Assembly (NCBI GenBank): GCA_964635715.1
Contig: CAZWNZ010000001.1
Location: 138,358-202,357 of the forward strand
DNA length: 64,000 bases
Direction of reading: 5' to 3'
Origin: an uncultured Gammaproteobacteria bacterium
GTDB taxonomy: Bacteria > Patescibacteriota > Microgenomatia > UBA8517
Part shown: in pieces, positions 1-64,000 of the stretch
How the letters are laid out: each line of letters begins with the position of its first letter
Numbering within the stretch: position 1 is the first letter of the stretch
The notes under the pieces: model-generated
The model's input: the letters and a program-made list of their open reading frames with translations, nothing else
Told to the model about the DNA's origin: nothing
Databases searched by the model: none
Program-made: the position numbers and the translations under genes

Positions 1-194
1 TTTCTGCCGGCAGAACTAATAAGACCTATTCCACCCATGATAAAAAAGAAAAGAAGAATTATTCCCGCAACCACGAAAGCTATATTTAGAAAAAGCGAAA
101 CAATATTGCTTACTCCGGAAATTTCACGAAAAGATGTGGCATCCGAACCGCCAAAAAAAGTACTGCCTATATCAAAAGCAAGATTTTGGTTCAT
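1..194 (-). CDS. VirB2/TrbC-like pilin-like small membrane protein (start at 194, 3' end beyond window)
   Basis: Reverse-strand ATG at 194. Translation is MNQNLAFDIGSTFFGGSDATSFREISGVSNIVSLFLNIAFVVAGIILLFFFIMGGIGL..., the same hydrophobic C-terminal architecture as the next two genes. Not in the ORF track because it runs off the window. Confidence 0.4.
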   Translation of the reverse strand, partial: MNQNLAFDIGSTFFGGSDATSFREISGVSNIVSLFLNIAFVVAGIILLFFFIMGGIGLISSAGR

Positions 195-239
195 AGAGCC
201 ATTTTATAATAATGCTGTCGGCGACACAAGTTTGCCTAG

Positions 240-572
240 TTACTTTCCTCCGAAAACTTGGCTAAAAAGGGTACCTTCAAGGCCGAGAATCTGACCTAAT
301 ATCTGAACAAGAGTGAATGCAAAAAAAACGATAACAAAACCAATCAGTGCGTTTGTGATCTTTGCCTGAGCTGATTGCATGGCTTTAGGATCCCCGCGGG
401 ACACCATCATCTGTAGACCTCCAATAATCAGATAGATTAAAAGGGCAATTCCTGCAGCACCAAATATATAGGGGAGTATTTTACTAATCAAACTGCCGAT
501 CGTCATTGTTTCAATAGATCCCGAGTTGGGAAAGGCTTCCTGCTGAATCTGTTCCAAGTTTTGAGTAAGCAT
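240..572 (-). CDS. TrbC/VirB2-family pilin-like small membrane protein
   Basis: 110 aa with two hydrophobic segments, LLIYLIIGGLQMM and ALIGFVIVFFAFTLVQILG. This is the typical layout of the CPR type IV-secretion-pilin-like family. Confidence 0.5.
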   Translation of the reverse strand: MLTQNLEQIQQEAFPNSGSIETMTIGSLISKILPYIFGAAGIALLIYLIIGGLQMMVSRGDPKAMQSAQAKITNALIGFVIVFFAFTLVQILGQILGLEGTLFSQVFGGK

Positions 573-577
573 TATTT

Positions 578-1291
578 TTATTGGTTAAACCCAAATTTAT
601 CCAATCCCAGTATATCAACTCCGATGAATTTGAGTATAACAATAGATAAGACAAGTAAAATAAGCCCTGCAATTGCTGAGGTCAAAAGTTCCTGACCGGC
701 CTTGATTCTTTCCGGATTTCCCGACGCCGTCATAATCATAAATCCGGCATAAAGCATGAGGGCAAAAGCAATACCACCACCAATTCCCGTAGCCCATCTC
801 AGAAGATCCGATAGGAATGCATTTTCACTATTAAAAATATGAATACAACCTATGGCGGTGTTTATACCGGTTCCACCATCACATTTCAGACTGGTGCCGT
901 CTTCGGTTTGATCTTCTCCTTCTTGATATTGATAAGGATCAATGTTCTCATCTATACACGTAGAACCATAGCCGTAGTTGTGGGCTTTAAGCCCGCTGCA
1001 GCAGGGTTTTGATACTGTTGGAGTTTCTCCTTCATGAGCACAATTTTCGCCGGGAATTTCTGCTTCGCATGAACAGATCATCAAGTTAAGATTTTTGCGT
1101 GCGTCCTTTTGACTGTTTTTTGTCCCTTCCGGCCAAGTACATTTGCCTATTTCATCATCATCGCAACCAACTGCGACCACAGAATCGCTTTGTAGTGTAC
1201 ATGAACATGCAGAAACATCTTTGGCTAATAAAGTGGAAGAAATCGCAATTAATGCCAGAAAAGCCGTTAAAACAGTTATTTTTTTCTTCAC
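578..1291 (-). CDS. Secreted Cys-rich protein with C-terminal pilin-like (VirB2/TrbC-like) membrane domain
   Basis: Signal peptide MKKKITVLTAFLALIAISS, many Cys, and a C-terminal GNPERIKAGQELLTSAIAGLILLVLSIVIL hydrophobic pilin-like segment. Confidence 0.5.
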   Translation of the reverse strand: MKKKITVLTAFLALIAISSTLLAKDVSACSCTLQSDSVVAVGCDDDEIGKCTWPEGTKNSQKDARKNLNLMICSCEAEIPGENCAHEGETPTVSKPCCSGLKAHNYGYGSTCIDENIDPYQYQEGEDQTEDGTSLKCDGGTGINTAIGCIHIFNSENAFLSDLLRWATGIGGGIAFALMLYAGFMIMTASGNPERIKAGQELLTSAIAGLILLVLSIVILKFIGVDILGLDKFGFNQ

Positions 1292-1353
1292 TCTCTCATT
1301 TTAAAGCAAATGTGAAGAAAGTAAAAGATGAGGGATGGTACAATAAATGGCAC

Positions 1354-3051
1354 ATGCCATTTAATCCCAAATCTCAAATCTCAAAGTTCAAAATTAAACC
1401 TAAGTTTTTGAAAGTTATCCTGACTATTATTGTTTTTATGAGTACTATGTACTGTGTACTAAGTACTGTCTATGCTCAAAATTGCGGATCCGATCTTGAT
1501 TGTCAGATTGCTCAAATTCAGAAAGAAATTGATGCGCTTTCTCCTGCTCAAGAGAAAAACAAGCAGGATTTAGCGGCTTTGAATACTCAAATTACTCAAC
1601 TAAATGCCAAAATTGCAAATTTGACCTCACAATTAAAATCTTTGGAACTGGAAATTGCCGGTAGAGAAAAAGACCTCGCCTATGCAAAAACAGTTTTTGA
1701 TGAAAAAGCAAGAGATCTTTATACATTCTTAAGGCTTTATGATCCCATTACCCCCTTTCTTTTTTCCGATAGTGCCTCAGACGCTTTTCAGGAAATCGCA
1801 TTAAGACAGAAAGTTACTGATGCTGATAGACAGACAATGGAAGATTATGCTAAAGAACTGACTTCACTTAAAAACGATAAGGAAAATTTGGAAAAGAACA
1901 AAACAAGTGTTTCCTCACTTCAATCCCAAGTTACCGAAAAACAAAAGTTTTTAGCGAGTGAGGTTGCCAAAGTGGATACTTATCTTTCAAGCCTTTCAGC
2001 TAAACAGCAAGAACTCTTAGCGGCTAAAAGCGGCAGTTTTATCGCCAGTGTGGGCGATAGTGAACTTGCAGATGACTACAATGCTTCGATAAAAGGGTTT
2101 AGGGAAGCAGCTCCTTCTGGATCTTTTGCCATCTTTTCATTTGGTGCATACACCCACAGAAAAGGTATGAGCCAGTATGGTGCTAGAGGAAGAGCAATAA
2201 AGGGACAGGATTATAAACAGATATTGAAAGCATATTATGGAAAAGAACCGGTAGGTAAAGATACCGGCGGAACTATTAATGTGGCGGGTGTAGGGAATGT
2301 GGATTTTGAGAGTTATTACTTGATGGGTATTGCTGAAATGCCATCAAGTTGGGATATGAATGCACTCAAAGCTCAAGCGGTCGCCGCAAGAACATATGCC
2401 TATAGATATAAGGTTGAAGGAAAACAAATTTGTGTTACAGAAAGTTGTCAGGTTTTTAGAAAATCAAAGGCAGATAGTCCTCCCTCAGCTTGGAAACAGG
2501 CTGTTGAAGAAACCCGAGGTCAAGTCTTGGAGGATGTTGTTACATACTACTCTTCTACATCTGGTGGCTATTCGACAACTTCCGGTTGGGACACAACCGA
2601 TGGTGGTGGGGGGTCAAACTTTTTTGATAAAAGTTATGAGAAAATCGGAGGCTCACCTTGGGCATATAAAGCTTGGTACAGAAAAGGTTATACAGCAAGC
2701 GGTGAGACTTGCGGACAGGGTGACCCTTGGCTTAACAACGAAGAGTTTACTGATATAGTTAATGCGGCAATTGTTCTTAAAAATGGATCCGACGATAGGG
2801 TCACTTCCACCTCAACCGCTTGCTGGGGTGGCAATCCTTACAGTTATGCAGAGCTTCGTTCCAAAGGTGGGGTGAATTCGGTAACAAGTGTTTCAGTTAT
2901 TCAAGGAACCGGCACTACCAACGAAGTAATAATTAACGGCTCGATTCACCTGACAGGTGCGGAATTTAAACAGGCATTTAACTTAAGAGCTCCAGGGTAC
3001 TTAATGATTCCTCAAAAGGGTTTTGCCTTTTTTAATATTGAGAAGAAATAG
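1354..3051 (+). CDS. SpoIID/LytB-domain protein with N-terminal signal peptide and coiled coil
   Basis: SpoIID-type motifs are present: YLMGIAEMPSSW and LKAQAVAARTYAYRYK. A long coiled coil precedes the domain. The ORF-track start at 1099 overlaps the divergent gene; the ATG at 1354 begins MPFNPKS followed by a signal peptide. Confidence 0.7.
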   Translation: MPFNPKSQISKFKIKPKFLKVILTIIVFMSTMYCVLSTVYAQNCGSDLDCQIAQIQKEIDALSPAQEKNKQDLAALNTQITQLNAKIANLTSQLKSLELEIAGREKDLAYAKTVFDEKARDLYTFLRLYDPITPFLFSDSASDAFQEIALRQKVTDADRQTMEDYAKELTSLKNDKENLEKNKTSVSSLQSQVTEKQKFLASEVAKVDTYLSSLSAKQQELLAAKSGSFIASVGDSELADDYNASIKGFREAAPSGSFAIFSFGAYTHRKGMSQYGARGRAIKGQDYKQILKAYYGKEPVGKDTGGTINVAGVGNVDFESYYLMGIAEMPSSWDMNALKAQAVAARTYAYRYKVEGKQICVTESCQVFRKSKADSPPSAWKQAVEETRGQVLEDVVTYYSSTSGGYSTTSGWDTTDGGGGSNFFDKSYEKIGGSPWAYKAWYRKGYTASGETCGQGDPWLNNEEFTDIVNAAIVLKNGSDDRVTSTSTACWGGNPYSYAELRSKGGVNSVTSVSVIQGTGTTNEVIINGSIHLTGAEFKQAFNLRAPGYLMIPQKGFAFFNIEKK

Positions 3052-3066
3052 TATAATCGGTTTACT

Positions 3067-3672
3067 ATGCCAGACATTTTTGTTTCTCCGGAGAAGATAG
3101 AGGAAAAGCCAGTTAAGGAAAATATTGAACATGGTCATAGACGTAGACGCCTTTCATCTTATTATCTTCACCCAAAACACATTAATTTTGAAACAAAAGA
3201 CCAGGACGAGGAAATAATACTGATGCTTAGACAGCATCCGATTATTAATTTAAAATGGATTGCAATTACCATAGTGCTTCTTTTGTGTTTGTCCTTTGTG
3301 GAAAAGACCAATTTCTTTTCTCTTCTACCTGAAGGTTATCCATTAATTATTAAGATGGTATGGTATCTGGTTACTTTTATTTATGCGGTCGAAGGTTTTT
3401 TCCATTGGTATTTTAATGTTTATTTCATTACAAAAAGAAGGGTTATCGATGTAGATTTCTTTAATATTATCAGTAAGAGAGTTACGGATGCTGAAATAGA
3501 CAAGATTCAGGATGTCACTTACACAAATAGCGGTCCTATAGGAACAATATTTAATTATGGAGAAATTTCAATTCAAACATCCGGAGAATCACGGGAAATT
3601 GCTTTTGAAAATGTGCCACATCCCGACAAAGCCGCGGACATTTTGGATGATTTGAGAGCAATGTATAAATAA
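3067..3672 (+). CDS. Membrane protein with bacterial PH (bPH_2/YdbS-like) domain
   Basis: Two TM helices are followed by a beta-rich domain with a YdbS-like pattern (VIDVDFFNIISKRV...ISIQTSGESREIAF). Confidence 0.45.
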   Translation: MPDIFVSPEKIEEKPVKENIEHGHRRRRLSSYYLHPKHINFETKDQDEEIILMLRQHPIINLKWIAITIVLLLCLSFVEKTNFFSLLPEGYPLIIKMVWYLVTFIYAVEGFFHWYFNVYFITKRRVIDVDFFNIISKRVTDAEIDKIQDVTYTNSGPIGTIFNYGEISIQTSGESREIAFENVPHPDKAADILDDLRAMYK

Positions 3673-3677
3673 TACTT

Positions 3678-3902
3678 ATGGAAAATATTACAGGATTAAA
3701 TTTTGGAATTTGGGCAGTCATTAAAATTTTGGTATTGGTAGCTTTGGGTATTTATATTATTTTTGCCTTTGTAATTACAAGACAAGTAAAAATTATGACC
3801 AGTACACTAACGTTAGGTTCCGAATTTTTCGCCAAGTTTTTAGCTTTTATCCATTTGCTTTTTGCTGTTCTGGTTTTTATTACTGCCTTAGCGGTTCTCT
3901 AA
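3678..3902 (+). CDS. Small 2-TM membrane protein
   Basis: 74 aa, two hydrophobic helices. Confidence 0.3.
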   Translation: MENITGLNFGIWAVIKILVLVALGIYIIFAFVITRQVKIMTSTLTLGSEFFAKFLAFIHLLFAVLVFITALAVL

Positions 3903-3905
3903 GCG

Positions 3906-5831
3906 ATGCTCAAAATAATAAGTGCAAAAGTTACAGCTTCTCCCGGAGGATCCGGTTGGGTACAAATTCATTGTTTTTCCCCCTCAGAGCCGGAAAAAGC
4001 ACAAGGTAAAGGCCAGCTTTTTGTGATTGCTGCTTCCAAAGACGGAAAGGAAGGTGTTGAGGCAATATCCCTTGAAAGAGAAATTGCCGGGAAATTACGT
4101 GGGGAATATTACAACTCTCTCCAGGGAAAGCCATTTGATGCCCTAAAATACGCTATTCAAAAAACGATTGATAGTTTTATAGAAAAAGTATCAAATCTTG
4201 AATTATCTTGTTGTGTTTACATAAATAATGTTGTTTACACGTCTTCTTTTGGGGGAGGTAGGGTTGTCATAAATAGAGGTGGAGTTCTGGCCCCAATTTT
4301 GGAAAGTGGCGAAGAGGTAATTACGGCATCCGGTTTTCCAAAAGAGAACGACATTATTATAATTGGGACAAAATCTTTTTTTAATAAAGTAAGCAATTCT
4401 GAATTGGGTAACACCCTGAATAATAAAAATCCGGAATCTTCAGCAGAAGAGTTAGCCCCACTTATTTATGAGGGAGGAGAGGAAGGAACCGCGGGAGCTT
4501 TAATAATAAAATTTGAGCAAGATTTGGAATTTGTGCAAACATCGGAAGTACCATCGACACAAAAAAATCTTGTACAAAATATGCCGGAAGTTGCGCTCCC
4601 TTCTCCGATTGAAATACGAAGTGATGATAACCAAGGAGTTGATCTGAAAAAAAAGCTATCCACGATTTTCTCCGGTTTTGGAAAAAAAATACCAAGAAGA
4701 AATATCTACATTAAGCCTACATTTCAGGATGAGGCGGTATCTCATAGCCGTAAACTAACTCTTTCTGTGGGAATAATTCTTTTGGTTATTTTAGCCGTTA
4801 GTATTGGTTTTGGCATAAGACAGAGAAAAGTTAATGACAGGAAGGAACAATATCAGACTCTTTTGACAGAAGCTAATAGTGAAGTGGATCAAGCAATAAG
4901 TCTGGCAAGTACCAATCCGGAAGAATCGCGACAACTTTTTTTGAGTAGTGAACAGAAACTGGATCAGATTTTGGAATTAAAAGTTAAAGATACTGAGGTA
5001 TCAGAATTGCAGAAAAAAATTGAGGATAGCCGAGCTGCAGTTTTGGGAGAATATTCTGTAAATATGGAATCGTTTTTGGATTTGGGCTTACTTTCGTCCG
5101 GGTTTATAGGTAATGAAATTTCTTTTTCGGGAGGAAATGTTTACGTTTTGGATAAAAGTGGAGCAAAGGTTGTCAGTATTGCAATAGATACAAAAAAGAG
5201 TGAAGTTGTTTCGGGGCCTGACGTTATTGAAAATCCGGCAGGATTGGCCTCTTACGAAGGTAATGTTTTTGTTTTATTGCCTGACGGCATTTATCTCGTG
5301 GAAAATAAAAAAACCAGGGTTATAGAAAAAACCTGGGGTGGAGATGCTTTGATCTATGCTTTTGCCGGCAATCTTTACGTTCTTGATAAAGGTGGAAATC
5401 AAATATATAGGTATACGGGACAGTCAGGTAACATTTTTGGTAGCCAACAAAATTGGCTGTCTAGCTCGACTACTGCAAATTTCTCGGATGTCCTTGAATG
5501 GGGAATGAATGGAGCTGTATATGTACTTTATCCAAACTCAAAAGTTTTGAAGTATAGTCTCGGTTCCCCTCAAAACTTTTCCATCTCCGGTGTATTTCCC
5601 GAAATAGGCAGTATTGATTCTTTGTGCGCCGATTCAGATAATGAATATGTCTATCTTTTAGACAGAGCAGGCAGTCGCGTTGTGGTTATTGATAAAAATG
5701 GAAAGTATAAGGCTCAGTATTTGAGTGATCAGATTGGAAATGCCACGAAAATGGTGGTGTCTGAAGCGGAAGGGAAAATAATTCTTTTAACAGGAAATAA
5801 GCTTTATTCCATTGAGATGAAGAACTTGTAG
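3906..5831 (+). CDS. Membrane-anchored protein with C-terminal beta-propeller-like repeats
   Basis: A central TM (LTLSVGIILLVILAVSIGFGI) is followed by repeated GNVYVLDKSG, GNVFVLLPDG, GNLYVLDKGG and YVYLLDRAGSRVVVID blades of NHL/YVTN type. Confidence 0.45.
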   Translation: MLKIISAKVTASPGGSGWVQIHCFSPSEPEKAQGKGQLFVIAASKDGKEGVEAISLEREIAGKLRGEYYNSLQGKPFDALKYAIQKTIDSFIEKVSNLELSCCVYINNVVYTSSFGGGRVVINRGGVLAPILESGEEVITASGFPKENDIIIIGTKSFFNKVSNSELGNTLNNKNPESSAEELAPLIYEGGEEGTAGALIIKFEQDLEFVQTSEVPSTQKNLVQNMPEVALPSPIEIRSDDNQGVDLKKKLSTIFSGFGKKIPRRNIYIKPTFQDEAVSHSRKLTLSVGIILLVILAVSIGFGIRQRKVNDRKEQYQTLLTEANSEVDQAISLASTNPEESRQLFLSSEQKLDQILELKVKDTEVSELQKKIEDSRAAVLGEYSVNMESFLDLGLLSSGFIGNEISFSGGNVYVLDKSGAKVVSIAIDTKKSEVVSGPDVIENPAGLASYEGNVFVLLPDGIYLVENKKTRVIEKTWGGDALIYAFAGNLYVLDKGGNQIYRYTGQSGNIFGSQQNWLSSSTTANFSDVLEWGMNGAVYVLYPNSKVLKYSLGSPQNFSISGVFPEIGSIDSLCADSDNEYVYLLDRAGSRVVVIDKNGKYKAQYLSDQIGNATKMVVSEAEGKIILLTGNKLYSIEMKNL

Positions 5832-5854
5832 TAATTCCTACTTGTTGTTCTTAA

Positions 5855-6091
5855 TCACAGTAAATATTTGTTTCTGAAGTCAAAACCGGAGCCTTCTTTC
5901 AGATACCTTTCAAATTTAGTAGCCTTATTTTTCGTTACAAAAGCACAATAGAATAACAATTTGATAGGTAGGAGATTTTTGGTAGTTTTAACTGTGCCTC
6001 TACTATGTTCCAATATCCGTTGTTTTAAATTATCAGAATATCCAACATAATAGGATTTGTTTTTAAGTTTAAGAATATAGACGTAATGCAC
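5855..6091 (-). CDS. GIY-YIG nuclease-domain protein (YhbQ/UPF0213-like)
   Basis: MHYVYILKLKNKSYYVGYSDNLKQRILEH carries the GIY-YIG motifs. Confidence 0.75.
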   Translation of the reverse strand: MHYVYILKLKNKSYYVGYSDNLKQRILEHSRGTVKTTKNLLPIKLLFYCAFVTKNKATKFERYLKEGSGFDFRNKYLL

Positions 6092-6185
6092 AAGACTATG
6101 GCTCTACTTCGCTAGAGCTTCGAAGAGCACTTCTTCGATAGGAGTGCTGCGCGCTTCGAAACTCCAACAAGGTTGGAGTGAAGAA

Positions 6186-6550
6186 GTGGAGACGGCGGGA
6201 ATCGAACCCGCGTCCGAAAATACTATAAACAATACTTCTACAAGCTTATTAGATCTTTTTTTATTTTCTTTTAATTTAAGTCGATCTACAAACAATCAAA
6301 AGTAAGGCTAATTTAGTTTCAGCTACTAGCTATCAGCCGTTAGCTATTAGTTATATCCCGGATTGGTTTACACCCTTTTGATCCGGCCGAGATTCAGATC
6401 TAAGGACGCAACTTAAGCGTACGCTACTGCGTAGTTAGGTTGGGCTTGGAATAAATTCCTAGCTTTTATTTTTTAATCCCTTTTGACAAGTGATGATCAA
6501 ACTTGGCTTGCTGTATTGTAAAGAGCTCTCCGTCGAAACCGATCGTCCCC
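6186..6550 (-). ncRNA. ssrA: tmRNA (SsrA)
   Basis: The reverse strand reads 5' GGGGACGATCGGTTTCGACGGAG... and ends ...GGACGCGGGTTCGATTCCCGCCGTCTCCAC. The acceptor stem is GGGGACG/CGUCUCC with a G3:U pair. An internal frame reads ...AQPNYAVAYA followed by a stop, which fits a tag peptide. smpB is adjacent. Confidence 0.8.
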
Positions 6551-6618
6551 AAAAAATATTACCAATTTCAAATTCCAAATAAATACAAATTTCCAATTGG
6601 GCATTGGTATTTATTGGA

Positions 6619-7065
6619 TTATTTGTACTTATTGGTACTTATTTTCAACTCTCTTTCAATATCACGATTGATATCGTGGCGTCTAATACTTTCCTTCTTT
6701 TGGAACTTGCGCTTGCCTTTACCAAGCTCAAGATAAATCTTAATTAGACGGCCTTTATTATACACTCTAAGAGGAACGATCTGCAATTTTTTCTGCTTCA
6801 TTTTTGTGATTAGTGATAATATTTCAGATCGGTGTAAAAGGAGTTTTCTCATGCGTGTCGAGTCATACTTTTGGATGCCCTGTGCAGGTATATTTGCATT
6901 AATCAGGTAGGCTTCGTCTTTCAAAATTCTAATTGCTGCCTGAGAAATATCAGCTCTTCCTTCACGCACAGATTTGGCCTCGGCTCCTAAAAGAGAAACG
7001 CCTGCTTCAACACCCTCACCTGTAAGTTCGTATTCAAATTTAGCCTTTTTGTTAACTATTTTCAT
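6619..7065 (-). CDS. smpB: SsrA-binding protein SmpB
   Basis: MKIVNKKAKFEYELTGEGVEAGVSLLGAEAKSVREGRADIS...RMRKLLLHRSEI matches SmpB, and the gene sits next to the tmRNA. Confidence 0.9.
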   Translation of the reverse strand: MKIVNKKAKFEYELTGEGVEAGVSLLGAEAKSVREGRADISQAAIRILKDEAYLINANIPAQGIQKYDSTRMRKLLLHRSEILSLITKMKQKKLQIVPLRVYNKGRLIKIYLELGKGKRKFQKKESIRRHDINRDIERELKISTNKYK

Positions 7066-7126
7066 TTGTATTTATTTTCCTGGTACTGTGTATTAAGTAC
7101 TATGTACTAGAATCAATTATAGCTCA

Positions 7127-7792
7127 ATGGGATTTTTGGATTTGGTTTTTCCTAAAAATTGTCTCGGCTGCGGCAGAGAAGGAAAATATCTTTGCCCAAT
7201 ATGTATAGATAAAGTTCCCCGTGCAAAAGCAATTTGCCCTTATTGCAAACACCCTTCAATGGATGGAGTAACTCATGTTAATTGTCAAAGAAAGCTTGGA
7301 ATCGATGGTCTAACTTCCATCTGGAGATACGAGGGGATTGTCAGAAAGGCAATATTAGCTTTGAAATACAAATACGCGACGGAAGTAGGCAGGGAAATTT
7401 CTGAATATGTAATTAGTTCACTTGGGAATTTGATTTTACCTCCTGTGCACAATTTATGCCCGGTTCCTATTTATTGGCATAAACAAAATATTAGAGGATT
7501 TAATCAATCAATTGAGCTTGGCGGAAATATTGCGGAGAATTTGCGGTTAAATTTTGTTCCTGACTTGTTGATTAAAAAGGTTAATACAATTCCGCAAGCA
7601 AATCTTTCAGGTAAGGAGAGAATGCAGAATTTAAAAGGTGTTTTTGCAGTTAACCCCAGCTACCAACTACTAGATTCTAGATACTTGCTATTTGATGATG
7701 TTTTTACCACAGGTTCTACAATGTTTGAGGCAACAAAAGTTCTAAAAAGAGGAGGGGCAGATAAGGTGTGGGGACTGACAATTGCAAGATGA
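7127..7792 (+). CDS. ComF-family protein (double zinc ribbon plus phosphoribosyltransferase domain)
   Basis: N-terminal CxxC...CxxC pairs and a C-terminal PRTase motif LLFDDVFTTGST. Confidence 0.8.
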   Translation: MGFLDLVFPKNCLGCGREGKYLCPICIDKVPRAKAICPYCKHPSMDGVTHVNCQRKLGIDGLTSIWRYEGIVRKAILALKYKYATEVGREISEYVISSLGNLILPPVHNLCPVPIYWHKQNIRGFNQSIELGGNIAENLRLNFVPDLLIKKVNTIPQANLSGKERMQNLKGVFAVNPSYQLLDSRYLLFDDVFTTGSTMFEATKVLKRGGADKVWGLTIAR

Positions 7793-8155
7793 ATTGAAAT
7801 CGATTTATATAATGATATAATCCCTTCCAGAGCTGGAAATTCGGAAAACCCTGAGAGGTGGCTAGTTTGATCATCACGCCTTGTCTGACAATTGCGTCAG
7901 TACATATATTTAAAGTGATGGAACAAGCTCAAGGTTCGATTCCTTGTAGGGTGAAGAGGGTTTTCTAAAGACGCGCAGAATAGGTGGGAGGCTATGATAG
8001 TGTGATGAAGGTCACAAAGGAGCCGTCAATGAAATACTACCCCCTTTAGTTTTAAGAAATTATAAAAAAATACCCGATCACGTTTTCCAGCTCCACCCTC
8101 TTTCTCTCCAATTAAGCAGTAATTACGTTCCATTTTTGATATAATGATCGAGCTT
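7793..8155. other. 360-nt non-coding region with tRNA-like T-arm and a 10-nt long-range complementarity (candidate structured RNA)
   Basis: Contains GGTTCGATTCC (7938-7948). GAGCTGGAAA (7833-7842) is the exact reverse complement of TTTCCAGCTC (8073-8082). No ORF longer than the spurious track entries. Confidence 0.3.
8137..8145 (+). promoter_or_regulatory. Extended -10 element TGaTATAAT upstream of tRNA-Ser
   Basis: TGATATAAT lies 10 nt before the tRNA 5' end. The same style occurs upstream of tRNA-Asn (17767-17775) and tRNA-Ile (62899-62907). Confidence 0.5.
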
Positions 8156-8239
8156 GGAGGATATGCCGAGCGGTTAAGGCAATTGTTCGCTAAACAATGT
8201 CGCGCAAGCGACCGACAGGTTCGACTCCTGTATCCTCCG
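8156..8239 (+). tRNA. tRNA-Ser (type II; anticodon probably GCU, C at position 33 is unusual)
   Basis: GGAGGAT...Ser-type D-arm GCCGAGCGGTTAAGGC, long variable arm, T-arm ACAGGTTCGACTCCTGT, acceptor ATCCTCC plus G. CCA is not encoded. Confidence 0.7.
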
Positions 8240-8244
8240 CCCAT

Positions 8245-8326
8245 GGTGGGCGGGCAGGACGGTAATGCGCGGGTCTTGAAAACCCGTGGGAGCAATCCCT
8301 AACAGGTTCGACCCCTGTGCCCACCG
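8245..8326 (+). tRNA. tRNA-Ser(UGA)
   Basis: GGTGGGC..., anticodon loop CTTGAAA, long variable arm, T-arm ACAGGTTCGACCCCTGT, acceptor GCCCACC plus G. Confidence 0.8.
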
Positions 8327-8345
8327 CACTTCTTTGTTTTATCAA

Positions 8346-8359
8346 CTTCTGTTATAATA
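8346..8359 (+). promoter_or_regulatory. Conserved promoter-like box CTTCTGTTATAATA (extended -10), copy 1
   Basis: An identical 14-mer recurs at 10056-10069. Here the TATAAT ends 6 nt before the ATG at 8365, which implies a leaderless mRNA. Confidence 0.5.
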
Positions 8360-8364
8360 CGCAT

Positions 8365-8913
8365 ATGGAATCTGCCTCCAATCCTGCCGATAGCACATTA
8401 AATGGGGAACCACAGGCAGTGGTCGTAAGAAGAGAAGCAGAACGTGATATTATCACCTGGGTAGCTCCAGCAAGACCTTTTAAAAGGTATGGTAGAAAAT
8501 TTTATGTCACCGTTTTTTCCATAATCGGAATTATCGGTATAATTTTTTTTATAGCTGAAGGCATTATGCCAGTGATACTTTTAATTTCCCTAACCTTTTT
8601 ATTTTATGTTTTGTCTACTGTTCAGCCTGAAAATATTGAATATAAGATAACAAACAGAGGGGTTAAAATTGCAGGTAGAGAAACACCTTGGCAAAGTTTG
8701 GTCAAATTTTGCTTCTCACAGAAATCCGGGAGTGATGTTTTGGTATTTGAGATGATTCCACTTCCCGGTAGAATGGAACTTGTCGTAAAGTCTGAAATTA
8801 AAGAAAGTCTCAGAAAGGAAATCTCCGCGTATATTCCATACGAGGAAATTCCACCCTCCTTTTTAGACAAAATTTTAAACTGGATTGTTAAAAAACTACC
8901 TGAGAACGATTGA
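8365..8913 (+). CDS. Hypothetical 2-TM membrane protein
   Basis: The ORF-track start at 8317 overlaps tRNA-Ser. The ATG at 8365 (MESASNP) follows the -10 box. Two central hydrophobic helices. Confidence 0.5.
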   Translation: MESASNPADSTLNGEPQAVVVRREAERDIITWVAPARPFKRYGRKFYVTVFSIIGIIGIIFFIAEGIMPVILLISLTFLFYVLSTVQPENIEYKITNRGVKIAGRETPWQSLVKFCFSQKSGSDVLVFEMIPLPGRMELVVKSEIKESLRKEISAYIPYEEIPPSFLDKILNWIVKKLPEND

Positions 8914-8936
8914 GAGTCTTACTCTGCAAAGTATTA

Positions 8937-9008
8937 GCGCCTGTAGCTTAATGGATAGAGTTGAGCCTTGCGGAGGCTTAGGTCCCAGTTCAACTCTGGG
9001 CAGGCGCA
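8937..9008 (+). tRNA. tRNA-Arg(GCG)
   Basis: GCGCCTG TA GCTTAATGGATAGAGT (Arg-type D-arm), anticodon arm GAGCC-TTGCGGA-GGCTT, T-arm CCCAGTTCAACTCTGGG, acceptor CAGGCGC plus A. Confidence 0.7.
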
Positions 9009-9013
9009 CTCAA

Positions 9014-9095
9014 GGTGGGTGGGCGGGACGGTAACGCGTTGGTTTCGAAAACCAATTCTCGCAAGGGATAACAAGTTCGACTCTTGTACCCACCG
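9014..9095 (+). tRNA. tRNA-Ser(CGA)
   Basis: GGTGGGT..., anticodon loop TTCGAAA, long variable arm, T-arm CAAGTTCGACTCTTG, acceptor ACCCACC plus G. Confidence 0.8.
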
Positions 9096-9110
9096 CTAAG
9101 AATTAAAAGT

Positions 9111-9563
9111 ATGAATAGTAAAAATAATCAGCAAATTTTAATAGGTGGAGCCATTGTTTTTAAAGACAATCGTGGCAAACGCCAATTTCTTTTGGTGAAA
9201 ACAAAAGAAGATGGGGATTGGGAAATTCCCAAAGTTACCGTTAGACGTGGAGAATCTTCTGTGCGTGCCGTTATAAGACTTACAGGAGAACAAGGTGGAA
9301 TTACTGCCAGAGTATTAGAAGAAGCGGGAAGATATTCCGGAAATGCCATTATCAACGGAAACTCCATGCCTCAAAAACATTATTATTATTTAATGCTTCA
9401 AAAGGGGGGATCAAGCGAATTGATAGGCTTCCAGAATTTTAAGTGGATGGACGCGGTTAACGTAAACAAAAAACTGGATTCGAAAAAAGAGAAAGAAATG
9501 TTTAAGTCGGCGCGTGACGTATTAAAAGAGTGGGAAACAACACACAAGGTAAAAACATACTAA
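9111..9563 (+). CDS. NUDIX-fold protein with degenerate Nudix box
   Basis: GESSVRAVIRLTGEQGG loosely resembles GX5EX7REUXEEXGU. The ORF-track start at 9084 overlaps the tRNA; the ATG at 9111 is used. Confidence 0.5.
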   Translation: MNSKNNQQILIGGAIVFKDNRGKRQFLLVKTKEDGDWEIPKVTVRRGESSVRAVIRLTGEQGGITARVLEEAGRYSGNAIINGNSMPQKHYYYLMLQKGGSSELIGFQNFKWMDAVNVNKKLDSKKEKEMFKSARDVLKEWETTHKVKTY

Positions 9564-10042
9564 CCCGTGAGTTCTCTTCCGGAGGCGTGGTGTACAAAAG
9601 ATCAGGAAATAAAATATTTTGGTTGATTCGAAAAACAATGGTGAGTGACTTATTTCCTGAGTGTTATTGGATGCTGCCCAAGGGCTGGTTGGATGATGCC
9701 GGAGACGGAATGCCTGGCCCAATGGCTTCAGGCAGGAAAAAAGCGGATGAAAAAACACTCCAGAAAACAGCAATAAGAGAAGTCGAGGAAGAAACGGGTG
9801 TTAATGCGAAAATTGTAGGCAAAATCGAAACAGCAAAATATTTTTACACTCATCCACAGAGAGGGAGAATATTAAAATTTGTTACATTTTATCTTATGGA
9901 ATGGACCCGTGATTTACCTGAAGGTTTTGACGGAGAAACGTCAGAAATTGACTGGCTTCCGTTTGAAAATGCATCGAAAAAGTTGTCTTTTGATAAGGAA
10001 AGAGAAGTTTTAAGTAACGCTTACAAATTATTACCTCATTAA
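9530..10042 (+). CDS. NUDIX hydrolase
   Basis: Canonical Nudix box GRKKADEKTLQKTAIREVEEETGV. Confidence 0.75.
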   Translation: MGNNTQGKNILTREFSSGGVVYKRSGNKIFWLIRKTMVSDLFPECYWMLPKGWLDDAGDGMPGPMASGRKKADEKTLQKTAIREVEEETGVNAKIVGKIETAKYFYTHPQRGRILKFVTFYLMEWTRDLPEGFDGETSEIDWLPFENASKKLSFDKEREVLSNAYKLLPH

Positions 10043-10055
10043 TCCAATCAAGTAG

Positions 10056-10069
10056 CTTCTGTTATAATA
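10056..10069 (+). promoter_or_regulatory. Conserved promoter-like box CTTCTGTTATAATA, copy 2, upstream of tRNA-Ser(GGA)
   Basis: Exact repeat of the 8346-8359 box. TATAAT ends 12 nt before the tRNA. Confidence 0.5.
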
Positions 10070-10080
10070 TGCCTACAATT

Positions 10081-10165
10081 GGAGGAGTCGCCTAGTGGCC
10101 TATGGCACGGGTTTGGAAAACCCGGACTCGCAAGAGTCTCGTGAGTTCGAATCTCACCTCCTCCG
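10081..10165 (+). tRNA. tRNA-Ser(GGA)
   Basis: GGAGGAG TC GCC TAGTGGCCTAT GGC, anticodon arm CGGGT-TTGGAAA-ACCCG, long variable arm, T-arm GTGAGTTCGAATCTCAC, acceptor CTCCTCC plus G. Confidence 0.8.
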
Positions 10166-10349
10166 CAAATAAAATTTGCGTTGGATCTGCGATTCGGTAC
10201 TGGGGTATAAGTGTGTACGGCGAATCTCACTTCCTCCGCTCGTCAGAGCAAGACTTTGTCGCTTCATTCCGACCATGTCGGAATGTTCGCTGCTTTTAGT
10301 CTGCTCTTCCTCTCAAAATTGCTTAGCAATTTTGTTGACACAAGAACAC

Positions 10350-11063
10350 ATGAGAATAATTTTTTTAAATTCCTGGTTTGGAAAAGCCGGTAAACCATTC
10401 TTTGATTTTATTGAAAGAGAAAAAGAAAAGACCGACGTTTTTTGTTTAACAGAATTTAATGAAGATTCAGTGAAAAAGATTTTCAGTTCCAATGATTGGA
10501 ATAAATTTAGCCATAGAGGTACATTTTTAGAATTGCTTGGATTCCAGGATAAGAATGTGATTTTCTCGAGAAAAGAATATTCAATTGTTGATTCGGGGAG
10601 TTTTAATACAAAAACACCAGTCAAAAATGAGACTGGAGTTGCCCAGTATGTTCTGCTTAGATTTGGCAACAGAGATTTGATGATTGTAAGTGTACATGGA
10701 ATATCCAAACCCGGTGATAAATTCGATACTCCAAAACGCCTAGGTCAATCAAAAAAAATTATTGATTTTTTTGGGCAGACAAGCGGACCAAAGATAATTG
10801 GGGGAGATTTTAATTTAAACCCTGAAACAGAAAGCATAAAAATGTTTGAGAAAGCGGGATACAGGAATTTAATTAAAGAATTTGGCATTCAAAATACAAG
10901 AAATGAGCTGAGTTGGACAAACTTTAGCAATGATCCGAAATTTGTCAAACAATATTTTGCTGATTATGTATTCGTTTCGCCCGATGTAAAAGTTAAAAAA
11001 TTTGAAGTTCCATACAATGAAATTTCGGACCATCTACCGTTAATTTTAGAGATTGAGATTTGA
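10350..11063 (+). CDS. Endonuclease/exonuclease/phosphatase (EEP, DNase I-like) family protein
   Basis: DVFCLTE and C-terminal ISDHLPLILEIEI motifs. The true ATG is at 10350 (MRIIFLNSW); the upstream TTG extension overlaps the tRNA region. Confidence 0.7.
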   Translation: MRIIFLNSWFGKAGKPFFDFIEREKEKTDVFCLTEFNEDSVKKIFSSNDWNKFSHRGTFLELLGFQDKNVIFSRKEYSIVDSGSFNTKTPVKNETGVAQYVLLRFGNRDLMIVSVHGISKPGDKFDTPKRLGQSKKIIDFFGQTSGPKIIGGDFNLNPETESIKMFEKAGYRNLIKEFGIQNTRNELSWTNFSNDPKFVKQYFADYVFVSPDVKVKKFEVPYNEISDHLPLILEIEI

Positions 11064-11125
11064 TCTTATATTTAAGATAGATTTTCGGGTTTTTTGTAGT
11101 CTTTTTATGATACACTACCCCTGAA

Positions 11126-12928
11126 GTGGATAACCAAATCGAAGAGGTCAAAAATAAGACAGACATAGTTTCGATAATCGGCGAAAGAATCGAACTTAAA
11201 AAGGCGGGACGCAACTATAAAACAAATTGTCCTTTCCACGGAGAAAAAACTCCTTCATTTATGGTTTCTCCCGAACTCCAGATTTTTAAATGTTTTGGTT
11301 GTGGCGAGGCTGGAGATGTTTTTGCTTTCCTGGAAAAATATGAAGGGATGGAATTTCCCGAAGCACTGAAGTATTTGGCAGAGCGCGCAGGAATCAAATT
11401 GCAAAAATTTGGCGGTGGGCAGGCGTCTGAAAAGGAAAAACTTATAGATCTAAATCGCGAGGCTCTGCGCTTTTATAGTTACCTGCTTGTCGAGCATCCC
11501 GCTGGTAAAAAGGCTTTAAATTATTTAACGGAAACACGCGGATTAAGTCTAGAAGTAATTAAAGAATTTCAGTTGGGATATTCTCCGGACAGTTCATATT
11601 CATTAAAAAAATATCTTGTTGATAAGAAAAAGTTTACTTTAAACGAAGTCGAACGGGCAGGAATAGGGATCGTCAGAGGAAGCGGGCTTTATGACAGGTT
11701 TAACGGCAGAATTATCTTTCCTCTCTTTGATCACAGAGGAAACCCCATTGGTTTTTCCGGCAGAATTTTGCCTTGGGATAAACGCGAGACGGGAAAGTAT
11801 ATTAATTCTCCCGAAACTCCGCTATATCACAAAAGTAATGTTCTTTATGGCCTGAATTTATCACGCTCTTTTATTAAGAAGAAAAAAACAGCGATAGTTG
11901 TAGAAGGGGAACTTGACCTTATTTCATCATGGCAGGCGGGAATAAAAAATGTGGTAGCTATTAAAGGTTCTGCTTTGACCGAGGAGCAAGTTAAACTTCT
12001 TTCACGCTTTGCTCAAAAATTTATTTTAGCTCTTGATAGTGACATGGCAGGTGATGCTGCAACCAGGAGGGGAATAAAAGTGGCAGCTGATATGGGAGTA
12101 GAAATAAAAGTGGTCGAACTTTCCGGGGGGTACAAAGATCCCGATGAAGCTGCCCGGAATAATATCGAAAGCTACAAAAAAGATTTGATAGGATCAAAAG
12201 TCATTTGGGATTTTTTAATCGACTCCGTTTTTGCCCGCAACGACGCGTCAACCGGCTCCGGTAAATCAAAAATTTCTAAAGAAATTATTCCCATCCTTTC
12301 TGAAATAGGGGATAAGATTGTCCAGTCTCATTATGCAAATGTTGTGGCCAGGAAACTCAGTGTTCCTTTGGAAGCAGTTTCCGAACAGATTTCAAAAATC
12401 GAAAGGCCTTCCACAAAGCCGATTGTTCAGGAAGAAAAAGTAACAAAGGATAAAACCAAGAGAGATGTTTTGGAAGAAAACTTTCTAAAATTGACTTTCG
12501 CTGTAGATTTAAAGTCCTTATCTTCAAAAGTGGCAACGGAGCTAATTAAGATGCCGTTTAATTTAAAACTAATTGAGGAATATAAGGTATTTATGGATAA
12601 GCATAAAAAATTTAATATTTCACAATTTGGCCAAAATTTACCCAAGGAATTATTTTCAGGTTTTTCAAAAATTGTGCTTGCCGAAGAGCGTGATTTAGAT
12701 GAAAATTCGGAAGAATTAAAAAGGGAGTTGGAATTAGTTGAAAAAGAGCTTAAAATACTAGCAGTAAAAGAAAAATTAGAAGATTTAGAATCTCAGATAC
12801 GTGAGATGGAAGAAAAAGGCGAAGATCAAAAGCTTCTTAAAGCTCAAACCGAATTTAACAAACTCGCCAAATTACGCTCCACCTACGAAAAGGACGAAGA
12901 AAGCGGTATAATTCTAAACGAACAATGA
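11126..12928 (+). CDS. dnaG: DNA primase DnaG
   Basis: CHC2 zinc finger [31 protein letters not shown] and a TOPRIM region (EGELD). GTG start. Confidence 0.9.
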
Positions 12929-14004
12929 TACGTAAACCAGTACTCGATTTAATTAAAAAAGGCCGTGATCAAGGGTTTGTCACTCAAGAAGAAATCATGG
13001 AAGTTTTTCCGGACGCGGAAGAGAGAATAGTGGAATTAGATGACCTTTATGAAAAACTTTTGGCTGAAGGGATTGATGTTTTTGAATCGGTAACCCCTGG
13101 TGAAATCGAAACCGATGAAAAAGCCAGAGAAAAACTTGATCGTGAAATAGAGCTTCTTACAAAACTTGAGGGAATAGAGTCAACGGATCCTGTCAGACAA
13201 TATTTGAGGGAGATTGGAAGGGTTCCGCTTCTTTTAGCCGAAGACGAAATAGAATATGCAAAAAGATATGAAAAGGGTGATAAGCGCGCAAAAGATAAAT
13301 TAACAGAAAGCAATTTGAGACTTGTTGTTTCCATTGCCAAGAAATACATCGGTCGCGGTTTATCACTTCTCGATCTTATCCAAGAAGGAAATCAGGGCTT
13401 GATCCGCGCTGTCGAAAAATATGATTGGAGAAAAGGTTTCAAATTCTCAACTTACGCTACCTGGTGGATAAGACAGGCTATCACCCGTGCGATTGCCGAT
13501 CAGGCAAGAACTATCAGAATTCCGGTGCACATGGTTGAAACAATCAATAAAATTTACAGAACGAGCAGAAGACTTATGCAGGAACTGGGGCGTGAACCGA
13601 CTCCTGAGGAAATAGGCGGAGAGCTCGAAATGGATGGTGATAGAATTCGTGAGATTTTTAAAATTGCTCAAGAAACTACTTCATTGGAAGCTCCGGTTGG
13701 TGAGGATCAGGAAAGCTTTCTGGGAGATTTTATTCCAGACGAGAGCACTCTTTCACCAGTGGACCAAGCCAGCAAACAACTTTTAAAAGATCATTTGGAG
13801 GAAGTTCTTGGAACACTTTCCGAAAGGGAGGCAAAAGTTTTGAAGCTTAGGTTCGGATTGGAGGGCAGCAAAGCAATGACTTTGGAAGAAGTCGGAAAAG
13901 TTTTTGGGGTTACCCGTGAACGTATCCGCCAGATTGAGGCTAAAGCCTTGAGAAAATTAAAGCACCCCTCAAGGAGAAAGAAATTACAGGACTACTTAGA
14001 TTAG
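12925..14004 (+). CDS. rpoD: RNA polymerase sigma-70 factor RpoD
   Basis: Regions 1.2 to 4 are conserved: [67 protein letters not shown]. Lies in a dnaG-rpoD operon. Confidence 0.9.
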
Positions 14005-14069
14005 TAACTGGAATCTAGAAGTCAGAATCTAGGAAAAACAAAACTAATTTCTAGTTTCTAGTGCCTAGC
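14003..14069. repeat. CTAG-AWTC-TAG palindromic repeat cluster (copy A)
   Basis: GTAACTGGAATCTAGAAGTCAGAATCTAGG...CTAGTTTCTAGTGCCTAG between convergent rpoD and tdh. Related clusters are at 40464-40497 and 62017-62041. Confidence 0.45.
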
Positions 14070-15004
14070 TTCTTTCGCAGACCATCAATCATTGTGGAGG
14101 TCATTTTGGGTAAATTAAATTCAGGTTTCCAGCCCCAATCAGCTCTAGCGACTGAATCATCAATTGATTCCGGCCAGGATTCGGCAATTGCCTGTTTTAC
14201 AGGATCGACATCATATGTAAAAATAAAATTCGGGTAGAGCTTTTTGATTTCTGCAGCAATTTCCTCCGGTGTAAAATTAATTGCTCCGAAATTGTAGCTT
14301 GTTCTAACTGTAATATTTTCGGCTGGGGCTTCCATTAGATCAATAGTTCCTTTGATGGCGTCATCAATATACATCATGGGAAGTCTCGTTCCTTCTTTGA
14401 GGAAACAACTATATTTCCCCTCGTTCAAAAGACCATAAAATATATGAACTGAGTATTCAGTTGTTCCGTCTCCCGGAGGAGCTTTGTATCCGGTAAGTCC
14501 CGGATATCGAATAGATCTGGCGTCAACGCCCCAGCGTTTCCAGTAATATTGGCACATGAGTTCTCCCGTAACTTTTCCGACTCCGTAAATTGTTGTTGGC
14601 TCAAGGCTTGTGTGCTGAGGAGTATCTATTTTTGGGGTAGTTGGGCCAAAGGCTGCAATTGAGCTTGGCCAAAAGACTTTGAATTTATAAGTTTTTGCTA
14701 AGTCTAAAATGTTTTTTAATCCCCCGAAGTTTACTTTCCAGGCCAAATCCGGGTCTTTCTCGCTTCCGACAGACAAAAGACCTGCCAGGTGGTAAACGTC
14801 AGTGATTCCGTTATTTTTAATAATTGTTTCAAGAGTGGAAATATCTGTCACATCCCCTTTGACTAAATTTCCGTCAAAATCAGCAGGAATTGTGCGATTT
14901 CCTAGTGCGAAAACATTTTCTTTACCGAATCTTTTTTGAAGTTCGGGAACAAGATCACTTCCCACAAGCCCAAAAGCTCCGGTTACTAATATTTTTTTGT
15001 TCAT
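14051..15004 (-). CDS. tdh: L-threonine 3-dehydrogenase (NAD-dependent epimerase/dehydratase-type, SDR fold)
   Basis: MNKKILVTGAFGLVGSDL Rossmann motif, YGVGK catalytic Tyr-x3-Lys, and it sits immediately downstream of kbl. Confidence 0.7.
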   Translation of the reverse strand: MNKKILVTGAFGLVGSDLVPELQKRFGKENVFALGNRTIPADFDGNLVKGDVTDISTLETIIKNNGITDVYHLAGLLSVGSEKDPDLAWKVNFGGLKNILDLAKTYKFKVFWPSSIAAFGPTTPKIDTPQHTSLEPTTIYGVGKVTGELMCQYYWKRWGVDARSIRYPGLTGYKAPPGDGTTEYSVHIFYGLLNEGKYSCFLKEGTRLPMMYIDDAIKGTIDLMEAPAENITVRTSYNFGAINFTPEEIAAEIKKLYPNFIFTYDVDPVKQAIAESWPESIDDSVARADWGWKPEFNLPKMTSTMIDGLRKKLGTRN

Positions 15005-15031
15005 TTTTTCTTTCGACTCGCTAAAGCTCGC

Positions 15032-16213
15032 TCAAGACTTCACTACGTTCAACTTCTCACCAACATTCTTGAAGATCTCTAATGCTTTGTCTAATTGCTC
15101 TTTAGTATGACCTGCAGAGTTCATAACTCGAACCCTGGCCTTTCCCTGGGGGACTGTTGGATAAACGATTGCTTTGGCAAACAAACCTTCATTAAATAAC
15201 TCGCGGCTGAAATCCTGTGCCATTTTGTTTTCTCCAAGCATAATAGGAACTATTGGGGTAGTGGAGATACCGGTGTCAAAACCAAGTTTTTTAAGCCCGG
15301 CTCGAAGATAATCTGCATTTTCCCAAAGTTTTTTAACCAAGTCTCCGCTTTTTTCCAAAAGTTCGACGGCTGCGATGCAAGCTGCAACGTCCGGTATAGT
15401 CATTGCAGAGGAGAATAAAAATGGTCGGCCGCGCTGGGAAAGCCATTCGATTACCTCTTTTTTACCTGCAGCAAGTCCACCCATAACTCCAAAAGCTTTG
15501 CTCATGGTGCCGACTTCAACATCAACTTTTCCGTGAAGGTTAAAATGGTCCACTATTCCTCGGCCATTTTCACCCAAAACTCCTTCACCATGTGCATCGT
15601 CAACCATAAGCATGGCCTCATATTTTGAAGTTACTTCATACAGTTTATCTAGGGGCGCAATATCACCGTCCATCGAAAATACTCCGTCAGTAATTACTAA
15701 CTTCTTACATTCTTTGTCCCCGACAGCTTTCAGTTTGGCATCCAGATCTTTTGGATCAGCATGGGCAAACCTAATAACAGTAGCCTTGCTTAATCGGCAA
15801 CCATCAATAATGCTTGCATGATTAAGCTCATCGGAGAAAATAAGATCGTTTTCACCCACAAGAGCGGGGATAACTGCAAGATTGGCGACAAACCCGGTTT
15901 GAAAAGTAATTACAGCTTCAGATTTTTTAAACTTGGCAAGTTTTTCTTCAAGTTTTTTGTGAAGAGTTGTAGTTCCTGCAATGGTTCTTACGGCGGCAGG
16001 TCCGATTCCGTACTCATCAATTGCTTTCTTGGCAGCTTCTTTCATCTCGGAATTATTGGCCAATCCCAGATAATTATTTGAGCAGAAGTTTAGAAGTTTT
16101 TTGCCGTCAATTACTATTTCGGGGCCGATGGGACTTTCGATGGTGAGAATGTTGTTGTATAAATTTTGTTCCTTGAGGTCTTCAACCTGCTTTTTTATCC
16201 AATCCGTAGCCAT
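15032..16213 (-). CDS. kbl: 2-amino-3-ketobutyrate CoA ligase (glycine C-acetyltransferase)
   Basis: Alpha-oxoamine synthase family: [11 protein letters not shown]-lysine motif and FCSNNYLGL. Confidence 0.8.
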
Positions 16214-16239
16214 GAGATGATTATAACACCATTATGAAC

Positions 16240-17403
16240 TTATGTAGCTCCCAGCTCTCCTGGAGGCAAATATCTGGGTTTAAGTCCACGGTCAATTCCA
16301 GCCAAAACATTGATAACATCATCGGGGCGGTGTGACGAAAAATTTACGCTATATACCGGGTCTAGTAATTTATCATGCAACAAGTTTTCGGAGAGGCTTC
16401 TATCCGTGTTTTCTATTACCAAGTTGTCAACCAGGGTTCTCAGTGCTCTTTCTTGGTTTTCATTATATTCGCTAATTTGGACAGACCATTTTATTTCTGG
16501 CCCGTCATTAGAAGACTCCTTGTTTTGAGTAATCAATAATTTACTTCCAAAACCATAATCATCGCCGACCTGGGACAGGTCTTCATCTAAATTTTCTCTC
16601 CCCATTATCTTATCTCTGCCGTTCGGAGAAACATACAAAGTAACTTCGTAAGTTTTGCTTTCAGGATCGTAATTACAGTTGGGTTTGAGTTCTTCCGGCA
16701 GGTGTTTATTTTTATGAGCAAGACGTAGAGAAGCAATTCTGGCTAAATCTTTTATTTCCCGGATTGTTTTGTGTCTTACTTCCTCTTCCTTTTGTTCTTT
16801 TCTTAAATCTGCAGTGAATGCGGCAACTGCATGATCTAACGTAGCGTTAGGATAGGTTAATTCAAATTTGGAAGGTGTAAAACTAATGGCGTTGGTGGTT
16901 GGGGAGACATCGGCTCTTTCGTTAAATTTTCTGGATATTATAAATTGACCATTGTGATCTTTTGAAACTAAAGCAATCGGCTGTAGGCTTTTATCTTTTA
17001 ACTTATAATCGGGTTTGACCTCTGGTTTAAAGGAAATAATGCTTGCTGGGACGTTTGCTCCTATCAAGATAGTTCTTTTGGGAGCGTCAAAACTGCCTTC
17101 GGTTGGAGCTATATGAATATTGCCGGATTCAGTGTCTCCATATATAAAAAACGTGTTTCCTGAGGCTGATTCTTCCGTTCCCCCTGGCCTTAGAATTCCC
17201 AAACTAGTAACTTCTTTTCCTCTCATTACTAAAATATCAGACCATTCTTGATTTGGATTCAAGCGTATTTGAGCTCCGTCGGCCTTTATTGTTTCACCAA
17301 AAGAATCTGTCTCCGGAATAAAAATCATTGAGGGATAAGACAATTTTTCTTGGTTAACTGGGTGTTCAGACATATAAATATCAGTATATAGGCGAATTGA
17401 CAC
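16240..17403 (-). CDS. Hypothetical soluble protein, no recognisable domain
   Basis: 387 aa, no TM helix and no motif I can assign. Confidence 0.35.
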   Translation of the reverse strand: MSIRLYTDIYMSEHPVNQEKLSYPSMIFIPETDSFGETIKADGAQIRLNPNQEWSDILVMRGKEVTSLGILRPGGTEESASGNTFFIYGDTESGNIHIAPTEGSFDAPKRTILIGANVPASIISFKPEVKPDYKLKDKSLQPIALVSKDHNGQFIISRKFNERADVSPTTNAISFTPSKFELTYPNATLDHAVAAFTADLRKEQKEEEVRHKTIREIKDLARIASLRLAHKNKHLPEELKPNCNYDPESKTYEVTLYVSPNGRDKIMGRENLDEDLSQVGDDYGFGSKLLITQNKESSNDGPEIKWSVQISEYNENQERALRTLVDNLVIENTDRSLSENLLHDKLLDPVYSVNFSSHRPDDVINVLAGIDRGLKPRYLPPGELGAT

Positions 17404-17430
17404 AAGCTCAATTACATTCTAATATGAATT

Positions 17431-17769
17431 ATGCCCAATAAAACCCGAACAAAAGATACTAGAACCTATCGTGATAGGGCGCATTATTTAGTTCTTGCAG
17501 TTGCCAAAAGAAGACGAAAGTTAAAATCCATGGCGGTGGAATTAAAAGGGGGTAAATGCCAAATTTGTGGATACAATAAATATGTTGGGGCGTTGTCTTT
17601 TCATCATTTAGATGAAAAAAGTAAATCATTTGATTTATCAACAAAAGGTTTAACAAGAAGTTGGGAAAAAACAAAAGAAGAAGTCAATAAATGTATATTG
17701 GTTTGTGAAAATTGTCACAGGGAAATCCATGGGGGATTAATAAAGCTTCCAGTTAAGCTCAATGTTTGA
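17431..17769 (+). CDS. HNH endonuclease
   Basis: CQICGYNKYVGALSFHHLDEK...LVCENCHREIH is an HNH/zinc-finger nuclease signature. Confidence 0.7.
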   Translation: MPNKTRTKDTRTYRDRAHYLVLAVAKRRRKLKSMAVELKGGKCQICGYNKYVGALSFHHLDEKSKSFDLSTKGLTRSWEKTKEEVNKCILVCENCHREIHGGLIKLPVKLNV

Positions 17770-17792
17770 TATAATCAGTCGTTCATTAATAA

Positions 17793-18069
17793 TCCCCGGT
17801 AGCTCAGCGGTAGAGCGGATTCCTGTGATTTCTTAGCAGCTCTTAAAGGAAACTTTAAGATGAAAACTGGGAGAATTGCGTGAAGCCCCTGTCATTTTGA
17901 CGAGGTAACCCGCAGCCGAGCCCTAATAAAAATTAGGGAAGGTTCAGAAACTATGTACCCAGACACCTCGTTTATTCTGTAAACAAGTGCAAGATATAGT
18001 TCCGCGTCCCACAGAAATGTGGGGGAGCGAGTAAGAATAAGGTCGCTGGTCCGAATCCAGCCCGGGGAG
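17793..18069 (+). tRNA. tRNA-Asn(GUU) interrupted by a 205-nt intron in the anticodon loop
   Basis: 5' exon TCCCCGG TA GCTCAGCGGTAGAGC G GATTC CTGT (17793-17826). 3' exon TAA GAATA AGGTC GCTGGTCCGAATCCAGC CCGGGGA G (18032-18069). Spliced anticodon loop is CUGUUAA. U1-A72 and discriminator G are typical for bacterial tRNA-Asn. Confidence 0.7.
17827..18031 (+). ncRNA. Group I-like self-splicing intron inside tRNA-Asn
   Basis: Exon ends in U and intron ends in G. Exon CUGU can pair with intron GCAG (P1 with a U-G wobble at the splice site). P2 hairpin CTCTTAAAG-GAAA-CTTTAAGA. P3 pairing GACGAGGT/ACCTCGT. GCCGAGCC and GAAGGU core-like segments. Terminal hairpin CCCACA-GAAA-TGTGGG. Size matches the small IC3-type tRNA introns. 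Confidence 0.6.
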
Positions 18070-18106
18070 CACTTCGGCAAGCTCAGTGCAAGCACAATTT
18101 TTGACA

Positions 18107-18403
18107 ATGAACAAGGACTGGTATGTTTATATGCTTCTTTGTGATCAGAAAACTTTTTATGTTGGGATTACTCCAGATTTATTAGAAAGAATGAGAAAAC
18201 ATGGGGACAAGCTGTCGTTTTTTACTAAAAAGTTTTCTGATCTGAAACTGGTTTATTGCGAAAAATATCGAAGCAAATTTGATGTTGCAAAAAGAGAAAA
18301 ACAAATAAAAGGTTGGAGTAGAGCAAAGAAGCAAAAGTTGATAAATGGAGAATTAGGTGTTAATACTTGTACTGAGATTGCCAAAGCTCTTTTGGGCGGA
18401 TGA
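18107..18403 (+). CDS. GIY-YIG nuclease-domain protein (YhbQ/UPF0213-like)
   Basis: MNKDWYVYMLLCDQKTFYVGITPDLLERMRKH. Starts 38 nt after the tRNA-Asn 3' end. Confidence 0.75.
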   Translation: MNKDWYVYMLLCDQKTFYVGITPDLLERMRKHGDKLSFFTKKFSDLKLVYCEKYRSKFDVAKREKQIKGWSRAKKQKLINGELGVNTCTEIAKALLGG

Positions 18404-18478
18404 GGAGTTTACCCTGAGTTTACCGAAGGGAGTCCTCCTGGGGGAGCATTTTGGGGAGGATGATTTAACCAATTATTT

Positions 18479-19105
18479 TTGTTGTATAATCTTCTAATGG
18501 CCGACGCTTCTTCTTCGGAATTTGGTGTTTCAGTTGAAATTGAAAATCCAAATAAGAACATAGATAAAATAACTACCTCCAAAGGTTCAGAATATAAGTA
18601 TTTGATAGACGGAAAGATACAGAGATTCAAAAAGGCGACTGGTGAAGTAATGGCTCCTCAAGATGTTTTGGTATTTATTCCTCCTTATGAGTCGTTAAAG
18701 GGTCAAGAATATTGGTCTAAATATTTACAAGAAAAAGGGATTAATGATCAAAATACTTACGAAAGAGTATTGTTGGATTTTACACGCCCCGGCAAAACAA
18801 TTTTGGTAACCAATAAAGAAGGAAATGAAATCAACAGTAATAATAGCGCCTATGAAATTAAAGGTAGGGGTCAGGGGGTTTATATACAGTTAATTGACAA
18901 AAGTGGTGGAAATTATGATCAAAAATACTTTTTTCCGGTATCAGTCGCTCCAAAAGTTGGTTGGCTAACTTTTGACACCCGCAGATATGAAGAAAATGGT
19001 AAAAAGATGCACGAAAAGCACATCGGCAATTCGGTGGTTGAAATTGGTTTAAAAAAGCCAGGTAATGCTTTTACCAAAGCCATTGAAGCTAGTAAAGGAA
19101 AATAA
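18479..19105 (+). CDS. Hypothetical Lys-rich soluble protein
   Basis: 208 aa with no recognisable motif. Confidence 0.35.
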   Translation: MLYNLLMADASSSEFGVSVEIENPNKNIDKITTSKGSEYKYLIDGKIQRFKKATGEVMAPQDVLVFIPPYESLKGQEYWSKYLQEKGINDQNTYERVLLDFTRPGKTILVTNKEGNEINSNNSAYEIKGRGQGVYIQLIDKSGGNYDQKYFFPVSVAPKVGWLTFDTRRYEENGKKMHEKHIGNSVVEIGLKKPGNAFTKAIEASKGK

Positions 19106-19193
19106 AATGTTGTTTGGATTTGTTCGGATTTAGTCTGGGGAGCTAATTTCTACGGACTTTTTCAGATTTTGAGGCTTCTGATATACTTCGAAT

Positions 19194-19667
19194 ATGGATA
19201 TAAAACTGGAGTTGGTAGTTATTGATGAAAGAGAACGATTGGAGGATCTAATTAATGATTATCAAAAAGAAATACTGAAATCTGATTCTGTTGAGGAATA
19301 CAAATATCTAGACAGCTATTGGGAAAAAGAAGATAGATGGCCATATTTTATCAAAGTTGATGGTACTGTTGTCGGTTTTGTATTAATGAATAGTTACAAC
19401 ATCATTGAAAAAGACGCTAAGAATATTGCCGAATTTTATGTTGATAAGAAATCTAGGGGGCAGGGTATTGGCAGGACCGTTGCAATAAAAGCTTTTGAAA
19501 TGTTTCCCGGGAAGTGGGAAATAAGAGAAATGAGGAACAATATCCCCGCTCAAAAATTTTGGAGAAAGGTGATTGAGGGGTACACAAAGGGACAGTTTAA
19601 AGAAGTAAGTTTGAATAACGAGAAATGGAATGGTTTTGTTCAGACTTTTCTCACAGCAATCAAATGA
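19194..19667 (+). CDS. GNAT-family N-acetyltransferase
   Basis: RGQGIGRTVAIKAFEMF acetyl-CoA binding motif. Confidence 0.7.
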   Translation: MDIKLELVVIDERERLEDLINDYQKEILKSDSVEEYKYLDSYWEKEDRWPYFIKVDGTVVGFVLMNSYNIIEKDAKNIAEFYVDKKSRGQGIGRTVAIKAFEMFPGKWEIREMRNNIPAQKFWRKVIEGYTKGQFKEVSLNNEKWNGFVQTFLTAIK

Positions 19668-19730
19668 CAGAAATTAAACCAAACCCAAATTGGACATGGG
19701 GAGGTGAAAAAATCTTGATATACTTAAAAA

Positions 19731-20921
19731 GTGATTAAGATACTTCATAAAATTAAAGTTTTTTTGGTAAACAAAAGATCGATCTTAATTCCTATATCAG
19801 TTTTTATTGTAGTGGCGTTGGTGGGAGCTTTTTTTATAAACAGTCTTTATCAAAAAAATAAAGATTTATATTCAAAATTTGAGGTTGCAAATGCAAATTT
19901 GGTTAGCTTGCAAAGTGAAGATCCGTATAAAACCAATCAGGAACTTAAAGCAGAAATTGCAAATATAAATAAAGTTTTTATTGAAGCAAAGGATATCTAT
20001 CAAGATATCACTGACCTTGACGTACAAAAAGGGCAAACAGGTGATATTAAAAAAACTTTTGCACAGGTTTTAACCTATCTTGCCGAAAGAAATTATGCTT
20101 CGGCAAGTGCTGACTTGATTGTTCTGACAGAATCTATACAAAAAGAAAAATCGAGAATTTCCTTGCTTTCAAATTCATCTTCGAAAAATACAATTGATAC
20201 TTCTTCTCTGACGCAAAGCAATATTCCTCCGAATTCAGGATACTCGCGGCAATCAGTGTCAGCTCTCGATTCTTCATACGTAGTTGACATTGTCGCAGCA
20301 GATATGTCTTCTACCAAAATAATTGTAGATACGGCAAGCGAGAGCGATTGCAGGGATAATTGTCCGGTACTGTCACTTGGCGATTATGTGGCAAGAAACG
20401 GAGCGTTTGCGGGAATAAACGGATCCTATTTTTGCCCGGCGGAATATCCAACATGTGCCGGAAAAACAAACTCTTTCGATACTCTTCTCATGAACAAAAA
20501 TAAAGTTTACTTTAACTCCGATAATAATGTTTACAGCACAATTCCTGCTGTAATTTTTCAAAGCGGTTCTATGAGATTTGTTAGTCAATCTCAGGAGTGG
20601 GGTAGGGATACAGGTGTAGATGGGGTTTTGGCAAATCAACCACTACTACTTTCGGGAGGAAATATTACTTTTACAGGAAACGGGGATCCTAAACAAGGAT
20701 CGAAAGGTTCGAGAAGTTTTATCGGGAATAAAGGATCAACCGCCTATATAGGGGTGGTAAGAAACGTAACAGTTGCCGAAATGGCGGAGGTATTAAAAGC
20801 AATGGGATTGGAAAATGCGCTAAACCTGGATTCGGGCGGATCAACTGCTCTTTGGTACGGCGGATATAAATCCGGGCCCGGAAGGAATATTCCCAATGCG
20901 ATACTTTTTGTTAAAAAATAA
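19731..20921 (+). CDS. Membrane-anchored phosphodiester glycosidase (NAGPA-like) family protein
   Basis: N-terminal TM, and ALNLDSGGSTAL is the hallmark of the phosphodiester glycosidase domain. Confidence 0.6.
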   Translation: MIKILHKIKVFLVNKRSILIPISVFIVVALVGAFFINSLYQKNKDLYSKFEVANANLVSLQSEDPYKTNQELKAEIANINKVFIEAKDIYQDITDLDVQKGQTGDIKKTFAQVLTYLAERNYASASADLIVLTESIQKEKSRISLLSNSSSKNTIDTSSLTQSNIPPNSGYSRQSVSALDSSYVVDIVAADMSSTKIIVDTASESDCRDNCPVLSLGDYVARNGAFAGINGSYFCPAEYPTCAGKTNSFDTLLMNKNKVYFNSDNNVYSTIPAVIFQSGSMRFVSQSQEWGRDTGVDGVLANQPLLLSGGNITFTGNGDPKQGSKGSRSFIGNKGSTAYIGVVRNVTVAEMAEVLKAMGLENALNLDSGGSTALWYGGYKSGPGRNIPNAILFVKK

Positions 20922-20934
20922 ATACTAGTTTTAC

Positions 20935-21537
20935 TTAAGATTTGGTAAGTGTTAGATGAGCAGAGAATTTTGTGATGGCATATTGAAAGGCAAGAAGTGC
21001 GACTCCACCAATAATAATCAGACCAATAATCATTTCCCGAGTTACCTCAAACGGAAGCCTTAGCATTCCTTCGAGGCTACCTGCGGTATAAGGATCGGAT
21101 AGGGCAATTGCTGCCGAGGAAATACATATTAAAAGCATAAAAATAACACTTATTAAGCAAGCTTTCTCAATTCCTTTTTTTATTTTTTCCTCTGAAAATT
21201 TAAGTATCTTTGTCTGTCTGGCAATAAATACCCCGACGGGAATGCCCAAAAACAAATTAAAAACAGGCACCCCCATGAAAAAACCAAAGAAACCGATTGA
21301 ATAAAAAATGTAAATTAAAAGTAGTAAATATTTATTTATCCGGTAGGCTTTCTTTATCCATTTTTTGAGAAATAAGACATCCAACAGGATTCCGATTATC
21401 AATCCAACCAGGGCGACAATAAACACACGGTTTTCAGGGATGAATAAAAGACTAATCCACCAACCGGCAAGAAAAAGAAGGATCAGCAGTATCGGGGCAA
21501 GTATTACAAAAAGGAATACTTTGTCAAAACGGGTCAT
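20935..21537 (-). CDS. Polytopic membrane protein (hypothetical)
   Basis: About six hydrophobic helices. Confidence 0.4.
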   Translation of the reverse strand: MTRFDKVFLFVILAPILLILLFLAGWWISLLFIPENRVFIVALVGLIIGILLDVLFLKKWIKKAYRINKYLLLLIYIFYSIGFFGFFMGVPVFNLFLGIPVGVFIARQTKILKFSEEKIKKGIEKACLISVIFMLLICISSAAIALSDPYTAGSLEGMLRLPFEVTREMIIGLIIIGGVALLAFQYAITKFSAHLTLTKS

Positions 21538-21582
21538 ATTTATATCATATTAATATTTTTCCGTATAAGCCATCATCCAGCG

Positions 21583-21921
21583 TCAAAAAATTACAAAAAG
21601 TACACCAATTGCTGCAACAATCCCCAGGAAGGGGACAGCTTTTTTTGCCACTTTTATTGGAAGAAACAATTCAAAGAATGCCTTATCGTCTCCGTATTTA
21701 TGATGAACTGCTCCTAGAGGACAATTTCCGCCATTAAGAGAGACCACGGCACCTTCCAAGATAATTAGACCGATTGCGATATATGTTAAAAAACCAACTT
21801 TATTGGTAATTCCTGAATAATATATATAAAAAATACAACTCAAAAAGACAAAAGTTATGACCCCATGTAGAGTTCTGATCAAAATGACCATCTTATCGTT
21901 TTTCATTATCAATTGAGCCAT
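21583..21921 (-). CDS. DUF2784-like small membrane protein
   Basis: GGNCPLGAVHHKYGD motif between TM helices. Confidence 0.4.
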   Translation of the reverse strand: MAQLIMKNDKMVILIRTLHGVITFVFLSCIFYIYYSGITNKVGFLTYIAIGLIILEGAVVSLNGGNCPLGAVHHKYGDDKAFFELFLPIKVAKKAVPFLGIVAAIGVLFVIF

Positions 21922-22021
21922 TATACAATATCATTCAAGACGCATTACTTTCACCCCCTTTTTTATGAATCTTTTTTGAATAAAAATTTTAGTTGAATAC
22001 ATTGCTCTGGTATATTTAATT

Positions 22022-23014
22022 ATGCTTAGCAAAAATCTTGATTCGCAGGGTATTTCAAAAAAAATTTCTGTAGAAATAAACGGAGTCAAACAGGGAATGT
22101 TTATAAAAGGAAAAAACAAAAACAACCCGGTTTTACTTTATCTTCATGGAGGTATGCCCGATTACTTTTTAAAACAAAAATACCCCACAAAATTGGAAGA
22201 CGACTTTGTTGTTGTCTGGTGGGAACAGCGGGGGAGCGGAATTTCTTACAATTCCAAGGAACCATTATCTTCAATTACACAGGAAAAGCTGATTTCAGAC
22301 ACCTTAGAGTTAACCAATTATCTCCGTCGGAGATTTGAAAAGAAAAAAATATATTTAATGGGTCATTCGGGAGGAACATTTATTGGCATACAAACAGCCG
22401 CAAGGACGCCTGAATTATACGAGGCCTATATAGGAGTAGCTCAAATGTCAAATCAATTTGAATCGGAGGTGGAGGCGTATGATTACATGCTGGGACAATA
22501 CAAGAAAAAGGAAAATACCGGAATGGTAAGAAAACTAATGAGGAACCCCGTCGTACTGAACCGCAAAATATTCCAAGGGTATCTCAAGATCCGTGACCAA
22601 GCAATGCACAGATTGGGTATTGGTACAACGCATGATATGAACTCTGTAATAACCGGTATTTTTTTGCCGTCATTAATGTCTCGGGAATATACACTGAAGG
22701 AAAAAATAAACTTATGGCGCGGTAAATTTGGATCTGGAATAAGCGTACTTTCGGACACAATAATGACAACAGACCTTAATACAAAAGTTAAGAAAGTGGA
22801 TTTACCTATTTATTTTTTCCACGGCAAATATGATTACACGGTTTCTTACAAAGGTGCCTTATCTTATTTTATGCGCATCAAAGCTCCTACAAAAGGCTTT
22901 TATACATTTAAAAAATCAGCGCACAGCCCAATGTTTGAAGAACCAGAAAAGATGCAAGAAATATTATGTAAGGATGTTTTGAATAAGAAAAACAATCTTG
23001 CGGATAGTTTATAA
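22022..23014 (+). CDS. Alpha/beta hydrolase (proline iminopeptidase-like)
   Basis: Nucleophile elbow LMGHSGGTF with HGG upstream. Confidence 0.7.
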   Translation: MLSKNLDSQGISKKISVEINGVKQGMFIKGKNKNNPVLLYLHGGMPDYFLKQKYPTKLEDDFVVVWWEQRGSGISYNSKEPLSSITQEKLISDTLELTNYLRRRFEKKKIYLMGHSGGTFIGIQTAARTPELYEAYIGVAQMSNQFESEVEAYDYMLGQYKKKENTGMVRKLMRNPVVLNRKIFQGYLKIRDQAMHRLGIGTTHDMNSVITGIFLPSLMSREYTLKEKINLWRGKFGSGISVLSDTIMTTDLNTKVKKVDLPIYFFHGKYDYTVSYKGALSYFMRIKAPTKGFYTFKKSAHSPMFEEPEKMQEILCKDVLNKKNNLADSL

Positions 23015-23794
23015 GAACCCTTCATTTGTTGGGTGCAGACATTTAATTAAAAGCGGCAGTAATGTGAGAAGAAAAATGTCCGTTGCGAAATGAGAAATAA
23101 TTGCGGATTCCAAACCCTTTTTCCAATATAGATATCCGAAAATAATACCGCCGATGCCGTTAAGAATAATCGCACGCATTACGACAAGGGGAGTAATTTT
23201 TGTCAGTGATGCTGTAATGGGCAAATGTCCCAAACCAAAAATAGCGGCAGCTAAGATAATAGAAAAAATAACAATTACATTTGACGGCTTTTTTTGCTTA
23301 AATATTTTCATTCCCAACCAGACAAAAAGCGTCATCAGAAAAAGCCTCATCAGAATTTCTTCAGTGATACCTCCATAAAATGAGGCCAGAAGCGTTTGCC
23401 ATACAGGCGCGATAGTTTGGTGTGTGGATATCCCGGGTATTACAAATAAAAAGTCCGCGGCATAGATAAGTATTCCCGAGACCGCACCCCAGAAAAGAGA
23501 CGCTCCAACAATATTTTTGATAATTTTTTTTGGGCTATTTTTATTGACAATCGCGGTTAGAAGAGGCAGTTGAAAACCCGTCTTTTCCGATAAAAACAGG
23601 CCTATGAATATTGCTATAGAAAAAAGAACAGCACTTTGGATAATTTGTACAAGGAATATATAAACAAGCGATACCCCCGACATTTTCAACAGTTCACCTT
23701 GTACGGTCACAATATACGGAAACACACAGGCAATGCTTGCCAGACTTGAAACAATCAAGATTATAAATATTTTCCAATTAATATTTTTTTTCAT
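23009..23794 (-). CDS. CPBP-family intramembrane metalloprotease (CAAX protease/Abi)
   Basis: EEILMRLFL, FGLGHL and HFATDI motifs. Confidence 0.7.
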   Translation of the reverse strand: MKKNINWKIFIILIVSSLASIACVFPYIVTVQGELLKMSGVSLVYIFLVQIIQSAVLFSIAIFIGLFLSEKTGFQLPLLTAIVNKNSPKKIIKNIVGASLFWGAVSGILIYAADFLFVIPGISTHQTIAPVWQTLLASFYGGITEEILMRLFLMTLFVWLGMKIFKQKKPSNVIVIFSIILAAAIFGLGHLPITASLTKITPLVVMRAIILNGIGGIIFGYLYWKKGLESAIISHFATDIFLLTLLPLLIKCLHPTNEGFL

Positions 23795-23801
23795 AAGGCA
23801 T

Positions 23802-24773
23802 TTAATCTACAAGTGAAAGTATTTCGGCAATAACTATATCAGGAAAATACTGATGTATGTTGTGATTTACCCCCTCAACAATCTTTTGACTACTGTTGGA
23901 TGACCAATTTTTAAATGTTTCCTGACTAACTTTCCATTTTTCATCTTTTGATTCATCTCCGGATGTTAATATCCTAAAAGGGATATCACCTAATTGCCCC
24001 GCTTTAACTACCGCTTCTGCATTTAGTCTAATATTGTTAGTTTCGTCAATTTTATTATTGTTTACCATATTTTTTAGGTACATTGCCTTATCTATTTCTC
24101 GCAATTCTTCAGGAATTAACAGTAGATGATTTCTTGCGGCGTATGCGGATGAATAGAAGCTGGGGGAGTAATTGAATAGAAGTCTAAAGATTCCAAAGTT
24201 ATTCAAAATTGATTTCAGTCTGAGGGAGGATAGCGCGCTGTCGGTTAGAGTTTCATTTGCATAAAATTCAGGATTACCTGCATCAATTGTGACAATTCCT
24301 TTTACATCATCTTTATAAATTTGGGCAAACCTTATTATTTCAAGTGATTCGAGAGAATGCCCCACAAGAATGTAAGGAGGTTTTTGGCCAGATTTTTCCA
24401 GCAATTCATGCAATTCTTTAGCCATTGTGTCTGCATCTCTGGGTGTTGGGGAAGTGTTACTCCAACCATATCCGGGTCTATCATAAACTGCAATTTTTGC
24501 CTGCCCTGATATTTTGCTATACAGCGGATAAAAATCGGTATAAGGGCAGGGAATCCCAAAGCCGGAAGCAAAAACGACAGTTGAGTTTCCGCCTCCTTCC
24601 GTATAAATATGCATTTTATGTCCGTTAATTTCAATTATCTTTCCCGGAGGTGTGTATTTTTTGCCATCAAAATATTCACTTATCTTTTCATAAATGAATC
24701 CGGATAAAAGGACTACGAGAAATATTACAATTCCCCCGATACATATTCTTTTGATCCATTTTAATATTTTCAT
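23802..24773 (-). CDS. Alpha/beta hydrolase-fold protein
   Basis: YDRPGYGWS and VGHSLES elbow-like segment after an N-terminal TM. Confidence 0.55.
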   Translation of the reverse strand: MKILKWIKRICIGGIVIFLVVLLSGFIYEKISEYFDGKKYTPPGKIIEINGHKMHIYTEGGGNSTVVFASGFGIPCPYTDFYPLYSKISGQAKIAVYDRPGYGWSNTSPTPRDADTMAKELHELLEKSGQKPPYILVGHSLESLEIIRFAQIYKDDVKGIVTIDAGNPEFYANETLTDSALSSLRLKSILNNFGIFRLLFNYSPSFYSSAYAARNHLLLIPEELREIDKAMYLKNMVNNNKIDETNNIRLNAEAVVKAGQLGDIPFRILTSGDESKDEKWKVSQETFKNWSSNSSQKIVEGVNHNIHQYFPDIVIAEILSLVD

Positions 24774-24785
24774 ACTAAGTAATTA

Positions 24786-25613
24786 TTATTTTTGGTTATA
24801 GATAATTTCATCCACAGATATGTCAATATATTTGCAATCTCCGCTGTTTAGCTTCCAAACGGCACTGCCTTTAGTGGGAAGATTAAATCCGTTAATTTGG
24901 CCATATTCGGATATCGGTGTTTCCCATTTTTCCAAAGAAAATCCGCTATTTGCTGAATAATATCGCTGAGCGACAAAGTTGACTAATTTTCCCTCATTAT
25001 CAAAATATATTACGGCACTTACACTTTTATCGGATGCAAATAATGTTACTTCTGCTGAATTTTCATCAATATATTTCCAGGTAACATTGTCACCCAAAAA
25101 GGCGGTAGGGAACCACATCATTTCGTTTAAATAACGCATCATAGCTCCCTGATCGAGCTCTTCACTCTTAGCATTGGCTACAGGAAAAATTGAAATGAGC
25201 TTTATAAAAAGCTCTCCTTCTCCGTTTTGATATTTATCTCTTCCTTGAATAACCGGTAGCCATTGTTTTGGACCCCAAACATGCCAAATAAATGCAGGCG
25301 GGTTAGTGGAATAATATTCTTCGGCTACGATCGGAAACCATTTTCCTTCAGGGGTTGTTTTCATTTGTCCGACCTGTTTAAGGTATACGGTATTTGTCCA
25401 CGGTTTGCCGATTACTCCGGAATATCGCAAGTATCTTTGGACAGGGGATGGCAACCCCTGAAGCATCTCTTCTGTGATAATTTTTTCATCCGTTAAACTT
25501 TCGGAATAAAGTGTTTTAACCTCTTTATCAACCATCCGACTAAATTGTATGTAAGCAAAAACGAGGCTTACAATAATTAAAAACAGTAATATTAAAACGA
25601 TTTTTTTAACCAT
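24786..25613 (-). CDS. Hypothetical membrane-anchored/secreted protein
   Basis: N-terminal TM only; no assignable domain. Confidence 0.4.
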   Translation of the reverse strand: MVKKIVLILLFLIIVSLVFAYIQFSRMVDKEVKTLYSESLTDEKIITEEMLQGLPSPVQRYLRYSGVIGKPWTNTVYLKQVGQMKTTPEGKWFPIVAEEYYSTNPPAFIWHVWGPKQWLPVIQGRDKYQNGEGELFIKLISIFPVANAKSEELDQGAMMRYLNEMMWFPTAFLGDNVTWKYIDENSAEVTLFASDKSVSAVIYFDNEGKLVNFVAQRYYSANSGFSLEKWETPISEYGQINGFNLPTKGSAVWKLNSGDCKYIDISVDEIIYNQK

Positions 25614-25659
25614 GTTTTATTATATGAATAAAGAGACAATTTAACCAATGCCAATACAC

Positions 25660-25710
25660 TTGACAAAAGGAAATATTAATATATAATTAGATAGTTGTCG
25701 AAATATCTAA
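25660..25710 (+). promoter_or_regulatory. Sigma-70-like promoter (TTGACA-16-TATAAT) overlapped by a TTAGATA/TATCTAA inverted repeat (putative ArsR-type operator)
   Basis: TTGACA at 25660-25665, TATAAT at 25682-25687, inverted repeat 25687-25693 and 25704-25710, just upstream of the ArsR-family gene. Confidence 0.45.
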
Positions 25711-25714
25711 ATGA

Positions 25715-25987
25715 ATGTTAATATTATCAAACACATTTTCTGCCCTTTCAGACCCTAATAGACAAAAAATATTAGAGCTCTTAAAAAAAAGGGAGATGTC
25801 AGTTACGGAGATACTTGGTGGACTGGATATTACAATGGCCACTTTGTCACATCACCTAGATATATTAAAAAGAGCAGATTTGATTTCGGGCAGGAGAGAA
25901 GGGCAAAAAATATTTTATTCTCTTAACCTGAGTATTTTGGAAGAAATTAGCGAGAAAATAGTCAAACTATTGAAAGTAAAACAATAA
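25715..25987 (+). CDS. ArsR/SmtB-family transcriptional regulator
   Basis: LSDPNRQKILELLKKREMSVTEILGGLDITMATLSHHLDILKRADLI is a winged HTH. Confidence 0.8.
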   Translation: MLILSNTFSALSDPNRQKILELLKKREMSVTEILGGLDITMATLSHHLDILKRADLISGRREGQKIFYSLNLSILEEISEKIVKLLKVKQ

Positions 25988-25988
25988 T

Positions 25989-26654
25989 ATGAAATATCCA
26001 ATAAAAATTACCAAGAAAACCGAATTTCTGCCAATTTCCATAGTGATTGCCTCAATTATCCTTGGGGTTTATTTTTACTTTCATTTCCCAGAGACGGTAA
26101 TGGTACACTGGAATTTCCAGGGTGTCCCGGATGGATATAGCGGGCGTTTTACGGGAGCGTTTGCAATGCCTTTAATGCTTGCTTTAATGTATATTTTATT
26201 TTTAGTACTTCCGTCACTTGATCCCAAAAGGGATCGTTATTCGGAGTTCGAAAAGACCTTTCATATATTAAGATCTGCAATTATGGTGGTTCTTCTAATT
26301 GCTTTCATTATCATGGGTCTTTTAAATTTGGGCATTTTCATTGAAGTTGGTCCGATCGTAGCCGCCGTAATTGGAATTTTTATAATGATTGCCGGCAATT
26401 TTATGGGCAAAATCAAAAGGAACAGTTATTTGGGTATAAGAACACCCTGGACTCTTCAATCGGAGAACGTCTGGAATAAAACACACCGTTTTGGAGGTTG
26501 GATGTTTGTGATATTTGGTCTAATTATTGTCGCTGCCCCGCATTTGTCTTATCAGTTGGCTTTAACGCTTTTCTTGTCAGGTGTCGGATTAATTGTTGTT
26601 GGGACATCAATATATTCGTATTGGCTGTATTCGAAAGAAAAGAATAAAAAATAA
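25989..26654 (+). CDS. SdpI/YhfL-family membrane protein (DUF1648 plus SdpI domain)
   Basis: HWNFQG and GIRTPWTLQSENVWNKTHR motifs. Paired with the ArsR (SdpR-like) gene, with stop and start abutting. Confidence 0.65.
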   Translation: MKYPIKITKKTEFLPISIVIASIILGVYFYFHFPETVMVHWNFQGVPDGYSGRFTGAFAMPLMLALMYILFLVLPSLDPKRDRYSEFEKTFHILRSAIMVVLLIAFIIMGLLNLGIFIEVGPIVAAVIGIFIMIAGNFMGKIKRNSYLGIRTPWTLQSENVWNKTHRFGGWMFVIFGLIIVAAPHLSYQLALTLFLSGVGLIVVGTSIYSYWLYSKEKNKK

Positions 26655-26671
26655 GGCATTTCCGATAAAGA

Positions 26672-26932
26672 TCATTTCTTCCCGATAGGACATTTCCAGA
26701 CGAGAATAATGAGAATTATGAATGGCAGAACTTGTAGGAGGTGTGTTAGTCCGCTTAAATCTCCGCCAATTACTTCTCCAAACATAAAAAATAGGAAGAA
26801 TGCTGCGGGGATTGCGAATAATACGGTAAGGAAGATGACAAGCTTTTTATTCCTCATACATTTATAGTAGAACAATATTTTGCTTAATGATACAATTTTC
26901 TGTATGACAAAAGTAAAAGACGAATGTTGCAC
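26672..26932 (-). CDS. Small membrane protein (hypothetical)
   Basis: Two hydrophobic helices. Start uncertain. Confidence 0.25.
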   Translation of the reverse strand: MQHSSFTFVIQKIVSLSKILFYYKCMRNKKLVIFLTVLFAIPAAFFLFFMFGEVIGGDLSGLTHLLQVLPFIILIILVWKCPIGKK

Positions 26933-27386
26933 GAAATTTAAGCCTGAAAGTTATCAAAATAAAACTCATGTTTGGAAAGACAAACTATTCCTTCAAGACG
27001 AGGTTAAACAAGTAATGCATATGCCTATAAATATGGGAGCTGTGATTACAAGAATGTTTAAAAAGGTTGAAGAGGCTCAGGCAGCTCCTCCCACAAACGA
27101 ATTTTTAGTTCTTTGTTATGATCCATCCCCCTGGAAATCTGAAATATATATGACAGTAAATAAAAATATTCCGGGAGGAAAAATGGCAAAATTGACGGGA
27201 AAATTCGTTAGTAAAGTTTATGATGGACAATATAACGAAGTTCCCGCCTGGATCAAAGACATGGATACTTATTTAGCCAGTCATGGGCAAAAAGCCAAAA
27301 AGTATTATTTCCATTATGCATACTGTCCCAAGTGTGCCAAAAAATACGGACATAATTACTGCATAGCATTTGCCCAGGTTGACTAG
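26904..27386 (+). CDS. Hypothetical Cys-containing protein
   Basis: MTKVKDECC...YCPKCAKKYGHNYC. No assignable domain and the start is ambiguous. Confidence 0.35.
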   Translation: MTKVKDECCTKFKPESYQNKTHVWKDKLFLQDEVKQVMHMPINMGAVITRMFKKVEEAQAAPPTNEFLVLCYDPSPWKSEIYMTVNKNIPGGKMAKLTGKFVSKVYDGQYNEVPAWIKDMDTYLASHGQKAKKYYFHYAYCPKCAKKYGHNYCIAFAQVD

Positions 27387-27604
27387 TTTTTTATTTCAAA
27401 TAATTTATTTTTTGACTTATTTCCGTTTAGAAGAATTACTTTTCCACGATTTACATTAAAATGGGTGGCCAAGGCCTCAATAACTGCACGGTTTGCCTTT
27501 CCTTCAAGTGGGGGAGCGGAAACATAGACATGTATAGTTCCCAATAGATCATTTTCAATTCTGGGTTTTTTTGCGTTAGGATGAGCAATTACTGAGAGTT
27601 TCAT
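27383..27604 (-). CDS. DUF167 (YggU/UPF0235) family protein
   Basis: HPNAKKPRI...YVSAPPLEGKANRAVIEALA...LLNGNKSKNK matches the DUF167 pattern. Confidence 0.7.
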   Translation of the reverse strand: MKLSVIAHPNAKKPRIENDLLGTIHVYVSAPPLEGKANRAVIEALATHFNVNRGKVILLNGNKSKNKLFEIKN

Positions 27605-27993
27605 ATTCTATCCTGATAATTATAACCGTAAAGGATAATAAACACCTCATCCCTGTCATTATTTGTTAATAATTCAACGCTGTAATTGTTAGTTTTAGTG
27701 ACGTCTGTTTCCAATAAGGATGCTATGGCATAGGTATTATCATCCCCAGCAATTCTATTACGAGATATTTTGCTACAACCCAGACACTTGTGAACTATCA
27801 TAAGTTCACCATCCTTCTTCAGAGTAAGTCCTATTGGTTCCATTCTTGCCCTACAATTAGATCTTCTGTCACCGGGAGCGTTGTCAAGATGTCTAGACCA
27901 CAAGCAAAGTGGACAGTGATTGCGATTCCTAGTTCCAATTGAAGTATTACTAATTATGGCGCGACAAGTCAGACATCTGAAAGACGTCTGACC
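27601..27993 (-). CDS. Zinc-ribbon protein (two CxxC...CxxC pairs), likely non-ATG start
   Basis: The ORF-track part is 27601-27903 with a TTG start. The frame stays open upstream to 27993 and adds FRCLTCRAI...HCPLC. A second ribbon CRAR...HKCLGC follows. It overlaps the DUF167 gene by 4 nt. Confidence 0.35.
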   Translation of the reverse strand, partial: GQTSFRCLTCRAIISNTSIGTRNRNHCPLCLWSRHLDNAPGDRRSNCRARMEPIGLTLKKDGELMIVHKCLGCSKISRNRIAGDDNTYAIASLLETDVTKTNNYSVELLTNNDRDEVFIILYGYNYQDRI

Positions 27994-28114
27994 ACTACAA
28001 AAGCTTTATTACTATTTCTATACATCAGACTGTATTATATCAAGTTTTATAATAATGATCTACCTTGTGTCATAAATACTTGACATATTGTAAAAAATAC
28101 TTTACATTATATTT

Positions 28115-28537
28115 ATGAACATAAAAAAATATAAACAAGCGCGTGTTTTAGTTGCCTTTTTCGTTGGGGCAATTGTGTCAGTAGCGGTAAACTTAAATAG
28201 TTATCTCCTGGCTACAGCTGGAGTACTAACAGGAATGCTATTTTTGGCCTTGGTTAGATCAAAGACAAAAATAGTTGTAGACGAAAGGGAAAACACCATT
28301 CGAGAAAAAGCCGCCCAAATGACTTATGCTATTTTTACTCCTACTGTTGGAATCGGGGCATTTTTACTTTTATTTCCGTCCCTAAGTAAGTTATCGGTTT
28401 TTTCTAAAGGTGAATTTTTATTTCTGGAGTCCTTAGGTGTGATATTTGCTTATTTGACCTTGTTTTTGATTTCCGTATATTCCATTTCTTTTTATTTTCT
28501 CAATAAAAAATACGGAGGAGGTAGTGATGAAAAATAA
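28115..28537 (+). CDS. 4-TM membrane protein (hypothetical)
   Basis: Hydrophobicity pattern only. It overlaps the downstream XRE regulator gene by 14 nt. Confidence 0.45.
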   Translation: MNIKKYKQARVLVAFFVGAIVSVAVNLNSYLLATAGVLTGMLFLALVRSKTKIVVDERENTIREKAAQMTYAIFTPTVGIGAFLLLFPSLSKLSVFSKGEFLFLESLGVIFAYLTLFLISVYSISFYFLNKKYGGGSDEK

Positions 28538-28715
28538 TTTAAAAGTTCAAAGAGCAATGCATAATTTTACACAGGAAGAATTTGCGGAGAAAATCGGAGT
28601 AACCAGGCAAACTGTAATTGCCATAGAAAGCAATAAATATTTACCGTCTTTAGGTTTAGCTTTCAAAATAGCCAAATTGTTTAAGGTAAAAATTGAAGAC
28701 ATCTTTTTTGACTAA
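28524..28715 (+). CDS. XRE-family HTH transcriptional regulator (small Cro/C1-type)
   Basis: FTQEEFAEKIGVTRQTVIAIESNKYLPSLGLAFKIAKLF. Confidence 0.8.
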   Translation: MMKNNLKVQRAMHNFTQEEFAEKIGVTRQTVIAIESNKYLPSLGLAFKIAKLFKVKIEDIFFD

Positions 28716-28719
28716 AAAT

Positions 28720-29127
28720 ATGAAAATTAAAAACATTATTCAAAAACTTTTATATATTGTCATTATCGGTATAAGTATTTTTATATTGTTTTTTGTAATT
28801 GCCTGTATCTGGATAGGTTACGATGTTAAACAAAGGTGTTTAGATGCAAAGAGTCAATACGAAGGAAATTGTACGGAAGCATTGGTAACACTCCTTAAAG
28901 ATGAAGACAGAGGTTTTAAGGACAGAAATTCGGCAATCTGGGCCTTAGGACAATTGGGGGATGCAAAAGCCCTGCCTGTATTACAAAGTTACTATACTGG
29001 CAATATTCCCGATAGAGAACCTTTAAATGCAGTGATTAGCCAGTATGAGCTTTCAAAGGCAATAAACCTTGTAAATGGGGGAACTAACATTACCGCCTTC
29101 TTCTGGCGATATGGAATTGATGATTAA
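28720..29127 (+). CDS. Membrane-anchored HEAT/PBS-lyase-repeat protein
   Basis: An N-terminal TM is followed by NSAIWALGQLGDAKALPVL. Confidence 0.4.
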   Translation: MKIKNIIQKLLYIVIIGISIFILFFVIACIWIGYDVKQRCLDAKSQYEGNCTEALVTLLKDEDRGFKDRNSAIWALGQLGDAKALPVLQSYYTGNIPDREPLNAVISQYELSKAINLVNGGTNITAFFWRYGIDD

Positions 29128-29141
29128 CAAGTCTTGCGTTT

Positions 29142-29672
29142 TTGTTGGGATTTAACGATAATGAATATATGCCCAAAACGAAGATTAAAAAAACACCCCA
29201 ATTGGGTTTGGGAAAAAAAATCGGGAAAGTTTTAATCAGTTACCTCACAACACAGTTTGTTCTAATGATTTTAGTTGGAGTGGCTTCATGGGCGATTTTG
29301 AATGCCCTTCACGTTAAATATGCAGTAATTTTAGGTATAGTTACAGGAACCTTGTCAATTATCCCAGGGTTTGGAATGATTGTTTCAACCCTGACAGCGA
29401 GCCTGGTGGCAATTTTTGATCAAGCAGTGTTTATGCCCAACGTGGCGCCATTCTTTGAGGGAGTCATTATACTTTTGATTTTTATTGTATTGAACAAAAT
29501 TGTTGATTGGATATTGATGCCCATTTTTTTAGGAAAAACCACTAAAGTTAATCCCTTAATCATAATTTTAGCGGTTATTCTTGGAACAATCTTTTTTGGT
29601 CCAGTGGGTGCAATTCTGGCAGTGCCGCTTATTTTGGTAATTAAGACCGCAGTTGAACACTTCAATAAATAA
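29142..29672 (+). CDS. AI-2E family transporter (UPF0118/PerM-like), C-terminal half only
   Basis: LSIIPGFG and NPLIIILAVILGTIFFGPVGAILAVPL motifs. At 176 aa it is about half the usual family length. Confidence 0.5.
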   Translation: MLGFNDNEYMPKTKIKKTPQLGLGKKIGKVLISYLTTQFVLMILVGVASWAILNALHVKYAVILGIVTGTLSIIPGFGMIVSTLTASLVAIFDQAVFMPNVAPFFEGVIILLIFIVLNKIVDWILMPIFLGKTTKVNPLIIILAVILGTIFFGPVGAILAVPLILVIKTAVEHFNK

Positions 29673-29710
29673 AAACCCCGCCGGTTTGGGGCGGGGAAAA
29701 GGTCTTTTTT
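29673..29710. terminator. Bidirectional rho-independent terminator
   Basis: AAAACCCCGCC-GGTTT-GGGGCGGGG followed by TTTTTT, between convergent genes. Confidence 0.7.
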
Positions 29711-29719
29711 CAGCAACCT

Positions 29720-30145
29720 TTATTTATTTGCCTTAACAGCAATTTTCTTGGGTTTTGCAGCTTCGGCAATGGGAGCTTTAATGATAACAACTCCATCATT
29801 CACTTCCGCTGAAATTTTATCACCCTTAACTGCCCTAGGAAGAGTAGTGGTGTAATCAAAGTAGCTCATCTTTTGTTGTCGATAAACTACTTTCTTAGCT
29901 TTTTTCTCTTCTTCGGTTTCTTTGGATTCGGCCTTAATTCTTAAGACTCCATCTTCGAAAGTAACATCAACCCGATCAGCTGGAATTCCGGGAACAGCGG
30001 CTTTTATAACAACATCAGTGTCTGTTTCGTAGACATCAAGACCCTCGGTTACTTTAACCATTGGCCAGTTGTCATCTTCATCAAAAGAAGAAAAGAACCG
30101 ATCGTTTAGCCATGGGCTGAAAGGATTGAATTTAACAATAGCCAT
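29720..30145 (-). CDS. Hsp20/alpha-crystallin small heat-shock protein
   Basis: Alpha-crystallin domain with VDVTFEDGVLRIKAE...AEVNDGVVIIKAP. Confidence 0.85.
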   Translation of the reverse strand: MAIVKFNPFSPWLNDRFFSSFDEDDNWPMVKVTEGLDVYETDTDVVIKAAVPGIPADRVDVTFEDGVLRIKAESKETEEEKKAKKVVYRQQKMSYFDYTTTLPRAVKGDKISAEVNDGVVIIKAPIAEAAKPKKIAVKANK

Positions 30146-30226
30146 TTATCTGTCACCCCCTTTCTGTATATTAGCAGTCTAAAACAAAGAGTGCTAATTT
30201 GTCAAGAGGTTTTTATTTGAGAAGAC

Positions 30227-30724
30227 TTACTTTTTCTTAATTGAAGCTGCTTTTTTGACTGTTTTTTTGGCCTTTTCCTGTTTAACTTTTTCGCTTTTGC
30301 CGGAATCCTTGATGGGGGCGGGCTCAACTACTTTTTCTTTAACAACCGGAGCCGGGGATAGAATGCTTAAAATTTTGTCTAATTTTACATTAATTACATC
30401 AAACTGGGCCTTATTTTGATCAAAACCTGAAGTTTGAGGCCTGAAATCTGGTCTTTCCGGTCTTCTGGAATCAGATCTTCCACCATTAATTTTTTCAAAA
30501 CAATTACTGCAATAAACCGGTTTGCCGTTTGTGGGTCTGAAAGGAACTTGGCATTCTTTGCCACATTCGCTACAGACTGCGCTAAACATTTCGTGTCTGT
30601 CTCCACCTCTACTAAATCCACCGCGTCCTCCACGATCACCACTAAATCCGCCTCGGCCAGCGTCAAAATCACGTCTGCCGAAGTTTCTTCCACCGCCTCT
30701 GTTATCTCTTCCAAAGTTTCCCAT
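30227..30724 (-). CDS. RGG-repeat plus zinc-ribbon protein (putative nucleic-acid binding)
   Basis: N-terminal RGG/GRGG repeats, CSECGKECQVPFRPTNGKPVYCSNCF zinc ribbon, Lys-rich tail. Confidence 0.5.
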   Translation of the reverse strand: MGNFGRDNRGGGRNFGRRDFDAGRGGFSGDRGGRGGFSRGGDRHEMFSAVCSECGKECQVPFRPTNGKPVYCSNCFEKINGGRSDSRRPERPDFRPQTSGFDQNKAQFDVINVKLDKILSILSPAPVVKEKVVEPAPIKDSGKSEKVKQEKAKKTVKKAASIKKK

Positions 30725-30782
30725 AGTGAATCATTGTAGCATGCTATCTCGAATAAACCTAATGCAGTATAATATTGCTCGT

Positions 30783-31763
30783 ATGCAGACCTGGAAAAAG
30801 ATTAAAAATAATCCGAATCTACTAGAACTATATTTGGTCCGGGAAAAAGTAGTCGACGCGATTAGATTATTTTTTAAAGACCAAGGTTTCCATGAAGTTT
30901 TTACACCCGTCTTGGTTCCGATTCCATCAATTGAGCCTAATTTGGAAGTTTTTAAGACGGAACTGCGAACATCGAAGGGTGTAAGGCGTGATGCTTATTT
31001 AATAATGAGTCCCGAGTTCTCAATTAAAAAACTTTTGGCAGCGGGAATAGGCAGTTGTTTTGAAATTACAAAATGCTTCAGAAATGAAGAAGAGGTGAGT
31101 GTTCTTCATAACCCTGAATTTACAATGCTTGAATGGTACAGAGTTGGCGCAAATTATTTTGATGTAATGGGTGATTTTGAAAAGCTTTTTGTTGAAATAA
31201 TTAAAAAGACAAACCCTAAAGTTGATTTAAAGAGCTGGGAATATCAGGGAAGGATCTTTGATATAACTCTTCCTTGGCCAAGAATTAGAATACCCGATGC
31301 CTTTGAAAAATATGCGGGTAAAGATGTCCTAAACGTAAATGATGAAGATTTTTATAAAATTTATTTCAACGAAATAGAACCTGAACTTTTAAAGATGGGC
31401 AAGCCTTATTTTATTTATGACTATCCGATTTCTCAGGCATCTTTATCAAAACCCTCAAAAGACCCTAGATTTGCGGAAAGATTTGAGGTTTTTTTGGGAG
31501 GATTGGAGCTTGGGAATTGCTTTTCAGAACTTACTGACGCGAATACTCAACTTGAGAGATTTAAAGAAGACAAAAGGTTTCGGCAGGCTCAGCACAAGGA
31601 AGATTATCCGATTGATATGGATTTAGTTGAAGCTCTCAAAAGCGGAATACCTACAGTTTCCGGAATTGCCGTGGGGGTAGATAGACTTATCATGCTAGCC
31701 GCTAACACGGTTTCAATTGAAGAAACACTTTTTTTTCCTGGAAAGGAATTATTCGGCCTTTGA
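30783..31763 (+). CDS. epmA: EF-P lysine-34 lysyltransferase EpmA (class II LysRS paralog)
   Basis: Class II aaRS motifs FEITKCFRNEE and GIAVGVDRLIM. NPNLLELYLVREKVVDAIRLFF aligns with the EpmA N-terminus. In-frame ATGs at 30741, 30762 and 30783 are possible; the upstream Pro-rich ORF-track extension is antisense to the RGG gene. Confidence 0.75.
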   Translation: MQTWKKIKNNPNLLELYLVREKVVDAIRLFFKDQGFHEVFTPVLVPIPSIEPNLEVFKTELRTSKGVRRDAYLIMSPEFSIKKLLAAGIGSCFEITKCFRNEEEVSVLHNPEFTMLEWYRVGANYFDVMGDFEKLFVEIIKKTNPKVDLKSWEYQGRIFDITLPWPRIRIPDAFEKYAGKDVLNVNDEDFYKIYFNEIEPELLKMGKPYFIYDYPISQASLSKPSKDPRFAERFEVFLGGLELGNCFSELTDANTQLERFKEDKRFRQAQHKEDYPIDMDLVEALKSGIPTVSGIAVGVDRLIMLAANTVSIEETLFFPGKELFGL

Positions 31764-31841
31764 AATTAAATATCCATTTGGATTAGTCTAATTCTTCTTC
31801 TTCTTGTCAAACCAATTCGTCTGGGATTAAAATACGCAGAT

Positions 31842-32411
31842 ATGGCAAATACAATTAGTGCAGGAAACATTTCAAAAGGCAGCTTCATTCTTTTTAAAGG
31901 AGCACCTGTTTTTATAACCAAGGCTGAATTTATGTCACCCGGAAAAGGCTCTCCTGTTATGAGGATTAAATTCAAAAATGTTCAGACCGGAAGCGCAGGA
32001 GAATTTACTTACAAAACAAGTGAGCAAGTCGAAGTAGCTGAAATTGAGAAAAAGGAAATGGAATATTTATACAGAGATGGAGATGAACTTTTCTTTATGA
32101 ATCCTAAAACTTACGATCAAGTTAGCATTCCGCTTGCCTTAGTTGATGAACAATTTGGATATCTTACACCAAACCTTAAGTGTTGGCTTGTTTGGTACAA
32201 AGGTAGTCCCATAGGTGCTAATTTGCCGGCACATGTAACACTTAAAGTAATAGAATCTCCTGATGATGTGGCAGGCAACCGTGTTAATGCTCCCAAAAAG
32301 ACAGTTAAACTTGAGACAGGAATTGAAGCTCAAGTCCCGCTTTTTATTAAAGTTGGGGAAAAAGTTCAGCTAGACACGGAAACGGGGATATATCTGAACA
32401 GAGTTAAATAA
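31842..32411 (+). CDS. efp: Elongation factor P
   Basis: KOW/OB domains. The SPGKGSP loop carries the Lys that EpmA modifies. Confidence 0.9.
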   Translation: MANTISAGNISKGSFILFKGAPVFITKAEFMSPGKGSPVMRIKFKNVQTGSAGEFTYKTSEQVEVAEIEKKEMEYLYRDGDELFFMNPKTYDQVSIPLALVDEQFGYLTPNLKCWLVWYKGSPIGANLPAHVTLKVIESPDDVAGNRVNAPKKTVKLETGIEAQVPLFIKVGEKVQLDTETGIYLNRVK

Positions 32412-32456
32412 GAATAGTCTTCAGGTTGTGCAACATTTCAGCTAGAATAGTAATCA

Positions 32457-33950
32457 ATGACGCTCTTGCCGACAATTTTGGTTATAATCCCTTTTCTCCT
32501 TTTAATAATCCTTCTTTTTTGGGGAAAGAAAAAGTTAGTTTGGGTATCTTTGATTTTACTCACCTTTGTTGGAATTGTGGCAGGATTTTATTGGAAAATG
32601 TATCCGTTTTTTATTCTGGGTTCAATTGAAAAGGGTTTTTTTGTAGCCTTGGATATATTTTTTATAATTTTCGGAGCGATATTTTTCCTGGAAATCCTGA
32701 AAGAAATCAAAATAGTAGAGAACATAGGTTTTTATCTGGAATCAATTTCAAAAGATCTACGGGTTCAGGTAATACTTTTAGCCTGGTTTTTTGAAAATCT
32801 TTTGGAAGGGACAGCGGGGTTTGGGACTCCTGCAACAGTAGTTGCTCCACTTTTGGTTGGGCTTGGCATAACTCCTATAAACGCTGTCATTATTTCCCTT
32901 TTAGGTAATAGCTCCGCGGGAATTTTTGGTGCGGCAGGAGCACCTATTAAAATCGGATTTGGTGAACTTGCAGGAGCCGGCCTTCCTCTGACGGCATCAC
33001 TGATCAATTCCGTAGGAATTTTAATACCTGTTTTTATGCTTTGGTTTTTGACAAAAAACAAAATTGATGGCAGGAAAAGTTTTTTTGGTGCGCTACCTTT
33101 TGCACTCTGGTCCGGGGCTGCATTTATTATTCCATCGATTTTGGTTGTACCTTTTGGTCAGGAATTCCCTTCCATTTTAGGCTCAATCTTGGGTTTTGTT
33201 ATAGTACTTATCTCAATAAAAACCGGTTTTTTAGTTCCTAAAAGTGAAACTGACTTTATCGATAGAAAAAGTTCCAATGCCGGTTTACCCCTTAAAAGAG
33301 TACTCTTCCCTTACGTTTTGCTGGTAATTCTTTTGATTGCCGGAAAATTCATTCTTGGCTCAAATGGTATTGACATACCAATACCGGTTAAACACACTTT
33401 TGCGTTCTTTAATCCCGGTTTTGTTTTTGTTCTGACGGGTCTTGTTGTGTCCTTTATCTACAGGGTCAGATCGGATATTTGCAAAAGATCTTTAAAACTT
33501 GCATTTAAAAAATCACTAAACCCGTTTCTGGTAATTGCCTTTATGTCTTCCATGGCTCAGATTATGGTTAACTCATTTCACAATAGTGTAGGACTTGTTT
33601 CTATGATTGATCTTCTGGCAGTTAATGTAAAAAATGTATTTTTACCGCTTTGGGCACCTATTGCAGGGGCTTTTGGAAGTTTTTTGACCGGAAGTGTTAC
33701 TATTTCCAATTTAATGTTTGGTAACCTTTTAGCTACTGCGGCGAAAGATTTAAGTTTTAACATCAACAGTATTCTGGCCCTGGCTCTGGTTGGGGGAGCG
33801 ATTGGTAATATGGTCGCCCTGGCGGATATTCTGGTTGCCGAAGCTGTTGTTGGCATAAAACACAAAGAAAGAGAAGTTATAAAGGGCGTAATAGTGCCTT
33901 GTTTAATTTGTCTTGGGTTAGTTGGTCTTGTGGGAATGATTGTATTTTGA
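32457..33950 (+). CDS. L-lactate permease (LctP) family transporter
   Basis: EGTAGFGTPATVVAPLLVGLGITPINAV matches the LctP signature; about 13 TM helices. Confidence 0.6.
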   Translation: MTLLPTILVIIPFLLLIILLFWGKKKLVWVSLILLTFVGIVAGFYWKMYPFFILGSIEKGFFVALDIFFIIFGAIFFLEILKEIKIVENIGFYLESISKDLRVQVILLAWFFENLLEGTAGFGTPATVVAPLLVGLGITPINAVIISLLGNSSAGIFGAAGAPIKIGFGELAGAGLPLTASLINSVGILIPVFMLWFLTKNKIDGRKSFFGALPFALWSGAAFIIPSILVVPFGQEFPSILGSILGFVIVLISIKTGFLVPKSETDFIDRKSSNAGLPLKRVLFPYVLLVILLIAGKFILGSNGIDIPIPVKHTFAFFNPGFVFVLTGLVVSFIYRVRSDICKRSLKLAFKKSLNPFLVIAFMSSMAQIMVNSFHNSVGLVSMIDLLAVNVKNVFLPLWAPIAGAFGSFLTGSVTISNLMFGNLLATAAKDLSFNINSILALALVGGAIGNMVALADILVAEAVVGIKHKEREVIKGVIVPCLICLGLVGLVGMIVF

Positions 33951-33968
33951 TGGTAATATAATCGAAAT

Positions 33969-34583
33969 ATGACTATGCAAAACACAGATAAGGATTTTTA
34001 CGGTAAACAGGATGGGGAAAGAATTCTCTATGTTGCCAAACCTCACCCCTTGGCCCTTATTTTTAAGCTCGTAAAAATATATATACTTGCCCTAATTGTT
34101 TTTATTGCGTTCTTTGTTTTGGGGACAGTACTTTTATCGGCTGGGACTTTGTTTATTGTCGGAATGGTAATAGCTGCAATAATTGCAATTGTTGGAACGA
34201 AAGTGGTGATTAATTATCAAAAGAGGGACTTGGCATATATTACCGACAGAAGATTGATTCGTTTTGAGCCGACGACTTTAGTTTCAACGAACTCCAGATC
34301 TCTGACTTGGGAAGAAGCAGTCAAGGTTAAAACCTACCCGCCGAATTTTCTTTGGAAAGAATTGGCTTTGGGAAATGTTGTGGTGCATGCAAGATCAAGT
34401 GTTACAGTCATGGAATCTCCACATTCGATAATTACAGTTGATGACATAGAAATCAATGATGTTTATTTATACAAAGACCTAGGTAACTATATAGACAAAA
34501 TCCTTTTTACTTATAAACAACGTCCTAAAGAAATGGACAATATTCATGAATTCGTTCCAAAGCCTAAAGGGGAGCGCTATTAA
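33969..34583 (+). CDS. Membrane protein with bacterial PH (bPH_2/YdbS-like) domain
   Basis: Two TM helices plus a PH-like domain, the same architecture as 3067-3672. Confidence 0.45.
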   Translation: MTMQNTDKDFYGKQDGERILYVAKPHPLALIFKLVKIYILALIVFIAFFVLGTVLLSAGTLFIVGMVIAAIIAIVGTKVVINYQKRDLAYITDRRLIRFEPTTLVSTNSRSLTWEEAVKVKTYPPNFLWKELALGNVVVHARSSVTVMESPHSIITVDDIEINDVYLYKDLGNYIDKILFTYKQRPKEMDNIHEFVPKPKGERY

Positions 34584-34614
34584 CAACAAGCAGCCAATAA
34601 CCGGTAGATAGTAG

Positions 34615-35166
34615 CTAGGATTTGGCTACAGAAAACCTTGAAAGATTTTTGAGAGCAAGCTCATAGCCTCCGAAGAAAACTCCGATATAGAATAAGTCTC
34701 CAAGAATAGTGTTTCTAAAGAACGGAATAGCTAATGTAAAACATTCGATAAGACCAGTAGGTGTTTTTGCGTACATTGATCCAAAAAACCAAACAGCGAC
34801 ATTTGTAACGATAAAAAATATAAAAGATGATGCAAGTGAAGCCATTACGATATTTTTATAGTTTTTGTGATTTTTGATCCAAAATCCAATAAAGACGGAA
34901 ACAAGAAAACACCCGTAAACAGCAAATCTCATAGGTAGCGAGTCAAATCCGATTACGAAATCGGAAAAGATCATGGCCAAAAGTGGCAACGTCAAAGCCT
35001 GTTTTTTAGTCAGGTTAGCTCCTCCAAAAAGAGCCATTGCTCCGATTGGGGCAAAATTGGGTAGATGTGGAATTATTCTTGCCACGACGCCGATGAGAAT
35101 AAAAGTCACAGGCATAGCCAATTTGCCTATCAACTCTTTATGTTTTAATAAGTATCTATTTGCCAT
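34615..35166 (-). CDS. ECF-transporter S-component-like membrane protein (vitamin uptake, unassigned)
   Basis: About 6 TM helices with an HLPNFAPIGAMALFGG N-terminal helix. Overlaps and is co-oriented with the DUF4430 gene. Confidence 0.35.
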   Translation of the reverse strand: MANRYLLKHKELIGKLAMPVTFILIGVVARIIPHLPNFAPIGAMALFGGANLTKKQALTLPLLAMIFSDFVIGFDSLPMRFAVYGCFLVSVFIGFWIKNHKNYKNIVMASLASSFIFFIVTNVAVWFFGSMYAKTPTGLIECFTLAIPFFRNTILGDLFYIGVFFGGYELALKNLSRFSVAKS

Positions 35167-35549
35167 AAGATTGAATCTCCTTTTTGAATAATGTAGCTTC
35201 CGGCTCCGACTTGGGCTTCGGATCCATTAATGACAAGTTCCCAAAATTCATGATTATCGCTATCTGCCGCGTATCCGTTTATTGATGTAACAAAAGCATT
35301 TTCAGCTTCGCCATTGGTAACAAGTTTAGTTTTAGACGCGGTTGCTTGAAGTGCAGTTTTACCAATAAAATCTGCAATATCAAAAGAAACGGAATCTGTC
35401 GTTTTGATTTCCAGCGTTGTTGAAGCTTCCTGAACCACATTATTAGTTTGATTGTTATTTTTGAGGTTAAAAGCCGAAAACTGCCAAAATCCAATTCCGA
35501 GGAGGATTATTATAATTGCGGCAAGAAGTATTTTTGTATATTTTTTCAT
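35145..35549 (-). CDS. DUF4430-domain secreted protein
   Basis: Signal/TM anchor, then FVTSINGYAADSDNHEFWELVINGSEAQVGAGSYIIQKGDSILWQ, the DUF4430 pattern. Confidence 0.55.
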   Translation of the reverse strand: MKKYTKILLAAIIIILLGIGFWQFSAFNLKNNNQTNNVVQEASTTLEIKTTDSVSFDIADFIGKTALQATASKTKLVTNGEAENAFVTSINGYAADSDNHEFWELVINGSEAQVGAGSYIIQKGDSILWQIDTY

Positions 35550-35990
35550 TCAATTGCTCCAATGTACTTTCAAAATAATTTCCGGTCAAGTGGTATTATA
35601 TAATAAGTCCCTGCTGGATAGTGCTAGGGCGCATTCAATGGGGTTTGTGAGATGTTTAAAAGCTATCTCACTGAGGGGAGGTGAAAAAGTTGAAATTTTT
35701 TAGGAAGAATCAGGAGTTTTTTTCAAAACTGTTTATGTTTGGTGCAATTGTTGGAGTCTTGTTTTCGTTTTCGGGTTGGATAGCAAGTGATATTTGGTTG
35801 GCCTCAACGCAGTGGTTGATAGTGGCGGCAGTATTAGCTTTGTTCAGTGTTTATTTAAAAAAATGAACCTGGCGGAAATAACGCGTTAATTTTGCGGAAA
35901 TTAGAGACTATATAAAAGCGATAAGGTGTTAAGACATCGAGTACAGACGGAATTGACAAAAATAAAAGAGGGTGTTATCTTTCGCTCAGA

Positions 35991-36434
35991 ATGAGTTTAA
36001 AGAAAATCATAGTTATCTCCGTCCTGTTTGCGTTGATATTGATAGTTTTCTTCTTCATTTTACCAAGATTAAAAAAAGACAAACAAGTTGAAAGCTTGCC
36101 TCCGGCAACACCTTCAGCAGAGGATCGGATTGAAGAAAAGTTCAACGGCCTGGTTATACCTGATGATGTGGAAAAAATTGAACTTAAAAATGTTTCGGGA
36201 GAGATGGCGATAGGTGTTGCAACCAAAGAGGGAATATACGCTGATCTTCCTGACTTGAAAACGGGAGAAATTTATCAGGTATTGATTACTAATGGATTAA
36301 ATACAATTGCTTTAGGTAGCTTAAGACAATCGAAAGGTGGTTATATTTTAGAATACAACCTTTCAAAATATCCGGGGTACGACACAATTTTTATTACAAG
36401 GGGTCAGGAACGTATACTCGAGGGTTCATTCTGA
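35991..36434 (+). CDS. Hypothetical membrane-anchored protein
   Basis: N-terminal TM; no assignable domain. Confidence 0.35.
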   Translation: MSLKKIIVISVLFALILIVFFFILPRLKKDKQVESLPPATPSAEDRIEEKFNGLVIPDDVEKIELKNVSGEMAIGVATKEGIYADLPDLKTGEIYQVLITNGLNTIALGSLRQSKGGYILEYNLSKYPGYDTIFITRGQERILEGSF

Positions 36435-36476
36435 AGTAGATTTAGATACTCAATTTGAGTTAATATAGTTTGATAT

Positions 36477-37136
36477 ATGATTTTTGTTAATTACAAGACT
36501 TTTGAAGAAAGCTCCGGTGAGAAAGCGCTCCTGTTAACAAAAAAACTTGAGGAAGTTGCCCACGAATCACAGGTAAAAATAATACCTATCGTTCAGACAA
36601 TTGATGCTGAGATGGTTCTTTCTTCCACCACCTTAGAAGTGTGGGTGCAACACATAGACCCTTTTAACTTCGGGGCACACACAGGTTGGGTGATACCTGA
36701 AGAGGTAGCAAAAATCGGAATCTCCGGTGTCTTTCTGAACCATTCAGAGCATAAATTCAGCGATTTTGAGTCGCTTCGTATAGCCAATGAAAAAGCAAAA
36801 GAGGTAAATCTTAAAACTCTGATTTTTGCCGGAAGTATCGAAGAGTTAAAGAACATAGCAACTCTTAAACCAACATTTATTGCTTACGAGCCCCCGGAAC
36901 TTGTCGGGTCTACCGATACTTCAGTTGCCAGATCTCAACCTGAAATTATCTCTCAGGCCGCCGAAATTGCCAGGGCAGCGGGTGAACCTCTAATAGTTGG
37001 TGCCGGAGTTTCGTCGATGGAAGATGTTAAAAAGAGTTTGGAATTGGGGGCAGTTGGTGTAGCGCTAGCTACAGCAGTTGTAAAAGCTAATGACCCTAAA
37101 GTGAAACTACTGGAATTAGTGGAGGGGTTTAAATAG
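36477..37136 (+). CDS. tpiA: Triosephosphate isomerase, archaeal-type short form
   Basis: 219 aa. VNYKTFEES, LNHSEHK and FIAYEPPELVGS motifs. Confidence 0.8.
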   Translation: MIFVNYKTFEESSGEKALLLTKKLEEVAHESQVKIIPIVQTIDAEMVLSSTTLEVWVQHIDPFNFGAHTGWVIPEEVAKIGISGVFLNHSEHKFSDFESLRIANEKAKEVNLKTLIFAGSIEELKNIATLKPTFIAYEPPELVGSTDTSVARSQPEIISQAAEIARAAGEPLIVGAGVSSMEDVKKSLELGAVGVALATAVVKANDPKVKLLELVEGFK

Positions 37137-37140
37137 AAAG

Positions 37141-37590
37141 ATGAAAATTTACATAGGATCTGATCATAGAGGATATAGGCTAAAAGAAAAGATAGTTAAA
37201 TGGCTTTTTGATATGGAATATCCATATCAAGATCTTGGGGCTACACATTTTGATCCGAAAGACGACTATACAAAATATGCTACTCAAGTTGCTTCGCTTG
37301 TTGCCAAAACTGAAGGTGCTCGCGGGGTATTGCTTTGTGGAAGCGGTGTCGGTGTTGATGTGATGGCCAATAAATTTGATGGGATTAGAGCTTCGATAGG
37401 AAAAGATGTTTTTCAGGTTGAGGCCGGTAGAAATGATGATGATATGAATATTTTGGTAATTGCGGCGGACTTTACCGAGGAAAAAGAAGCAAAAGCTATG
37501 TTGATTTCTTTTCTTGAGACAAAATTCTCAGGGAAGGCGAGATATGAAAGAAGACTTCAGGAAATTGAGGAAATAGAAGCAAATAACTGA
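37141..37590 (+). CDS. rpiB: Ribose-5-phosphate isomerase B
   Basis: MKIYIGSDHRGY and LLCGSGVGVDVMANK. Confidence 0.85.
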   Translation: MKIYIGSDHRGYRLKEKIVKWLFDMEYPYQDLGATHFDPKDDYTKYATQVASLVAKTEGARGVLLCGSGVGVDVMANKFDGIRASIGKDVFQVEAGRNDDDMNILVIAADFTEEKEAKAMLISFLETKFSGKARYERRLQEIEEIEANN

Positions 37591-37592
37591 CA

Positions 37593-38564
37593 ATGAGCCT
37601 GCCCAAACTTACTGATATTGATGTGTCCAGAAAAAGAGTTTTGGTTCGTGCCGATCTGGATATTGATATTGGGGAAAATTACAGACTGGAGGCAATTTTG
37701 CCCACTCTTGAATATCTGTCCTCCAAATCTGCAAATATAACAATAATGGGGCATTTAGGCAGGCCGTGTGGAAAAGTTGTTGAAGAACTGAAAATAAAAC
37801 CAGTAGAAGAGGCTTTAAGAAAAGTTGCAAAAGGTATCGAATTTGAGGTTTTGGAAAACCTAAGATTTAACCCCGGAGAGGAAGCAAGTGATATGAAATT
37901 TGCTGAAAGTCTTGCGATACAGGGCGATGTATATGTAAATGAAGCCTTCGCATCTTCCCATAGAAATTCCGCTTCAATAACCACACTACCGAAACTTTTG
38001 CCGCACGCGGTAGGTTTTAGATTTGAAAAAGAAGTGGAAAATCTTTCAAAGGTTTTTGAGAATCCAAAAAAGCCTGTTGTGTTAGTAGTTGGGGGATCGA
38101 AAGATGACAAAAAGGAATATATAAAAAGTCTGGAAAATTTTGTCGACAAAATTCTTGTTGGTGGACGCCTGCCTGAATATTATGGAGATTTGGCATTGGA
38201 AAGTGTGAGAAATATCGGAGAAGAGGATAAAATAGTTTTGGCAAATTTAATTCAGGACAAGGAGGATATTACTTTAAATTCAATTGAGCGGTTTGAAGAA
38301 GAAATAGTCAAAGCCGGAACAATTGTCCTGGCCGGACCAATGGGTAGGTATGAGGACGAAGGTCATAGGCAGGGAACCGAAAGAGTTTTTAAAGCAGTTG
38401 CGGCTTCCAGTGCATATAAAGTCGTTGGAGGAGGCGACAGTCTTTCTGTTCTTAGTTTATATTCTTTGAAAGACAAATTTGACTGGGTTTCAGTTGGGGG
38501 AGGAGCAATGCTTGAGTTTTTAGCACAAAAAACATTACCCGGTATTGAGGCGCTTCTTAAATAA
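37593..38564 (+). CDS. pgk: Phosphoglycerate kinase (compact)
   Basis: KRVLVRADLD, GHLGRP, ENLRFNPGEE, AGPMGRYE and VVGGGDS motifs. Confidence 0.8.
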   Translation: MSLPKLTDIDVSRKRVLVRADLDIDIGENYRLEAILPTLEYLSSKSANITIMGHLGRPCGKVVEELKIKPVEEALRKVAKGIEFEVLENLRFNPGEEASDMKFAESLAIQGDVYVNEAFASSHRNSASITTLPKLLPHAVGFRFEKEVENLSKVFENPKKPVVLVVGGSKDDKKEYIKSLENFVDKILVGGRLPEYYGDLALESVRNIGEEDKIVLANLIQDKEDITLNSIERFEEEIVKAGTIVLAGPMGRYEDEGHRQGTERVFKAVAASSAYKVVGGGDSLSVLSLYSLKDKFDWVSVGGGAMLEFLAQKTLPGIEALLK

Positions 38565-38603
38565 TCCACATCAAAAATGTATAATGAATGATAACCTGCT
38601 CGT

Positions 38604-39719
38604 ATGTCAAAGATAAAAGTTGGAATTAATGGTTTTGGTAGAATTGGGCGTCTAGCGCTCAGAATCGGAGTTCTTAAACATCTCGATGAAATTGAGTTTG
38701 CTGCAATCAACACTTCTGGCTCAATGGATACTTCATCATGGGCTCATTTGGTGAATTATGACACGATGTATCGCACCTTTCAGTATAAAGTTCAAGCAAA
38801 GGATATTAGAGACCCGAAAGAGATAACTGACGAAGAACCTCAAATAGGAGAGATATTAATTTCCGAGAGAAATGTAAAGGTTCCGGTTCTTGCACAAAGA
38901 GATCCTGCCAAAATTCCCTGGGGAAAATACGGTGTTGATGTGGTAATTGAGGCAACAGGCATTTTTACTAAAAGAGAAGATGCGGTTAAACATGCAAGAG
39001 GGGGAGCAAAAAGAATAGTTTTGTCCGCTCCAGCAAAAGGAGAGAATGTCGGAACTTATGTAGTTGGAGTTAAAGAAGTCGAGGGTTCTGCAGAAGTTAT
39101 TTCTAATGCCAGTTGTACAACTAATTGTGTCGCTCCGGTCATGGCGGTGCTTGAATCAGTGTTTGGGATTGAAAAAGCGGCAATGACAACGGTACACGCA
39201 TATACAGACGACCAAAATTTACAGGATGGATCGCACAAAGATTTACGACGTGCACGCGCCGCCGGACAAAATATTGTTCCCACGTCCACCGGAGCAGCTA
39301 TTGCTACAACAGAAACAATACCATCTCTTAAAGGAGTGTTTGATGGGAGGTCTTTGAGGGTTCCGGTTGCAACAGGATCCATTACAGATTTTGCGGTAAT
39401 TCTAAAGAGAAATACGACAGTGGAGGAAGTAAACGATGCTTTTAGACAGGCATCTAAAAATTCCATATATAAGGGAATATTGGCAGTTTCTGAGGAAGAA
39501 TTAGTATCAAGCGATATTATAGGAAGAAGCGAGAGTTCCATAGTTGACTTACCTCTTACTCAAGTAATTGGTGGAAATCTTGTCAAGGTTTTTGCCTGGT
39601 ATGACAATGAATGGGGATATGCCAATAGGCTTATTGAACAGGTAATTAGAGTTGGCAGGAATCTGGAAAGTAAAACCGTGCCAACAGATCCAATATCTTT
39701 ATCATTTAAAACAGTGTAA
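38604..39719 (+). CDS. gap: Glyceraldehyde-3-phosphate dehydrogenase
   Basis: INGFGRIGR, SNASCTTNC and WYDNEWGY motifs. Confidence 0.9.
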   Translation: MSKIKVGINGFGRIGRLALRIGVLKHLDEIEFAAINTSGSMDTSSWAHLVNYDTMYRTFQYKVQAKDIRDPKEITDEEPQIGEILISERNVKVPVLAQRDPAKIPWGKYGVDVVIEATGIFTKREDAVKHARGGAKRIVLSAPAKGENVGTYVVGVKEVEGSAEVISNASCTTNCVAPVMAVLESVFGIEKAAMTTVHAYTDDQNLQDGSHKDLRRARAAGQNIVPTSTGAAIATTETIPSLKGVFDGRSLRVPVATGSITDFAVILKRNTTVEEVNDAFRQASKNSIYKGILAVSEEELVSSDIIGRSESSIVDLPLTQVIGGNLVKVFAWYDNEWGYANRLIEQVIRVGRNLESKTVPTDPISLSFKTV

Positions 39720-39720
39720 T

Positions 39721-39806
39721 TATATGAAATTCTCTCAGGAGAAATAGTGCGATTTAAAAATCGTAGACGATTCGGAGAATCTCCAAGGATGAACTTCATA
39801 TAACAT
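39721..39806 (+). promoter_or_regulatory. Conserved ~65-nt leader element, copy 1 (with 18-nt insertion), upstream of the LOG-family gene
   Basis: AAATTCTCTCAGGAGAAAT...GCGATT[TAAAAATCGTAGACGATT]CGGAGAATCTCCAAGGATGAACTTCATATAA. GGAGA/UCUCC stem, AAGGA SD and a 4-codon uORF MNFI (39788-39802). A second copy is at 46782-46847. Confidence 0.4.
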
Positions 39807-39822
39807 TTGTTTTACAAACATT

Positions 39823-40464
39823 ATGGAAGAAGCAAAAAAATACTCCGGTGTTAGATGTATTAAAAATATTGCTTTTTTTGGCGATGCGAATATTTCCGAA
39901 ACTGACGAAGCATATAAAGACGCATTTGAGGTGGCAGAAGCTTTAGGACAAAAGGAATATGTCATTGTTGATGGGGGAGGTCCCGGAGTAATGGAAGCAG
40001 CAACAAGTGGTGCAAGAAAGGGAGGAGGAAAAACAATTTCGATAACTTTCGATCCGGTAGGAGCTACCGGATATGAAGGGCGCTATATCAAAAATGTTAC
40101 CGATACGGAAGTGGTGACCACAAATTATATAGAACGCATGTTCAAGCTTCTGGAATATGGAGATGTCTTTATTATTTTTAAAGGTGGCAGCGGAACAGTT
40201 TCGGAATTCGGCACGGCCTGGGTTTTGGCAAAATTATATTTTGGTCACCACAAACCGATTATTCTTTATGGCGATTTTTGGGCAGAGATTTTGGATGTTT
40301 TCAGAAAAAATATGAATATAGACAGTACTGAAATGAGCGTTTTTGAGATTTGTACAACTCGCGATGAGGTTTTGAATGCTATTGAAAGATTTGAAAAAAA
40401 GATAAATGACAGGGGCTGCTTATTGAGCAATGATGACTCGATTGATGGAGCTTTTAAAGTTTAA
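39823..40464 (+). CDS. LOG-family protein (cytokinin riboside 5'-monophosphate phosphoribohydrolase-like; TIGR00730)
   Basis: GGGPGVMEAA and KGGSGTVSE motifs. Confidence 0.75.
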   Translation: MEEAKKYSGVRCIKNIAFFGDANISETDEAYKDAFEVAEALGQKEYVIVDGGGPGVMEAATSGARKGGGKTISITFDPVGATGYEGRYIKNVTDTEVVTTNYIERMFKLLEYGDVFIIFKGGSGTVSEFGTAWVLAKLYFGHHKPIILYGDFWAEILDVFRKNMNIDSTEMSVFEICTTRDEVLNAIERFEKKINDRGCLLSNDDSIDGAFKV

Positions 40465-40497
40465 CTAGATTCTGGAATTTAGAATCTAGAATCTAGG
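40464..40497. repeat. CTAG-AWTC-TAG palindromic repeat cluster (copy B)
   Basis: TAACTAGATTCTGGAATTTAGAATCTAGAATCTAGG upstream of tktA. Confidence 0.45.
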
Positions 40498-40498
40498 T

Positions 40499-41275
40499 AT
40501 GAAAAATACACAAGAAGGCCTAAAAAACATATCGCTACAAGTAAGACGGGACATATTGGAGATGATTTATAAAGCCGGGAGCGGACATCCCGGAGGATCT
40601 CTTTCCGCAGTTGAAATTTTGGTCGCCCTGTATTTTGAGGTGTTGGGGGAGGAAGATAAATTTTTTCTTTCAAATGGTCATATCTGCCCCGCTTTATATT
40701 CAGTTTTTATTGAAAAAGGATTATTGTCTCGCGATTCCTTATCTCAATACACATCTCTCAACTCTTCTTTACAAGGACATCCTGAAAAAGGAAAATTGCC
40801 CGAGATTGAAAACACATCGGGGTCTTTGGGGATGGGTTTGGGACAAGCGGCAGGGTTTGCCGTTGTAGAAAAAGACTCAACTGTTTATTGCATGACCAGC
40901 GATGGCGAGCATGATGAAGGAAGTCATTGGGAGGCTGTTAATTTTGCTGCAAAATATCATCTCGGAAACCTAATCCAAATAGTCGATAAAAACGGGATTC
41001 AAATTGAAGGAACGGTGGAGGAAATAATGCCCCTTGGAAACCTAAAAGAGAAATATGAGGCTAGTGATTGGAACGTCATCGAAATTGACGGACATAATTT
41101 TGAGGAAATTATCGATGCTTTTGAAAAAGCCAAGGAAAACGGCGGTAAACCGACTGTCATCCTGGCCAAAACTATTTTTGGCAAAGGCATTTCTTTTATG
41201 GAGGGCAATCCTAATTGGCATGCAAAAGCACCCAACAAAGAGGAATTTGAAAAAGCAATGTCGGAGCTAAAATAA
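40499..41275 (+). CDS. tktA: Transketolase, N-terminal subunit (split form)
   Basis: GSGHPGGSLSAVEILVALYF thiamine-diphosphate-binding motif. Confidence 0.85.
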   Translation: MKNTQEGLKNISLQVRRDILEMIYKAGSGHPGGSLSAVEILVALYFEVLGEEDKFFLSNGHICPALYSVFIEKGLLSRDSLSQYTSLNSSLQGHPEKGKLPEIENTSGSLGMGLGQAAGFAVVEKDSTVYCMTSDGEHDEGSHWEAVNFAAKYHLGNLIQIVDKNGIQIEGTVEEIMPLGNLKEKYEASDWNVIEIDGHNFEEIIDAFEKAKENGGKPTVILAKTIFGKGISFMEGNPNWHAKAPNKEEFEKAMSELK

Positions 41276-41290
41276 ATACCAATAATACCA

Positions 41291-42253
41291 ATGTCACCAA
41301 TAAATACAAATTCCAAATTAAAAAGTATGAGGGATGGATTTGGAGAAGCACTGGTTGAGCTTGGTGAGAAAAATCCCGACGTTGTTGTATTGACGGCAGA
41401 TTTGGCTCAGTCAACAAAAGTTGCTGATTTTGCTGATAAATTTCCAGATCGATTTTTCCAGGTCGGAGTGGCAGAGCAATCGCTTGTCACCGTTGCCATG
41501 GGAATGGCCGCCGCAGGCAAAATTCCTTTTACAACTTCCTATGCGGTTTTTTCTCCGGGAAGAACCCTTGAATTTATAAAAGTTGCAGCATTGAGTAATC
41601 TACCGATAAAAATCATCGGAGCCCATGCAGGGTTCGGGGCTTCAATGTATGGGGCAACACACCAGAGTCTGGAAGATATAGCTTTGATGAGAACAATTCC
41701 CAATATGGTTGTTGAAGTTCCCGCCGACTTTGAAGAGGCTAAAAAGGCCACATTCGCATTAGCTGAAAATGGAAAACCAAGCTATTTGAGACTGGCCAGG
41801 CAGGAATCAGAAGTTTTATCTAAAGGAAATTTTGAAACAGGTAAGGTAGTTACCTTAAGGGAAGGAAAGGATCCTCAAGTTGCAATAATCGGAGCAGGGC
41901 CAATTCTGGCGGAAGGATTAAAAGCTGCGGAGGAATTATCTGATATTGGAATTGAAACAATGGTAATTAATTGCCACACAGTGAAACCCATTGACGATAT
42001 TGCAATCACAAATGCGGCTAGGATTTGCGGCGGCATTGTAACGATTGAAGAGCATCAGATAATGGGAGGATTAGGGAGTGCAATCGCTGAAGTTGTGGTT
42101 CAGGGCCATCAGGTTCCGATGGAATTTGTGGGAGTGAAAGATTCCTTCGGAGAATCTGCTAAAACATATCAGGAACTTTGGAAAAAGTTTGGATTAACAA
42201 AAGAAAATATTATAGAAGCAGTCAAAAAAGTAATCCTTCGTAAAAATTCCTAG
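41291..42253 (+). CDS. tktB: Transketolase, C-terminal subunit (split form)
   Basis: Pyrimidine-binding and C-terminal domains: FFQVGVAEQSLV and EDIALMRTIPNM. Confidence 0.85.
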   Translation: MSPINTNSKLKSMRDGFGEALVELGEKNPDVVVLTADLAQSTKVADFADKFPDRFFQVGVAEQSLVTVAMGMAAAGKIPFTTSYAVFSPGRTLEFIKVAALSNLPIKIIGAHAGFGASMYGATHQSLEDIALMRTIPNMVVEVPADFEEAKKATFALAENGKPSYLRLARQESEVLSKGNFETGKVVTLREGKDPQVAIIGAGPILAEGLKAAEELSDIGIETMVINCHTVKPIDDIAITNAARICGGIVTIEEHQIMGGLGSAIAEVVVQGHQVPMEFVGVKDSFGESAKTYQELWKKFGLTKENIIEAVKKVILRKNS

Positions 42254-43305
42254 TTACTTACCCAAATTTTCTTCAACTCGGGATTGATTAAACCTTCTGG
42301 GGTTTCGGATACCCATTCTTTAAAAGTTTGACTTACTTCGATCTCAACTTGCCATTTAGAATCAACCTTTTTTCCTAAAAAATGATATAAGTCAGGACCT
42401 CCTTCACCTGTGGCATATATTGTAATTATGCCAAAAGCCCAATTATCGGAGGTTTTAGTATCCTGTTGAGAAACACCATATTCTGTTGTGGGTGTTCTAC
42501 CCAAACGACTTATTAGCGCAGACTTGGCTGCTGAATTTAAACTGTCGAAATCTAAATCCTGGTTTTGATTAGTAAACTTAAAAGTGGAAAGGATTTGGTT
42601 CAGCAAATTTTTATCGGGTATGCGAAACCTCATATCGATAATAAAACCGGAATCCGGTACTAAAATTTCAGTAACAGAATTGGATCTACTATCGTATGGT
42701 TTTGTTAATTCATATACAAACTTATAAGCAGGTTTGCCGTTGAAGGTAATATTATCCTGAAAAATAATTTTTGGTTCCTCGTCTGCTAAACCAGCTGTTG
42801 AACCCATGTAATAATCGACAGCGTATCGCTTCATTTCCTCCAGTGTTTTATTTGTATTTGTGATTACTGTGACGTTGTCGTCTACGTGGTTGGTAATTTT
42901 GGAATTTTCACCCACAGATATATAGCTACTTTGATCAGTTATTACTGTCCAGTTTTTAGGGTATTGGAACTCCAAATTTTTGTTTTGCGAAACATATTTT
43001 TTCCAATCTGCAGTTGGATCGGCTGTGACTTGAGGGGTGGGGGAAGGAGACCTAGTTGCTACAGGTTCTTTCGCGAAATAACGTTGGTATACAAAATATC
43101 CACCAGTCCCCAAAATCGCAAAAGCCAAAATAATTAATAAAACCGGTATTAACTTACTTTTTGTTACTGGAAGTTCAGATAAAACAGGTTGAGACGTTAC
43201 CGGTTGAATGAGGGGAGTATTAGCTATACCTGTCGGAATTTCGAGCGGTGGAACCTGATTTTGAACAGGTTCTTGAATTGGGGCTTGGTTAATTTGGTTT
43301 CCCAC
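42250..43305 (-). CDS. Membrane-anchored extracellular protein, paralog 1 (Pro/Gln-rich N-terminus, TM, PT linker, TADPTADWK motif)
   Basis: PTPQVTADPTADWKKY. Paralogous to 43309-44349. Confidence 0.45.
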   Translation of the reverse strand: MGNQINQAPIQEPVQNQVPPLEIPTGIANTPLIQPVTSQPVLSELPVTKSKLIPVLLIILAFAILGTGGYFVYQRYFAKEPVATRSPSPTPQVTADPTADWKKYVSQNKNLEFQYPKNWTVITDQSSYISVGENSKITNHVDDNVTVITNTNKTLEEMKRYAVDYYMGSTAGLADEEPKIIFQDNITFNGKPAYKFVYELTKPYDSRSNSVTEILVPDSGFIIDMRFRIPDKNLLNQILSTFKFTNQNQDLDFDSLNSAAKSALISRLGRTPTTEYGVSQQDTKTSDNWAFGIITIYATGEGGPDLYHFLGKKVDSKWQVEIEVSQTFKEWVSETPEGLINPELKKIWVSN

Positions 43306-43308
43306 TTT

Positions 43309-44349
43309 TTAAAATGTACAAACAACTGCAATATTAGGACCACAAATTTCTCCTGGCAATGCATGTCTGCAAGTATTTGATTGTGCATCAAACTTTCCTT
43401 GATAAGTTTGACATAGGGTCTGCAATTTTTGAGTTAAAGTTGAATTGCCGGAAGAATCTTGACACTCTTTATAATCATCATCCCAATGTTTTGATGAACC
43501 AAATATACCTATGCATGCAGTTTTAGCAGACTCTAAGGTTGACGAGGTTGTTGTCGAACCAAACTTAAAAGTGGAAAGAATTTGATTTATAGCATCAATA
43601 TTGCTAAGTGTAATTTGGAATATGTTATTTTCATTTTCAAACCAGAGGTATTTATATTCCATTAGCGGATACAAAGATTCTGCACTTCCATCTTCAACGT
43701 AATTTCCCTTGATGGTGTAGGTATAGGCCTTTGTTCCTAAAAAAACTGTTTCTGTAAACTTTTCAATCACTTGGTTGTCTTCAATTTCGGACTTAGCTAT
43801 TTCAGAAAGTTGTTCTTTATTGCTGTTCGCAGGCAACTTATAGGTGGAAACCTTGTTAAAATGTCTTTGAGCCTGTGTAGTTAAACTTTCGAGTGTTTTG
43901 TCTGTAATACTAACCGCAATTCTTGGTTCCAATGTTGAATCTTGAGAGTCAGAATTATAAGCAACTATGTGTGATTCAATTTCAGGAGTATCACTACCAA
44001 AACCATTTTGGCCAACGCTGTAGTTTTCAGGATATTTAAAAGAGTAATTATATTTTGTATTTGTATATGTTTTCCAATCGGCTGTGGGATCAGCTGTAAC
44101 TACTGGTGTGGGGGAAGCCACAGCAATCGGTTTAACTGCAAAATACTTTTGGTATACCAAAAGACCTCCAATCCCAACTAATATTCCAACAACAAGAAAT
44201 ATGACCAAAATCAACCAATTATTTTTAGATTGTACAGGAATTGAAGGGGTAATAGGTTCAGTGGGTGGTGTGATTGGAGTATTTTGTGCAGGGACTTGAG
44301 GATCCATGTTTAGATTCTGAAGTTTATAATTTTGGATGTCAAGAAGCAA
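43309..44349 (-). CDS. Membrane-anchored extracellular protein, paralog 2
   Basis: PTPVVTADPTADWKTY. Cys-rich C-terminus: CIGIF...CQDSSGNSTLTQKLQTLCQTYQGKFDAQSNTCRHALPGEICGPNIAVVCTF. Confidence 0.45.
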   Translation of the reverse strand: MLLDIQNYKLQNLNMDPQVPAQNTPITPPTEPITPSIPVQSKNNWLILVIFLVVGILVGIGGLLVYQKYFAVKPIAVASPTPVVTADPTADWKTYTNTKYNYSFKYPENYSVGQNGFGSDTPEIESHIVAYNSDSQDSTLEPRIAVSITDKTLESLTTQAQRHFNKVSTYKLPANSNKEQLSEIAKSEIEDNQVIEKFTETVFLGTKAYTYTIKGNYVEDGSAESLYPLMEYKYLWFENENNIFQITLSNIDAINQILSTFKFGSTTTSSTLESAKTACIGIFGSSKHWDDDYKECQDSSGNSTLTQKLQTLCQTYQGKFDAQSNTCRHALPGEICGPNIAVVCTF

Positions 44350-44752
44350 CCCCTTTAAAATCCGGACAGTTTTCTTGATACCAATTTATTGCCTCAGTTG
44401 AACACTCGGATTTTATATCAGTGCCTGGCATACAATCGACATATCCGTTTTCCGGACATGAATATTTTAAGGCTTTACCGACAGGAGAAGCTGAAGACGT
44501 AGCAATCGGAGACGGGGTGGCAATAATTACAATCGGCGTTGGGGAAGGAAGTGATTCGTATTGGGATAATTTATCTTTTAGCGATTGATTTTGGTTATAC
44601 AAAAAAATAATCATTCCAAGGGAGAGAATTACAAACAGAGCAACACAAATAATAGTTATAAAATTTCCGGAGGAATTTTTGTGACCATTTTTTGTCGGAA
44701 TTGTTTCGTTAACACCCTGATATATATGGTCCATATTTTTGAATTCTAGCAT
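44339..44752 (-). CDS. Membrane-anchored small extracellular Cys-containing protein
   Basis: TM, SPTPIVIIATPSP linker and six Cys in the C-terminal domain. Confidence 0.4.
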   Translation of the reverse strand: MLEFKNMDHIYQGVNETIPTKNGHKNSSGNFITIICVALFVILSLGMIIFLYNQNQSLKDKLSQYESLPSPTPIVIIATPSPIATSSASPVGKALKYSCPENGYVDCMPGTDIKSECSTEAINWYQENCPDFKGVAS

Positions 44753-44811
44753 AATCCGCTTTACTCATGAATAGTTTGGTTTTAAACTGATAGATAATAT
44801 TTAACAATACT

Positions 44812-45789
44812 ATGAAAGAGACTATCCAAAAGTTATTGACTCAAGGTAAGGGAATACTTGCTGCCGACGAAAGCAATAAAACGATTAATAAAAGGTTTGA
44901 GTTTTTTGGAATCGAATCTACTCCCGAGTCTCGCAGAAAATACAGAGAAATGCTTTTTACTACACCGGGAATAGAAAATTATCTAAGTGGGGTTATTCTC
45001 TTTGAAGAAACGCTGGACCAGGAGATGCAGGGTAAGTTCCCTGTCCAGTTGCTTCAGGAAAAAGGAATTATCCCGGGTATTAAAGTTGACGGAGGGTTGG
45101 AGCCATTTAATGAAACTGAAGAACAAATTACTAAAGGACTTGAGGATTTAGAGGTGAGGATTAAAAAATATGCCGGTATGGGACTTAAGTTCACTAAATG
45201 GAGGGGAGTATTCAAAATAAACGATAAATATCCATCAGATGCGTTTTATGATGAAAATCTGAAAAGAATGGCTAAGTTCGCAAAAATTTCTCAAGATGTG
45301 GGCTTAGTACCGATTGTTGAGCCCGAGATTTTACTTGAAGGGAACCACACAACTACACGCTGTAGCGAAACAATAGATGAAACCTTAACAATTCTTTTTA
45401 AAAAGCTTGTTGAAATGAACGTTGATATCACGAAACTTCTTGTAAAAACAAGCATGGCTCTTCCCGGACCCGAATCCGGAGTTAAGGCCTTGCCTTTGGA
45501 AGTAGCTAATTCTACACTTAGGGCTTTAAGAAAATCAGTACCGGACGGAGTTCCCGGTATAGTTTTCCTTTCCGGCGGACAAACACCGGATGAGGCTACA
45601 AGTAATCTAAATGAAATAGTTAAGCTGAAAGAAGATGAATCCTGGGAAACATCCTTTTCTTTTGCAAGAGCATTACAGGAGGAAACAATGGCTGTATGGT
45701 GCGGAGAGGCCGAAAACATAGCCGATGCTCAAGAGGTATTCATTAGACGATTAGAAAAAGTCTCAAAAGCACGATATGGAAAACTTTAA
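44812..45789 (+). CDS. fba: Fructose-bisphosphate aldolase, class I
   Basis: GKGILAADESNKTINKRF and the Schiff-base lysine region. Confidence 0.8.
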   Translation: MKETIQKLLTQGKGILAADESNKTINKRFEFFGIESTPESRRKYREMLFTTPGIENYLSGVILFEETLDQEMQGKFPVQLLQEKGIIPGIKVDGGLEPFNETEEQITKGLEDLEVRIKKYAGMGLKFTKWRGVFKINDKYPSDAFYDENLKRMAKFAKISQDVGLVPIVEPEILLEGNHTTTRCSETIDETLTILFKKLVEMNVDITKLLVKTSMALPGPESGVKALPLEVANSTLRALRKSVPDGVPGIVFLSGGQTPDEATSNLNEIVKLKEDESWETSFSFARALQEETMAVWCGEAENIADAQEVFIRRLEKVSKARYGKL

Positions 45790-46777
45790 TCTGCTATCCA
45801 TCGGAGATGCAGGAATGGACGCCTTTATGACTCCGTTAGAAGGTGAAACTGTTTGTAAGTTGGACACTAAGGAGTGTTTGATATCTTTTTCCTATGGTGA
45901 CAAGATACCTGTAAAAAACTTGGAGTTTACAATCGGGGGAAATGCTGCCAATAATTCTATAGGCGCCAGACGTCTCGGAATTTCTACAGCAGTGGCTTTG
46001 ACTTTAGGGGATGATAGTGTCGGAGAAACGATAATTAAAAAACTAAAAGATGAAGGAGTGGATGTAACCTATGTTGTTCAACAGCCGTCAACGTCTTCAA
46101 ATTTTTCAACAATAATAAATTATTCTGGAGAGCGGACGATTTTTGTACACCATGCTCCAAGATCGTACGAATTTCCGGTCAATCTTCCGGCTGCACCTTG
46201 GGTTTACCTCACCAGTATGGGTGAAAGTTTTAGGCCATTTTATATGCACACAGTCGATTGGATAAAGAAGAATCCCCAAATTAAGCTCGTGTTTAACCCC
46301 GGAAGCTGGCAAATGCGCAGTAATTTTGAAGATATTCAGGACATAATGAGTTTAACTTATTTAATTTTTGTGAATAGGGAGGAAGCAGAAAAATTGACAA
46401 AGTTTGACGGCAGCAGCAAAGATAAAGAAAGAGATTTATTAATTGGCCTAAAAAATTTGGGTCCAAAAATTTGTGTCGTTACAGATGGAGAGAATGGAGC
46501 TTTTGCTTATGATTCGGTTAATGGTTTGTTTTTGAAAGTAGGAGCTTTTCCGATTGAAGCCTATGAAAGAACCGGGGCGGGGGATGCCTTTGGGGCCGGA
46601 GTTCTCTCTGCACTAATTTATGGAAAACCTCTTGCAGAAGCACTCCTTTGGGGTACATGCAATTCTGCTTCTGTAATTGGGTTTATAGGCTCACAAAAGG
46701 GACTTTTAAAACTTGAAGATCTTGATATGTGGCTAACCCGCGCCAAGACAAGTGGGATTAATGTTGTACAATTTTAG
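45776..46777 (+). CDS. PfkB-family carbohydrate kinase
   Basis: GGNAANNSIG and GAGDAFGAGVLSAL motifs. Confidence 0.75.
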   Translation: MENFNLLSIGDAGMDAFMTPLEGETVCKLDTKECLISFSYGDKIPVKNLEFTIGGNAANNSIGARRLGISTAVALTLGDDSVGETIIKKLKDEGVDVTYVVQQPSTSSNFSTIINYSGERTIFVHHAPRSYEFPVNLPAAPWVYLTSMGESFRPFYMHTVDWIKKNPQIKLVFNPGSWQMRSNFEDIQDIMSLTYLIFVNREEAEKLTKFDGSSKDKERDLLIGLKNLGPKICVVTDGENGAFAYDSVNGLFLKVGAFPIEAYERTGAGDAFGAGVLSALIYGKPLAEALLWGTCNSASVIGFIGSQKGLLKLEDLDMWLTRAKTSGINVVQF

Positions 46778-46781
46778 TGAT

Positions 46782-46847
46782 TATATAAAATTCTATCAGG
46801 AGAAATTAAGCGATTCAAAGAATCTCCAAGGATGAATTTTATATTAC
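46782..46847 (+). promoter_or_regulatory. Conserved ~65-nt leader element, copy 2, upstream of the 2-hydroxyacid dehydrogenase gene
   Basis: AAATTCTATCAGGAGAAATTAAGCGATTCAAAGAATCTCCAAGGATGAATTTTATATTAC. uORF MNFILLK at 46832-46855. Confidence 0.4.
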
Positions 46848-46864
46848 TTAAATAAATTTAACTT

Positions 46865-47851
46865 ATGAAAGTATTTGTAACCAGAAAGATACCAGGTGAG
46901 CATCTTGAAAAGCTTAAGGAAGCGGGGTTTGATATATCAGTTTCAGAGTTTAATCGTGTTTTGACAAACGAAGAACTTTTGGAAGGTATTAGAGGTACCG
47001 ACGCTATCTTGAGTCTTTTGACGGATAAGATCGACGGTGATGTAATGGATGCGGCAGGCCCAGGTTTAAAAATAATTTCAAACTATGCAGTAGGTTTTGA
47101 CAATATTGATGTGGATGCAGCAACTAAAAGGGGGATAGTTGTTACGAATACCCCCTCAGATGAGGTTAATGAAGCAGTGGCTGAGCACACATGGGCGCTT
47201 ATTCTAGCTCTTTCGAGGCGTATTGTTGAGGCTGATGAGGCAACCCGTCATGGAGCATATAAAGGTTGGGAGCCGGACATATTTTTGGGTATAAACTTGA
47301 TTGGCAAAACTTTGGGAATAATCGGAATGGGTAGAATAGGATCCATGGTTGCCAGAAGGGCGGCGGGTTACAAAATGAATGTGCTTTACAACAAACGCAA
47401 TCCGGATCCAGAAGCGGAAAAAGCTTTAGGAATTAAATTTGCTTCAGTAGACGAACTGCTGGCTCAGAGTGATTTTGTAACTCTCCATGTTCCACTTACT
47501 TCCGAAACATACCATATGATGAACAAGGATGCTTTTGCAAAAATGAAAAAAGGATCATATCTGGTCAATACCGCGCGGGGCCCGGTTGTCGATGAAAGAG
47601 CCTTAATCGAAGCGCTTGGCAATGCCCAAATTGCCGGAGCGGCTTTAGATGTTTTTGATAATGAACCGAATATTTCACCCGAACTTACGGGTAACCAAAG
47701 AGTCGTAACAACACCCCACATAGCCTCTGCTACATGGGAAGCCAGAAATAAAATGGGGCAGCAGGCTGTCTCTGCAATTATTGATATTTTTTCCGGTAAT
47801 AAACCTCAAAATATTGTTGACGAAAAAGTATGGCCTGCCCGCAGACGCTAA
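46865..47851 (+). CDS. D-isomer-specific 2-hydroxyacid dehydrogenase (glyoxylate/hydroxypyruvate reductase-like)
   Basis: GKTLGIIGMGRIGSMVARRA NAD-binding motif; catalytic Arg/Glu/His region. Confidence 0.8.
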   Translation: MKVFVTRKIPGEHLEKLKEAGFDISVSEFNRVLTNEELLEGIRGTDAILSLLTDKIDGDVMDAAGPGLKIISNYAVGFDNIDVDAATKRGIVVTNTPSDEVNEAVAEHTWALILALSRRIVEADEATRHGAYKGWEPDIFLGINLIGKTLGIIGMGRIGSMVARRAAGYKMNVLYNKRNPDPEAEKALGIKFASVDELLAQSDFVTLHVPLTSETYHMMNKDAFAKMKKGSYLVNTARGPVVDERALIEALGNAQIAGAALDVFDNEPNISPELTGNQRVVTTPHIASATWEARNKMGQQAVSAIIDIFSGNKPQNIVDEKVWPARRR

Positions 47852-47890
47852 AGCGTCAGCTTTTGCAGGCGGTGAGTCTCTCGTGTAAAA

Positions 47891-48229
47891 TTGGCTATGT
47901 CGATATTTAAAAATAAAAATGAAGATTTTGAAGATGAAGACGAATTTGAAGAGGGGGAATCGGGAAATAGAAAATTTACAAAGAAGTTTAAGGATTTAAA
48001 ACCTGAAAATAAGAAAAAAAGAAAAGAACCTCCTAAACCGTGGGGAAAAAAAGAGAGAATGATTGTACTTATAATTCTTCTTATAACAACAGTTTTTTCG
48101 GCAATACTTTTGCTCAAGAACTCTTTAGGCACAGGACATAAAAAAAATAATTTTCAAATACCGAAAATTAACCTGGACTCGATAAATATTTTTAAAGGTG
48201 AGACAATAGTGATTGAAAAAACAGATTAG
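47891..48229 (+). CDS. Small acidic/Lys-rich single-TM protein
   Basis: Charged N-terminus and a TM helix MIVLIILLITTVFSAILLL. Confidence 0.3.
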   Translation: MAMSIFKNKNEDFEDEDEFEEGESGNRKFTKKFKDLKPENKKKRKEPPKPWGKKERMIVLIILLITTVFSAILLLKNSLGTGHKKNNFQIPKINLDSINIFKGETIVIEKTD

Positions 48230-48929
48230 ACAAATGAGAAAACTTGCAAGCCCCTTTGTTTTGATTAAAAAATCCTGGGAAATTTTTTCGATTAAAAAAA
48301 ACTTAGTTACCTTAGTACAATTGTATTTACCATTAGGATTAGTGTCGCTAATATCGTTATTGTTTGTTAAAATCCCGTTTTTATCTGATTTTTTAAAAAC
48401 CGACAATGGAAACACTGTTGTTGTCGCATTAGATCTTCTTTTTGCTGTGGTATCTGTTTTTGTTGGACTTGCCGGGATAATTGCAATTATCGAGATTACT
48501 AATGGTAAAAGCGTTCAGGTAAAGAAAGTTTTTAAACAAGCTACTTCAAAATTCTGGAAATATTTTCTTCTAGTGTTTGTTACCGGTCTGATATATGTAT
48601 TTGGTTCGATTTTACTAGTGTTCCCTCTAATATTATTTTTAACCTGGTTTGCCTTTGGCAGGTTTATATTTGTAGAGAATGGAACCGGAATTAAATCTTC
48701 GCTTCTGGAGAGTAAAAAAATGGTTAAGGGAATTTTCTGGAAAGTTTTTGCGAGACTTCTTGTTTTTGGAATTTTTTCCTTATGTATGGAAATCACTTTT
48801 GGAATGTTACCTCTAGGAATCGGGGATGTTGCCCTAAGGCTTTTGAGTGGTTTTTTCCTGATTCCGCAATATCTTCTTTACAGAGAGATCCTTTCGGGTA
48901 AAGAGCCTTCAAAAAACGAAATAGTTTAA
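48213..48929 (+). CDS. Polytopic membrane protein (hypothetical)
   Basis: About six hydrophobic helices. Confidence 0.4.
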   Translation: MKKQIRQMRKLASPFVLIKKSWEIFSIKKNLVTLVQLYLPLGLVSLISLLFVKIPFLSDFLKTDNGNTVVVALDLLFAVVSVFVGLAGIIAIIEITNGKSVQVKKVFKQATSKFWKYFLLVFVTGLIYVFGSILLVFPLILFLTWFAFGRFIFVENGTGIKSSLLESKKMVKGIFWKVFARLLVFGIFSLCMEITFGMLPLGIGDVALRLLSGFFLIPQYLLYREILSGKEPSKNEIV

Positions 48930-51157
48930 CGGTTGAATTCTGTACTGACTCCTGAATCTAAAATTTGGTTTTTGTTTTTTTGATTTGAGTTTAAAGTATC
49001 TTGCTTTATGATGCAGTGTTTGTTTGGAATATTTTCATCCAGAAACCATTCTTGTTTAGTGATACATCCGTTACATGGAAGGGTTCCTGTTATAGAACAA
49101 ATGTTAACTTTACTCACACCTTCCGGAATCTCCCAGTCAATAGAGGTTTGACCATTTAGTAGTGTCGACATGATTTTATTCCAAATAGGTGAAGCGCCGG
49201 TTACTCCGGAAGCAATTCGTGACATGGGAGAGTTATCATTGTTTCCAACCCAAGCTAATACCAAATAATTTTGGTTGTAGCCAATCGTCCAATTATCTCT
49301 AAGATCATTGCTGGTTCCGGTTTTTACGGCAACTTCCGGGTGATTTTTAACAACAAGATAAGAGTTGCTTCCAAATTCCGGTGTGCGGGCAAAGTTGTCT
49401 TTTAAAATATCAGTCAGAAGAAAAGCAATTCGGGGGTCGATTGTTTGCTGTACATAAGGATTATTTTTTTCCAAAATTTCTCCTTTATAGTTTTTTACCT
49501 CCAAAATTGGCATGAGCTCCGGTGTCTTGCCTGAGTTTGCTAATGTAGCATAAACTTTAGATAATTCGAGCGCCTTAACAGCTCCACCACCGAGGGTTAG
49601 AGACAAACCGTAGTTACTTGGGTCTCCCCATGTTGTTATTCCCATACTCTGGCCTTGTTCAATCATCTTGTTAACACCATACGAAGCCAGGACTTTTACA
49701 GCAGGAATATTGCGGCTTTCTGCCAGAGCGTTTCTCAGACTGATATTGCCGCGATACTTACCATCGTAGTTAACGGGAGAATAGGGGGTTGTACCTGCTG
49801 CATAAAAAGTTATTGGTGAGTCATCAATAATTGAAGCCGAAGTATACCCGTTTGATAAGGCGTATGTGTAATTTACTATTTTTATAGAACTTCCGGGTTG
49901 TCTGAGACTATTCAACACATTTACATTTCCGTCATTTTCTATATCAAAATAGTCTTTGGAACCTACCATTGCCAGGATTTCACCTGTCTGCGGATTAACT
50001 ACGAGCGCAGCCCCGTTTCCTACATTTAGTTTTTCCAGCTTTTTAATTTCATCGGCAACTATTTCCTGCCCTATTTCCTGGATAGATAAATCAAGACTGG
50101 TGGTCACTTCTAAGCCCCCTTTTTCCACAATATCTTCACCGTATTTATCGACAAGAATTTGTCTTACGTACATTACAAAATGAGGAGCTTTAATTTCGGT
50201 TTTTTTGGACGTAAAATAAATCTCCTTATTCGCAGATTCAATCGCCTGATCTCTGGTTATGTATTTATTAATTACCATGAGATTTAATATTTCCCTTTGT
50301 CTTTCAAAGGCTAATTCCGGATTTGAACCAAAAGGAGAGTATGTGGTTGGACTTTTAGGAAGACCTGCCAAAAGTGCTGATTCAGCTAAATCAAGATCTT
50401 CTACATTCTTTCCAAAATAATAATCTGCAGCTTCTTTTATACCATACGCAGTTCCTCCATAACTGACCTCATTTAGATACATTTCGAATATTTCGTCTTT
50501 GGTATATAAGGCTTCGATTTCGATAGATAAAATTATTTCCCTAACCTTTCTTATTATTGTCTTTTCGGGGGTTAGTAAAGTATTTTTAACCAACTGTTGG
50601 GTAATTGTTGAGCCTCCCTGTAAAGAACCTGTTTTAATATCCTGTACCATTGCTCGAAATATTCCTCTTACAGAAAAACCCGGATGTGTATAAAATTCGG
50701 CATCCTCGGCGGCTAGGGTAGCTAAACGTATTGTCTGCGGAATTTGTGCAATTGGGATAATTGTCCTGTTCTCATCTTTGTAGATCTTATAAAGCAGTTC
50801 TCCATTCCTATCATAAATTTTTGTCGATACTTCAGGAATTCTTGATGCAAGCTCTTTTGGTGATGGCATATCTTTTAGAATAAAAAAGTAAAATAAGGAA
50901 CAAATTAACAAAAGTACGGCACAAAAAATGGCAAATCCATATTTGCGCCTTGGATAAAGTTTCTTTCTTTCCTTACCTTTTTTAAGCAGAGGTTTTTTAT
51001 TTTTTTGTAATTTATCTGATTTCTTTTTATGCCCTGGTTTGAGTTTAATTAAACTGAGTTTTTTAATAGTCAAAACGGGTAAAATGGTTAAACCAAAAAG
51101 AAGAAAATATATAGGTTTTCCAATCAATGCCAATACCCGTTTTACCGTCTTAATCAT
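48926..51157 (-). CDS. Class A penicillin-binding protein (PBP1A family), copy 1
   Basis: GT51 motifs EDAEFYTHPGF and GGSTITQQLVKN. Transpeptidase motifs SSIK, SNG and KTGT. Confidence 0.85.
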   Translation of the reverse strand: MIKTVKRVLALIGKPIYFLLFGLTILPVLTIKKLSLIKLKPGHKKKSDKLQKNKKPLLKKGKERKKLYPRRKYGFAIFCAVLLLICSLFYFFILKDMPSPKELASRIPEVSTKIYDRNGELLYKIYKDENRTIIPIAQIPQTIRLATLAAEDAEFYTHPGFSVRGIFRAMVQDIKTGSLQGGSTITQQLVKNTLLTPEKTIIRKVREIILSIEIEALYTKDEIFEMYLNEVSYGGTAYGIKEAADYYFGKNVEDLDLAESALLAGLPKSPTTYSPFGSNPELAFERQREILNLMVINKYITRDQAIESANKEIYFTSKKTEIKAPHFVMYVRQILVDKYGEDIVEKGGLEVTTSLDLSIQEIGQEIVADEIKKLEKLNVGNGAALVVNPQTGEILAMVGSKDYFDIENDGNVNVLNSLRQPGSSIKIVNYTYALSNGYTSASIIDDSPITFYAAGTTPYSPVNYDGKYRGNISLRNALAESRNIPAVKVLASYGVNKMIEQGQSMGITTWGDPSNYGLSLTLGGGAVKALELSKVYATLANSGKTPELMPILEVKNYKGEILEKNNPYVQQTIDPRIAFLLTDILKDNFARTPEFGSNSYLVVKNHPEVAVKTGTSNDLRDNWTIGYNQNYLVLAWVGNNDNSPMSRIASGVTGASPIWNKIMSTLLNGQTSIDWEIPEGVSKVNICSITGTLPCNGCITKQEWFLDENIPNKHCIIKQDTLNSNQKNKNQILDSGVSTEFNR

Positions 51158-51210
51158 TGTTTCGCGAATTGTACCTCCGGAGCCTTTTCAATTCAATACA
51201 TAGAGCCAAA

Positions 51211-53424
51211 TTAGTAATGTAGAGTAGCTGAGGCAGAAGCAATTGGGCATGACAAGCAAAATATGGTTCCATTTGGGTCTGTATATATGGTTTTATTTTC
51301 TGTATGTATCTGGTCGGCAGGATCAGTAGGGGAAGCTATCTGTCCTGTGGCATTGTTGATAGAAATATCTTGATTAATTACGTTAACCGCTGATGGAACA
51401 GTTCCCTCCAAAAAGTATTCAAATCTTGTTGCACAGCCAGGATTGGCAGGATCTTGCGATGGAGAAGCACCACCCGTGTCCGCGCATATTGTTGCACCAA
51501 CAACACCATCAGGTTGCTTCGGCCAGGAATGACCTTTTTCATTTTCGTCATAAGCGCCGCTCTCTGCTTTATCTAAAACTGCTTTCATAATTTTGTTCCA
51601 AATTGGTGATGCACCGGATATTCCTGATACGGCTCCACCCATCGAAGAATTATCGTTATTTCCCACCCAGGACACAACAACAGCGTTAGATGTATAACCA
51701 ACGGTCCAATTGTCGCGTCTGTCGTTTGTTGTCCCTGTTTTGACGGAAACTTCAGAGTGTCCTGATACATTTAAATAAGAGCTTGATCCAAAGGCAGATG
51801 ATCTGGCATTGTTGTCGTAAAGTATGTGAGAGACTAGAAACGTAACACTGGGATCCAAAACTCTTGTTCCAGTCAGGCTATTTTCAGATGGATTATATTC
51901 CAAGATGGTGTTTCCTTTCCAATCAGTGACTTTGGTTATGGCTACAAGCGGTTGTCTGACACCACTGTTTGCAAAAACCCCGTAAGAGACTGCCATGTCA
52001 TATGGTGTAACTAAAAGTCCACCAAGAGTTGCGGAAAGACCGTAGTCAGATGCGTCGGTAATGGTAGTAAGACCCATTTCCTTGGTAAATTCAATAAAAT
52101 TCTTCACACCATTCAAGGCTAGTATTTTGACAGCAGGAATGTTGTAAGAGTTTCCAAGGGCGAATCTTGTTTGTACTAGCCCATGATATATTCCATCGTA
52201 ATTTACCGGGCAATAATTAGTTTGACCTGCAACTTGAAAACAGGTCGGAACATCAGCGAAGGTTGTTGCCGGTGTAATTTTTTGGTCTCTCAGAGCCAGC
52301 GCATAATTTAGAGGTTTTATTGAACTGCCTGGTTGTCTTTGGGCCAGCACGACATTAACTTTTCCGTCCTCATCGGTAGCAAAGTAATCCTTTGAACCAA
52401 CCATGGCCAGAATTTCTCCTGTCGACGGCCTGGTTACTATAGCCGCCCCATTTCCGACTTTTTGCTTCTTAAGTTTAGCTACTTCGGAGGCAACAGTCTG
52501 CTGTGCTAAATTTTGGATTTCCAAATCGAGCGTTGTATAAACTCTTAAACCTCCCTGTTCTACCATTTTTTCTCCGTATTCGTTCGCGAGCTGCTCTTTA
52601 ATCCAAAGGGCAAAATGTGTTGCCTGATCGGATCCTGCTGTAACATATTTCAGTTCTTTGTCATATGCAATATCTGCTTCTTCCTGGGAAATATAACCAT
52701 TGGCAACCATTTGCTTAAAGACCTCTTGTTGTCGGTTTTTGGCAAGTTCCGGGTGGGCACCGAATGGAGAATATGTAGAAGGTCTTTGGGGCAATCCGGC
52801 CAGTAGTGCGCTTTCGGCAAGATCTAAATCTTTTGTAGATTTTCCAAAATAAGTTTCGCTGGCTGCTTCAATACCGTAAGCAGTGCCACCATAGGGGATA
52901 GAGTTGAGATACATTTCTAAAATTTGATCTTTGGAGTATATTGATTCAATTACTACTGTTAATACCAATTCTTGAGCCTTTCTTCTAATGGTTCGCTCAT
53001 TGGATAGGAGTGAATTTTTAACCAGTTGCTGAGTCAAAGTTGAACCACCCTCTGCACGCCCTTGAGTAATTGTTTTTGATAATCCTCTCACTATTCCTAA
53101 AATGTCCACACCCTGATGCTTATAAAAATTTTTGTCTTCAATTGAAATTGTTGCCCATTTTAAATATTCAGGCACTTCATTTATGTCTATTGGGGTTCTT
53201 TTTTCATCCGTGTATATCTCGTAAATCAGTGTCCCGTTGCGATCAAAAATCTTTGTCGATACCGGAAGTGACTCAGATATTGCCCAGGTAAAGATCGGAA
53301 TTCCCCAAAAAAGATAAAGACAAACCGTTAATATTGTTCCCCAGAAGAAAATAGCCTTAATACCACGCTTGGTACTTAATAAGAGATTTATCTTTTTACC
53401 AACTATGATTGCAAATTTTTTCAT
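51211..53424 (-). CDS. Class A penicillin-binding protein (PBP1A family), copy 2
   Basis: GT51 motifs EDKNFYKHQGV and GGSTLTQQLVKN. Transpeptidase motifs SSIK, SYN and KTGT. Confidence 0.85.
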   Translation of the reverse strand: MKKFAIIVGKKINLLLSTKRGIKAIFFWGTILTVCLYLFWGIPIFTWAISESLPVSTKIFDRNGTLIYEIYTDEKRTPIDINEVPEYLKWATISIEDKNFYKHQGVDILGIVRGLSKTITQGRAEGGSTLTQQLVKNSLLSNERTIRRKAQELVLTVVIESIYSKDQILEMYLNSIPYGGTAYGIEAASETYFGKSTKDLDLAESALLAGLPQRPSTYSPFGAHPELAKNRQQEVFKQMVANGYISQEEADIAYDKELKYVTAGSDQATHFALWIKEQLANEYGEKMVEQGGLRVYTTLDLEIQNLAQQTVASEVAKLKKQKVGNGAAIVTRPSTGEILAMVGSKDYFATDEDGKVNVVLAQRQPGSSIKPLNYALALRDQKITPATTFADVPTCFQVAGQTNYCPVNYDGIYHGLVQTRFALGNSYNIPAVKILALNGVKNFIEFTKEMGLTTITDASDYGLSATLGGLLVTPYDMAVSYGVFANSGVRQPLVAITKVTDWKGNTILEYNPSENSLTGTRVLDPSVTFLVSHILYDNNARSSAFGSSSYLNVSGHSEVSVKTGTTNDRRDNWTVGYTSNAVVVSWVGNNDNSSMGGAVSGISGASPIWNKIMKAVLDKAESGAYDENEKGHSWPKQPDGVVGATICADTGGASPSQDPANPGCATRFEYFLEGTVPSAVNVINQDISINNATGQIASPTDPADQIHTENKTIYTDPNGTIFCLSCPIASASATLHY

Positions 53425-53494
53425 TTTAATTTTCGAAATACAATTATATTATATAGAGTATATATTAAACATTTTGATACAATAAATTATATAA

Positions 53495-54004
53495 ATGGAA
53501 ACACTTGAACAAATTAAATCCAGACCCTGGTGGGGCTACCTGGGAGAAGATATACAGAAACTTCTATCGACTTCAGAATTTCTTTATAGAATTGTACAAG
53601 AATGGGAAACTGATTTTCCGGAGGACGATAATAAGTTTCATGATTATTCATTTGTAGTTTTTCCTGCAGCAAAGGCCTATGAAGGTTTTTTAAAAAAGCT
53701 GTTTTTGGATTTGGGGTTTATTACGCAGGAGGATTATTATGGTAAGCGGTTTAGAATTGGCAAGGCATTGAATCCATCGCTTGAAAAAGCACTCAGAGAT
53801 GAAGGTGTTTACGATAAAATCGTCGATTTTTGCCATGGGAAGGCTCTTGCAGATAATCTTTGGGAAACATGGAGGCTTTCCCGTAATTTACTTTTTCACT
53901 GGTTTCCCAATGAAAAAAATACGATTACCCTTTTAGAGGCTAAGCAAAGAATAGAGATGGTGGTAAATGCGATCGACGAAGCATTTGAAGGGTGTAAAAT
54001 ATAA
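53495..54004 (+). CDS. Hypothetical alpha-helical protein with HEPN-like Rx4H motif
   Basis: LSRNLLFHW near the C-terminus. Its stop overlaps the start of the CPBP protease gene (ATAATGA). Confidence 0.3.
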   Translation: METLEQIKSRPWWGYLGEDIQKLLSTSEFLYRIVQEWETDFPEDDNKFHDYSFVVFPAAKAYEGFLKKLFLDLGFITQEDYYGKRFRIGKALNPSLEKALRDEGVYDKIVDFCHGKALADNLWETWRLSRNLLFHWFPNEKNTITLLEAKQRIEMVVNAIDEAFEGCKI

Positions 54005-54660
54005 TGAAGATGATTGTTGCCAAAACAAGAGTGGTAAAACATGTAGCTTTTTATTCGATTTATCTCCTTTTAGTGTGGAGTCTGTATCGTTTGGTCTTCA
54101 ATCTCTCCGATCAGGTTGAGGAGCTTGTTATAAAACCCGTTATTTGGCTTATTCCTATTTTTTGGTTGACATTTAAGGAGAAACTTCCAATATCTTCTTT
54201 CGGAATCACATTTAAAAATCTATTTCCATCTATTTATATTTCTTTAGGTCTTGGTGCGATATTTGTATTTGAGGCTGTTTTGACAAATTATTTTAAATAT
54301 GGGCATCTAAATTTTGCCGCAAATATAGGTGATTTACCGATATTTGCATCGCTTGGAATATCGTTTGCTACTGCTTTTTCGGAAGAAACAGCCTTCAGAG
54401 GTTATATTTTTGGTCGGCTTTGGTATTTTCTCAAGGATGAATGGGCAGCAAATATTGCCAGCTCACTTATTTGGACGGTGGTGCATATTCCTATTGCCTT
54501 TTTTGTTTGGAAGCTCAACTTAACATCAGGGCTTCTGTATTTACTTCTTACTGCAGTATTTGGAATAGGATCTGCTTTTGTTTTCGGAAGAACGAAAAAT
54601 GTCTTTGGTTCGGTTCTTTTGCATGTACTTTGGGAGTGGCCCATCATCCTTTTCCGTTAA
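54004..54660 (+). CDS. CPBP-family intramembrane metalloprotease (CAAX protease/Abi)
   Basis: SEETAFRGYIFGRL, HIPIAFF and LLHVLWEW motifs. Confidence 0.7.
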   Translation: MKMIVAKTRVVKHVAFYSIYLLLVWSLYRLVFNLSDQVEELVIKPVIWLIPIFWLTFKEKLPISSFGITFKNLFPSIYISLGLGAIFVFEAVLTNYFKYGHLNFAANIGDLPIFASLGISFATAFSEETAFRGYIFGRLWYFLKDEWAANIASSLIWTVVHIPIAFFVWKLNLTSGLLYLLLTAVFGIGSAFVFGRTKNVFGSVLLHVLWEWPIILFR

Positions 54661-54670
54661 ATTGATATCA

Positions 54671-55291
54671 ATGAAAAAATATATTCTAGCCTTGGGAGTT
54701 TTTGCCATCGCCTTCGTTGTCCTCCTAATCTCAATTTTTTATTCATCGGCGATTATTTATCCGGTTTCCGATACTCTTCCGCAAACAAACCCTGAGTCGG
54801 GAGAACCAACAATTAATTACACTCTTCCTTATGCAGGCAAAGTTTTACCCGATAGCCCATTGTGGCCGCTCAAAGCTTTAAGAGACAAGGTCTGGTTTGG
54901 AATAACGACATCTCATATTAGAAGGGCACAGCTGGCGCTTCTTTTTGCAGATAAAAGACTTGTTATGTCTCAGAAACTTTTTGAAAAAGGAAGGCCTGAA
55001 ATTGCAACATCAACTTTTACTAAGGCAGAAAAATATTTACCGATAGCAGTCGAGGAAGAATCGATTGCCAGAAGCCAGGGGATAAATACCGATGATTTTT
55101 TGGTACAACTAGCCACGGCAGCCTTAAAACATAAAGAGGTTGCGGAGGATTTGATATACTTAGCACCGGAAAATGCCAGACCCTTTATAATATCTACGGG
55201 AACATGTGCAGATAATGCTTATGAAATGGCCAGAAATGCCTTAAATTCAAGAGGAATCCCGGCCCCAAAAAACCCGTTTGAAAGGGAATAA
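54671..55291 (+). CDS. Secreted/anchored hypothetical protein (DUF5667-like)
   Basis: Signal/TM, then LPYAGKVLPDSPLWPLKALRDKVWFG. The ORF-track start at 54578 overlaps the CPBP gene. Confidence 0.4.
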   Translation: MKKYILALGVFAIAFVVLLISIFYSSAIIYPVSDTLPQTNPESGEPTINYTLPYAGKVLPDSPLWPLKALRDKVWFGITTSHIRRAQLALLFADKRLVMSQKLFEKGRPEIATSTFTKAEKYLPIAVEEESIARSQGINTDDFLVQLATAALKHKEVAEDLIYLAPENARPFIISTGTCADNAYEMARNALNSRGIPAPKNPFERE

Positions 55292-55500
55292 AAGCTTCTA
55301 TTGCTGTATTTTTTTGTACTGTTTTTTACTGGTCAAAAAAGTCCAAAAAAATATCTCCGCAAAAACTTCAGGAATTATTAAATACCCAGGCGTGGCTCAT
55401 GCTTAGGTTGATACATTTTGATTAAAAACTTGCCAGTTGACAGTCCAGCTGTAGTGTCGGACAATCGAAATCGTCACTAACTGTAGAGTATTTACTTTAC

Positions 55501-55959
55501 ATGTGTGAAATATTAAAAAGCATGAAATGTCCTTTTTGCGGCAAGGCCGACACAAGCGTTTTAGAAAGCAGGACGGTTGAAGACAGTGCTATTAGAAGAC
55601 GTAGGGAGTGTGCGAAATGCGGAAAACGTTTTACAACAATAGAGGCAGTTAAAAAAAGTTTTTTGTGGGTAATCAAAAAAGATGGTAGACGTGAGGTTTT
55701 TGAAAAAGAAAAGATAAAAAGGGGAATACTCAGAGCCATTGAGAAAAGACCGGTTTCCTTGGAATTGGTTGATGACATAGTCGATCAGGTGGAAAAAGAG
55801 ATGCTCAGAAGTGACAAACAGGAAATTACCACCAGAACGATCGGAAGTGCAGTCTTGAAAAGATTGAAAAAAATAGATAAAGTTGCCTGGCTCAGATTTG
55901 CAAGTGTTTATTTGGAATTTGAAGACTTGAGCGATTTTGAAAAACTTATTGAAAAGTGA
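55501..55959 (+). CDS. nrdR: Transcriptional repressor NrdR
   Basis: Zinc ribbon CPFCG...CAKCGKRF and ATP-cone domain. Confidence 0.9.
   Translation: MCEILKSMKCPFCGKADTSVLESRTVEDSAIRRRRECAKCGKRFTTIEAVKKSFLWVIKKDGRREVFEKEKIKRGILRAIEKRPVSLELVDDIVDQVEKEMLRSDKQEITTRTIGSAVLKRLKKIDKVAWLRFASVYLEFEDLSDFEKLIEK
55901..55957 (+). repeat. 57-bp direct repeat, copy 1 (the nrdR 3' end)
   Basis: CAAGTGTTTATTTGGAATTTGAAGACTTGAGCGATTTTGAAAAACTTATTGAAAAGT, identical to 56150-56206. Confidence 0.85.
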
Positions 55960-56149
55960 AAAGAACTTTAAAAGAACAATTTACTCGGTAATACTTTTTC
56001 GAAACCAGCATCCGGTGTTTTCTTTAAATGATTGTTTTGTCTGCCGGTGCTTGCGATCTCGACCGCCATAATATTTTTATTAAAAACGAAAAAATCCTAA
56101 GCGGTCTGCGATAGCTTTCTCAAAAGTACCGCCTCGATATTGTTCTTTA

Positions 56150-56206
56150 CAAGTGTTTATTTGGAATTTGAAGACTTGAGCGATTTTGAAAAACTTATTG
56201 AAAAGT
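56150..56206 (+). repeat. 57-bp direct repeat, copy 2 (immediately upstream of nrdJ)
   Basis: Perfect copy of 55901-55957. It would encode the same SVYLEFEDLSDFEKLIEK tail, ending in TAA instead of TGA. Confidence 0.85.
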
Positions 56207-56219
56207 AAGAAAAATAAAA

Positions 56220-58685
56220 ATGGCATTACAAACAACGAAAATAAAAAAAACAATTACCAAGCATAAGTTACCGGTTAAACCTATCTACAAAAACGGTGAG
56301 ACAAAAATTACCCTTGATGGTTTAATTGCTCCAAGCTATGAAGAAATAATGACAGAAGTTAAAAAGAAGGTAGGAGAAAGACCGGCAATGGATAAAAGCT
56401 TACCAAAAGGAGTTTGGACGGAGCAGTCAATGAAGGTACTGACAGAAAGATATCTCAGAAAGGATGAGGATTTAAAGCCCACTGAAGAACCTGAAGATTT
56501 GGCTTGGAGGGTCGCTTGGGAAATGGCTTCTGCCGAAGTTCGGTGGGGAGCAAAGAAGAAGGATGTAGAGGAGACTGCAAAAGATTTTTATAGACTGATA
56601 GTTTCCAGGCAATTTTTGCCAAACTCTCCAACGTTAATGAACGCCGGTACAAGAAATGGACTTCAGTATTCAGGATGTTTTGTTTTGCCGGTGGATGATT
56701 CGATGGAGGGTATATTTGATGCTATAAAATATCAGGCAATAATTCATAAAACGGGCGGCGGAACAGGTTTTTCGTTTAGTAGGCTTAGAGAAAATGGGTC
56801 GCGTGTAAAAACTTCTTCCGGTATTGCCTCCGGACCCGTTTCGTTTATGAGAATTTTTGATGCGGCTACAAACGAAGTTAAACAAGGTGGTAAGAGAAGA
56901 GGCGCAAATATGGGGATCCTCAGAGTTGATCATCCGGATATTTTGGAGTTTATTCACTGCAAAGAGAGTGGGGGAATAACAAATTTTAATATCTCTGTGG
57001 CAATTACAGATAATTTTATGGATGCTTATTACAAAAATGAAGAATACGAACTTATTAGCCCTAAAACGAAAACGGTAATTGGCAAACTTTCTGCTAAGAA
57101 GGTTTTTGATGAAATTGCCGAGCTTGCTTGGAAAACCGGGGATCCCGGGCTTATTTTTATAGATAGGATAAATAATGGAGCCGCCAACCCGATTCCGGCG
57201 TTAGGTCCGATAGAATCCACAAACCCTTGTGGCGAACAGCCTTTATATCCGTACGATGTTTGCAACCTTGGTAGTATTTTTCTGACGTATTTTATTAAAG
57301 ATGAGGGTGGCAAAAAAGACGTTGATTGGGAGAAATTAAAATATGTAACTCATCAGGCTGTAAGGTTTTTGGATGATGTTATCGAAGTTAATCCTTTTCC
57401 GCTTCCTCAAATAAGAAAAATGGCTTTCAATATCCGAAGGATTGGCCTTGGAGTCGGAGGTTGGAGTGATATGCTTATTTCTTTGGGAATTCCGTATGAC
57501 AGCAATGAGGCACTTGCCTTGGCCGAGAAAGTAATGAAATTTATTAACGACGAGGCCACTCTTGCTTCTGAAGAATTGGCTAAAACACGCGGGCCATTTT
57601 TCCTTTGGCCGGTATCAATATATCGCAATGAGACTCCCAGAAGAAATGCGGCAATTACAACAATTGCTCCAACAGGATCAATTTCCATAATTGCAGGTGC
57701 AAGTTCCGGCATTGAACCTATGTTTGCCATTGCTTACCAACATATTGTTCGCGACAAACATTTAGATAGAAAGCTTTCTTTTATTAATCCTGAATTCGAA
57801 AAAATAGCAAAAGACAGGGGTTTTTGGACAGAAAGTTTGATGGATAAAGTTGCAGAGAAGGGAGTTGTCAGAGAAATTACGGAGATACCTGGAGATGTAA
57901 GAAAGATATTTGGAACCGCACACGAAATTGATATCGATTGGCATATTAAAATGCAGGAATCATTCCAGAAATACACTAACAACGCTGTCAGTAAAACGAT
58001 AAATCTTAGACATGACGCTACAATAGAAGATGTTAAAAAATCCTATCTTGCTGCCTGGGAAGGTTGTTGCAAGGGAATTACTATTTTCAGGGACGGGAGT
58101 AAGGGTGAACAAGTTTTAAATCTTGGCTTGAACAAAAAAGAAGAAATAAAAGAAGTTGAAGCAGCAGCAACACAGGTTGTATTGGAAAGACCGATGAAAG
58201 TCGAAGGTGCAACTTACAGAATCCCGACCCCTTTGGGGGTTTCCTTTATTACAGTTAATCAGGATTCTCAAGGTAATCCTTTTGAGGTTTTTATAACTAT
58301 TGGTAAAGCAGGGAGTGAGGTCGCAGCGATGGCAGAAGCTTTAGGGCGCATGATTTCTACAACTTTAAGATTTGGAAATCATAAACCGGCGCTTGAACGC
58401 GCCCGTGAGATAGTTGATCAACTTAGAGGTATAGGTGGGGGACGATCTGTGGGATTTGGACCAAATAAAATAAGGTCTCTTCCCGATGCGGTTGCTAAGG
58501 CAATTTCAATGCACTTTGGATTTAATAATGTCAATCATGATACTGAAACACAATCTAACATAGGACAGGTTGGCGGAGACGACACTAAAGTTGTTGGAGA
58601 TATCTGTCCCTCTTGTGGATCTCCTGCTCTTGTTTTTCAAGAAGGTTGCTCCAAGTGTCACGCCTGCGGTCACTCTGAATGTTAA
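56220..58685 (+). CDS. nrdJ: Ribonucleoside-triphosphate/diphosphate reductase, class II (adenosylcobalamin-dependent)
   Basis: TLMNAGT, GCFVLPVDDSMEGIF, GGGTGFSFSRLR and the C-terminal CPSCG...CHACGH zinc finger. Confidence 0.9.
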   Translation: MALQTTKIKKTITKHKLPVKPIYKNGETKITLDGLIAPSYEEIMTEVKKKVGERPAMDKSLPKGVWTEQSMKVLTERYLRKDEDLKPTEEPEDLAWRVAWEMASAEVRWGAKKKDVEETAKDFYRLIVSRQFLPNSPTLMNAGTRNGLQYSGCFVLPVDDSMEGIFDAIKYQAIIHKTGGGTGFSFSRLRENGSRVKTSSGIASGPVSFMRIFDAATNEVKQGGKRRGANMGILRVDHPDILEFIHCKESGGITNFNISVAITDNFMDAYYKNEEYELISPKTKTVIGKLSAKKVFDEIAELAWKTGDPGLIFIDRINNGAANPIPALGPIESTNPCGEQPLYPYDVCNLGSIFLTYFIKDEGGKKDVDWEKLKYVTHQAVRFLDDVIEVNPFPLPQIRKMAFNIRRIGLGVGGWSDMLISLGIPYDSNEALALAEKVMKFINDEATLASEELAKTRGPFFLWPVSIYRNETPRRNAAITTIAPTGSISIIAGASSGIEPMFAIAYQHIVRDKHLDRKLSFINPEFEKIAKDRGFWTESLMDKVAEKGVVREITEIPGDVRKIFGTAHEIDIDWHIKMQESFQKYTNNAVSKTINLRHDATIEDVKKSYLAAWEGCCKGITIFRDGSKGEQVLNLGLNKKEEIKEVEAAATQVVLERPMKVEGATYRIPTPLGVSFITVNQDSQGNPFEVFITIGKAGSEVAAMAEALGRMISTTLRFGNHKPALERAREIVDQLRGIGGGRSVGFGPNKIRSLPDAVAKAISMHFGFNNVNHDTETQSNIGQVGGDDTKVVGDICPSCGSPALVFQEGCSKCHACGHSEC

Positions 58686-58710
58686 AAACGTTCGTAATTT
58701 TCAAACATGG

Positions 58711-58757
58711 CGTAATTGTAATTTTATTGTAAATTGGTAATTGTAAATTGGTAATTT
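58711..58757 (+). repeat. Tandem 14-nt repeat ATTGTAAATTGGTA x2 plus partial third copy in the pduO leader
   Basis: GTAATTGTAATTTTATTGTAAATTGGTAATTGTAAATTGGTAATTTT, directly before the ATG at 58761. Confidence 0.5.
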
Positions 58758-58760
58758 TAT

Positions 58761-59255
58761 ATGTCTATTTATACAAAAATGGGGGACAAAGGAGAGACGA
58801 GAACTTTAGAGGGTAAAGTCATTTCCAAATCTTCAAAATTAATTAACGCAATCGGATCCATTGATGAGTTGAACTCACTCTTGGGAATTATAGGCGGATT
58901 GGAAAATGTACAATTTGAACTATTCACTATAAATGCCATTTTGGCAGGCAGTAAACTCAAGTTTACTAAACCAAAAATCACAAAATTAGAAAAAGAAATC
59001 GATTCTTTGGAAATAGTCTTACCTAAACAAAAGAACTTTATTCTTTATGGTGGGGACCCGAAGGCTGCAATGTTTTTTTATGCAAGAAGTGTTTGCCGTC
59101 GTGCCGAATGTTCACTTGTATCTTTGTCTGATTCACAATTTAAAATTTCCGACTCAATATTGGCTTATATAAACAGGCTTTCAGATTACCTTTATATAAA
59201 AGGTAGGGAAGCAAACTTCAAAGCTAAAATTTCAGAAAAGGCTTGGAACAGATAG
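58761..59255 (+). CDS. ATP:cob(I)alamin adenosyltransferase, PduO-type
   Basis: MSIYTKMGDKGETRTLEGKVISKSSKLINAIGSIDELNS matches the TKTGDxGxT...DELN signature. Confidence 0.8.
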   Translation: MSIYTKMGDKGETRTLEGKVISKSSKLINAIGSIDELNSLLGIIGGLENVQFELFTINAILAGSKLKFTKPKITKLEKEIDSLEIVLPKQKNFILYGGDPKAAMFFYARSVCRRAECSLVSLSDSQFKISDSILAYINRLSDYLYIKGREANFKAKISEKAWNR

Positions 59256-59280
59256 TTAACTGCTATACAATGGTTGATAT

Positions 59281-59622
59281 ATGCCCACCACACCGGAAAT
59301 ACAAAAGCCAGAATCGCAGATTATTGAGAGAAAGGAAGAATTTGTGATCCCTGAAACACTTCAAAAAACTACTGGGGTACAAGTTGTTCAAAAAAACTTT
59401 AAAAATCAGATTAAAAATGACAGTGGACAGCCTTTGATTCAAACCCCACCGACTCAAGTTATCACCATAACACCGCCGGCAGATGATACAACCCTGGCAG
59501 GATGGTCCAAAGGTTCAACACTATCATCTTTAACCTGGCTTGCGGCATTTTGGATAAGAATTATTAAAAGAGCGACGTTTTTTGGCTGGAAAGTGATAGG
59601 TAATCAGAGTACAAAAGAATAA
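59281..59622 (+). CDS. Hypothetical protein with C-terminal amphipathic/hydrophobic segment
   Basis: 113 aa, Pro/Gln-rich. Its stop lies 4 nt before the T4CP-like gene. Confidence 0.3.
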   Translation: MPTTPEIQKPESQIIERKEEFVIPETLQKTTGVQVVQKNFKNQIKNDSGQPLIQTPPTQVITITPPADDTTLAGWSKGSTLSSLTWLAAFWIRIIKRATFFGWKVIGNQSTKE

Positions 59623-59625
59623 ATA

Positions 59626-61959
59626 ATGTTAACCGCAGAAGTAAATTATTCAGGCATTATTGTGGCTGTTGTTTTGGTGACTGCCGCAGTTTTCTCCTTG
59701 GTTCTTTTGGGCTATTCACTTTTTATTTATTTTAAAAACAGAGATAGGGAAAAAAGATCTTTAGATTCGGTACTTTTACAGGTTGCTCTTCCCAGAAATA
59801 ACGAAACAAAAATCGATGTGATGGAACAACTTTTTGCCAGTATTTATTCAATTAAAAAAGGAGGATGGAAGCAAAAGTTCTCCATTCAGCCAACAATTTC
59901 CTTTGAAATAGTAGCTAAACGTGAGGACATACGTTTCTATGTTTGGGCTCCAACAAAGCTTAAGGATTTGGTTGAAAAACAAATAAATGGTGCATACCCA
60001 GAAGCTGAAATTTTAGAAGTTGATGAATACAATATTTTTGACGAAAAAGGCAAAGTTGCTTACAAGTCATTTCAATTAGGGAAAAGCAATTTTTACCCAT
60101 TAAAAACTTTTAAAGATCTGGCTACCGATCCGATGCTTGGAATTACTTCTGCCTTAGCCAAAATGGGAGAGTCGGACGCAGCCGTTATCCAAATTGTTTT
60201 AACTCCGACTGAAAGCGATTGGCAAAAGGCAGGCGGGAAATTTATATCTGATATCAAAAAACAAGAGAGTGATGCTGAACATGCAAAATTCTCAACATCC
60301 GGCAAAACTTTGGACGCGATTGAAGGAAAAGTCTCCAAACCAGGGTTTGAAACATCAATAAGAATATTGGCCGTTTCGGAAGACGAGGAAACTGCAAAAA
60401 GCACAGTAGCCAATATCAGTAGCTCTTTTGCTCAATTTGCGGGAGACCTAAACAGTCTTAAAAGTAGAAAGATTTATAGGAAAGCTTCGTTTATGGAGGA
60501 ATTTCTTTATCGATATCAACCGATGTTTAATATTTTTAAAAATCATGTGTCAATATTAAATTCAGAAGAGTTGGCTTCAATCTATCATTTTCCGAATAAG
60601 CAGGTTACCACGCCGCATATTTTTTGGTTGAATGCTAAAACCGCTCCTGCGCCAAGTCAAATTCCAACAGAAGGCCTTTATCTTGGAATGAGTAATTACA
60701 GGGGAATTAAAAGACCAGTTTATTTAAGCAACAAAGATAGAATGCAGCATATCTACATTATTGGAAAGACGGGAGTTGGAAAATCAGAGCTTCTTAAGGA
60801 TTTGATATTGCAAGATATTAGGGCAGGTAAGGGAGTCTGTTTTATGGATCCCCATGGTGATGCAGTGGAAGATATTTTAAAACTTATCCCTCCCGAAAGG
60901 GCAGAAGATGTTATCTACTTCAATCCAAGTGATGTCGAACGTCCTATTGGAATGAATCTTTTGGAGGCGAGAACCGAAGATGAAAAACATTTTGCTGCGA
61001 CATCAATAATAAACCTCATGTACAAACTTTTTGATCCTTATAAAACCGGAATAGTCGGGCCACGTTTTGAGCATGGAGTTAGAAATGCCATGTTGACAGT
61101 CATGAGTGAGCCTGGAAATACTTTTGTGGAAATTATGAGAGCCATGACGGATTCTTCGTATGTTCAAAAACTTCTTCCCAAAGTTACTGACCCAATTGTC
61201 AGGCGCTATTGGACTGATCAGATTGCTCAAACTTCCGATTTCCACAAATCAGAAGTTTTAGACTACACAGTTTCCAAATTTGGGCGTTTTGTTACAAACA
61301 AGCTTATAAGAAACATAATAGGACAATCTCAAAGTTCTTTTGACATGAGAAAAGTTATGGATGAAGGAAAAATTTTACTTATTAATCTAGCCAAAGGATC
61401 TTTGGGAGAGGAGAATAGCAACTTTTTGGGGCTCCTTCTTGTTCCAAGAATATTGATGGCAGCTATGAGTAGGTCAAACTTGGCAAAAGAACAAAGAAAA
61501 GATTTTTACTTTTATGTTGACGAGTTCCAGAATTTTGCCACACCCGATTTTGCAGTAATTTTGTCTGAAGCTAGAAAGTATGGGTTAGGACTTTGTGTTG
61601 CTAATCAGTTTATCGGTCAGGTTGAGGAAGAGGTTAAAAATGCAGTTTTCGGAAATGTCGGAACTCTGATCTCCTTTAGAGTAGGTGTAACAGATGCGAA
61701 CTACTTACAACATGAATTTACACCAACTTTTGGTGAAGATGATTTATTAAATGTAGAGCGTTATCATTCTTATTGTAAAACTATTGTTAATAACGAACCT
61801 GTTCCGCCATTCTCCATGGATATGAGTAAGGACATGAATAAGCAAAAAGCCGAAGAAAATGAGCGTGTGGCGGAGATAATTAAAGAAATGAGCAGACTTA
61901 AATATGGTAGAGATGAAAAATTGGTTGAAGCGGAGATAACAAGAAGAAGCAATCTATAA
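59626..61959 (+). CDS. TraG/VirD4/TraD-family (type IV coupling protein-like) membrane-anchored P-loop ATPase
   Basis: N-terminal TM, Walker A YIIGKTGVGKSELL, DPHGD, Walker B YFYVDEFQNF and ARKYGLGLCVANQ. Confidence 0.55.
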   Translation: MLTAEVNYSGIIVAVVLVTAAVFSLVLLGYSLFIYFKNRDREKRSLDSVLLQVALPRNNETKIDVMEQLFASIYSIKKGGWKQKFSIQPTISFEIVAKREDIRFYVWAPTKLKDLVEKQINGAYPEAEILEVDEYNIFDEKGKVAYKSFQLGKSNFYPLKTFKDLATDPMLGITSALAKMGESDAAVIQIVLTPTESDWQKAGGKFISDIKKQESDAEHAKFSTSGKTLDAIEGKVSKPGFETSIRILAVSEDEETAKSTVANISSSFAQFAGDLNSLKSRKIYRKASFMEEFLYRYQPMFNIFKNHVSILNSEELASIYHFPNKQVTTPHIFWLNAKTAPAPSQIPTEGLYLGMSNYRGIKRPVYLSNKDRMQHIYIIGKTGVGKSELLKDLILQDIRAGKGVCFMDPHGDAVEDILKLIPPERAEDVIYFNPSDVERPIGMNLLEARTEDEKHFAATSIINLMYKLFDPYKTGIVGPRFEHGVRNAMLTVMSEPGNTFVEIMRAMTDSSYVQKLLPKVTDPIVRRYWTDQIAQTSDFHKSEVLDYTVSKFGRFVTNKLIRNIIGQSQSSFDMRKVMDEGKILLINLAKGSLGEENSNFLGLLLVPRILMAAMSRSNLAKEQRKDFYFYVDEFQNFATPDFAVILSEARKYGLGLCVANQFIGQVEEEVKNAVFGNVGTLISFRVGVTDANYLQHEFTPTFGEDDLLNVERYHSYCKTIVNNEPVPPFSMDMSKDMNKQKAEENERVAEIIKEMSRLKYGRDEKLVEAEITRRSNL

Positions 61960-62016
61960 AGACAGTAACTAGTCGCTGGAAGTTAGTATTGCATTTCAGA
62001 AGTTTTTTCCCTAACA

Positions 62017-62041
62017 TCTAGATTCTAGTTACTAGATTCTA
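62017..62041. repeat. CTAG-AWTC-TAG palindromic repeat cluster (copy C)
   Basis: TCTAGATTCTAGTTACTAGATTCTA upstream of the dehydrogenase gene. Confidence 0.45.
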
Positions 62042-62047
62042 AAAAAT

Positions 62048-62890
62048 ATGAATATCGGAATTGTTGGCAACGGTTATGTAGGTCATGCAACAGGAGCAGG
62101 TTTTGCGACCAACCCGGAAAATAAACTTTTCATCTACGACAAATTCAAGGAAAGCCCAAACACTCTCGATGAAGTAATTGAAAATTCAGAATTTATTTTT
62201 ATTTGTGTTCCAACACCAATTTTTTCCGATTATTCGGGAATGGACATGAGTATAGTCGAGGAAGTGATCGGAGAAGTAGCGGAAAAAATTAAAACACAGG
62301 GGAAGATAATTATTATTAAATCAACTTCTCTCCCGGGAACTACAAGAAAGATGGTAGAAAAATACCCACATGTTGATTTTGCCATGAATCCGGAATTTTT
62401 AACTCAAGCCAAAGCAGACGAGGATTTTTTAAAACCATATAGAACAGTGATTGGGTGCGAAAAGCCTGATGTGGGGGAGAAAGTTAAAAGTCTTTACGAA
62501 ACAATTCTACCTTCCAACCAAAGATATATAATTACCGACACTGTCAGTGCCGAGGTAATCAAGTATATGAGTAATCTCATTTTGGCAAGCAAAGTTCTTC
62601 TGGCAAACGAATTTTATGAATTGTCTCAAAAAGTTGGAGCAAATTATGTGGATGTGCAAAAAGGGGTTGAGGCTGATCCTAGGATCGGAACACATCTCGG
62701 GGTTCCGGGTTCCGATGGCGATAGAGGTTTTGGAGGAGCATGTTTTCCAAAAGACACGATTGGTATTTTGGGTTTAGCCAAAAAACTGGGTGTTGATATG
62801 AGTGCGCTCCAAGCAGTTTGGGATAAAAACCTGAAGATTAGAAAAAATAGGGATTGGGAAGAAATGCCTCAAGCTTTCAAGAAAAAATAA
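62048..62890 (+). CDS. UDP-glucose/GDP-mannose dehydrogenase-family protein lacking the C-terminal domain
   Basis: IGIVGNGYVGHATGAGF Rossmann motif and catalytic GGACFPKD. At 280 aa it is shorter than the roughly 390-440 aa typical of the family. Confidence 0.6.
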   Translation: MNIGIVGNGYVGHATGAGFATNPENKLFIYDKFKESPNTLDEVIENSEFIFICVPTPIFSDYSGMDMSIVEEVIGEVAEKIKTQGKIIIIKSTSLPGTTRKMVEKYPHVDFAMNPEFLTQAKADEDFLKPYRTVIGCEKPDVGEKVKSLYETILPSNQRYIITDTVSAEVIKYMSNLILASKVLLANEFYELSQKVGANYVDVQKGVEADPRIGTHLGVPGSDGDRGFGGACFPKDTIGILGLAKKLGVDMSALQAVWDKNLKIRKNRDWEEMPQAFKKK

Positions 62891-62917
62891 GCCCAAACTG
62901 GTATAATAGCCTCATCT

Positions 62918-62989
62918 GGGCTCGTCGTTTACCGGTAAGACATTACTCTTATAAAGTAAATACAGATGGTTCGACTCCATCCGAGCCCA
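62918..62989 (+). tRNA. tRNA-Ile(UAU)
   Basis: GGGCTCG TC GTTTACCGGTAAGAC A TTACT-CTTATAA-AGTAA ATACA GATGGTTCGACTCCATC CGAGCCC A. Extended -10 TGgTATAAT lies 10 nt upstream. Confidence 0.55.
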
Positions 62990-62993
62990 CAAG

Positions 62994-63082
62994 GGGTCTC
63001 TTATGTCAAAGTTTTGCATTGAGACGCGTTTTACAAATGCGATAAAGTCGACACGATAGTTCGATTCTATCCGGGACCACCA
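62994..63082 (+). other. Aberrant tRNA-like element with canonical T-arm, acceptor 3' strand and genomically encoded ACCA
   Basis: GATAGTTCGATTCTATC CGGGACC A CCA at 63055-63082. A candidate anticodon arm CGCGT-TTTACAA-ATGCG and a 13-nt variable region fit, but the D-region does not fold canonically and the acceptor pairing GGTCTCT/CGGGACC is 6 of 7. Confidence 0.3.
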
Positions 63083-63090
63083 AGTAGAAT

Positions 63091-63582
63091 ATGAATAGAA
63101 ATATTCTTAACACCAATTCAGGAATCTACCTGGGTTATGGTTACTTAATGCTTCCTCTAAATTTAAATATTTCTTCAAAAATAGAAATTGAAAACAAAAC
63201 GTTTTTCCCTAAAAAAGGATACCATGTAAGTTTGATTTGTCTCGAAAATCTGCCGAAACCCAATCAAGAAAAGATCTTAAATTTTGCCAAAAAATACCCA
63301 GTAGTGCTAAAAAGAATGACTGGGGTTTATCGATTAGTAATACAGGAGAATAATCAATCAATAATAGTTCGTATCCACCTCAAAGGATTAAAGAAATTAA
63401 TTACTGCTGTTAATAAACATTTCGGATATAGCCTTGTCTATCCACCAACCCACATAACTCTGTTTACCTTAAAAGGTCAGTATGGCATTGCAATAAATTC
63501 AAATAGTGAATATCGACAGTTAACTCACCAAATCAGCCCAAAAGATTCGCTAAGGTTAGCAAAGTCATTCAAACTAATTTAA
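63091..63582 (+). CDS. 2H phosphoesterase superfamily protein (LigT-like 2'-5' RNA ligase/cyclic phosphodiesterase)
   Basis: Two H-x-T/S-x motifs: YHVSLI and THITLF. Confidence 0.5.
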   Translation: MNRNILNTNSGIYLGYGYLMLPLNLNISSKIEIENKTFFPKKGYHVSLICLENLPKPNQEKILNFAKKYPVVLKRMTGVYRLVIQENNQSIIVRIHLKGLKKLITAVNKHFGYSLVYPPTHITLFTLKGQYGIAINSNSEYRQLTHQISPKDSLRLAKSFKLI

Positions 63583-63596
63583 AAAGTAATCGAAGA

Positions 63597-64000
63597 TTAA
63601 AGCTCGATTAAGGTTTGTTTCTTGCCGGGTTCGGTAATTTGGGCAAGCTCAAGATACCTTTCGGTTGTAGAAAGGCGCTTATGGCCCGAAACTTGAGAAA
63701 GAAGGACGATATCAACTCCGGCTTTAAGATTCTCAACAATAAATGTGGTTCTAAGATCATTTACTGAATAATTGGGGAGTTCTGCCCTTTGGACATATCT
63801 GGCAATAGAAGCTCTAATATTTCTAACAGCTAGTGGTTTTCCATTCTTACTGATAAAAACATATGGGGATTCTGCTTTTGGACGGATGTCTATGTAAGCG
63901 TTTAAGATATCGGAAGCCGGTTTATTAAGAGGGACGTTTCTTTCGGGTTGGGTTGCGTAAGCCTCTATTTTTAGAGAATCGCCCTTAATATTTTCAGATT
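63597..64000 (-). CDS. Tyrosine recombinase/integrase (XerC/XerD-like), C-terminal part (5' end beyond window)
   Basis: The reverse-strand translation ends ...LRTTFIVENLKAGVDIVLLSQVSGHKRLSTTERYLELAQITEPGKKQTLIEL followed by a stop. This includes the catalytic Arg, His-x-x-Arg and the nucleophilic Tyr. Absent from the ORF track because no start codon is in the window. Confidence 0.75.
   Translation of the reverse strand, partial: SENIKGDSLKIEAYATQPERNVPLNKPASDILNAYIDIRPKAESPYVFISKNGKPLAVRNIRASIARYVQRAELPNYSVNDLRTTFIVENLKAGVDIVLLSQVSGHKRLSTTERYLELAQITEPGKKQTLIEL

Follow-up and report, generated by a model that had tools for sequence, protein, structure and literature searches.

A candidate stand-alone RNA gene of Patescibacteria that joins a tRNA-type T-arm to a homolog of the 23S rRNA L1 stalk

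The mRNA sites to which ribosomal protein uL1 binds, in the E. coli L11-operon leader and in the archaeal L1-operon mRNA, imitate the rRNA of the L1 stalk outside the ribosome; their mimicry is minimal, confined to the H77/H78 junction, and they belong to the 5′ UTRs of rplK/rplA operons. In the ribosome, the conserved positions of the stalk form the uL1-binding surface together with a platform on which the tRNA elbow stacks (PMC3664808, PMC4810234, PMC5309774). Stem I of T-boxes and the S-domain of RNase P dock the tRNA elbow by the same double T-loop motif as the L1 stalk (PMC3664808, PMC4810234), of which they are structural analogues only. A different kind of tRNA likeness is found in the tmRNA TLD and in YrlA, where a larger ncRNA, closed by a long stem between its 5′ and 3′ ends, includes a canonical T-arm and has a single-stranded purine-rich stretch at the place of the D-arm. 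As for the Patescibacteria, Paceibacteria are reported to be without rplA and der, Microgenomatia keep rplA with H78 lost or shortened, and the loss or shortening of H78 is described for Microgenomatia, WWE3 and ABY1 (PMC12641178).

The element described here, which is very probably a real and conserved RNA gene, shares with the 23S L1 stalk a direct sequence homology over ~95-100 nt and the same three-way junction, in which GGUGGGAGGC, GGAGCC and UGAAAUACCAC make up the two interdigitated T-loops as well as H77 and the base of H78. Unlike the rRNA domain, however, it is located outside an rRNA gene, has its own promoter, its own closing helix and a fused T-arm in ~275 nt, and carries H78 in a short, loop-less form; moreover, the gene is accessory and not universal. 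In comparison with the uL1-binding mRNA sites, the element copies the whole stalk, including the T-loops that contact tRNA, and is free-standing, with no rplA or rplK nearby. It differs from the T-box and RNase P modules in having a clear sequence homology to rRNA and in being devoid of specifier, antiterminator and RNase P catalytic core. With the tmRNA TLD and YrlA it has in common the T-arm, the long closing stem and the purine-rich stretch mentioned above, whereas the rRNA-derived domain is present in the element only, which in turn lacks an acceptor end, a CCA, a model match and any evident dependence on rsr or smpB.

The locus belongs to a 64,000-nt stretch of DNA (the window) from a Woesebacteria-like member of the Microgenomatia. 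It occupies a gap of 362 nt between a ComF-like gene (7127-7792, with the stop codon at 7790-7792) and tRNA-Ser(GCU) at 8155. The original prediction for this gap, a structured ncRNA that has a tRNA-like T-arm and is closed by a long-range helix, is supported by six homologs elsewhere that keep both parts, by a sigma-70-type promoter at 7794-7821 and by covariation in the T-stem. The parts of the gene and of its surroundings are the following:

7828 to ~8105, + strand: RNA gene, with a predicted transcript of ~275 nt.
7794-7821, + strand: predicted promoter, with -35 TTGAAA (7794-7799), a 16-nt spacer, an extended -10 TGnTATAAT and the -10 hexamer at 7816-7821.
7830-7839, + strand: P1 5′ strand GAGCUGGAAA, closing helix, inverted repeat, with an AU-to-GC compensatory change in comparison with the homolog L026.
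7840-7861, + strand: 5′ junction strand, in which ACCCU (7848-7852) can pair, tentatively, with AGGGU (7948-7952).
7862-7929, + strand: variable hairpin, made of a CAUCAC/GUGAUG stem (7872-7877 with 7915-7920) and a CUGAC/GUCAG hairpin (7885-7900).
7930-7946, + strand: tRNA-type T-arm, stem CAAGG/CCUUG, loop UUCGAUU.
7947-7964, + strand: linker UAGGGUGAAGAGGGUUUU, in which all members have an invariant UG (7952-7953) and then two purines.
7965-8049, + strand: L1-stalk homolog, with H76 formed by CUAAAG (7965-7970) and CUUUAG (8044-8049).
7983-7987 with 8037-8041, + strand: H77, GGUGG with CUACC, within the L1-stalk homolog.
7990-7992 with 8022-8024, plus 8001-8006 with 8011-8016, + strand: H78, GGC with GCC in the first pairing, and a GAAG loop.
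~7973-7982 and 8029-8036, + strand: the two T-loop strands of the L1-stalk homolog.
8050-8083, + strand: 3′ junction strand UUUUAAGAAAUUAUAAAAAAAUACCCGAUCACGU, A-rich and nearly identical in L026.
8084-8093, + strand: P1 3′ strand UUUCCAGCUC.
8095-8103, + strand: 3′ tail ACCCUCUUU, complementary to GAAGAGGGU (7953-7961).
8110-8154, + strand: degenerate second copy of the ComF 3′ end and promoter, which holds the tRNA-Ser promoter TTGATATAATGAT (8136-8148).

The promoter is of the strong sigma-70 type, with 11 of 12 consensus matches and a TG ahead of the -10 box, and the predicted transcription start, at ~7828, falls directly ahead of the 5′ arm of the closing helix. The T-loop-like GGTTCGATTCC is found, as first described, at 7933-7943 with its flanks CAAGG (7930-7934) and CCTTG (7942-7946), and so is the CTGAC-AATTGC-GTCAG hairpin, at 7885-7900. 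The exact T-loop 11-mer has two occurrences in the 64 kb, one in the gap and one in the tmRNA, and with one mismatch allowed six matches were counted against 0.94 expected. Regarding the complementary 10-mers, both exist, and only their coordinates had to be corrected by 3 and 11 nt: GAGCTGGAAA is at 7830-7839 (formerly 7833-7842) and TTTCCAGCTC at 8084-8093 (formerly 8073-8082). The 10-bp closing complement alone is within chance, with an equally good stem in 25 of 200 shuffles of the 3′ flank, and the fold stability of the whole gap is ordinary (MFE z = +0.54). A small protein gene was discarded as an explanation, given that the sole ORF in the element (7858-7968, 36 aa, GTG start) falls in the hairpin that is missing from L026.

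The largest module, the L1-stalk homolog at 7965-8049, had been overlooked. A cmscan search restricted to 7822-8125 matched 7973-8042 to positions 2136-2205 of LSU_rRNA_bacteria (37.4 bits, E 4e-10), pairwise alignment placed 7969-8065 on nucleotides 2107-2199 of E. coli rrlH (23S), which correspond to helices 76-78, the L1 stalk, and blastn against rrlH, in a small database, gave an E of 4e-8. The H76-H77-H78 junction is present, H77 and H78 are paired, and GGUGGGAGGC, GGAGCC and UGAAAUACCAC are conserved. The 64-kb window contains no rRNA gene and no LSU match at the Rfam gathering score. A bacterial 23S rRNA gene (RF02541) was rejected, as model positions 2136-2205 alone match in the gap, and a continuation of this homology on either side (H74/H75/H79) was rejected as well, the alignment scores to E. 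coli 23S being inside the shuffle range. The gap therefore holds a T-arm and, ~20 nt downstream, an L1-stalk homolog.

Homologs were sought by scanning metagenomes for the pattern GGTTCGATTCC-N25-55-GGTGGGAGGC, which returned 40 loci, most of them consisting of a tRNA and then a chance match. In six loci (L026, L033, L035, L012, L029 and L015) the 3′ half of the L1 stalk, GGAGCC...UGAAAUACCAC, is present in addition, although the pattern did not ask for it. The invariance of GGTTCGATTCC and GGTGGGAGGC is by design, since both were fixed in the search, and the family is known from seven members whose discovery is biased by this pattern. All seven share the order of closing helix, variable hairpin, T-arm and L1-stalk-like three-way junction. 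A covariance model (R1) built from the core alignment of the seven members (140 positions) gave them 100-134 bits and gave the genuine E. coli L1 stalk 67 bits, with nothing above ~23 bits elsewhere in the 438 kb of sequence examined. The hosts of the window, L029 and L012 are all Patescibacteria, L029 being Kaiserbacteria/Paceibacterota-like and L012 coming from Sungbacteria-like Parcubacteria; both members are counted among the Paceibacteria. In phage and plasmid collections the sole matches were ordinary 23S genes, and a pattern scan of viral contigs gave five chance matches and zero members.

In the core alignment, 87.9% of the cells are paired, compared with 74% in shuffles and 40-50% when the partners are slid, and 13 pairs are changed on both sides; none of 500 shuffles reached the observed values. 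The covariation check that had been proposed at the outset gave a positive answer for two helices among the seven members: the T-stem, in which all three pairs that are free of the search pattern covary (3/3), and H78, with 7/7 pairs; H77 is conserved. All members keep a 6-7 bp H78 and every nucleotide of the L1-stalk core. Separate capture from different rRNAs, and not selection within the ncRNA, could be a partial cause of the H77/H78 covariation. H76 reads CUAAAG/CUUUAG in the window and CUGAAGG/CCUUCAG in L026, a compensatory replacement of A-U by G-C; in the distant members, H76 and the junction helices have no consistent alignment.

Each member has one closing stem, and the sequences differ (GAGCUGGAAA, GAGCUGGGAGA, GCUCGGGCA, UUACACAAAGA, CGGAGCAUGGGA, CGGGCAA and AGGACAGGGA); these stems were picked as best complements, and none is significant singly in shuffles. 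P1 gains support beyond chance only because of the true compensatory change, AU-to-GC, between the window and L026. In the MFE folds of several members, P1 closes a junction with at least one variable hairpin, the T-arm and a long irregular arm that ends in the L1-stalk junction. A short helix 'P2' (UUCGG/CCGAU) was dropped for two reasons: the window and L026 do not share its register, and it is incompatible with a better-conserved pairing, in which ACCC..UCAC (8072-8081) may pair with GUGA..GGGU (7951-7961). The G-rich linker segment GAAGAGGGUUUUC (7953-7965) has three competing candidate partners, namely 8072-8081 (nested P3), 8095-8103 (pseudoknot X) and 7844-7853, and the data favour none of them. 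The 3′ tail at 8095-8103 is tentatively assigned as a pseudoknot strand or as the remnant of a U-rich terminator tail; equivalent tail pairings, one nt past P1, are present in L026, L033 and L035, not in L012. In the 5′ junction strand, the purine-rich GAGAGGUGG (7853-7861) is tentatively assigned as D-loop-like, a GRRA..GG motif is weakly conserved, and equivalent short helices are present in L012 and L015. The variable hairpin is missing from L026 and is replaced by different hairpins in the other members. The 11 nt that precede the end of ComF (CTGACAATTGC, 7775-7785) recur exactly at 7885-7895, inside this hairpin; together with the absence of the hairpin from L026, this suggests that the insertion arose by local duplication.

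The known RNA classes were then compared with the gap. Rfam 15 (4227 families) gave no match at gathering thresholds, and at E up to 10 nothing relevant was found over 7600-8400. The scan against Rfam that had been recommended with the original prediction thus yielded no tRNA, RNase P, 6S, SRP or Y-RNA match, and it did yield the L1-stalk segment of LSU_rRNA_bacteria. ARAGORN called six tRNAs and a standard tmRNA (about 6184-6550, - strand, 1.3 kb from the element) in the 64-kb window and nothing in 7793-8154, in agreement with the earlier failure to fold the gap into a canonical tRNA. A tRNA (RF00005), including intron-bearing or permuted forms, was rejected on the basis of ARAGORN and of Rfam at E up to 10 and for want of an acceptor partner consistent across members, the T-arm being the only tRNA feature in the element. 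tmRNA (RF00023), two-piece permuted forms included, was rejected as well, with no match to the tmRNA clan in the gap and a complete tmRNA elsewhere in the window. RNase P RNA (RF00010/RF00011), whose P4 consensus had already been noted as lacking, has no match in the gap, at E up to 10 on 304 nt, and only ~80 nt of the element are outside the T-arm and L1 modules. Y RNA/YrlA (RF02553) was rejected, Rfam giving no match and ComF, SmpB and tRNAs being the genes around the element in the window; a T-box leader (RF00230) was rejected on the same negative Rfam search and on the unrelated genes downstream. An L1 autoregulatory leader was discarded given that tRNA-Ser genes are downstream in the window and that the other members precede unrelated genes.

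It is extremely improbable, in our judgement, that the element is a cis-acting leader, working by autoregulation as the L1 leader does or by T-box-like sensing of tRNA, or else a highly divergent RNase P RNA, Y RNA/YrlA or two-piece tmRNA. No terminator separates the element from tRNA-Ser in the window, so that read-through is possible; however, the downstream genes differ in every member, terminators intervene in L029 and L035, and rplK/rplA were not found in the window by tblastn with the E. coli L1 and L11 sequences. By eye, in comparison with E. coli, there is a likeness of GUAGGGUGAAGAGGGU to CR-II of RNase P and of GGAAAUUCGG and ACCCGAUCA to the P4 strands, but only the window and L026 have the P4-like strands, which the other five members do not conserve. 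Y RNAs likewise join a T-arm domain to a long closing stem; on the other hand, the isolated region matches no RNase P, YrlA, tmRNA or T-box model at E up to 10, and a divergent tmRNA would have a normal one 1.3 kb away. We rate the element as a new kind of ncRNA because all the tests for known classes fail except for the L1-stalk homology of one module, with no match in Rfam 15 and no description of such an RNA found in a full-text literature search.

The genomic surroundings of the members are housekeeping and unrelated: ComF/tRNA, S9/GrpE-DnaK, TopA/ParB, Y1 transposase/MBL/GyrA and LysA-like/TrpF-like. Pfam scans of 20 neighbouring ORFs gave no common gene as a conserved partner protein. 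The promoter scan called a promoter-like site shortly before the element and on its strand in four of seven members (window, L035, L029 and L012), and in L026 such a site is visible by eye; a terminator is located just downstream in two of seven (L035 and L029). L026 and the window have the tmRNA-SmpB-ComF synteny in common, and between them the element is 79-82% identical, compared with 64% for tmRNA, 60% aa for SmpB and 42% aa for ComF. Immediately upstream of the RNA copy in L015, an ORF of the IS200-like Y1 transposase family (PF01797, E 5e-6) was observed at 11778-12434 on the - strand; the other six copies have no such ORF near them.

Conservation in related genomes, named with the prediction as a point to be checked, gave a divided answer, since the closest syntenic relatives are without the element and true homologs are present in other Patescibacteria. 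A synteny search based on ComF (GTDB genomes and protein look-ups) retrieved 12 related loci (L001, L002, L004-L006 and L052-L058), with a ComF 49-77% identical to that of the window, all without the element. In L052 (ComF 72%), the promoter and the two tRNA-Ser genes known from the window come directly after the ComF stop; relative to L052, the window has ~330 extra bases bordered by copies of the promoter sequence at 7804-7816 and 8136-8148, which form a direct repeat, and L052 has one copy. The right edge of this inserted or retained cassette is marked by the degenerate copy at 8110-8154. A second empty site is provided by L059 and L060, whose DnaK is 94% identical to that of L029 and which have the same terminator and GrpE promoter and no element. 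The gene is dispensable, because it is missing at the orthologous site in every close relative examined. Overall, the gene is patchy but strongly constrained or recently exchanged.

This distribution bears on the possibility, which we regard as unlikely, that the element is a selfish or mobile RNA-gene cassette, whose RNA serves the spread of the encoding DNA (for instance as guide, template or structural RNA for mobility functions that are encoded elsewhere) or hitch-hikes by CPR recombination, with the L1 and T-arm modules as a scaffold. The presence/absence polymorphism at exactly conserved flanks (window vs L052, L029 vs L059/L060), the flanking direct repeats that duplicate host promoter sequence (the two copies in the window and a TTGAC box in L029), the higher conservation of the element than of tmRNA between hosts with ComF 42% identical, and the Y1 transposase adjoining the L015 copy all speak for it. 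However, no mobility enzyme consistently neighbours the members, and neither terminal inverted repeats nor copies in viral contigs were found. Furthermore, the flanking repeats are unequal (~13 nt vs ~5-8 nt), a deletion through recombination of two similar promoters explains them equally well, and the same ComF-proximal site in the window and L026 suggests inheritance.

The pair tRNA-Ser(GCU)/tRNA-Ser(UGA) (window 8155-8327) is on the + strand in the window, L052 and L053, and it is inverted (- strand, directly after ComF) in L001, L002, L004 and L056, so that a small inversion recurs in the lineage. In L053, ~115 nt of unrelated sequence (3330-3440) separate the two tRNA-Ser genes, compared with a spacing of 5 nt in the window. 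A remnant of an ancestral minus-strand tRNA-Ser(UGA) was considered and rejected, its local alignment having a z of ~3, below the best shuffles.

There is next to no chance, in our estimate, that the element is debris without function, in which a rearrangement of the tRNA-Ser locus left a mosaic of one rDNA and one tRNA-gene fragment. The inversion of the tRNA-Ser pair with respect to several relatives, the resemblance of 7958-7977 to the reverse complement of the tRNA-Ser(UGA) anticodon arm and the short copy of the ComF 3′ end within the variable hairpin would fit such an origin, but the similarity to a tRNA remnant is marginal, as reported above, the element is more conserved than tmRNA, and the complete architecture recurs, with covariation, promoters and terminators, at six independent loci of other lineages. 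The homologs largely refute this explanation already.

We see an evenly poised case for the reading that we prefer, in which the element is an undescribed, independently transcribed accessory ncRNA of Patescibacteria (CPR), ~275 nt long, that binds the ligands of the L1 stalk by mimicking it. The mode of action that we propose for it is tentative. P1 would enclose a junction from which the variable hairpin, the T-arm and the long arm ending in the L1 stalk emerge, and the RNA would be a molecular mimic of the ribosomal L1 stalk. It would most likely bind uL1, in the lineages that have it, and/or a tRNA-type elbow, because its conserved nucleotides are those that form these surfaces in the ribosome. 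The analogy with T-box Stem I and the RNase P S-domain likewise suggests that the L1-like arm may be able to bind a T-loop/D-loop elbow. The T-arm of the RNA itself is a plausible partner in cis, which would result in a self-docked particle similar to an 'E-site tRNA elbow on the L1 stalk'. Binding of uL1 cannot account for everything, because Paceibacteria, which are reported to lack rplA, and Microgenomatia both carry the RNA; this counts against it as the general mechanism. Decoy or sponge, regulator and spare part are candidate physiological roles.

The last of these roles can be put as a distinct explanation, in which the RNA joins ribosomes or uL1 in trans and supplies a complete L1 stalk with an intact short H78 where the stalk or uL1 of the host is degenerate; we hold it to be very unlikely. 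It is in line with the lineage-specific loss in Patescibacteria of H78, or of rplA and der (PMC12641178), with the 6-7 bp H78 and L1-stalk core nucleotides kept by all seven members, and with a sequence conservation of the element near the rRNA level. Nevertheless, the absence at the same locus in close relatives indicates that the RNA is not essential there, the domain is closed on itself by P1, and a stretch that would lend itself to pairing with 23S was not identified. A broader form, quite unlikely in our opinion, is a horizontally exchanged stand-alone L1-stalk RNA that acts on translation in trans, either by assembling with uL1 or with degenerate-stalk ribosomes (H78 or uL1/Der lost), or by imitating the complex of E-site tRNA and L1 stalk and capturing the factors by which this state is recognised.

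If the trans-acting reading were true, a ribosomal RNA domain would have become an independent, optional gene. We found no described precedent for a separate, optional gene in which an rRNA domain, copied from the ribosome, is joined to a tRNA-type hairpin, and, under the preferred reading, the element would be the fourth natural context of the double T-loop elbow-docking module, after the ribosome, RNase P and the T-boxes. The ribosomes of the host group vary in this same region by loss of H78, uL1 and Der (PMC12641178), so the RNA could offer a handle on E-site tRNA release and on uL1 homeostasis in minimal ribosomes. Even with a modest role, such as that of a uL1 sponge, it would be a new conserved ncRNA family in a phylum with very few described ncRNAs.

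Two further observations were made in the same sequences. In relatives among the Paceibacteria, a conserved non-coding block is located just after the S9 terminator (L059 ~2270-2480, L060 ~2240-2450, L062 ~2110-2400 and L064 ~2200-2440), with the strings AAGCCGGAG, GAGAAGCGAATAC..GGAGCTTCGCAAGA and ACAGCGTCTGTAAGACGG in common; Rfam gave no match to this block with E up to 0.001, and it may be another undescribed structured RNA. In the window, a group I intron (RF00028, 60.9 bits, 17817-18024, + strand) was matched inside a tRNA gene at 17795-18070 that ARAGORN did not call, with the 5′ exon CCCCGGTAGCTCAGCGGTAGAGCGGATTCCT before it and the T-arm and acceptor strand GCTGGTCCGAATCCAGCCCGGGGA after it, and the intron lies between an HNH-like ORF (17431-17769) and one that is GIY-YIG-like (18086-18403).

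Follow-up and report, generated by a model that had tools for sequence, protein, structure and literature searches.

The window analysed here, a 64-kb stretch of DNA from a bacterium of Patescibacteria type with a tiny genome, contains a tRNA-Asn(GUU) gene (17793-18069) that is split by an insert with the features of a group I intron and is flanked by two small nuclease genes, an HNH gene upstream and a GIY-YIG gene downstream. The features of the locus are summarized in Table 1. The insert lies between positions 35 and 36 of the tRNA, and its removal yields a canonical tRNA. Spliced in silico, the gene is recognized by ARAGORN as a tRNA-Asn(GTT) of 73 nt with a U1-A72 pair and the anticodon loop CUGUUAA. 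This agrees with an earlier sequence-only reading, which had described canonical tRNA-Asn halves with this pair, this loop and discriminator G, separated by 205 nt inserted after U35; the boundaries 17827-18031 are the same. In its default mode ARAGORN misses the unspliced gene, and with the intron option it miscalls it as a tRNA-Thr with an intron at position 33, the same type of artefact as in PMC13011429. tRNA finders miss or miscall such genes, and genome-completeness scores are affected as a result. No second tRNA-Asn was found by ARAGORN in the 64-kb window. Exon 1 is identical in loci L108, L002, L010, L199 and L196, and C55 is common to the window, L108, L109 and L199. L196 carries an intronless allele whose exons are the same as those of the window except for position 55 (C55/T55).

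Table 1. Features of the tRNA-Asn locus, in window coordinates
Feature	Position	Strand	Basis
Promoter-like TTGACA-17-TAATAT, 5 nt 5' of the HNH start codon	17397..17425	+	10/12 matches; consensus match only
Free-standing HNH endonuclease gene, 112 aa, tRNA-Asn-associated family	17431..17769	+	Pfam, PHROG, context
TGATATAAT, extended -10-like box of the tRNA gene, overlaps HNH stop codon	17767..17775	+	read by eye
tRNA-Asn(GUU) exon 1, positions 1-35, 3' end CUGU	17793..17826	+	ARAGORN and coordinate check
Group I intron, 205 nt, no ORF, ends in G	17827..18031	+	Rfam, covariation
Intron P10/IGS	17830-17839	+	
Intron P2	17841-17860	+	
Intron P3, CUGGG with CCCAG	17867-17871 with 17958-17962	+	
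Intron P4	17877-17882 with 17909-17914	+	
Intron P5	17888-17905	+	
Intron P6/6a	17916-17942	+	
Intron P7	17947-17954 with 17996-18002	+	
A17949-U18001, P7 pair at the guanosine-binding G-C position (Tetrahymena G264-C311)	17949..18001	+	intron alignment
Intron P8	17965-17988	+	
Intron P9	18007-18024	+	
Intron omega-G	18031	+	
tRNA-Asn exon 2 (positions 36-73, to 18069) plus CA	18032..18071	+	T-loop UCCGAAU (C55); discriminator G
GGGGAGCA, insertion target of the GIY-YIG cassette	last 8 nt of 18032..18071	+	
GIY-YIG cassette, 377 bp, right after GGGGAGCA of the tRNA	18072..18448	+	Pfam, repeats, relatives
Cassette left inverted repeat CTTCGGCAAGCTCAG	18072-18086	+	
GIY-YIG ORF, 98 aa	18107-18403	+	Pfam GIY-YIG, 55.7 bits
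Cassette right inverted repeat CTGAGTTTACCGAAG	18414-18428	+	
Cassette tRNA 3'-end mimic GAGTCCTCCTGGGGGAGCA	18430-18448	+	
Possible third, decayed tRNA 3'-end copy GTTCGGATTTAGTCTGGGGAGC, after ORF 18497-19105	19122..19143	+	73%, p about 0.04; weak

The HNH gene ends 23 nt before the tRNA and the GIY-YIG ORF begins 37 nt after it; the sequence-only reading had both genes right and put the gaps at 24 and 38 nt. For ORFs 16240-17403 and 18497-19105, neither Pfam, NCBIfam nor PHROG gave a match and the loci collected contained no homologue, and exact-sequence look-ups of the HNH and GIY-YIG proteins of the window and of P0121 found no record. The promoter-like sequence in front of the HNH gene would give a leaderless or near-leaderless mRNA, in a region where the number of promoter-like sites is not above that of shuffles. 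The TGATATAAT box is kept 17-18 nt 5' of the tRNA in six B loci of the window clade and is found too upstream of the intronless L196. Because this HNH-less allele has the same promoter region, the box is native to the tRNA locus, and an interpretation of it as a J2/3 fossil was rejected on the same ground; a promoter scan of the region lists a pairing other than the one read by eye.

The assignment of 17827-18031 to the group I introns, as homologous to same-site introns that have been spliced experimentally, is well supported by comparison. The Rfam model Intron_gpI (RF00028) matches 17817-18024 over its full length with 60.9 bits (E = 5.4e-13), above the gathering score of 50 bits. In P1, CUGU (17823-17826) pairs with GCAG (17836-17839), with the splice site marked by a U.G pair that is invariant in 17/17 homologues, and GAAA caps are present in both L2 (17849-17852) and L9 (18014-18017). 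The sequence-only reading, which had proposed an intron of group I on the basis of the exon-terminal U, the intron-terminal G, the CUGU/GCAG pairing and two GNRA-capped hairpins, and had noticed no internal ORF (none is present on the coding strand of the 205-nt intron), is borne out in these respects and in its covariance-model check. When the P1-P10 model is applied to 17 homologues, 88.2% of the cells are paired, compared with 72.8% in shuffles and 36-50% in slid controls, and 37 of the 64 pairs show compensatory changes. Covariation supports P2-P9 and backs the conserved core, consisting of the P3-P7 pseudoknot, P4-P6 and the P8-P9 helices. It fails for the P3-like pairing ACGAGGU/ACCUCGU of the sequence-only reading. 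The two strands are a perfect 7-bp complement in the window, but relatives are only 57.8% paired (31-50% in slid controls); one strand falls in the 3' side of P5 and the other in the 5' side of P8, P3 itself is CUGGG/CCCAG, and the helix was rejected. Homologous introns occupy the same site in 83/107 genome loci and 57/80 metagenome loci.

After transcription, the guide sequence UUCUUA|GCAG would pair with both exons (P10 and P1), and the two usual transesterifications would excise the intron and restore the anticodon loop; for the window intron we infer such splicing from tested relatives. Compact group I introns of tRNAs, that of Azoarcus tRNA-Ile among them, are about 205 nt long, lie in the anticodon loop, lack an ORF, and have a short P1 and GAAA tetraloops capping P2 and P9. 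The window intron shares all these traits with them, and differs in its tRNA, its site (35/36) and an A-U pair at the guanosine-binding position. Its closest match in the literature is the family of introns at 35/36 of the tRNA-Asn(GUU) and tRNA-Asp genes of Patescibacteria (Nakagawa et al., mSystems 2026, PMC13011429; preprint 10.1101/2025.07.03.662931), most Patescibacteria introns being classed there as subgroup IA. Host gene, site, exon-U/intron-G ends and detection by RF00028 are the same, and so is the behaviour of default tools, which overlook the tRNA or call it wrongly and misplace the intron. The window intron differs in its shortness (205 nt), in the lack of the P7.1/7.2-type insert that many Saccharimonadia introns have, and in the A-U pair at the G site. 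The window-clade intron and exon were not found in the accessible part of the supplement of PMC13011429. Since the family is known and was published with in vitro self-splicing in 2025/26, a tRNA intron is not in itself new; the novelty implied by the sequence-only reading has been overtaken, and the value of the present observation is confirmatory.

The pair at the G site sets the window intron apart from most of its family. G264-C311 of Tetrahymena has the guanosine-binding role (PMC10020454), and a G-C pair at this position of P7 is a near-universal functional feature of group I introns and not a formal criterion; it is absent from the window intron. The A-U pair is found in the window, L002, L010 and L105, in contrast to G-C in about 101 other tRNA-Asn introns. 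Altered nucleoside preference is reportedly the phenotype of the Tetrahymena ribozyme mutant G264A:C311U, in which the same base pair is A-U (Michel et al. 1989; Been and Perrotta 1991). Going by this mutant work, A-U in P7 should weaken the use of guanosine, and efficient self-splicing is not assured. Unlike the mutant, the window A-U is natural and inherited by four genomes, and the window intron still ends in G. The member of the tRNA-Asn family for which self-splicing in vitro is reported (PMC13011429) is a Saccharimonadia relative with G-C in P7. Group I membership of the window intron thus stands by homology, and its normal use of guanosine is uncertain. As the natural counterpart of a classic ribozyme mutation, it may serve as a natural experiment on nucleoside specificity.

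The protein encoded upstream matches Pfam HNH marginally (21.9 bits, cutoff 21.4) and PHROG 2255 with E = 6.5e-28. Its AlphaFold2 model (pLDDT 85) combines a beta-beta-alpha core with a long helix at the N terminus. A Foldseek search of the PDB with this model returned no close structural relative and weak matches only, including proteins of HNH/Endo VII type (Cap5, Cas9, Gme HNH, T4 endonuclease VII), and a profile search of PDB sequences gave a marginal match to McrA only. At least 770 homologues were identified, and in the family the catalytic His, Asn and His (H58 H59, N94, H96) and the zinc pairs C43/C46 and C92/C95 are invariant. With pN of 0.10-0.14 against a saturated pS of 0.7-0.8 (dN/dS about 0.05), the gene is by this measure under purifying selection; long-term purifying selection is also expected of a gene that benefits the host. 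The gene is found in or beside its putative target gene, is patchily distributed and has decayed copies, with pseudogenes in L002 (frameshifted), L055 and L098.

The GIY-YIG gene is carried by a cassette whose ends are the GGGGAGCA-CTTCGGCAAGCTCAG junction and CCGAAGRGAATCC. The inverted repeats are significant (p = 0.004), and exact repeats of the tRNA end are found in the cassettes of L196 and L199 (19 nt), L139 (16 nt) and L109 (15 nt); the right-hand copy in the window agrees with the resident tRNA at 14/19 positions, which is marginal alone (p about 0.02). As in tRNA-targeting integrative elements, direct repeats of the tRNA 3' end flank the insert, which differs from such elements in having no integrase or recombinase within its 377 bp, the GIY-YIG ORF being its single ORF. 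The same cassette follows a bare GGGGAGCA in L198, L200 and L188. The protein has one Pfam domain, at residues 5-75 of 98, and no DNA-binding domain recognisable by Pfam, which counts against the proposed targeting of GGGGAGCA. Its PDB matches are 1zg2 and 1ywl (UPF0213; E = 1e-7 and 3e-5), then Slx1, with no I-TevI; 1ywl belongs to the Slx-1 cluster (Dunin-Horkawicz et al. 2006, PMC1564403). It resembles UPF0213/Slx1-like proteins (1zg2, 1ywl; PMC1564403) in being a stand-alone GIY-YIG domain of ~100 aa and differs from what a limited literature search showed of them in its cassette, inverted-repeat ends and tRNA-end repeats. Unlike enzymes of the I-TevI/Seg type, it lacks a separate DNA-binding domain and I-TevI affinity. 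The sequence-only reading assigned this gene to a classic family of intron homing endonucleases and suggested a part in homing. That is not supported, as the protein is a 98-aa catalytic domain not of I-TevI type, and the cassette sits on L196, which has neither intron nor HNH. On the comparative evidence, the GIY-YIG gene is unrelated to the intron, an independent cassette of the Slx1/UPF0213 cluster at the tRNA 3' end.

The HNH gene presents a different picture, its large family being almost confined to tRNA-Asn genes. Homologues lie inside the same intron at 47 loci, directly upstream of an intron-bearing tRNA, as in the window, at about 27, downstream of tRNA-Asn at 4-5, and beside an intronless tRNA-Asn at 9 bacterial loci. 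In phage tRNA arrays, an intronless tRNA-Asn is the immediate neighbour of the HNH relative in 57/80 loci. The intron is present in about 87% of the resolvable metagenome loci that were selected by HNH, against a published base rate of 15/95 genomes (PMC13011429). In L108 and L199 the HNH is 78-81% identical and the exons are identical, with an intron that is just 55% identical. The link between the HNH gene and the intron that had been suggested from the window is upheld by these homologues and by the repeated layout. D-stem variants of the tRNA are enriched in type D loci (HNH beside intronless tRNA-Asn), in a sample drawn with a biased exon search pattern. Protection of the intronless tRNA-Asn by these D-stem changes was considered and set aside as a lead only, GCGC stems occurring in intron-bearing genes as well.

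Two other explanations of the locus must be weighed against these data. Small nuclease genes are common in such genomes, and the two found here could be beside the tRNA by chance. However, all of the HNH matches in 83 genome loci but one (L028), and every resolvable relative in the metagenome loci selected by HNH, abut or lie in tRNA-Asn, and each of the 11 GIY-YIG homologues found across about 1 Mb of loci lies directly against tRNA-Asn, with exact tRNA-end repeats. This leaves coincidence with virtually no probability; by the distribution of relatives it is already refuted, and the view that the HNH gene is tied to the intron and the tRNA is supported. The locus could also be decaying, with an intron that cannot splice because of A17949-U18001 in place of the G-C pair, a pseudogene tRNA with C55 (T-loop UCCGAAU), and a working tRNA-Asn elsewhere in a genome of which only 64 kb is visible. 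Against this, the G-C to A-U change is compensatory and common to four species-level genomes, the exons, P1, P10 and all helices are intact, C55 also occurs in L108, L109 and L199, and the window holds no further tRNA-Asn. In addition, the two constructs used in splicing assays, one tRNA-Asn and one tRNA-Asp, are the sole copies of their genes in complete Patescibacteria genomes (PMC13011429). We consider decay highly improbable.

The HNH protein is best read as a free-standing homing endonuclease acting beside an ORF-less intron. It would cut tRNA-Asn genes missing the intron, the HNH gene or both, and when the break is repaired the HNH gene and the intron next to it would be copied into the cut allele (collaborative or trans homing); the intron, interrupting the HNH target, would protect the resident gene. 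Intron-encoded HNH relatives must home to 35/36, which lends indirect support to a putative target at the intron site. Relatives beside an intact intronless tRNA-Asn, at the 9 bacterial and most phage loci, indicate on the other hand that the target may not be 35/36 and that the intron may not be what protects, as immunity can arise otherwise. The layout in the window, an ORF-less intron in a conserved gene with an immediately adjacent free-standing HNH-type endonuclease gene, is that of the phage collaborative-homing system. The proposed logic is also the same: the endonuclease targets the insertion region, the intron immunises, and both are co-converted. Under the collaborative-homing model the endonuclease gene is expected to invade the intron at a later stage, and both states are found within this one HNH family. 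The differences are that a bacterial chromosome and a tRNA gene are involved here instead of a phage protein-coding gene, that target and immunity are putative, and that the enzyme family also occurs beside intronless tRNA-Asn. Phage tRNA clusters are known to hold free-standing homing endonuclease genes, such as T4 SegB and the T5 F-Tfl HNH enzymes. The placement of these small nuclease genes among tRNA genes resembles that of the phage HNH relatives; the window copy differs in being in a bacterial genome and paired with an intron.

The sequence-only reading had left two scenarios for the HNH gene, trans-acting homing or a decayed mobile intron whose endonuclease had moved out, and it is the former that fits the window lineage better, because the HNH clade of the window is all free-standing and shares its C-terminal tail with free-standing phage relatives. 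An ORF of the P1 loop could nevertheless have recently moved upstream of exon 1 and left an ORF-less intron behind. The family is intron-encoded in 47 loci, and another HNH lineage, L148, documents an escape from it: set against the intron-borne sister L170, the free-standing ORF of L148 has a fossil of the guide sequence, P2 and J2/3 behind it (p < 0.0005). L111, with tandem tRNA-Asn genes of which one has an HNH-containing and the other an ORF-less intron, is a plausible intermediate, and the codons AAG CTT CCA of the window ORF resemble CAG CTT CC (guide sequence plus P2). Against escape in the window lineage, however, the window clade and its nearest relatives (L108, L105, L109, L110, L116, L121, L176, L151 and phage L224, L235 and L271) are all free-standing, in neighbour-joining trees that were built on about 100 residues and carry no support values. 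Free-standing phage enzymes have the GLIKL(P) tail as well, and the similarity of the window-clade tail past 8-9 nt is not significant (p about 0.3); the reading of 'KLP' as a guide-sequence fossil is weakened by both points. Had the ORF come to its upstream position by a deletion between two tRNA genes in tandem, a remnant of exon 1 should precede it, and in 22 B-type loci no such remnant was found; the -10 box that follows the HNH ORF belongs, judging from L196, to the tRNA locus itself. Escape is therefore an unlikely origin of the window gene. Domestication of the HNH as a host or intron helper, for example as a maturase that aids splicing or in upkeep of the tRNA locus, rather than as a homing endonuclease, would account for the strong purifying selection over saturated synonymous divergence and for a position and orientation beside the tRNA that are fixed in many genomes, and the weakened-looking G-binding site of this intron clade might need help. 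But the catalytic and zinc-binding residues are all retained, the gene neighbours only 21 of the 83 loci with ORF-less introns in the genome set, the A-U intron occurs without HNH in L010 and with the frameshifted HNH in L002, and phage relatives sit beside intronless tRNA-Asn. We regard domestication as very unlikely.

The intron, the HNH gene and the GIY-YIG cassette assort independently among alleles with identical exons. The locus is probably one tRNA-Asn(GUU) gene bearing three separately inherited selfish elements: an intron, a homing HNH gene and a GIY-YIG cassette. An HNH (PF01844) endonuclease gene is carried by four of the tRNA-Asn introns published in PMC13011429, and the ORF-in-P1-loop layout of the supplementary sequences is that of type A here, the intron-borne HNH. 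PMC13011429 counts intron-encoded endonucleases only, and its conclusion is that the majority of tRNA introns are without one; its text, when searched, showed no mention of free-standing or GIY-YIG genes, and no account of the flanking HNH and GIY-YIG genes was found in the literature searched. The window differs in having its HNH gene outside the tRNA. A quarter of the 'ORF-less' tRNA-Asn introns of the genome set have such a homologous endonuclease gene just outside the tRNA, and surveys confined to the intron miss these genes. The mobility of tRNA introns in Patescibacteria may accordingly be underestimated, as that survey inferred them to be mostly immobile from the lack of internal endonuclease genes. 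With members in phage arrays, beside bacterial tRNA-Asn with or without the intron, and inside the intron, one nuclease family provides a natural data set for the formation of mobile introns and bears on the long-standing model in which these originate from the convergence of a free-standing endonuclease and an intron on a single site.

The GIY-YIG cassette suggests a possible new mechanism by which a nuclease gene becomes portable. Its 19-nt copy of the tRNA-Asn end would serve as a portable downstream homology arm and would recreate the target site on insertion. We offer tentatively, a shade nearer to doubt than to belief, the reading that this is an undescribed minimal mobile cassette, a bare Slx1/UPF0213-type nuclease gene in ~0.38 kb with hairpin-forming inverted repeats that inserts after GGGGAGCA and uses the tRNA-end arm for moves between genomes sharing only the tRNA, and that the HNH family, in phage arrays, free-standing and in the intron, forms a natural series of stages in the combination of nuclease and intron on one gene. 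In a limited search, the literature yielded nothing on mobile-cassette behaviour, inverted-repeat ends or tRNA-end repeats for the UPF0213/Slx1-like group, and nothing relevant on small GIY-YIG genes at bacterial tRNA genes. Further downstream, another element may have inserted where the weak GTTCGGATTTAGTCTGGGGAGC copy of the tRNA 3' end lies.

The tRNA-Asn(GTT) gene of the window is split by a group I intron and flanked by an upstream HNH gene and a downstream GIY-YIG gene, as the sequence-only reading had described. The features are summarized in the table. Spliced in silico, the gene yields a canonical tRNA of 73 nt with a U1-A72 pair, discriminator G and the loop CUGUUAA. ARAGORN does not detect the unspliced gene at default settings, and with its intron option takes it for tRNA-Thr and puts the intron at position 33; a similar tRNA-finder artefact has been described for these genes (PMC13011429). 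No second tRNA-Asn is present elsewhere within the 64-kb window. The T-loop (18049-18055) reads UCCGAAU, where relatives have UUCGAAU. Since C55 occurs in several genomes (the window and the comparison loci L108, L109 and L199), it marks the lineage and is no sign of decay.

Features of the tRNA-Asn locus, in window positions
Feature	Position	Details
HNH ORF	17431-17769	23 nt from tRNA; Pfam 21.9 bits (marginal); PHROG 2255, E = 6.5e-28
tRNA-Asn exon 1	17793-17826	3' end CUGU
Guide sequence UUCUUA, then GCAG	17830-17839	pairs with 3' exon UAAGAA (P10) and 5' exon CUGU (P1)
P2	17841-17860	GAAA loop
P3	17867-17871 with 17958-17962	CUGGG/CCCAG
P4	17877-17882 with 17909-17914	
P5	17888-17905	
P6/6a	17916-17942	
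P7	17947-17954 with 17996-18002	
P8	17965-17988	
P9	18007-18024	GAAA loop
omega-G	18031	
tRNA-Asn exon 2	18032-18069	
GIY-YIG ORF	18107-18403	37 nt from tRNA; Pfam 55.7 bits

The Rfam model Intron_gpI matches 17817-18024 over its full length with 60.9 bits (gathering score 50; E = 5.4e-13). The P1 helix with an internal GCAG is borne out, with U.G at the splice site, and the two GNRA-capped hairpins noticed earlier are P2 and P9. When 17 short homologues are aligned with MAFFT, 88.2% of the model's paired cells are paired, compared with 72.8% in shuffled controls and 36-50% with slid partners. Two-sided changes occur in 37 of 64 pairs (P2 8/8, P3 3/5, P6a 4/4, P8 5/5, P9 5/7). The P3-like pairing ACGAGGU/ACCUCGU proposed from the sequence is a perfect complement in the window but has to be abandoned: it is only 57.8% paired across relatives, little above the slid controls, and in the related loci L002 and L010 the P5 strand is kept while P8 differs. 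Within P5 of L010 there is a compensatory change from G-C to A-U.

The family to which the intron belongs is already published. Nakagawa et al. (mSystems 2026; preprint July 2025) described group I introns at site 35/36 of tRNA-Asn and also of tRNA-Asp in Patescibacteria, with a tRNA-Asn intron in 15 of 95 complete genomes, precise self-splicing of one tRNA-Asn intron in vitro and HNH endonucleases encoded by four; as the tRNA introns are mostly without endonuclease genes, the authors concluded that they are probably not very mobile (PMC13011429). In a text search of that paper, neither GIY-YIG nor endonuclease genes that are free-standing or adjacent came up. What is new here are the flanking genes and a variant of the guanosine-binding site; the intron itself was already known. 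When we scanned one genome per species for a pattern made up of the tRNA-Asn D-arm, CTGT and two motifs of the intron core, 107 loci were returned; 83 of them give a clean tRNA-Asn once spliced after U35, with introns of 193-277 nt. The hosts are mostly Patescibacteria (Saccharibacteria, Woese-, Davies-, Shapiro-, Berkel-, Peregrini-, Gracili- and Parcubacteria), and a few loci are labelled Chloroflexota, Omnitrophota and others. Woesebacteria-type loci (L010, L105, L002, L108 and L199) are most closely related to the window. Some "Gammaproteobacteria" MAG labels look doubtful; the tRNA of L002 is that of the window save one base.

The variant concerns the P7 pair A17949-U18001, equivalent to Tetrahymena G264-C311. 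The window, L002, L010 and L105 have A-U; about 101 other tRNA-Asn introns have G-C, as does the relative that was spliced in vitro. The Tetrahymena pair and the bound guanosine make up a base triple (PMC10020454). The replacement is compensatory and common to the four related genomes, whose introns still end in G. In an engineered G264A:C311U ribozyme, the nucleoside preference is altered.

Among alleles with identical exons (save T55/C55 in L196), the three elements occur in different combinations. All three are found in the window and L199, HNH and intron in L108 and L105, the intron alone in L010, and the GIY-YIG cassette alone in L196. The HNH genes of L108 and L199 are 78-81% identical to that of the window and the exons are identical, but the introns are only 55% identical, indicating that intron and endonuclease gene have been exchanged independently. 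Between the aminotransferase gene and HNH lies an ORF of 387 aa (16240-17403, minus strand) that matches no family; the syntenic L108 and L199 do not have it, and the tRNA-Asn neighbourhood is therefore a variable region. Elsewhere in the window lie a tmRNA gene (6184-6550, minus strand, tag ARNLFQAQPNYAVAYA) and, clustered at 8155-10166, four tRNA-Ser genes and one tRNA-Arg gene with protein-coding ORFs between the tRNAs; neither stretch contains nuclease genes.

The association of HNH with the tRNA and intron is real and extends the published picture. An iterative profile search with the window HNH found homologues in 21 of the 83 genome loci, nearly all on the same strand and directly upstream of the tRNA (3-68 nt); the sole more distant match, in L028, lies 628 nt downstream. 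Decayed copies are seen in L002 (frameshifted) and in L055 and L098 (fragments). At least 770 proteins of about 105-112 aa make up the family. When metagenome contigs were searched with the HNH protein alone, blind to the intron, the best 80 loci fell into three types, with 11 loci cut by contig ends. In type A (47 loci, with 3 more probable), the P1 loop of a 500-640 nt tRNA-Asn intron contains the ORF, placed after the 5' splice site and before the guide sequence, and the final codons of the ORF (x-Q-L-P) form the guide sequence GCAGC and the start of P2. About 10 loci have the window layout (type B), and in 9 HNH adjoins an uninterrupted tRNA-Asn (type D). The intron accompanies about 87% of the resolvable HNH genes in this set, compared with the published 15/95. 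Viral contigs hold at least 573 further relatives (46-66% identity) within phage tRNA arrays. An intronless tRNA-Asn is the immediate neighbour in 57 of the 80 phage loci kept, often 3-8 nt past the HNH stop, and only two of these loci have an intron. Several of the viral loci (L205, L211, L221 and L241, from the set L204-L283) have a tRNA-Asn call on each side of HNH. The HNH protein is under purifying selection: members of the window clade diverge by 0.10-0.14 at non-synonymous sites, and their synonymous sites are saturated (0.7-0.8). In L028, L033, L059 and L091 (Chloroflexota/Limnocylindria), the HNH relative downstream of an intron-bearing tRNA-Asn has about 310 aa, with two tandem HNH modules and cysteine-rich N-terminal repeats.

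The suggestion that the endonuclease moved out of the intron is right for at least one case, but the window clade gives no such evidence. In the type B locus L148, set against L170, its sister of type A, a fossil of guide sequence, P2 and J2/3 follows the ORF (p < 0.0005), the similarity ending where P3 should start, 9 nt short of the tRNA; escape has thus happened at least once. The tail GLIKLP of the window clade is found in free-standing phage enzymes too, at the nucleotide level it does not resemble type A tails significantly, and no exon-1 relic was found upstream of HNH in this clade. A joint neighbour-joining tree interleaves phage, A, B and D forms, with only free-standing forms in the window clade and its nearest neighbours. 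The TGATATAAT box overlapping the HNH stop codon belongs to the tRNA's own promoter region, because the HNH-less L196 has the same box. Given the absence of signs of escape in this clade, we favour a long-standing free-standing endonuclease gene beside an ORF-less intron, an arrangement known in phages as collaborative or trans homing (PMC3984707). The HNH enzyme would cut tRNA-Asn genes that are without the intron or without HNH, the intron would shield the resident tRNA-Asn, and intron and HNH gene would be co-converted. HNH also stands beside intact tRNA-Asn, which shows that protection can come about by some other route; D-stem variants are enriched in these intact genes, a suggestive but not clean pattern. 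Locus L111 (138-1220) has a tandem tRNA-Asn pair, with a 584-nt intron containing HNH followed 114 nt later by an ORF-less 239-nt intron.

The GIY-YIG gene, in contrast to its suggested role as an intron homing partner, encodes a 98-aa protein consisting of the catalytic domain only, whose solved relatives are the UPF0213 proteins 1zg2 (E = 1e-7) and 1ywl, then Slx1, and not I-TevI; 1ywl belongs to the Slx-1 cluster (PMC1564403). As L196 has it without intron and HNH, it is an independent cassette, of a kind for which we found no description. The first 187 fetched loci (~1 Mb) contain 11 small GIY-YIG homologues, and every one of them abuts a tRNA-Asn, on one side or the other. In the window's subfamily, the left end CTTCGGCAAGCTCAG comes immediately after GGGGAGCA, and the right end CTGAGTTTACCGAAG is an inverted copy of it (p = 0.004; likewise in L139, p = 0.001). 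Beyond CTGAGTTTACCGAAG lies a copy of the tRNA 3' end. L196 and L199 repeat that end exactly over 19 nt and L139 over 16 nt, as does L109, from a different subfamily, over 15 nt; the window copy agrees with the resident tRNA at 14 of 19 positions. Since L198, L200 and L188 have the same cassette after a bare GGGGAGCA, with the tRNA absent, the 19-nt copy moves with the cassette. The nuclease would break the 3' end of a naive tRNA-Asn, and repair would find its left homology in the tRNA body and its right homology in the 19-nt copy that the cassette brings.

Downstream, a 202-aa ORF (18497-19105) has no Pfam, NCBIfam or PHROG match and no homologue among the fetched loci, and is followed at 19122-19143 by a third, decayed tRNA 3'-end-like stretch (p about 0.04 only). 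The stretch 18449-19143 may result from another insertion, at the target that the cassette recreated. In L002 (3433-3484), the post-tRNA sequence begins like the cassette left end (ACTTCGGCAAG) and then diverges, which would fit either a different cassette or a remnant, the contig stopping 52 nt on. GIY-YIG cassettes of another subfamily lie upstream of tRNA-Asn in L154/L160, L090 and L118, preceded by pseudo 5' tRNA fragments with a GC-rich hairpin between the acceptor strand and GTAGCTC; two of these units stand in tandem in L118.

Follow-up and report, generated by a model that had tools for sequence, protein, structure and literature searches.

Putative mobile promoters were described by Matus-Garcia, Nijveen and van Passel (2012) as an operational class: sequences at positions -150 to -50 that precede non-homologous genes of one genome and are 80% or more identical over 50 nt or more (as given in the commentary PMC3575422). 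The intergenic element analysed here resembles them in several respects: it is near-identical non-coding DNA upstream of unrelated genes, both within a genome and across taxa, its pair identity is about 90%, it has no Rfam or IS match, and in both cases it can be debated whether selection or recent copying is responsible. Unlike these promoters, our element is palindromic, covers about -100 to -15 and sits in one metabolic cluster of a leaderless CPR genome, and its promoter role is putative.

Several other known systems are also comparable. Correia elements and MITE-like intergenic repeats are found in both orientations, with defined target duplications and copy numbers in the tens to hundreds. 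Like them, the element is short and gene-adjacent, has inverted-repeat ends, shows presence/absence polymorphism and has the potential for promoter boxes and RNA hairpins, but it is found in only one or two copies and one orientation, without a consistent duplication and with its flanks co-copied. REP/REPIN sequences are high-copy palindromes of about 20–40 nt that have a conserved head and go together with a RAYT gene. Imperfect palindromes right after stop codons with hairpin potential are common to both, whereas our element has no GTAG-type head, is about twice as long and very low in copy number, and no RAYT gene was seen. Leader-peptide attenuators of the erm/cat type likewise place a tiny ORF beside a hairpin upstream of the regulated gene; in the present case, however, the hairpin sequesters no downstream Shine-Dalgarno (SD) sequence or start, the mini-ORF is variable in length and the host makes little use of SD sequences. 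Small pseudoknot and hairpin riboswitches are of comparable size, stand upstream of metabolic genes and have conserved loops. In contrast to them, the element lacks a family match and significant covariation, is patchy among near-identical genomes, and shows near-total identity instead of variable stems around a conserved core.

Knowledge of gene regulation in CPR/Patescibacteria is very scarce. The element may provide a compact and testable case of regulatory DNA that has been copied before different central-metabolism genes and exchanged between lineages, and natural alleles with and without it are available in genomes that are 94% identical. With a probability of about 45%, judged from sequence, we regard it as a short palindromic intergenic cassette that has spread in a few Microgenomates lineages, both inside single genomes and from one genome to another. 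The best reading of its class is that of the putative mobile promoters or small MITE-like repeats, with the promoter activity itself being putative.

Two copies of the element in the window

In the window, which is the whole 64-kb stretch of DNA analysed, the element occurs twice on the + strand. Copy 1 (site A; long form, 85 bp, positions 39720–39804, covariance-model score 82 bits) adjoins the stop codon of gap (GAPDH; Gp_dh; 38604–39719) and is followed by a LOG/SLOG-family gene (SLOG/Lysine_decarbox; 39823–40464). Copy 2 (site B; short form, 68 bp, positions 46781–46848, 99.7 bits) is located between a pfkB-family kinase gene (PfkB; 45776–46777) and a D-2-hydroxyacid dehydrogenase gene (2-Hacid_dh; 46865–47851); all four genes are on the + strand. 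An earlier note on this DNA had claimed a duplication in front of two unrelated genes at these positions, and our analysis confirmed it together with the gene identities. The exact 18-mer AGAATCTCCAAGGATGAA occurs twice in the window, against 0.11 occurrences expected even with three mismatches, and no third copy was found in the 64 kb by nhmmer or by a covariance model with filters off.

The two copies align over a stretch that starts at the upstream stop codon and stops about 20 nt short of the next ATG, and an 18-nt indel splits the match into parts of 44 nt (84% identical) and 37 nt (86% identical). The alignment bears out an 18-nt insertion in copy 1 only (39746–39763, + strand), as had been noted before, and this segment repeats, in diverged form, the inner palindrome described below (CGATTT-AA-AAATCG). 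The length is about 67 bp in most copies and ranges overall from 67 to 85 bp.

Internal architecture and layout of gene starts

Each copy is an imperfect palindrome, longer than the stem first proposed, with outer arms of 12–14 bp and an inner GATTC-NNN-GAATC. The outer arms TATATGAAATTC/GAACTTCATATA form 12-bp terminal inverted repeats that are found in every copy, and each arm contains the self-complementary 8-mer TTATATAA. On the + strand of copy 1, the 5' arm TATATGAAATTC covers 39721–39732 and the 3' arm GAACTTCATATA, with one A.C mismatch, covers 39791–39802; the corresponding arms of copy 2 are TATATAAAATTC (46782–46793) and GAATTTTATAT (46834–46844). The 3' arm of copy 1 carries one G-C pair, as does site A of the related locus L051, where the site B and site C copies have A-T. 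The stem bases of the inner palindrome (GATTC-GGA-GAATC at 39769–39781 and GATTC-AAA-GAATC at 46812–46824) do not vary across the seven variants. A -10-like sequence, which from its sequence and the genome layout may be a promoter box, is GAGAAT in copy 1 (39775–39780) and AAGAAT in copy 2 (46818–46823), with an internal ATG 8 nt downstream in both; this box-N8-ATG layout and the inner palindrome are retained in 7/7 variants.

The internal ATG opens a mini-ORF, namely ATG AAC TTC ATA TAA (MNFI*) in copy 1 (39789–39803) and MNFILLK* in copy 2 (46832–46855). All seven variants have the MNFI start, and the two substitutions of copy 1 are both synonymous. The mini-ORF comprises 4, 7 or 16 codons depending on the copy, the longest being that of L051 site A, which has no MNFI stop.

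SD-like motifs, even loosely defined, precede only 17 of the 67 window ORFs and are absent at the real starts downstream of copies 1 and 2. A box matching TATAAT at five or six positions was found before 31/62 window ORFs, with a modal gap of 6 nt to the ATG. Since about half of the genes have a TAnAAT box that mostly ends about 6 nt before the ATG, they look leaderless. The host genome is SD-poor and appears to be leaderless for the most part. The arrangement of AAGAAT/GAGAAT, 8 nt and ATG in the element would approximate the leaderless box layout of the genome. The first base of the cassette box is A or G, not T, there is no canonical -35 at 17 nt 5' of it, and a simple sigma-70 scan detected no consistent + strand promoter in the element.

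Under the preferred reading, the cassette would land in the spacer before the starts of the LOG-like gene, the 2-hydroxyacid dehydrogenase gene and a class I aldolase gene, and would serve as a portable promoter-proximal module with a cis effect on the gene to its right. Transcription may start at the conserved AAGGATG, with GATTC-NNN-GAATC overlapping the box as a candidate operator; the four-codon MNFI ORF would then be translated leaderless, and ribosomes could re-initiate at the real start 10–20 nt further downstream. The 12-bp outer arms may be a trace of hairpin-based copying or form an RNA hairpin in read-through transcripts. We consider this specific mechanism of promoter plus mini-ORF doubtful.

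From the same motifs the earlier note had suggested, among other readings, a translational attenuator: AGGAGA would pair with UCUCC beside an SD-like AAGGA, and the downstream gene would be controlled through translation of MNFI. The GGAGA/TCTCC, AAGGA and ATG motifs and the two ORFs are indeed present in both window copies as described (GGAGA at 39738–39742 and its partner TCTCC at 39780–39784 in copy 1, + strand), and the constant MNFI start and the synonymous substitutions would agree with such a role, but pairing of the arms explains the two synonymous changes equally well. GGAGA is the most variable segment of the element, and pairs are lost in two of the seven variants: L037 (GCAAA/UCUCU) has a broken stem and L051 site A (GGAAA/UCUCU) a weakened one, and none of the seven shows a compensatory (double) change. 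AAGGA overlaps the ATG of the mini-ORF, leaving a spacing too short for a real SD. A leader-peptide attenuator was not supported: the downstream starts lie 11–20 nt beyond the hairpin with no SD to sequester, and the leader ORF has no ribosome-binding site of its own and conserves neither its length nor the MNFI stop. We consider attenuation very unlikely.

Filled and empty sites in related genomes

A search of related CPR genomes, as the earlier note had proposed, yielded further copies and showed that the element is conserved and non-coding. Seven distinct copies are known at three independent sites of the same glycolysis/pentose-phosphate cluster: between gap and LOG (site A), between pfkB and 2-HADH (site B), and upstream of the class I aldolase gene (site C; 44753–44811 on the + strand of the window, where it is empty). 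Every copy is oriented toward the downstream gene and ends 11–20 nt 5' of its ATG. The window and L051/L013 are filled at A and B and empty at C, L033–35 are filled at B, and L014 and L037–46 are filled at C; L008/L031, L018, L021–30 and L047–50 are empty wherever a site could be examined. L037 (filled) and L047 (empty) share 94% DNA identity over 11 kb. In the spacer of site A in L018, we observed a possible relic, GATTCATAGAAT.

No copies beyond these were found by the covariance model in the window or in 17 loci. Most related loci were retrieved via the cluster genes, so the copy survey describes the cluster surroundings; in unbiased DNA scans, which needed 22 exact bases for a match, both metagenome matches were inside the same metabolic cluster. 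The closest relatives lack the element, so that it has the look of a small regulatory cassette that was propagated; a conserved leader would not usually be absent from them.

The 3' end of the upstream gene, acting as a terminator or an mRNA-stabilising hairpin, is a hardly credible alternative. The element begins at the upstream stop codon or 1–4 nt beyond it at sites A and B, and a 3' UTR role had been kept open for this reason, but the idea is weakened because site C lies in a divergent intergenic region whose upstream gene is not co-directional. Both orientation and spacing follow the downstream ATG instead. An intrinsic terminator was rejected, as a terminator scan found no G+C-rich stem followed by a T-run at the element.

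A selfish, non-autonomous palindromic repeat (MITE/REP-like) without host function could also produce such a pattern, with the arms being the ends that are recognised or folded in mobilisation and the gene-start position being a tolerated insertion in a compact genome. The outer arms do look like terminal inverted repeats of 12–14 bp, each with TTATATAA, presence and absence vary between 94% identical genomes, and the identity of the element far exceeds that of its flanks. The L014 contig also terminates at the edge of the element, and site B differs by a clean 67-nt indel with ATAAA at its borders; sites A and C, however, have no clean target-site duplication and their flanks are replaced, so that no consistent target or duplication emerges, and TTATATAA is absent from the empty forms of site A. 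It is also difficult for this explanation that only one or two copies are seen in each genome region, the rest of the 64 kb having none, that its three sites, with one orientation and the same ATG distance, lie in one metabolic cluster, where the two unbiased metagenome matches also fell, and that the flanks are co-copied as far as the ATG. No transposase was found among 57 window ORFs, and the window holds no larger element with the ends of the cassette and no other arm matches. Taken together, we find a purely selfish origin unlikely; even if it were no more than selfish DNA, small repeat families of this kind would still be a rarity in these genomes. REP/REPIN was rejected given the element length of 67–85 nt, the low copy number and the lack of a RAYT-like ORF in the window, and two copies in 64 kb without a transposase fall short of the copy number and parent IS of a typical MITE family.

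Conservation against flanks and copying between sites

Compared with L033, the spacer is identical at 87/87 positions, whereas the flanking genes are 79–80% identical (third codon positions 51–53%) and other spacers 14–79%. The identical tract extends over 116 nt (46754–46869, + strand); no other identical run is as long in these 12 kb, which are otherwise about 75–80% identical. Compared with L013, the spacer is 92% identical against 65–68% for the flanks (third positions 39–40%). Because paralogous copies diverge by 13–20%, a spacer identity of 100% is beyond what constraint alone would give.

Site C of L037 and site A of L051 have common flanks, TAGGTA...AAACATCATG, and the right flank of copy 1, ATATAACATTTGTT, is found again at site C of L021. 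Whole spacer units thus appear, from these shared flanks, to have been copied between sites. Over 62 nt in front of unrelated genes, sites A and B of L051 show 90.3% identity, which places this pair within the operational definition of putative mobile promoters.

RNA structure and regulatory potential

The distribution before three genes of one pathway is regulon-like, and it could reflect an ancient structured cis-regulatory RNA (a small riboswitch or protein-binding leader) for glycolysis/pentose-phosphate genes that is constrained where present and has been repeatedly lost. The consensus hairpin has large internal loops that are conserved, the fold z-scores on the + strand are -2.2 to -2.7, and the L018 spacer with its possible relic would fit repeated loss. 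AAGGAUGA is unchanged in all variants, and we take it to resemble the CsrA binding consensus; the upstream GGA is lost in L037, and no CsrA gene was seen among the window ORFs. The outer arms contain two covarying pairs (four cells; A-U<>G-C and U-A<>C-G) among only seven sequences, but this covariation is not significant, being reached by 16/500 shuffles when counted in cells and by 262/500 when counted in pairs, with an alifold covariation term of +0.21 for the seven sequences. One strand of the inner helix varies more than any other segment of the element. A riboswitch-like RNA had been among the first suggestions; no Rfam family matched at the gathering score, and only chance matches (a miRNA, a snoRNA and Spd-sr07) appeared at E<=10. 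Moreover, RNA constraint cannot account for the 87/87 identity, spacer included, between 80% identical genomes, since sister copies diverge by 13–20%, and the closest relatives dispense with the element. We consider an ancient RNA quite unlikely.

A combined version is a long shot: an ancient regulatory RNA or operator for central carbon metabolism in CPR bacteria would spread between genes and genomes as a ready-made module, and it could, for example, sense a glycolytic or nucleotide-derived metabolite or bind a global regulator. If true, a portable sensor that wires a glycolysis/pentose-phosphate regulon in this way would be a rare example from Patescibacteria. If the propagated cassette of the preferred reading drives or tunes expression, it would show how core metabolism is rewired in reduced, largely leaderless genomes and would supply CPR genetics with a native part, as a promoter or a leader. 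A point against the cassette reading is that the outer arms, with their two covarying pairs, may point to a hairpin function for which the promoter model has no need.

Architecture of the intergenic element

The element is real and non-random. Copy 1 (~39720-39804, + strand) lies between gap and a LOG/SLOG-family gene, here called site A, and copy 2 (~46781-46848, + strand) lies between a pfkB kinase gene and a D-2-hydroxyacid dehydrogenase (2-HADH) gene, site B. An earlier note had reported the pair from the sequence alone, and this observation held: both copies stand where it had placed them, they share an 18-mer with two exact occurrences (0.11 expected), and the names of the flanking genes were confirmed by Pfam. 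The copies can be aligned from the upstream stop codon to ~20 nt short of the next ATG, with an 18-nt insertion in copy 1 relative to copy 2. Neither nhmmer nor a covariance-model search run without filters gave a third copy in the 64-kb window.

Each copy forms a longer imperfect palindrome than had been described, with A+T-rich outer arms of 12 bp and an inner palindrome of GATTC-NNN-GAATC. The palindrome GATTCAAAGAATC and the segment AAGGAUGA are parts of the element, and copy 1 carries an additional, diverged duplicate of the inner hairpin. The inner palindrome was not enriched outside the element, and the fold z-scores were modest, ranging from -2.2 to -2.7 on the + strand and from -3.6 to -4.1 on the - strand. 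The spacer between the LOG and transketolase genes (40465-40498) holds a tandem TAGAATC TAGAATC directly before the ATG, which resembles the element core AGAATCTC.

Copies in related genomes

The proteins of the window are carried on a 482-kb contig, and their homologues are labelled Microgenomates. When 185,579 species genomes (one per species) were scanned for an exact pattern, the only matches were six chance ones, while the same scan of the JGI metagenomes gave two real matches and four chance ones; both of these large DNA scans demanded 22 exact bases. Scans of viral contigs, plasmids and phages gave no match. Most of the related loci (labelled L0xx) were instead obtained via the cluster genes, as contigs fetched through orthologous proteins.

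Of the two metagenome matches, L013 carries the element at the pfkB>2-HADH junction, the same as copy 2, and L014 carries it directly upstream of a class I fructose-bisphosphate aldolase (FBA), a divergent spacer that we call site C. Among the fetched contigs, L033-L035 have it at site B and L037-L046 at site C, and the L013 organism, on a longer contig (L051/L052), has copies at both gap>LOG and pfkB>2-HADH. The earlier note had proposed looking in related CPR genomes, and additional copies were thus found there, giving seven distinct sequence variants at three sites. All three sites fall within one syntenic cluster (TIM, RpiB, PGK, GAPDH, LOG, transketolase, FBA, PfkB, 2-HADH), and every copy points the same way with respect to the gene downstream of it, ending 11-20 nt before the ATG of that gene.

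RNA and coding interpretations

The earlier note had read the element as a possible attenuator or riboswitch-like leader, in which a GGAGA:UCUCC stem adjoins an AAGGA resembling a Shine-Dalgarno (SD) sequence and a tiny ORF beginning MNFI. In the seven-sequence alignment this helix showed zero double changes, it lost pairs in L037 (GCAAA/UCUCU) and at site A of L051 (GGAAA/UCUCU), and its 5' strand was the most variable part of the element. The MNFI start of the mini-ORF is present in every copy, but its length is 4, 7 or 16 codons. The AAGGA overlaps the ATG of the mini-ORF, and the downstream genes lack an SD and are located outside the hairpin. With the helix unsupported, the mini-ORF variable in length and the downstream genes without an SD, we regard the attenuator as very improbable. 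An Rfam scan likewise gave no riboswitch or other family matching the element at gathering score or E<=10. The outer arms contain two covarying pairs (A-U<>G-C and U-A<>C-G), which are not significant with so few and related sequences, and the alifold covariation term was +0.21.

A role at the 3' end of the upstream gene, which had also been raised, is less probable still: site C has no co-directional gene upstream and the terminator scan was empty, which argues against a 3' UTR or terminator function. A longer ORF through the element (LYKILSGEIKRFKESPRMNFI) was rejected, since it has no start codon and meets an in-frame stop at the left edge; a 1-nt deletion at site A of L051 is further evidence against it. 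What had spoken for it was that several changes are at third positions of its codons and that the 18-nt indel keeps the frame. The open frame upstream of the element in L014 is only the aldolase spacer and lends the ORF no support, and the reading frames of aldolases with an extended N terminus do not cross the element. The only match in a sigma-70 scan was an antisense TTGAAT-17-TAGAAT in copy 2, which is directed away from the associated gene and in which the first base of the -10 box is not constant between copies. Judged by eye, the element matches the cre, Cra, IHF, attC and K-turn consensus sequences poorly.

Patchy presence and probable copying between sites

In the nearest relative of the window genome, with at least 90% identity in gap and 89% in 2-HADH, the spacers measure 25 and 20 nt and lack the element, and in lineages at 84% and 80% all three sites are empty. 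Site C is filled in L037 and empty in L047-L050, yet L037 and L047 share 94% identity along 11 kb. The pattern of filled A, filled B and empty C is shared by the window genome and the L051 organism, which belong to different clades (2-HADH 67% identical) and each have nearer relatives with empty sites.

Where present, the element is better conserved than its surroundings. Between the window and L033 the spacer is identical at 87/87 positions, against 79-80% for the flanking genes and 51-53% at third codon positions; the corresponding values for L013 are 92%, 65-68% and 39-40%, and L014 and L037 are 90% identical in the element/spacer and 80% in the aldolase. The window and L033 have an identical run of 116 nt (46754-46869); no other in 12 kb is as long, the second longest measuring 53 nt, and the other spacers of this pair are 14-79% identical. 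Divergence is 6-20% between copies at different sites and ~20% between the two site A copies, so many positions must be free to vary. Given this freedom, 100% identity across genomes diverged by 20% points to a recent common origin of the segment, through copying or exchange, rather than to constraint alone. This identity argument also weighs against an ancient regulatory RNA that was lost repeatedly, as do its non-significant covariation and the fact that relatives do without the element. Such an RNA would fit the conserved loops, a distribution resembling a regulon and a possible relic GATTCATAGAAT in L018, but we judge it quite unlikely. The gap>LOG spacer of L018 (3179-3211), which is without the element, holds AATTTAGAGATTCATAGAAT, matching the element centre at ~16/21 positions, possibly the degenerate remnant of a former copy.

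Judged from their flanks, entire spacer units appear to move between sites. L037 site C and L051 site A have both flanks in common (TAGGTA...AAACATCATG), and the aldolase spacer of the relative 94% identical to L037 does not share them; the sequence to the right of copy 1, ATATAACATTTGTT, is found again at site C of L021. At site B the indel is clean (67 nt, flanked by ATAAA), but sites A and C have replaced flanks, and no target duplication is consistent across the sites. A duplication model based on TTATATAA was abandoned, as it fits loosely at B and C, misfits at A and leaves 9 extra nt at B unexplained.

A selfish MITE- or REP-like repeat would account for the inverted ends, the presence/absence polymorphism and the ultra-conservation, but the very low copy number, the single orientation at a fixed distance to the ATG and the restriction to one pathway speak against it, and we consider it unlikely. 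Searches of 57 window ORFs gave no transposase, RAYT or CsrA, and the window has no larger element with the same ends. Of the readings considered, a propagated promoter-proximal cassette is the likeliest, with a probability slightly below one half (about 0.45). Sites A and B of L051 are 90% identical over 62 nt before unrelated genes, which places the pair in the operational class of 'putative mobile promoters' (PMC3575422). The element is a new family among mobile promoter or MITE-like intergenic cassettes, a known kind that is loosely defined.

The cluster shows further variation. Small ORFs resembling 23S_rRNA_IVP/bAvd (L007 3514-3876, L008 1037-1399, L018 4689-5033) occur at differing places in different relatives, with TIM and RpiB on either side or with the two transketolase halves, and are absent from the window, a second presence/absence polymorphism. 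Its variable part is the transketolase-aldolase interval bordering site C, a block of PsbP-like, Gmad2-like and hypothetical genes (window 42250-44752, - strand; L037 7582-9881 versus L047 8543-9949), where gene content differs, or identity is only 84-88%, between genomes otherwise 92-94% identical.

Apparently leaderless genes and a possible promoter

The genome is SD-poor, with an SD-like motif, even a loose one, at 17/67 ORFs. A TATAAT-like box (5 or 6 positions matching) precedes 31/62 ORFs, and the commonest distance from box to ATG is 6 nt; counted as TAnAAT, the box is found in about half of the window ORFs, mostly ending ~6 nt before the ATG (range 0-27 nt). From this layout, the mRNAs of the organism appear to be mostly leaderless or to have very short leaders, even within operon-like clusters.

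The invariant block CGATTCAAAGAATCTCYAAGGATG consists of a -10-like AAGAAT or GAGAAT, then 8 nt, then ATG, which reproduces the layout of the genome's own leaderless genes. For the cassette we favour, with low confidence, a promoter combined with a leaderless mini-ORF. The perfect palindrome overlapping the -10-like box would be a putative operator, and AAGGATG the point at which transcription begins. Ribosomes would translate the mini-ORF from a leaderless transcript and then re-initiate at the true start codon, 10-20 nt further on. The weaknesses of this model are the absence of a canonical -35, the atypical first base of the -10-like box and the unexplained covariation of the outer arms.

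Other features of the window

A group I intron (Rfam RF00028, 17817-18024) interrupts a tRNA-like gene (17795-18075, + strand; acceptor strands TCCCCGG.../...CCGGGGA). ARAGORN did not call this gene, and its anticodon loop has CCT, which points to Arg(CCU). It is preceded by an HNH ORF (17431-17769) and followed by a GIY-YIG endonuclease ORF (18086-18403). The tmRNA gene (6184-7065, - strand; 146 bits) directly adjoins smpB, an ordinary arrangement.
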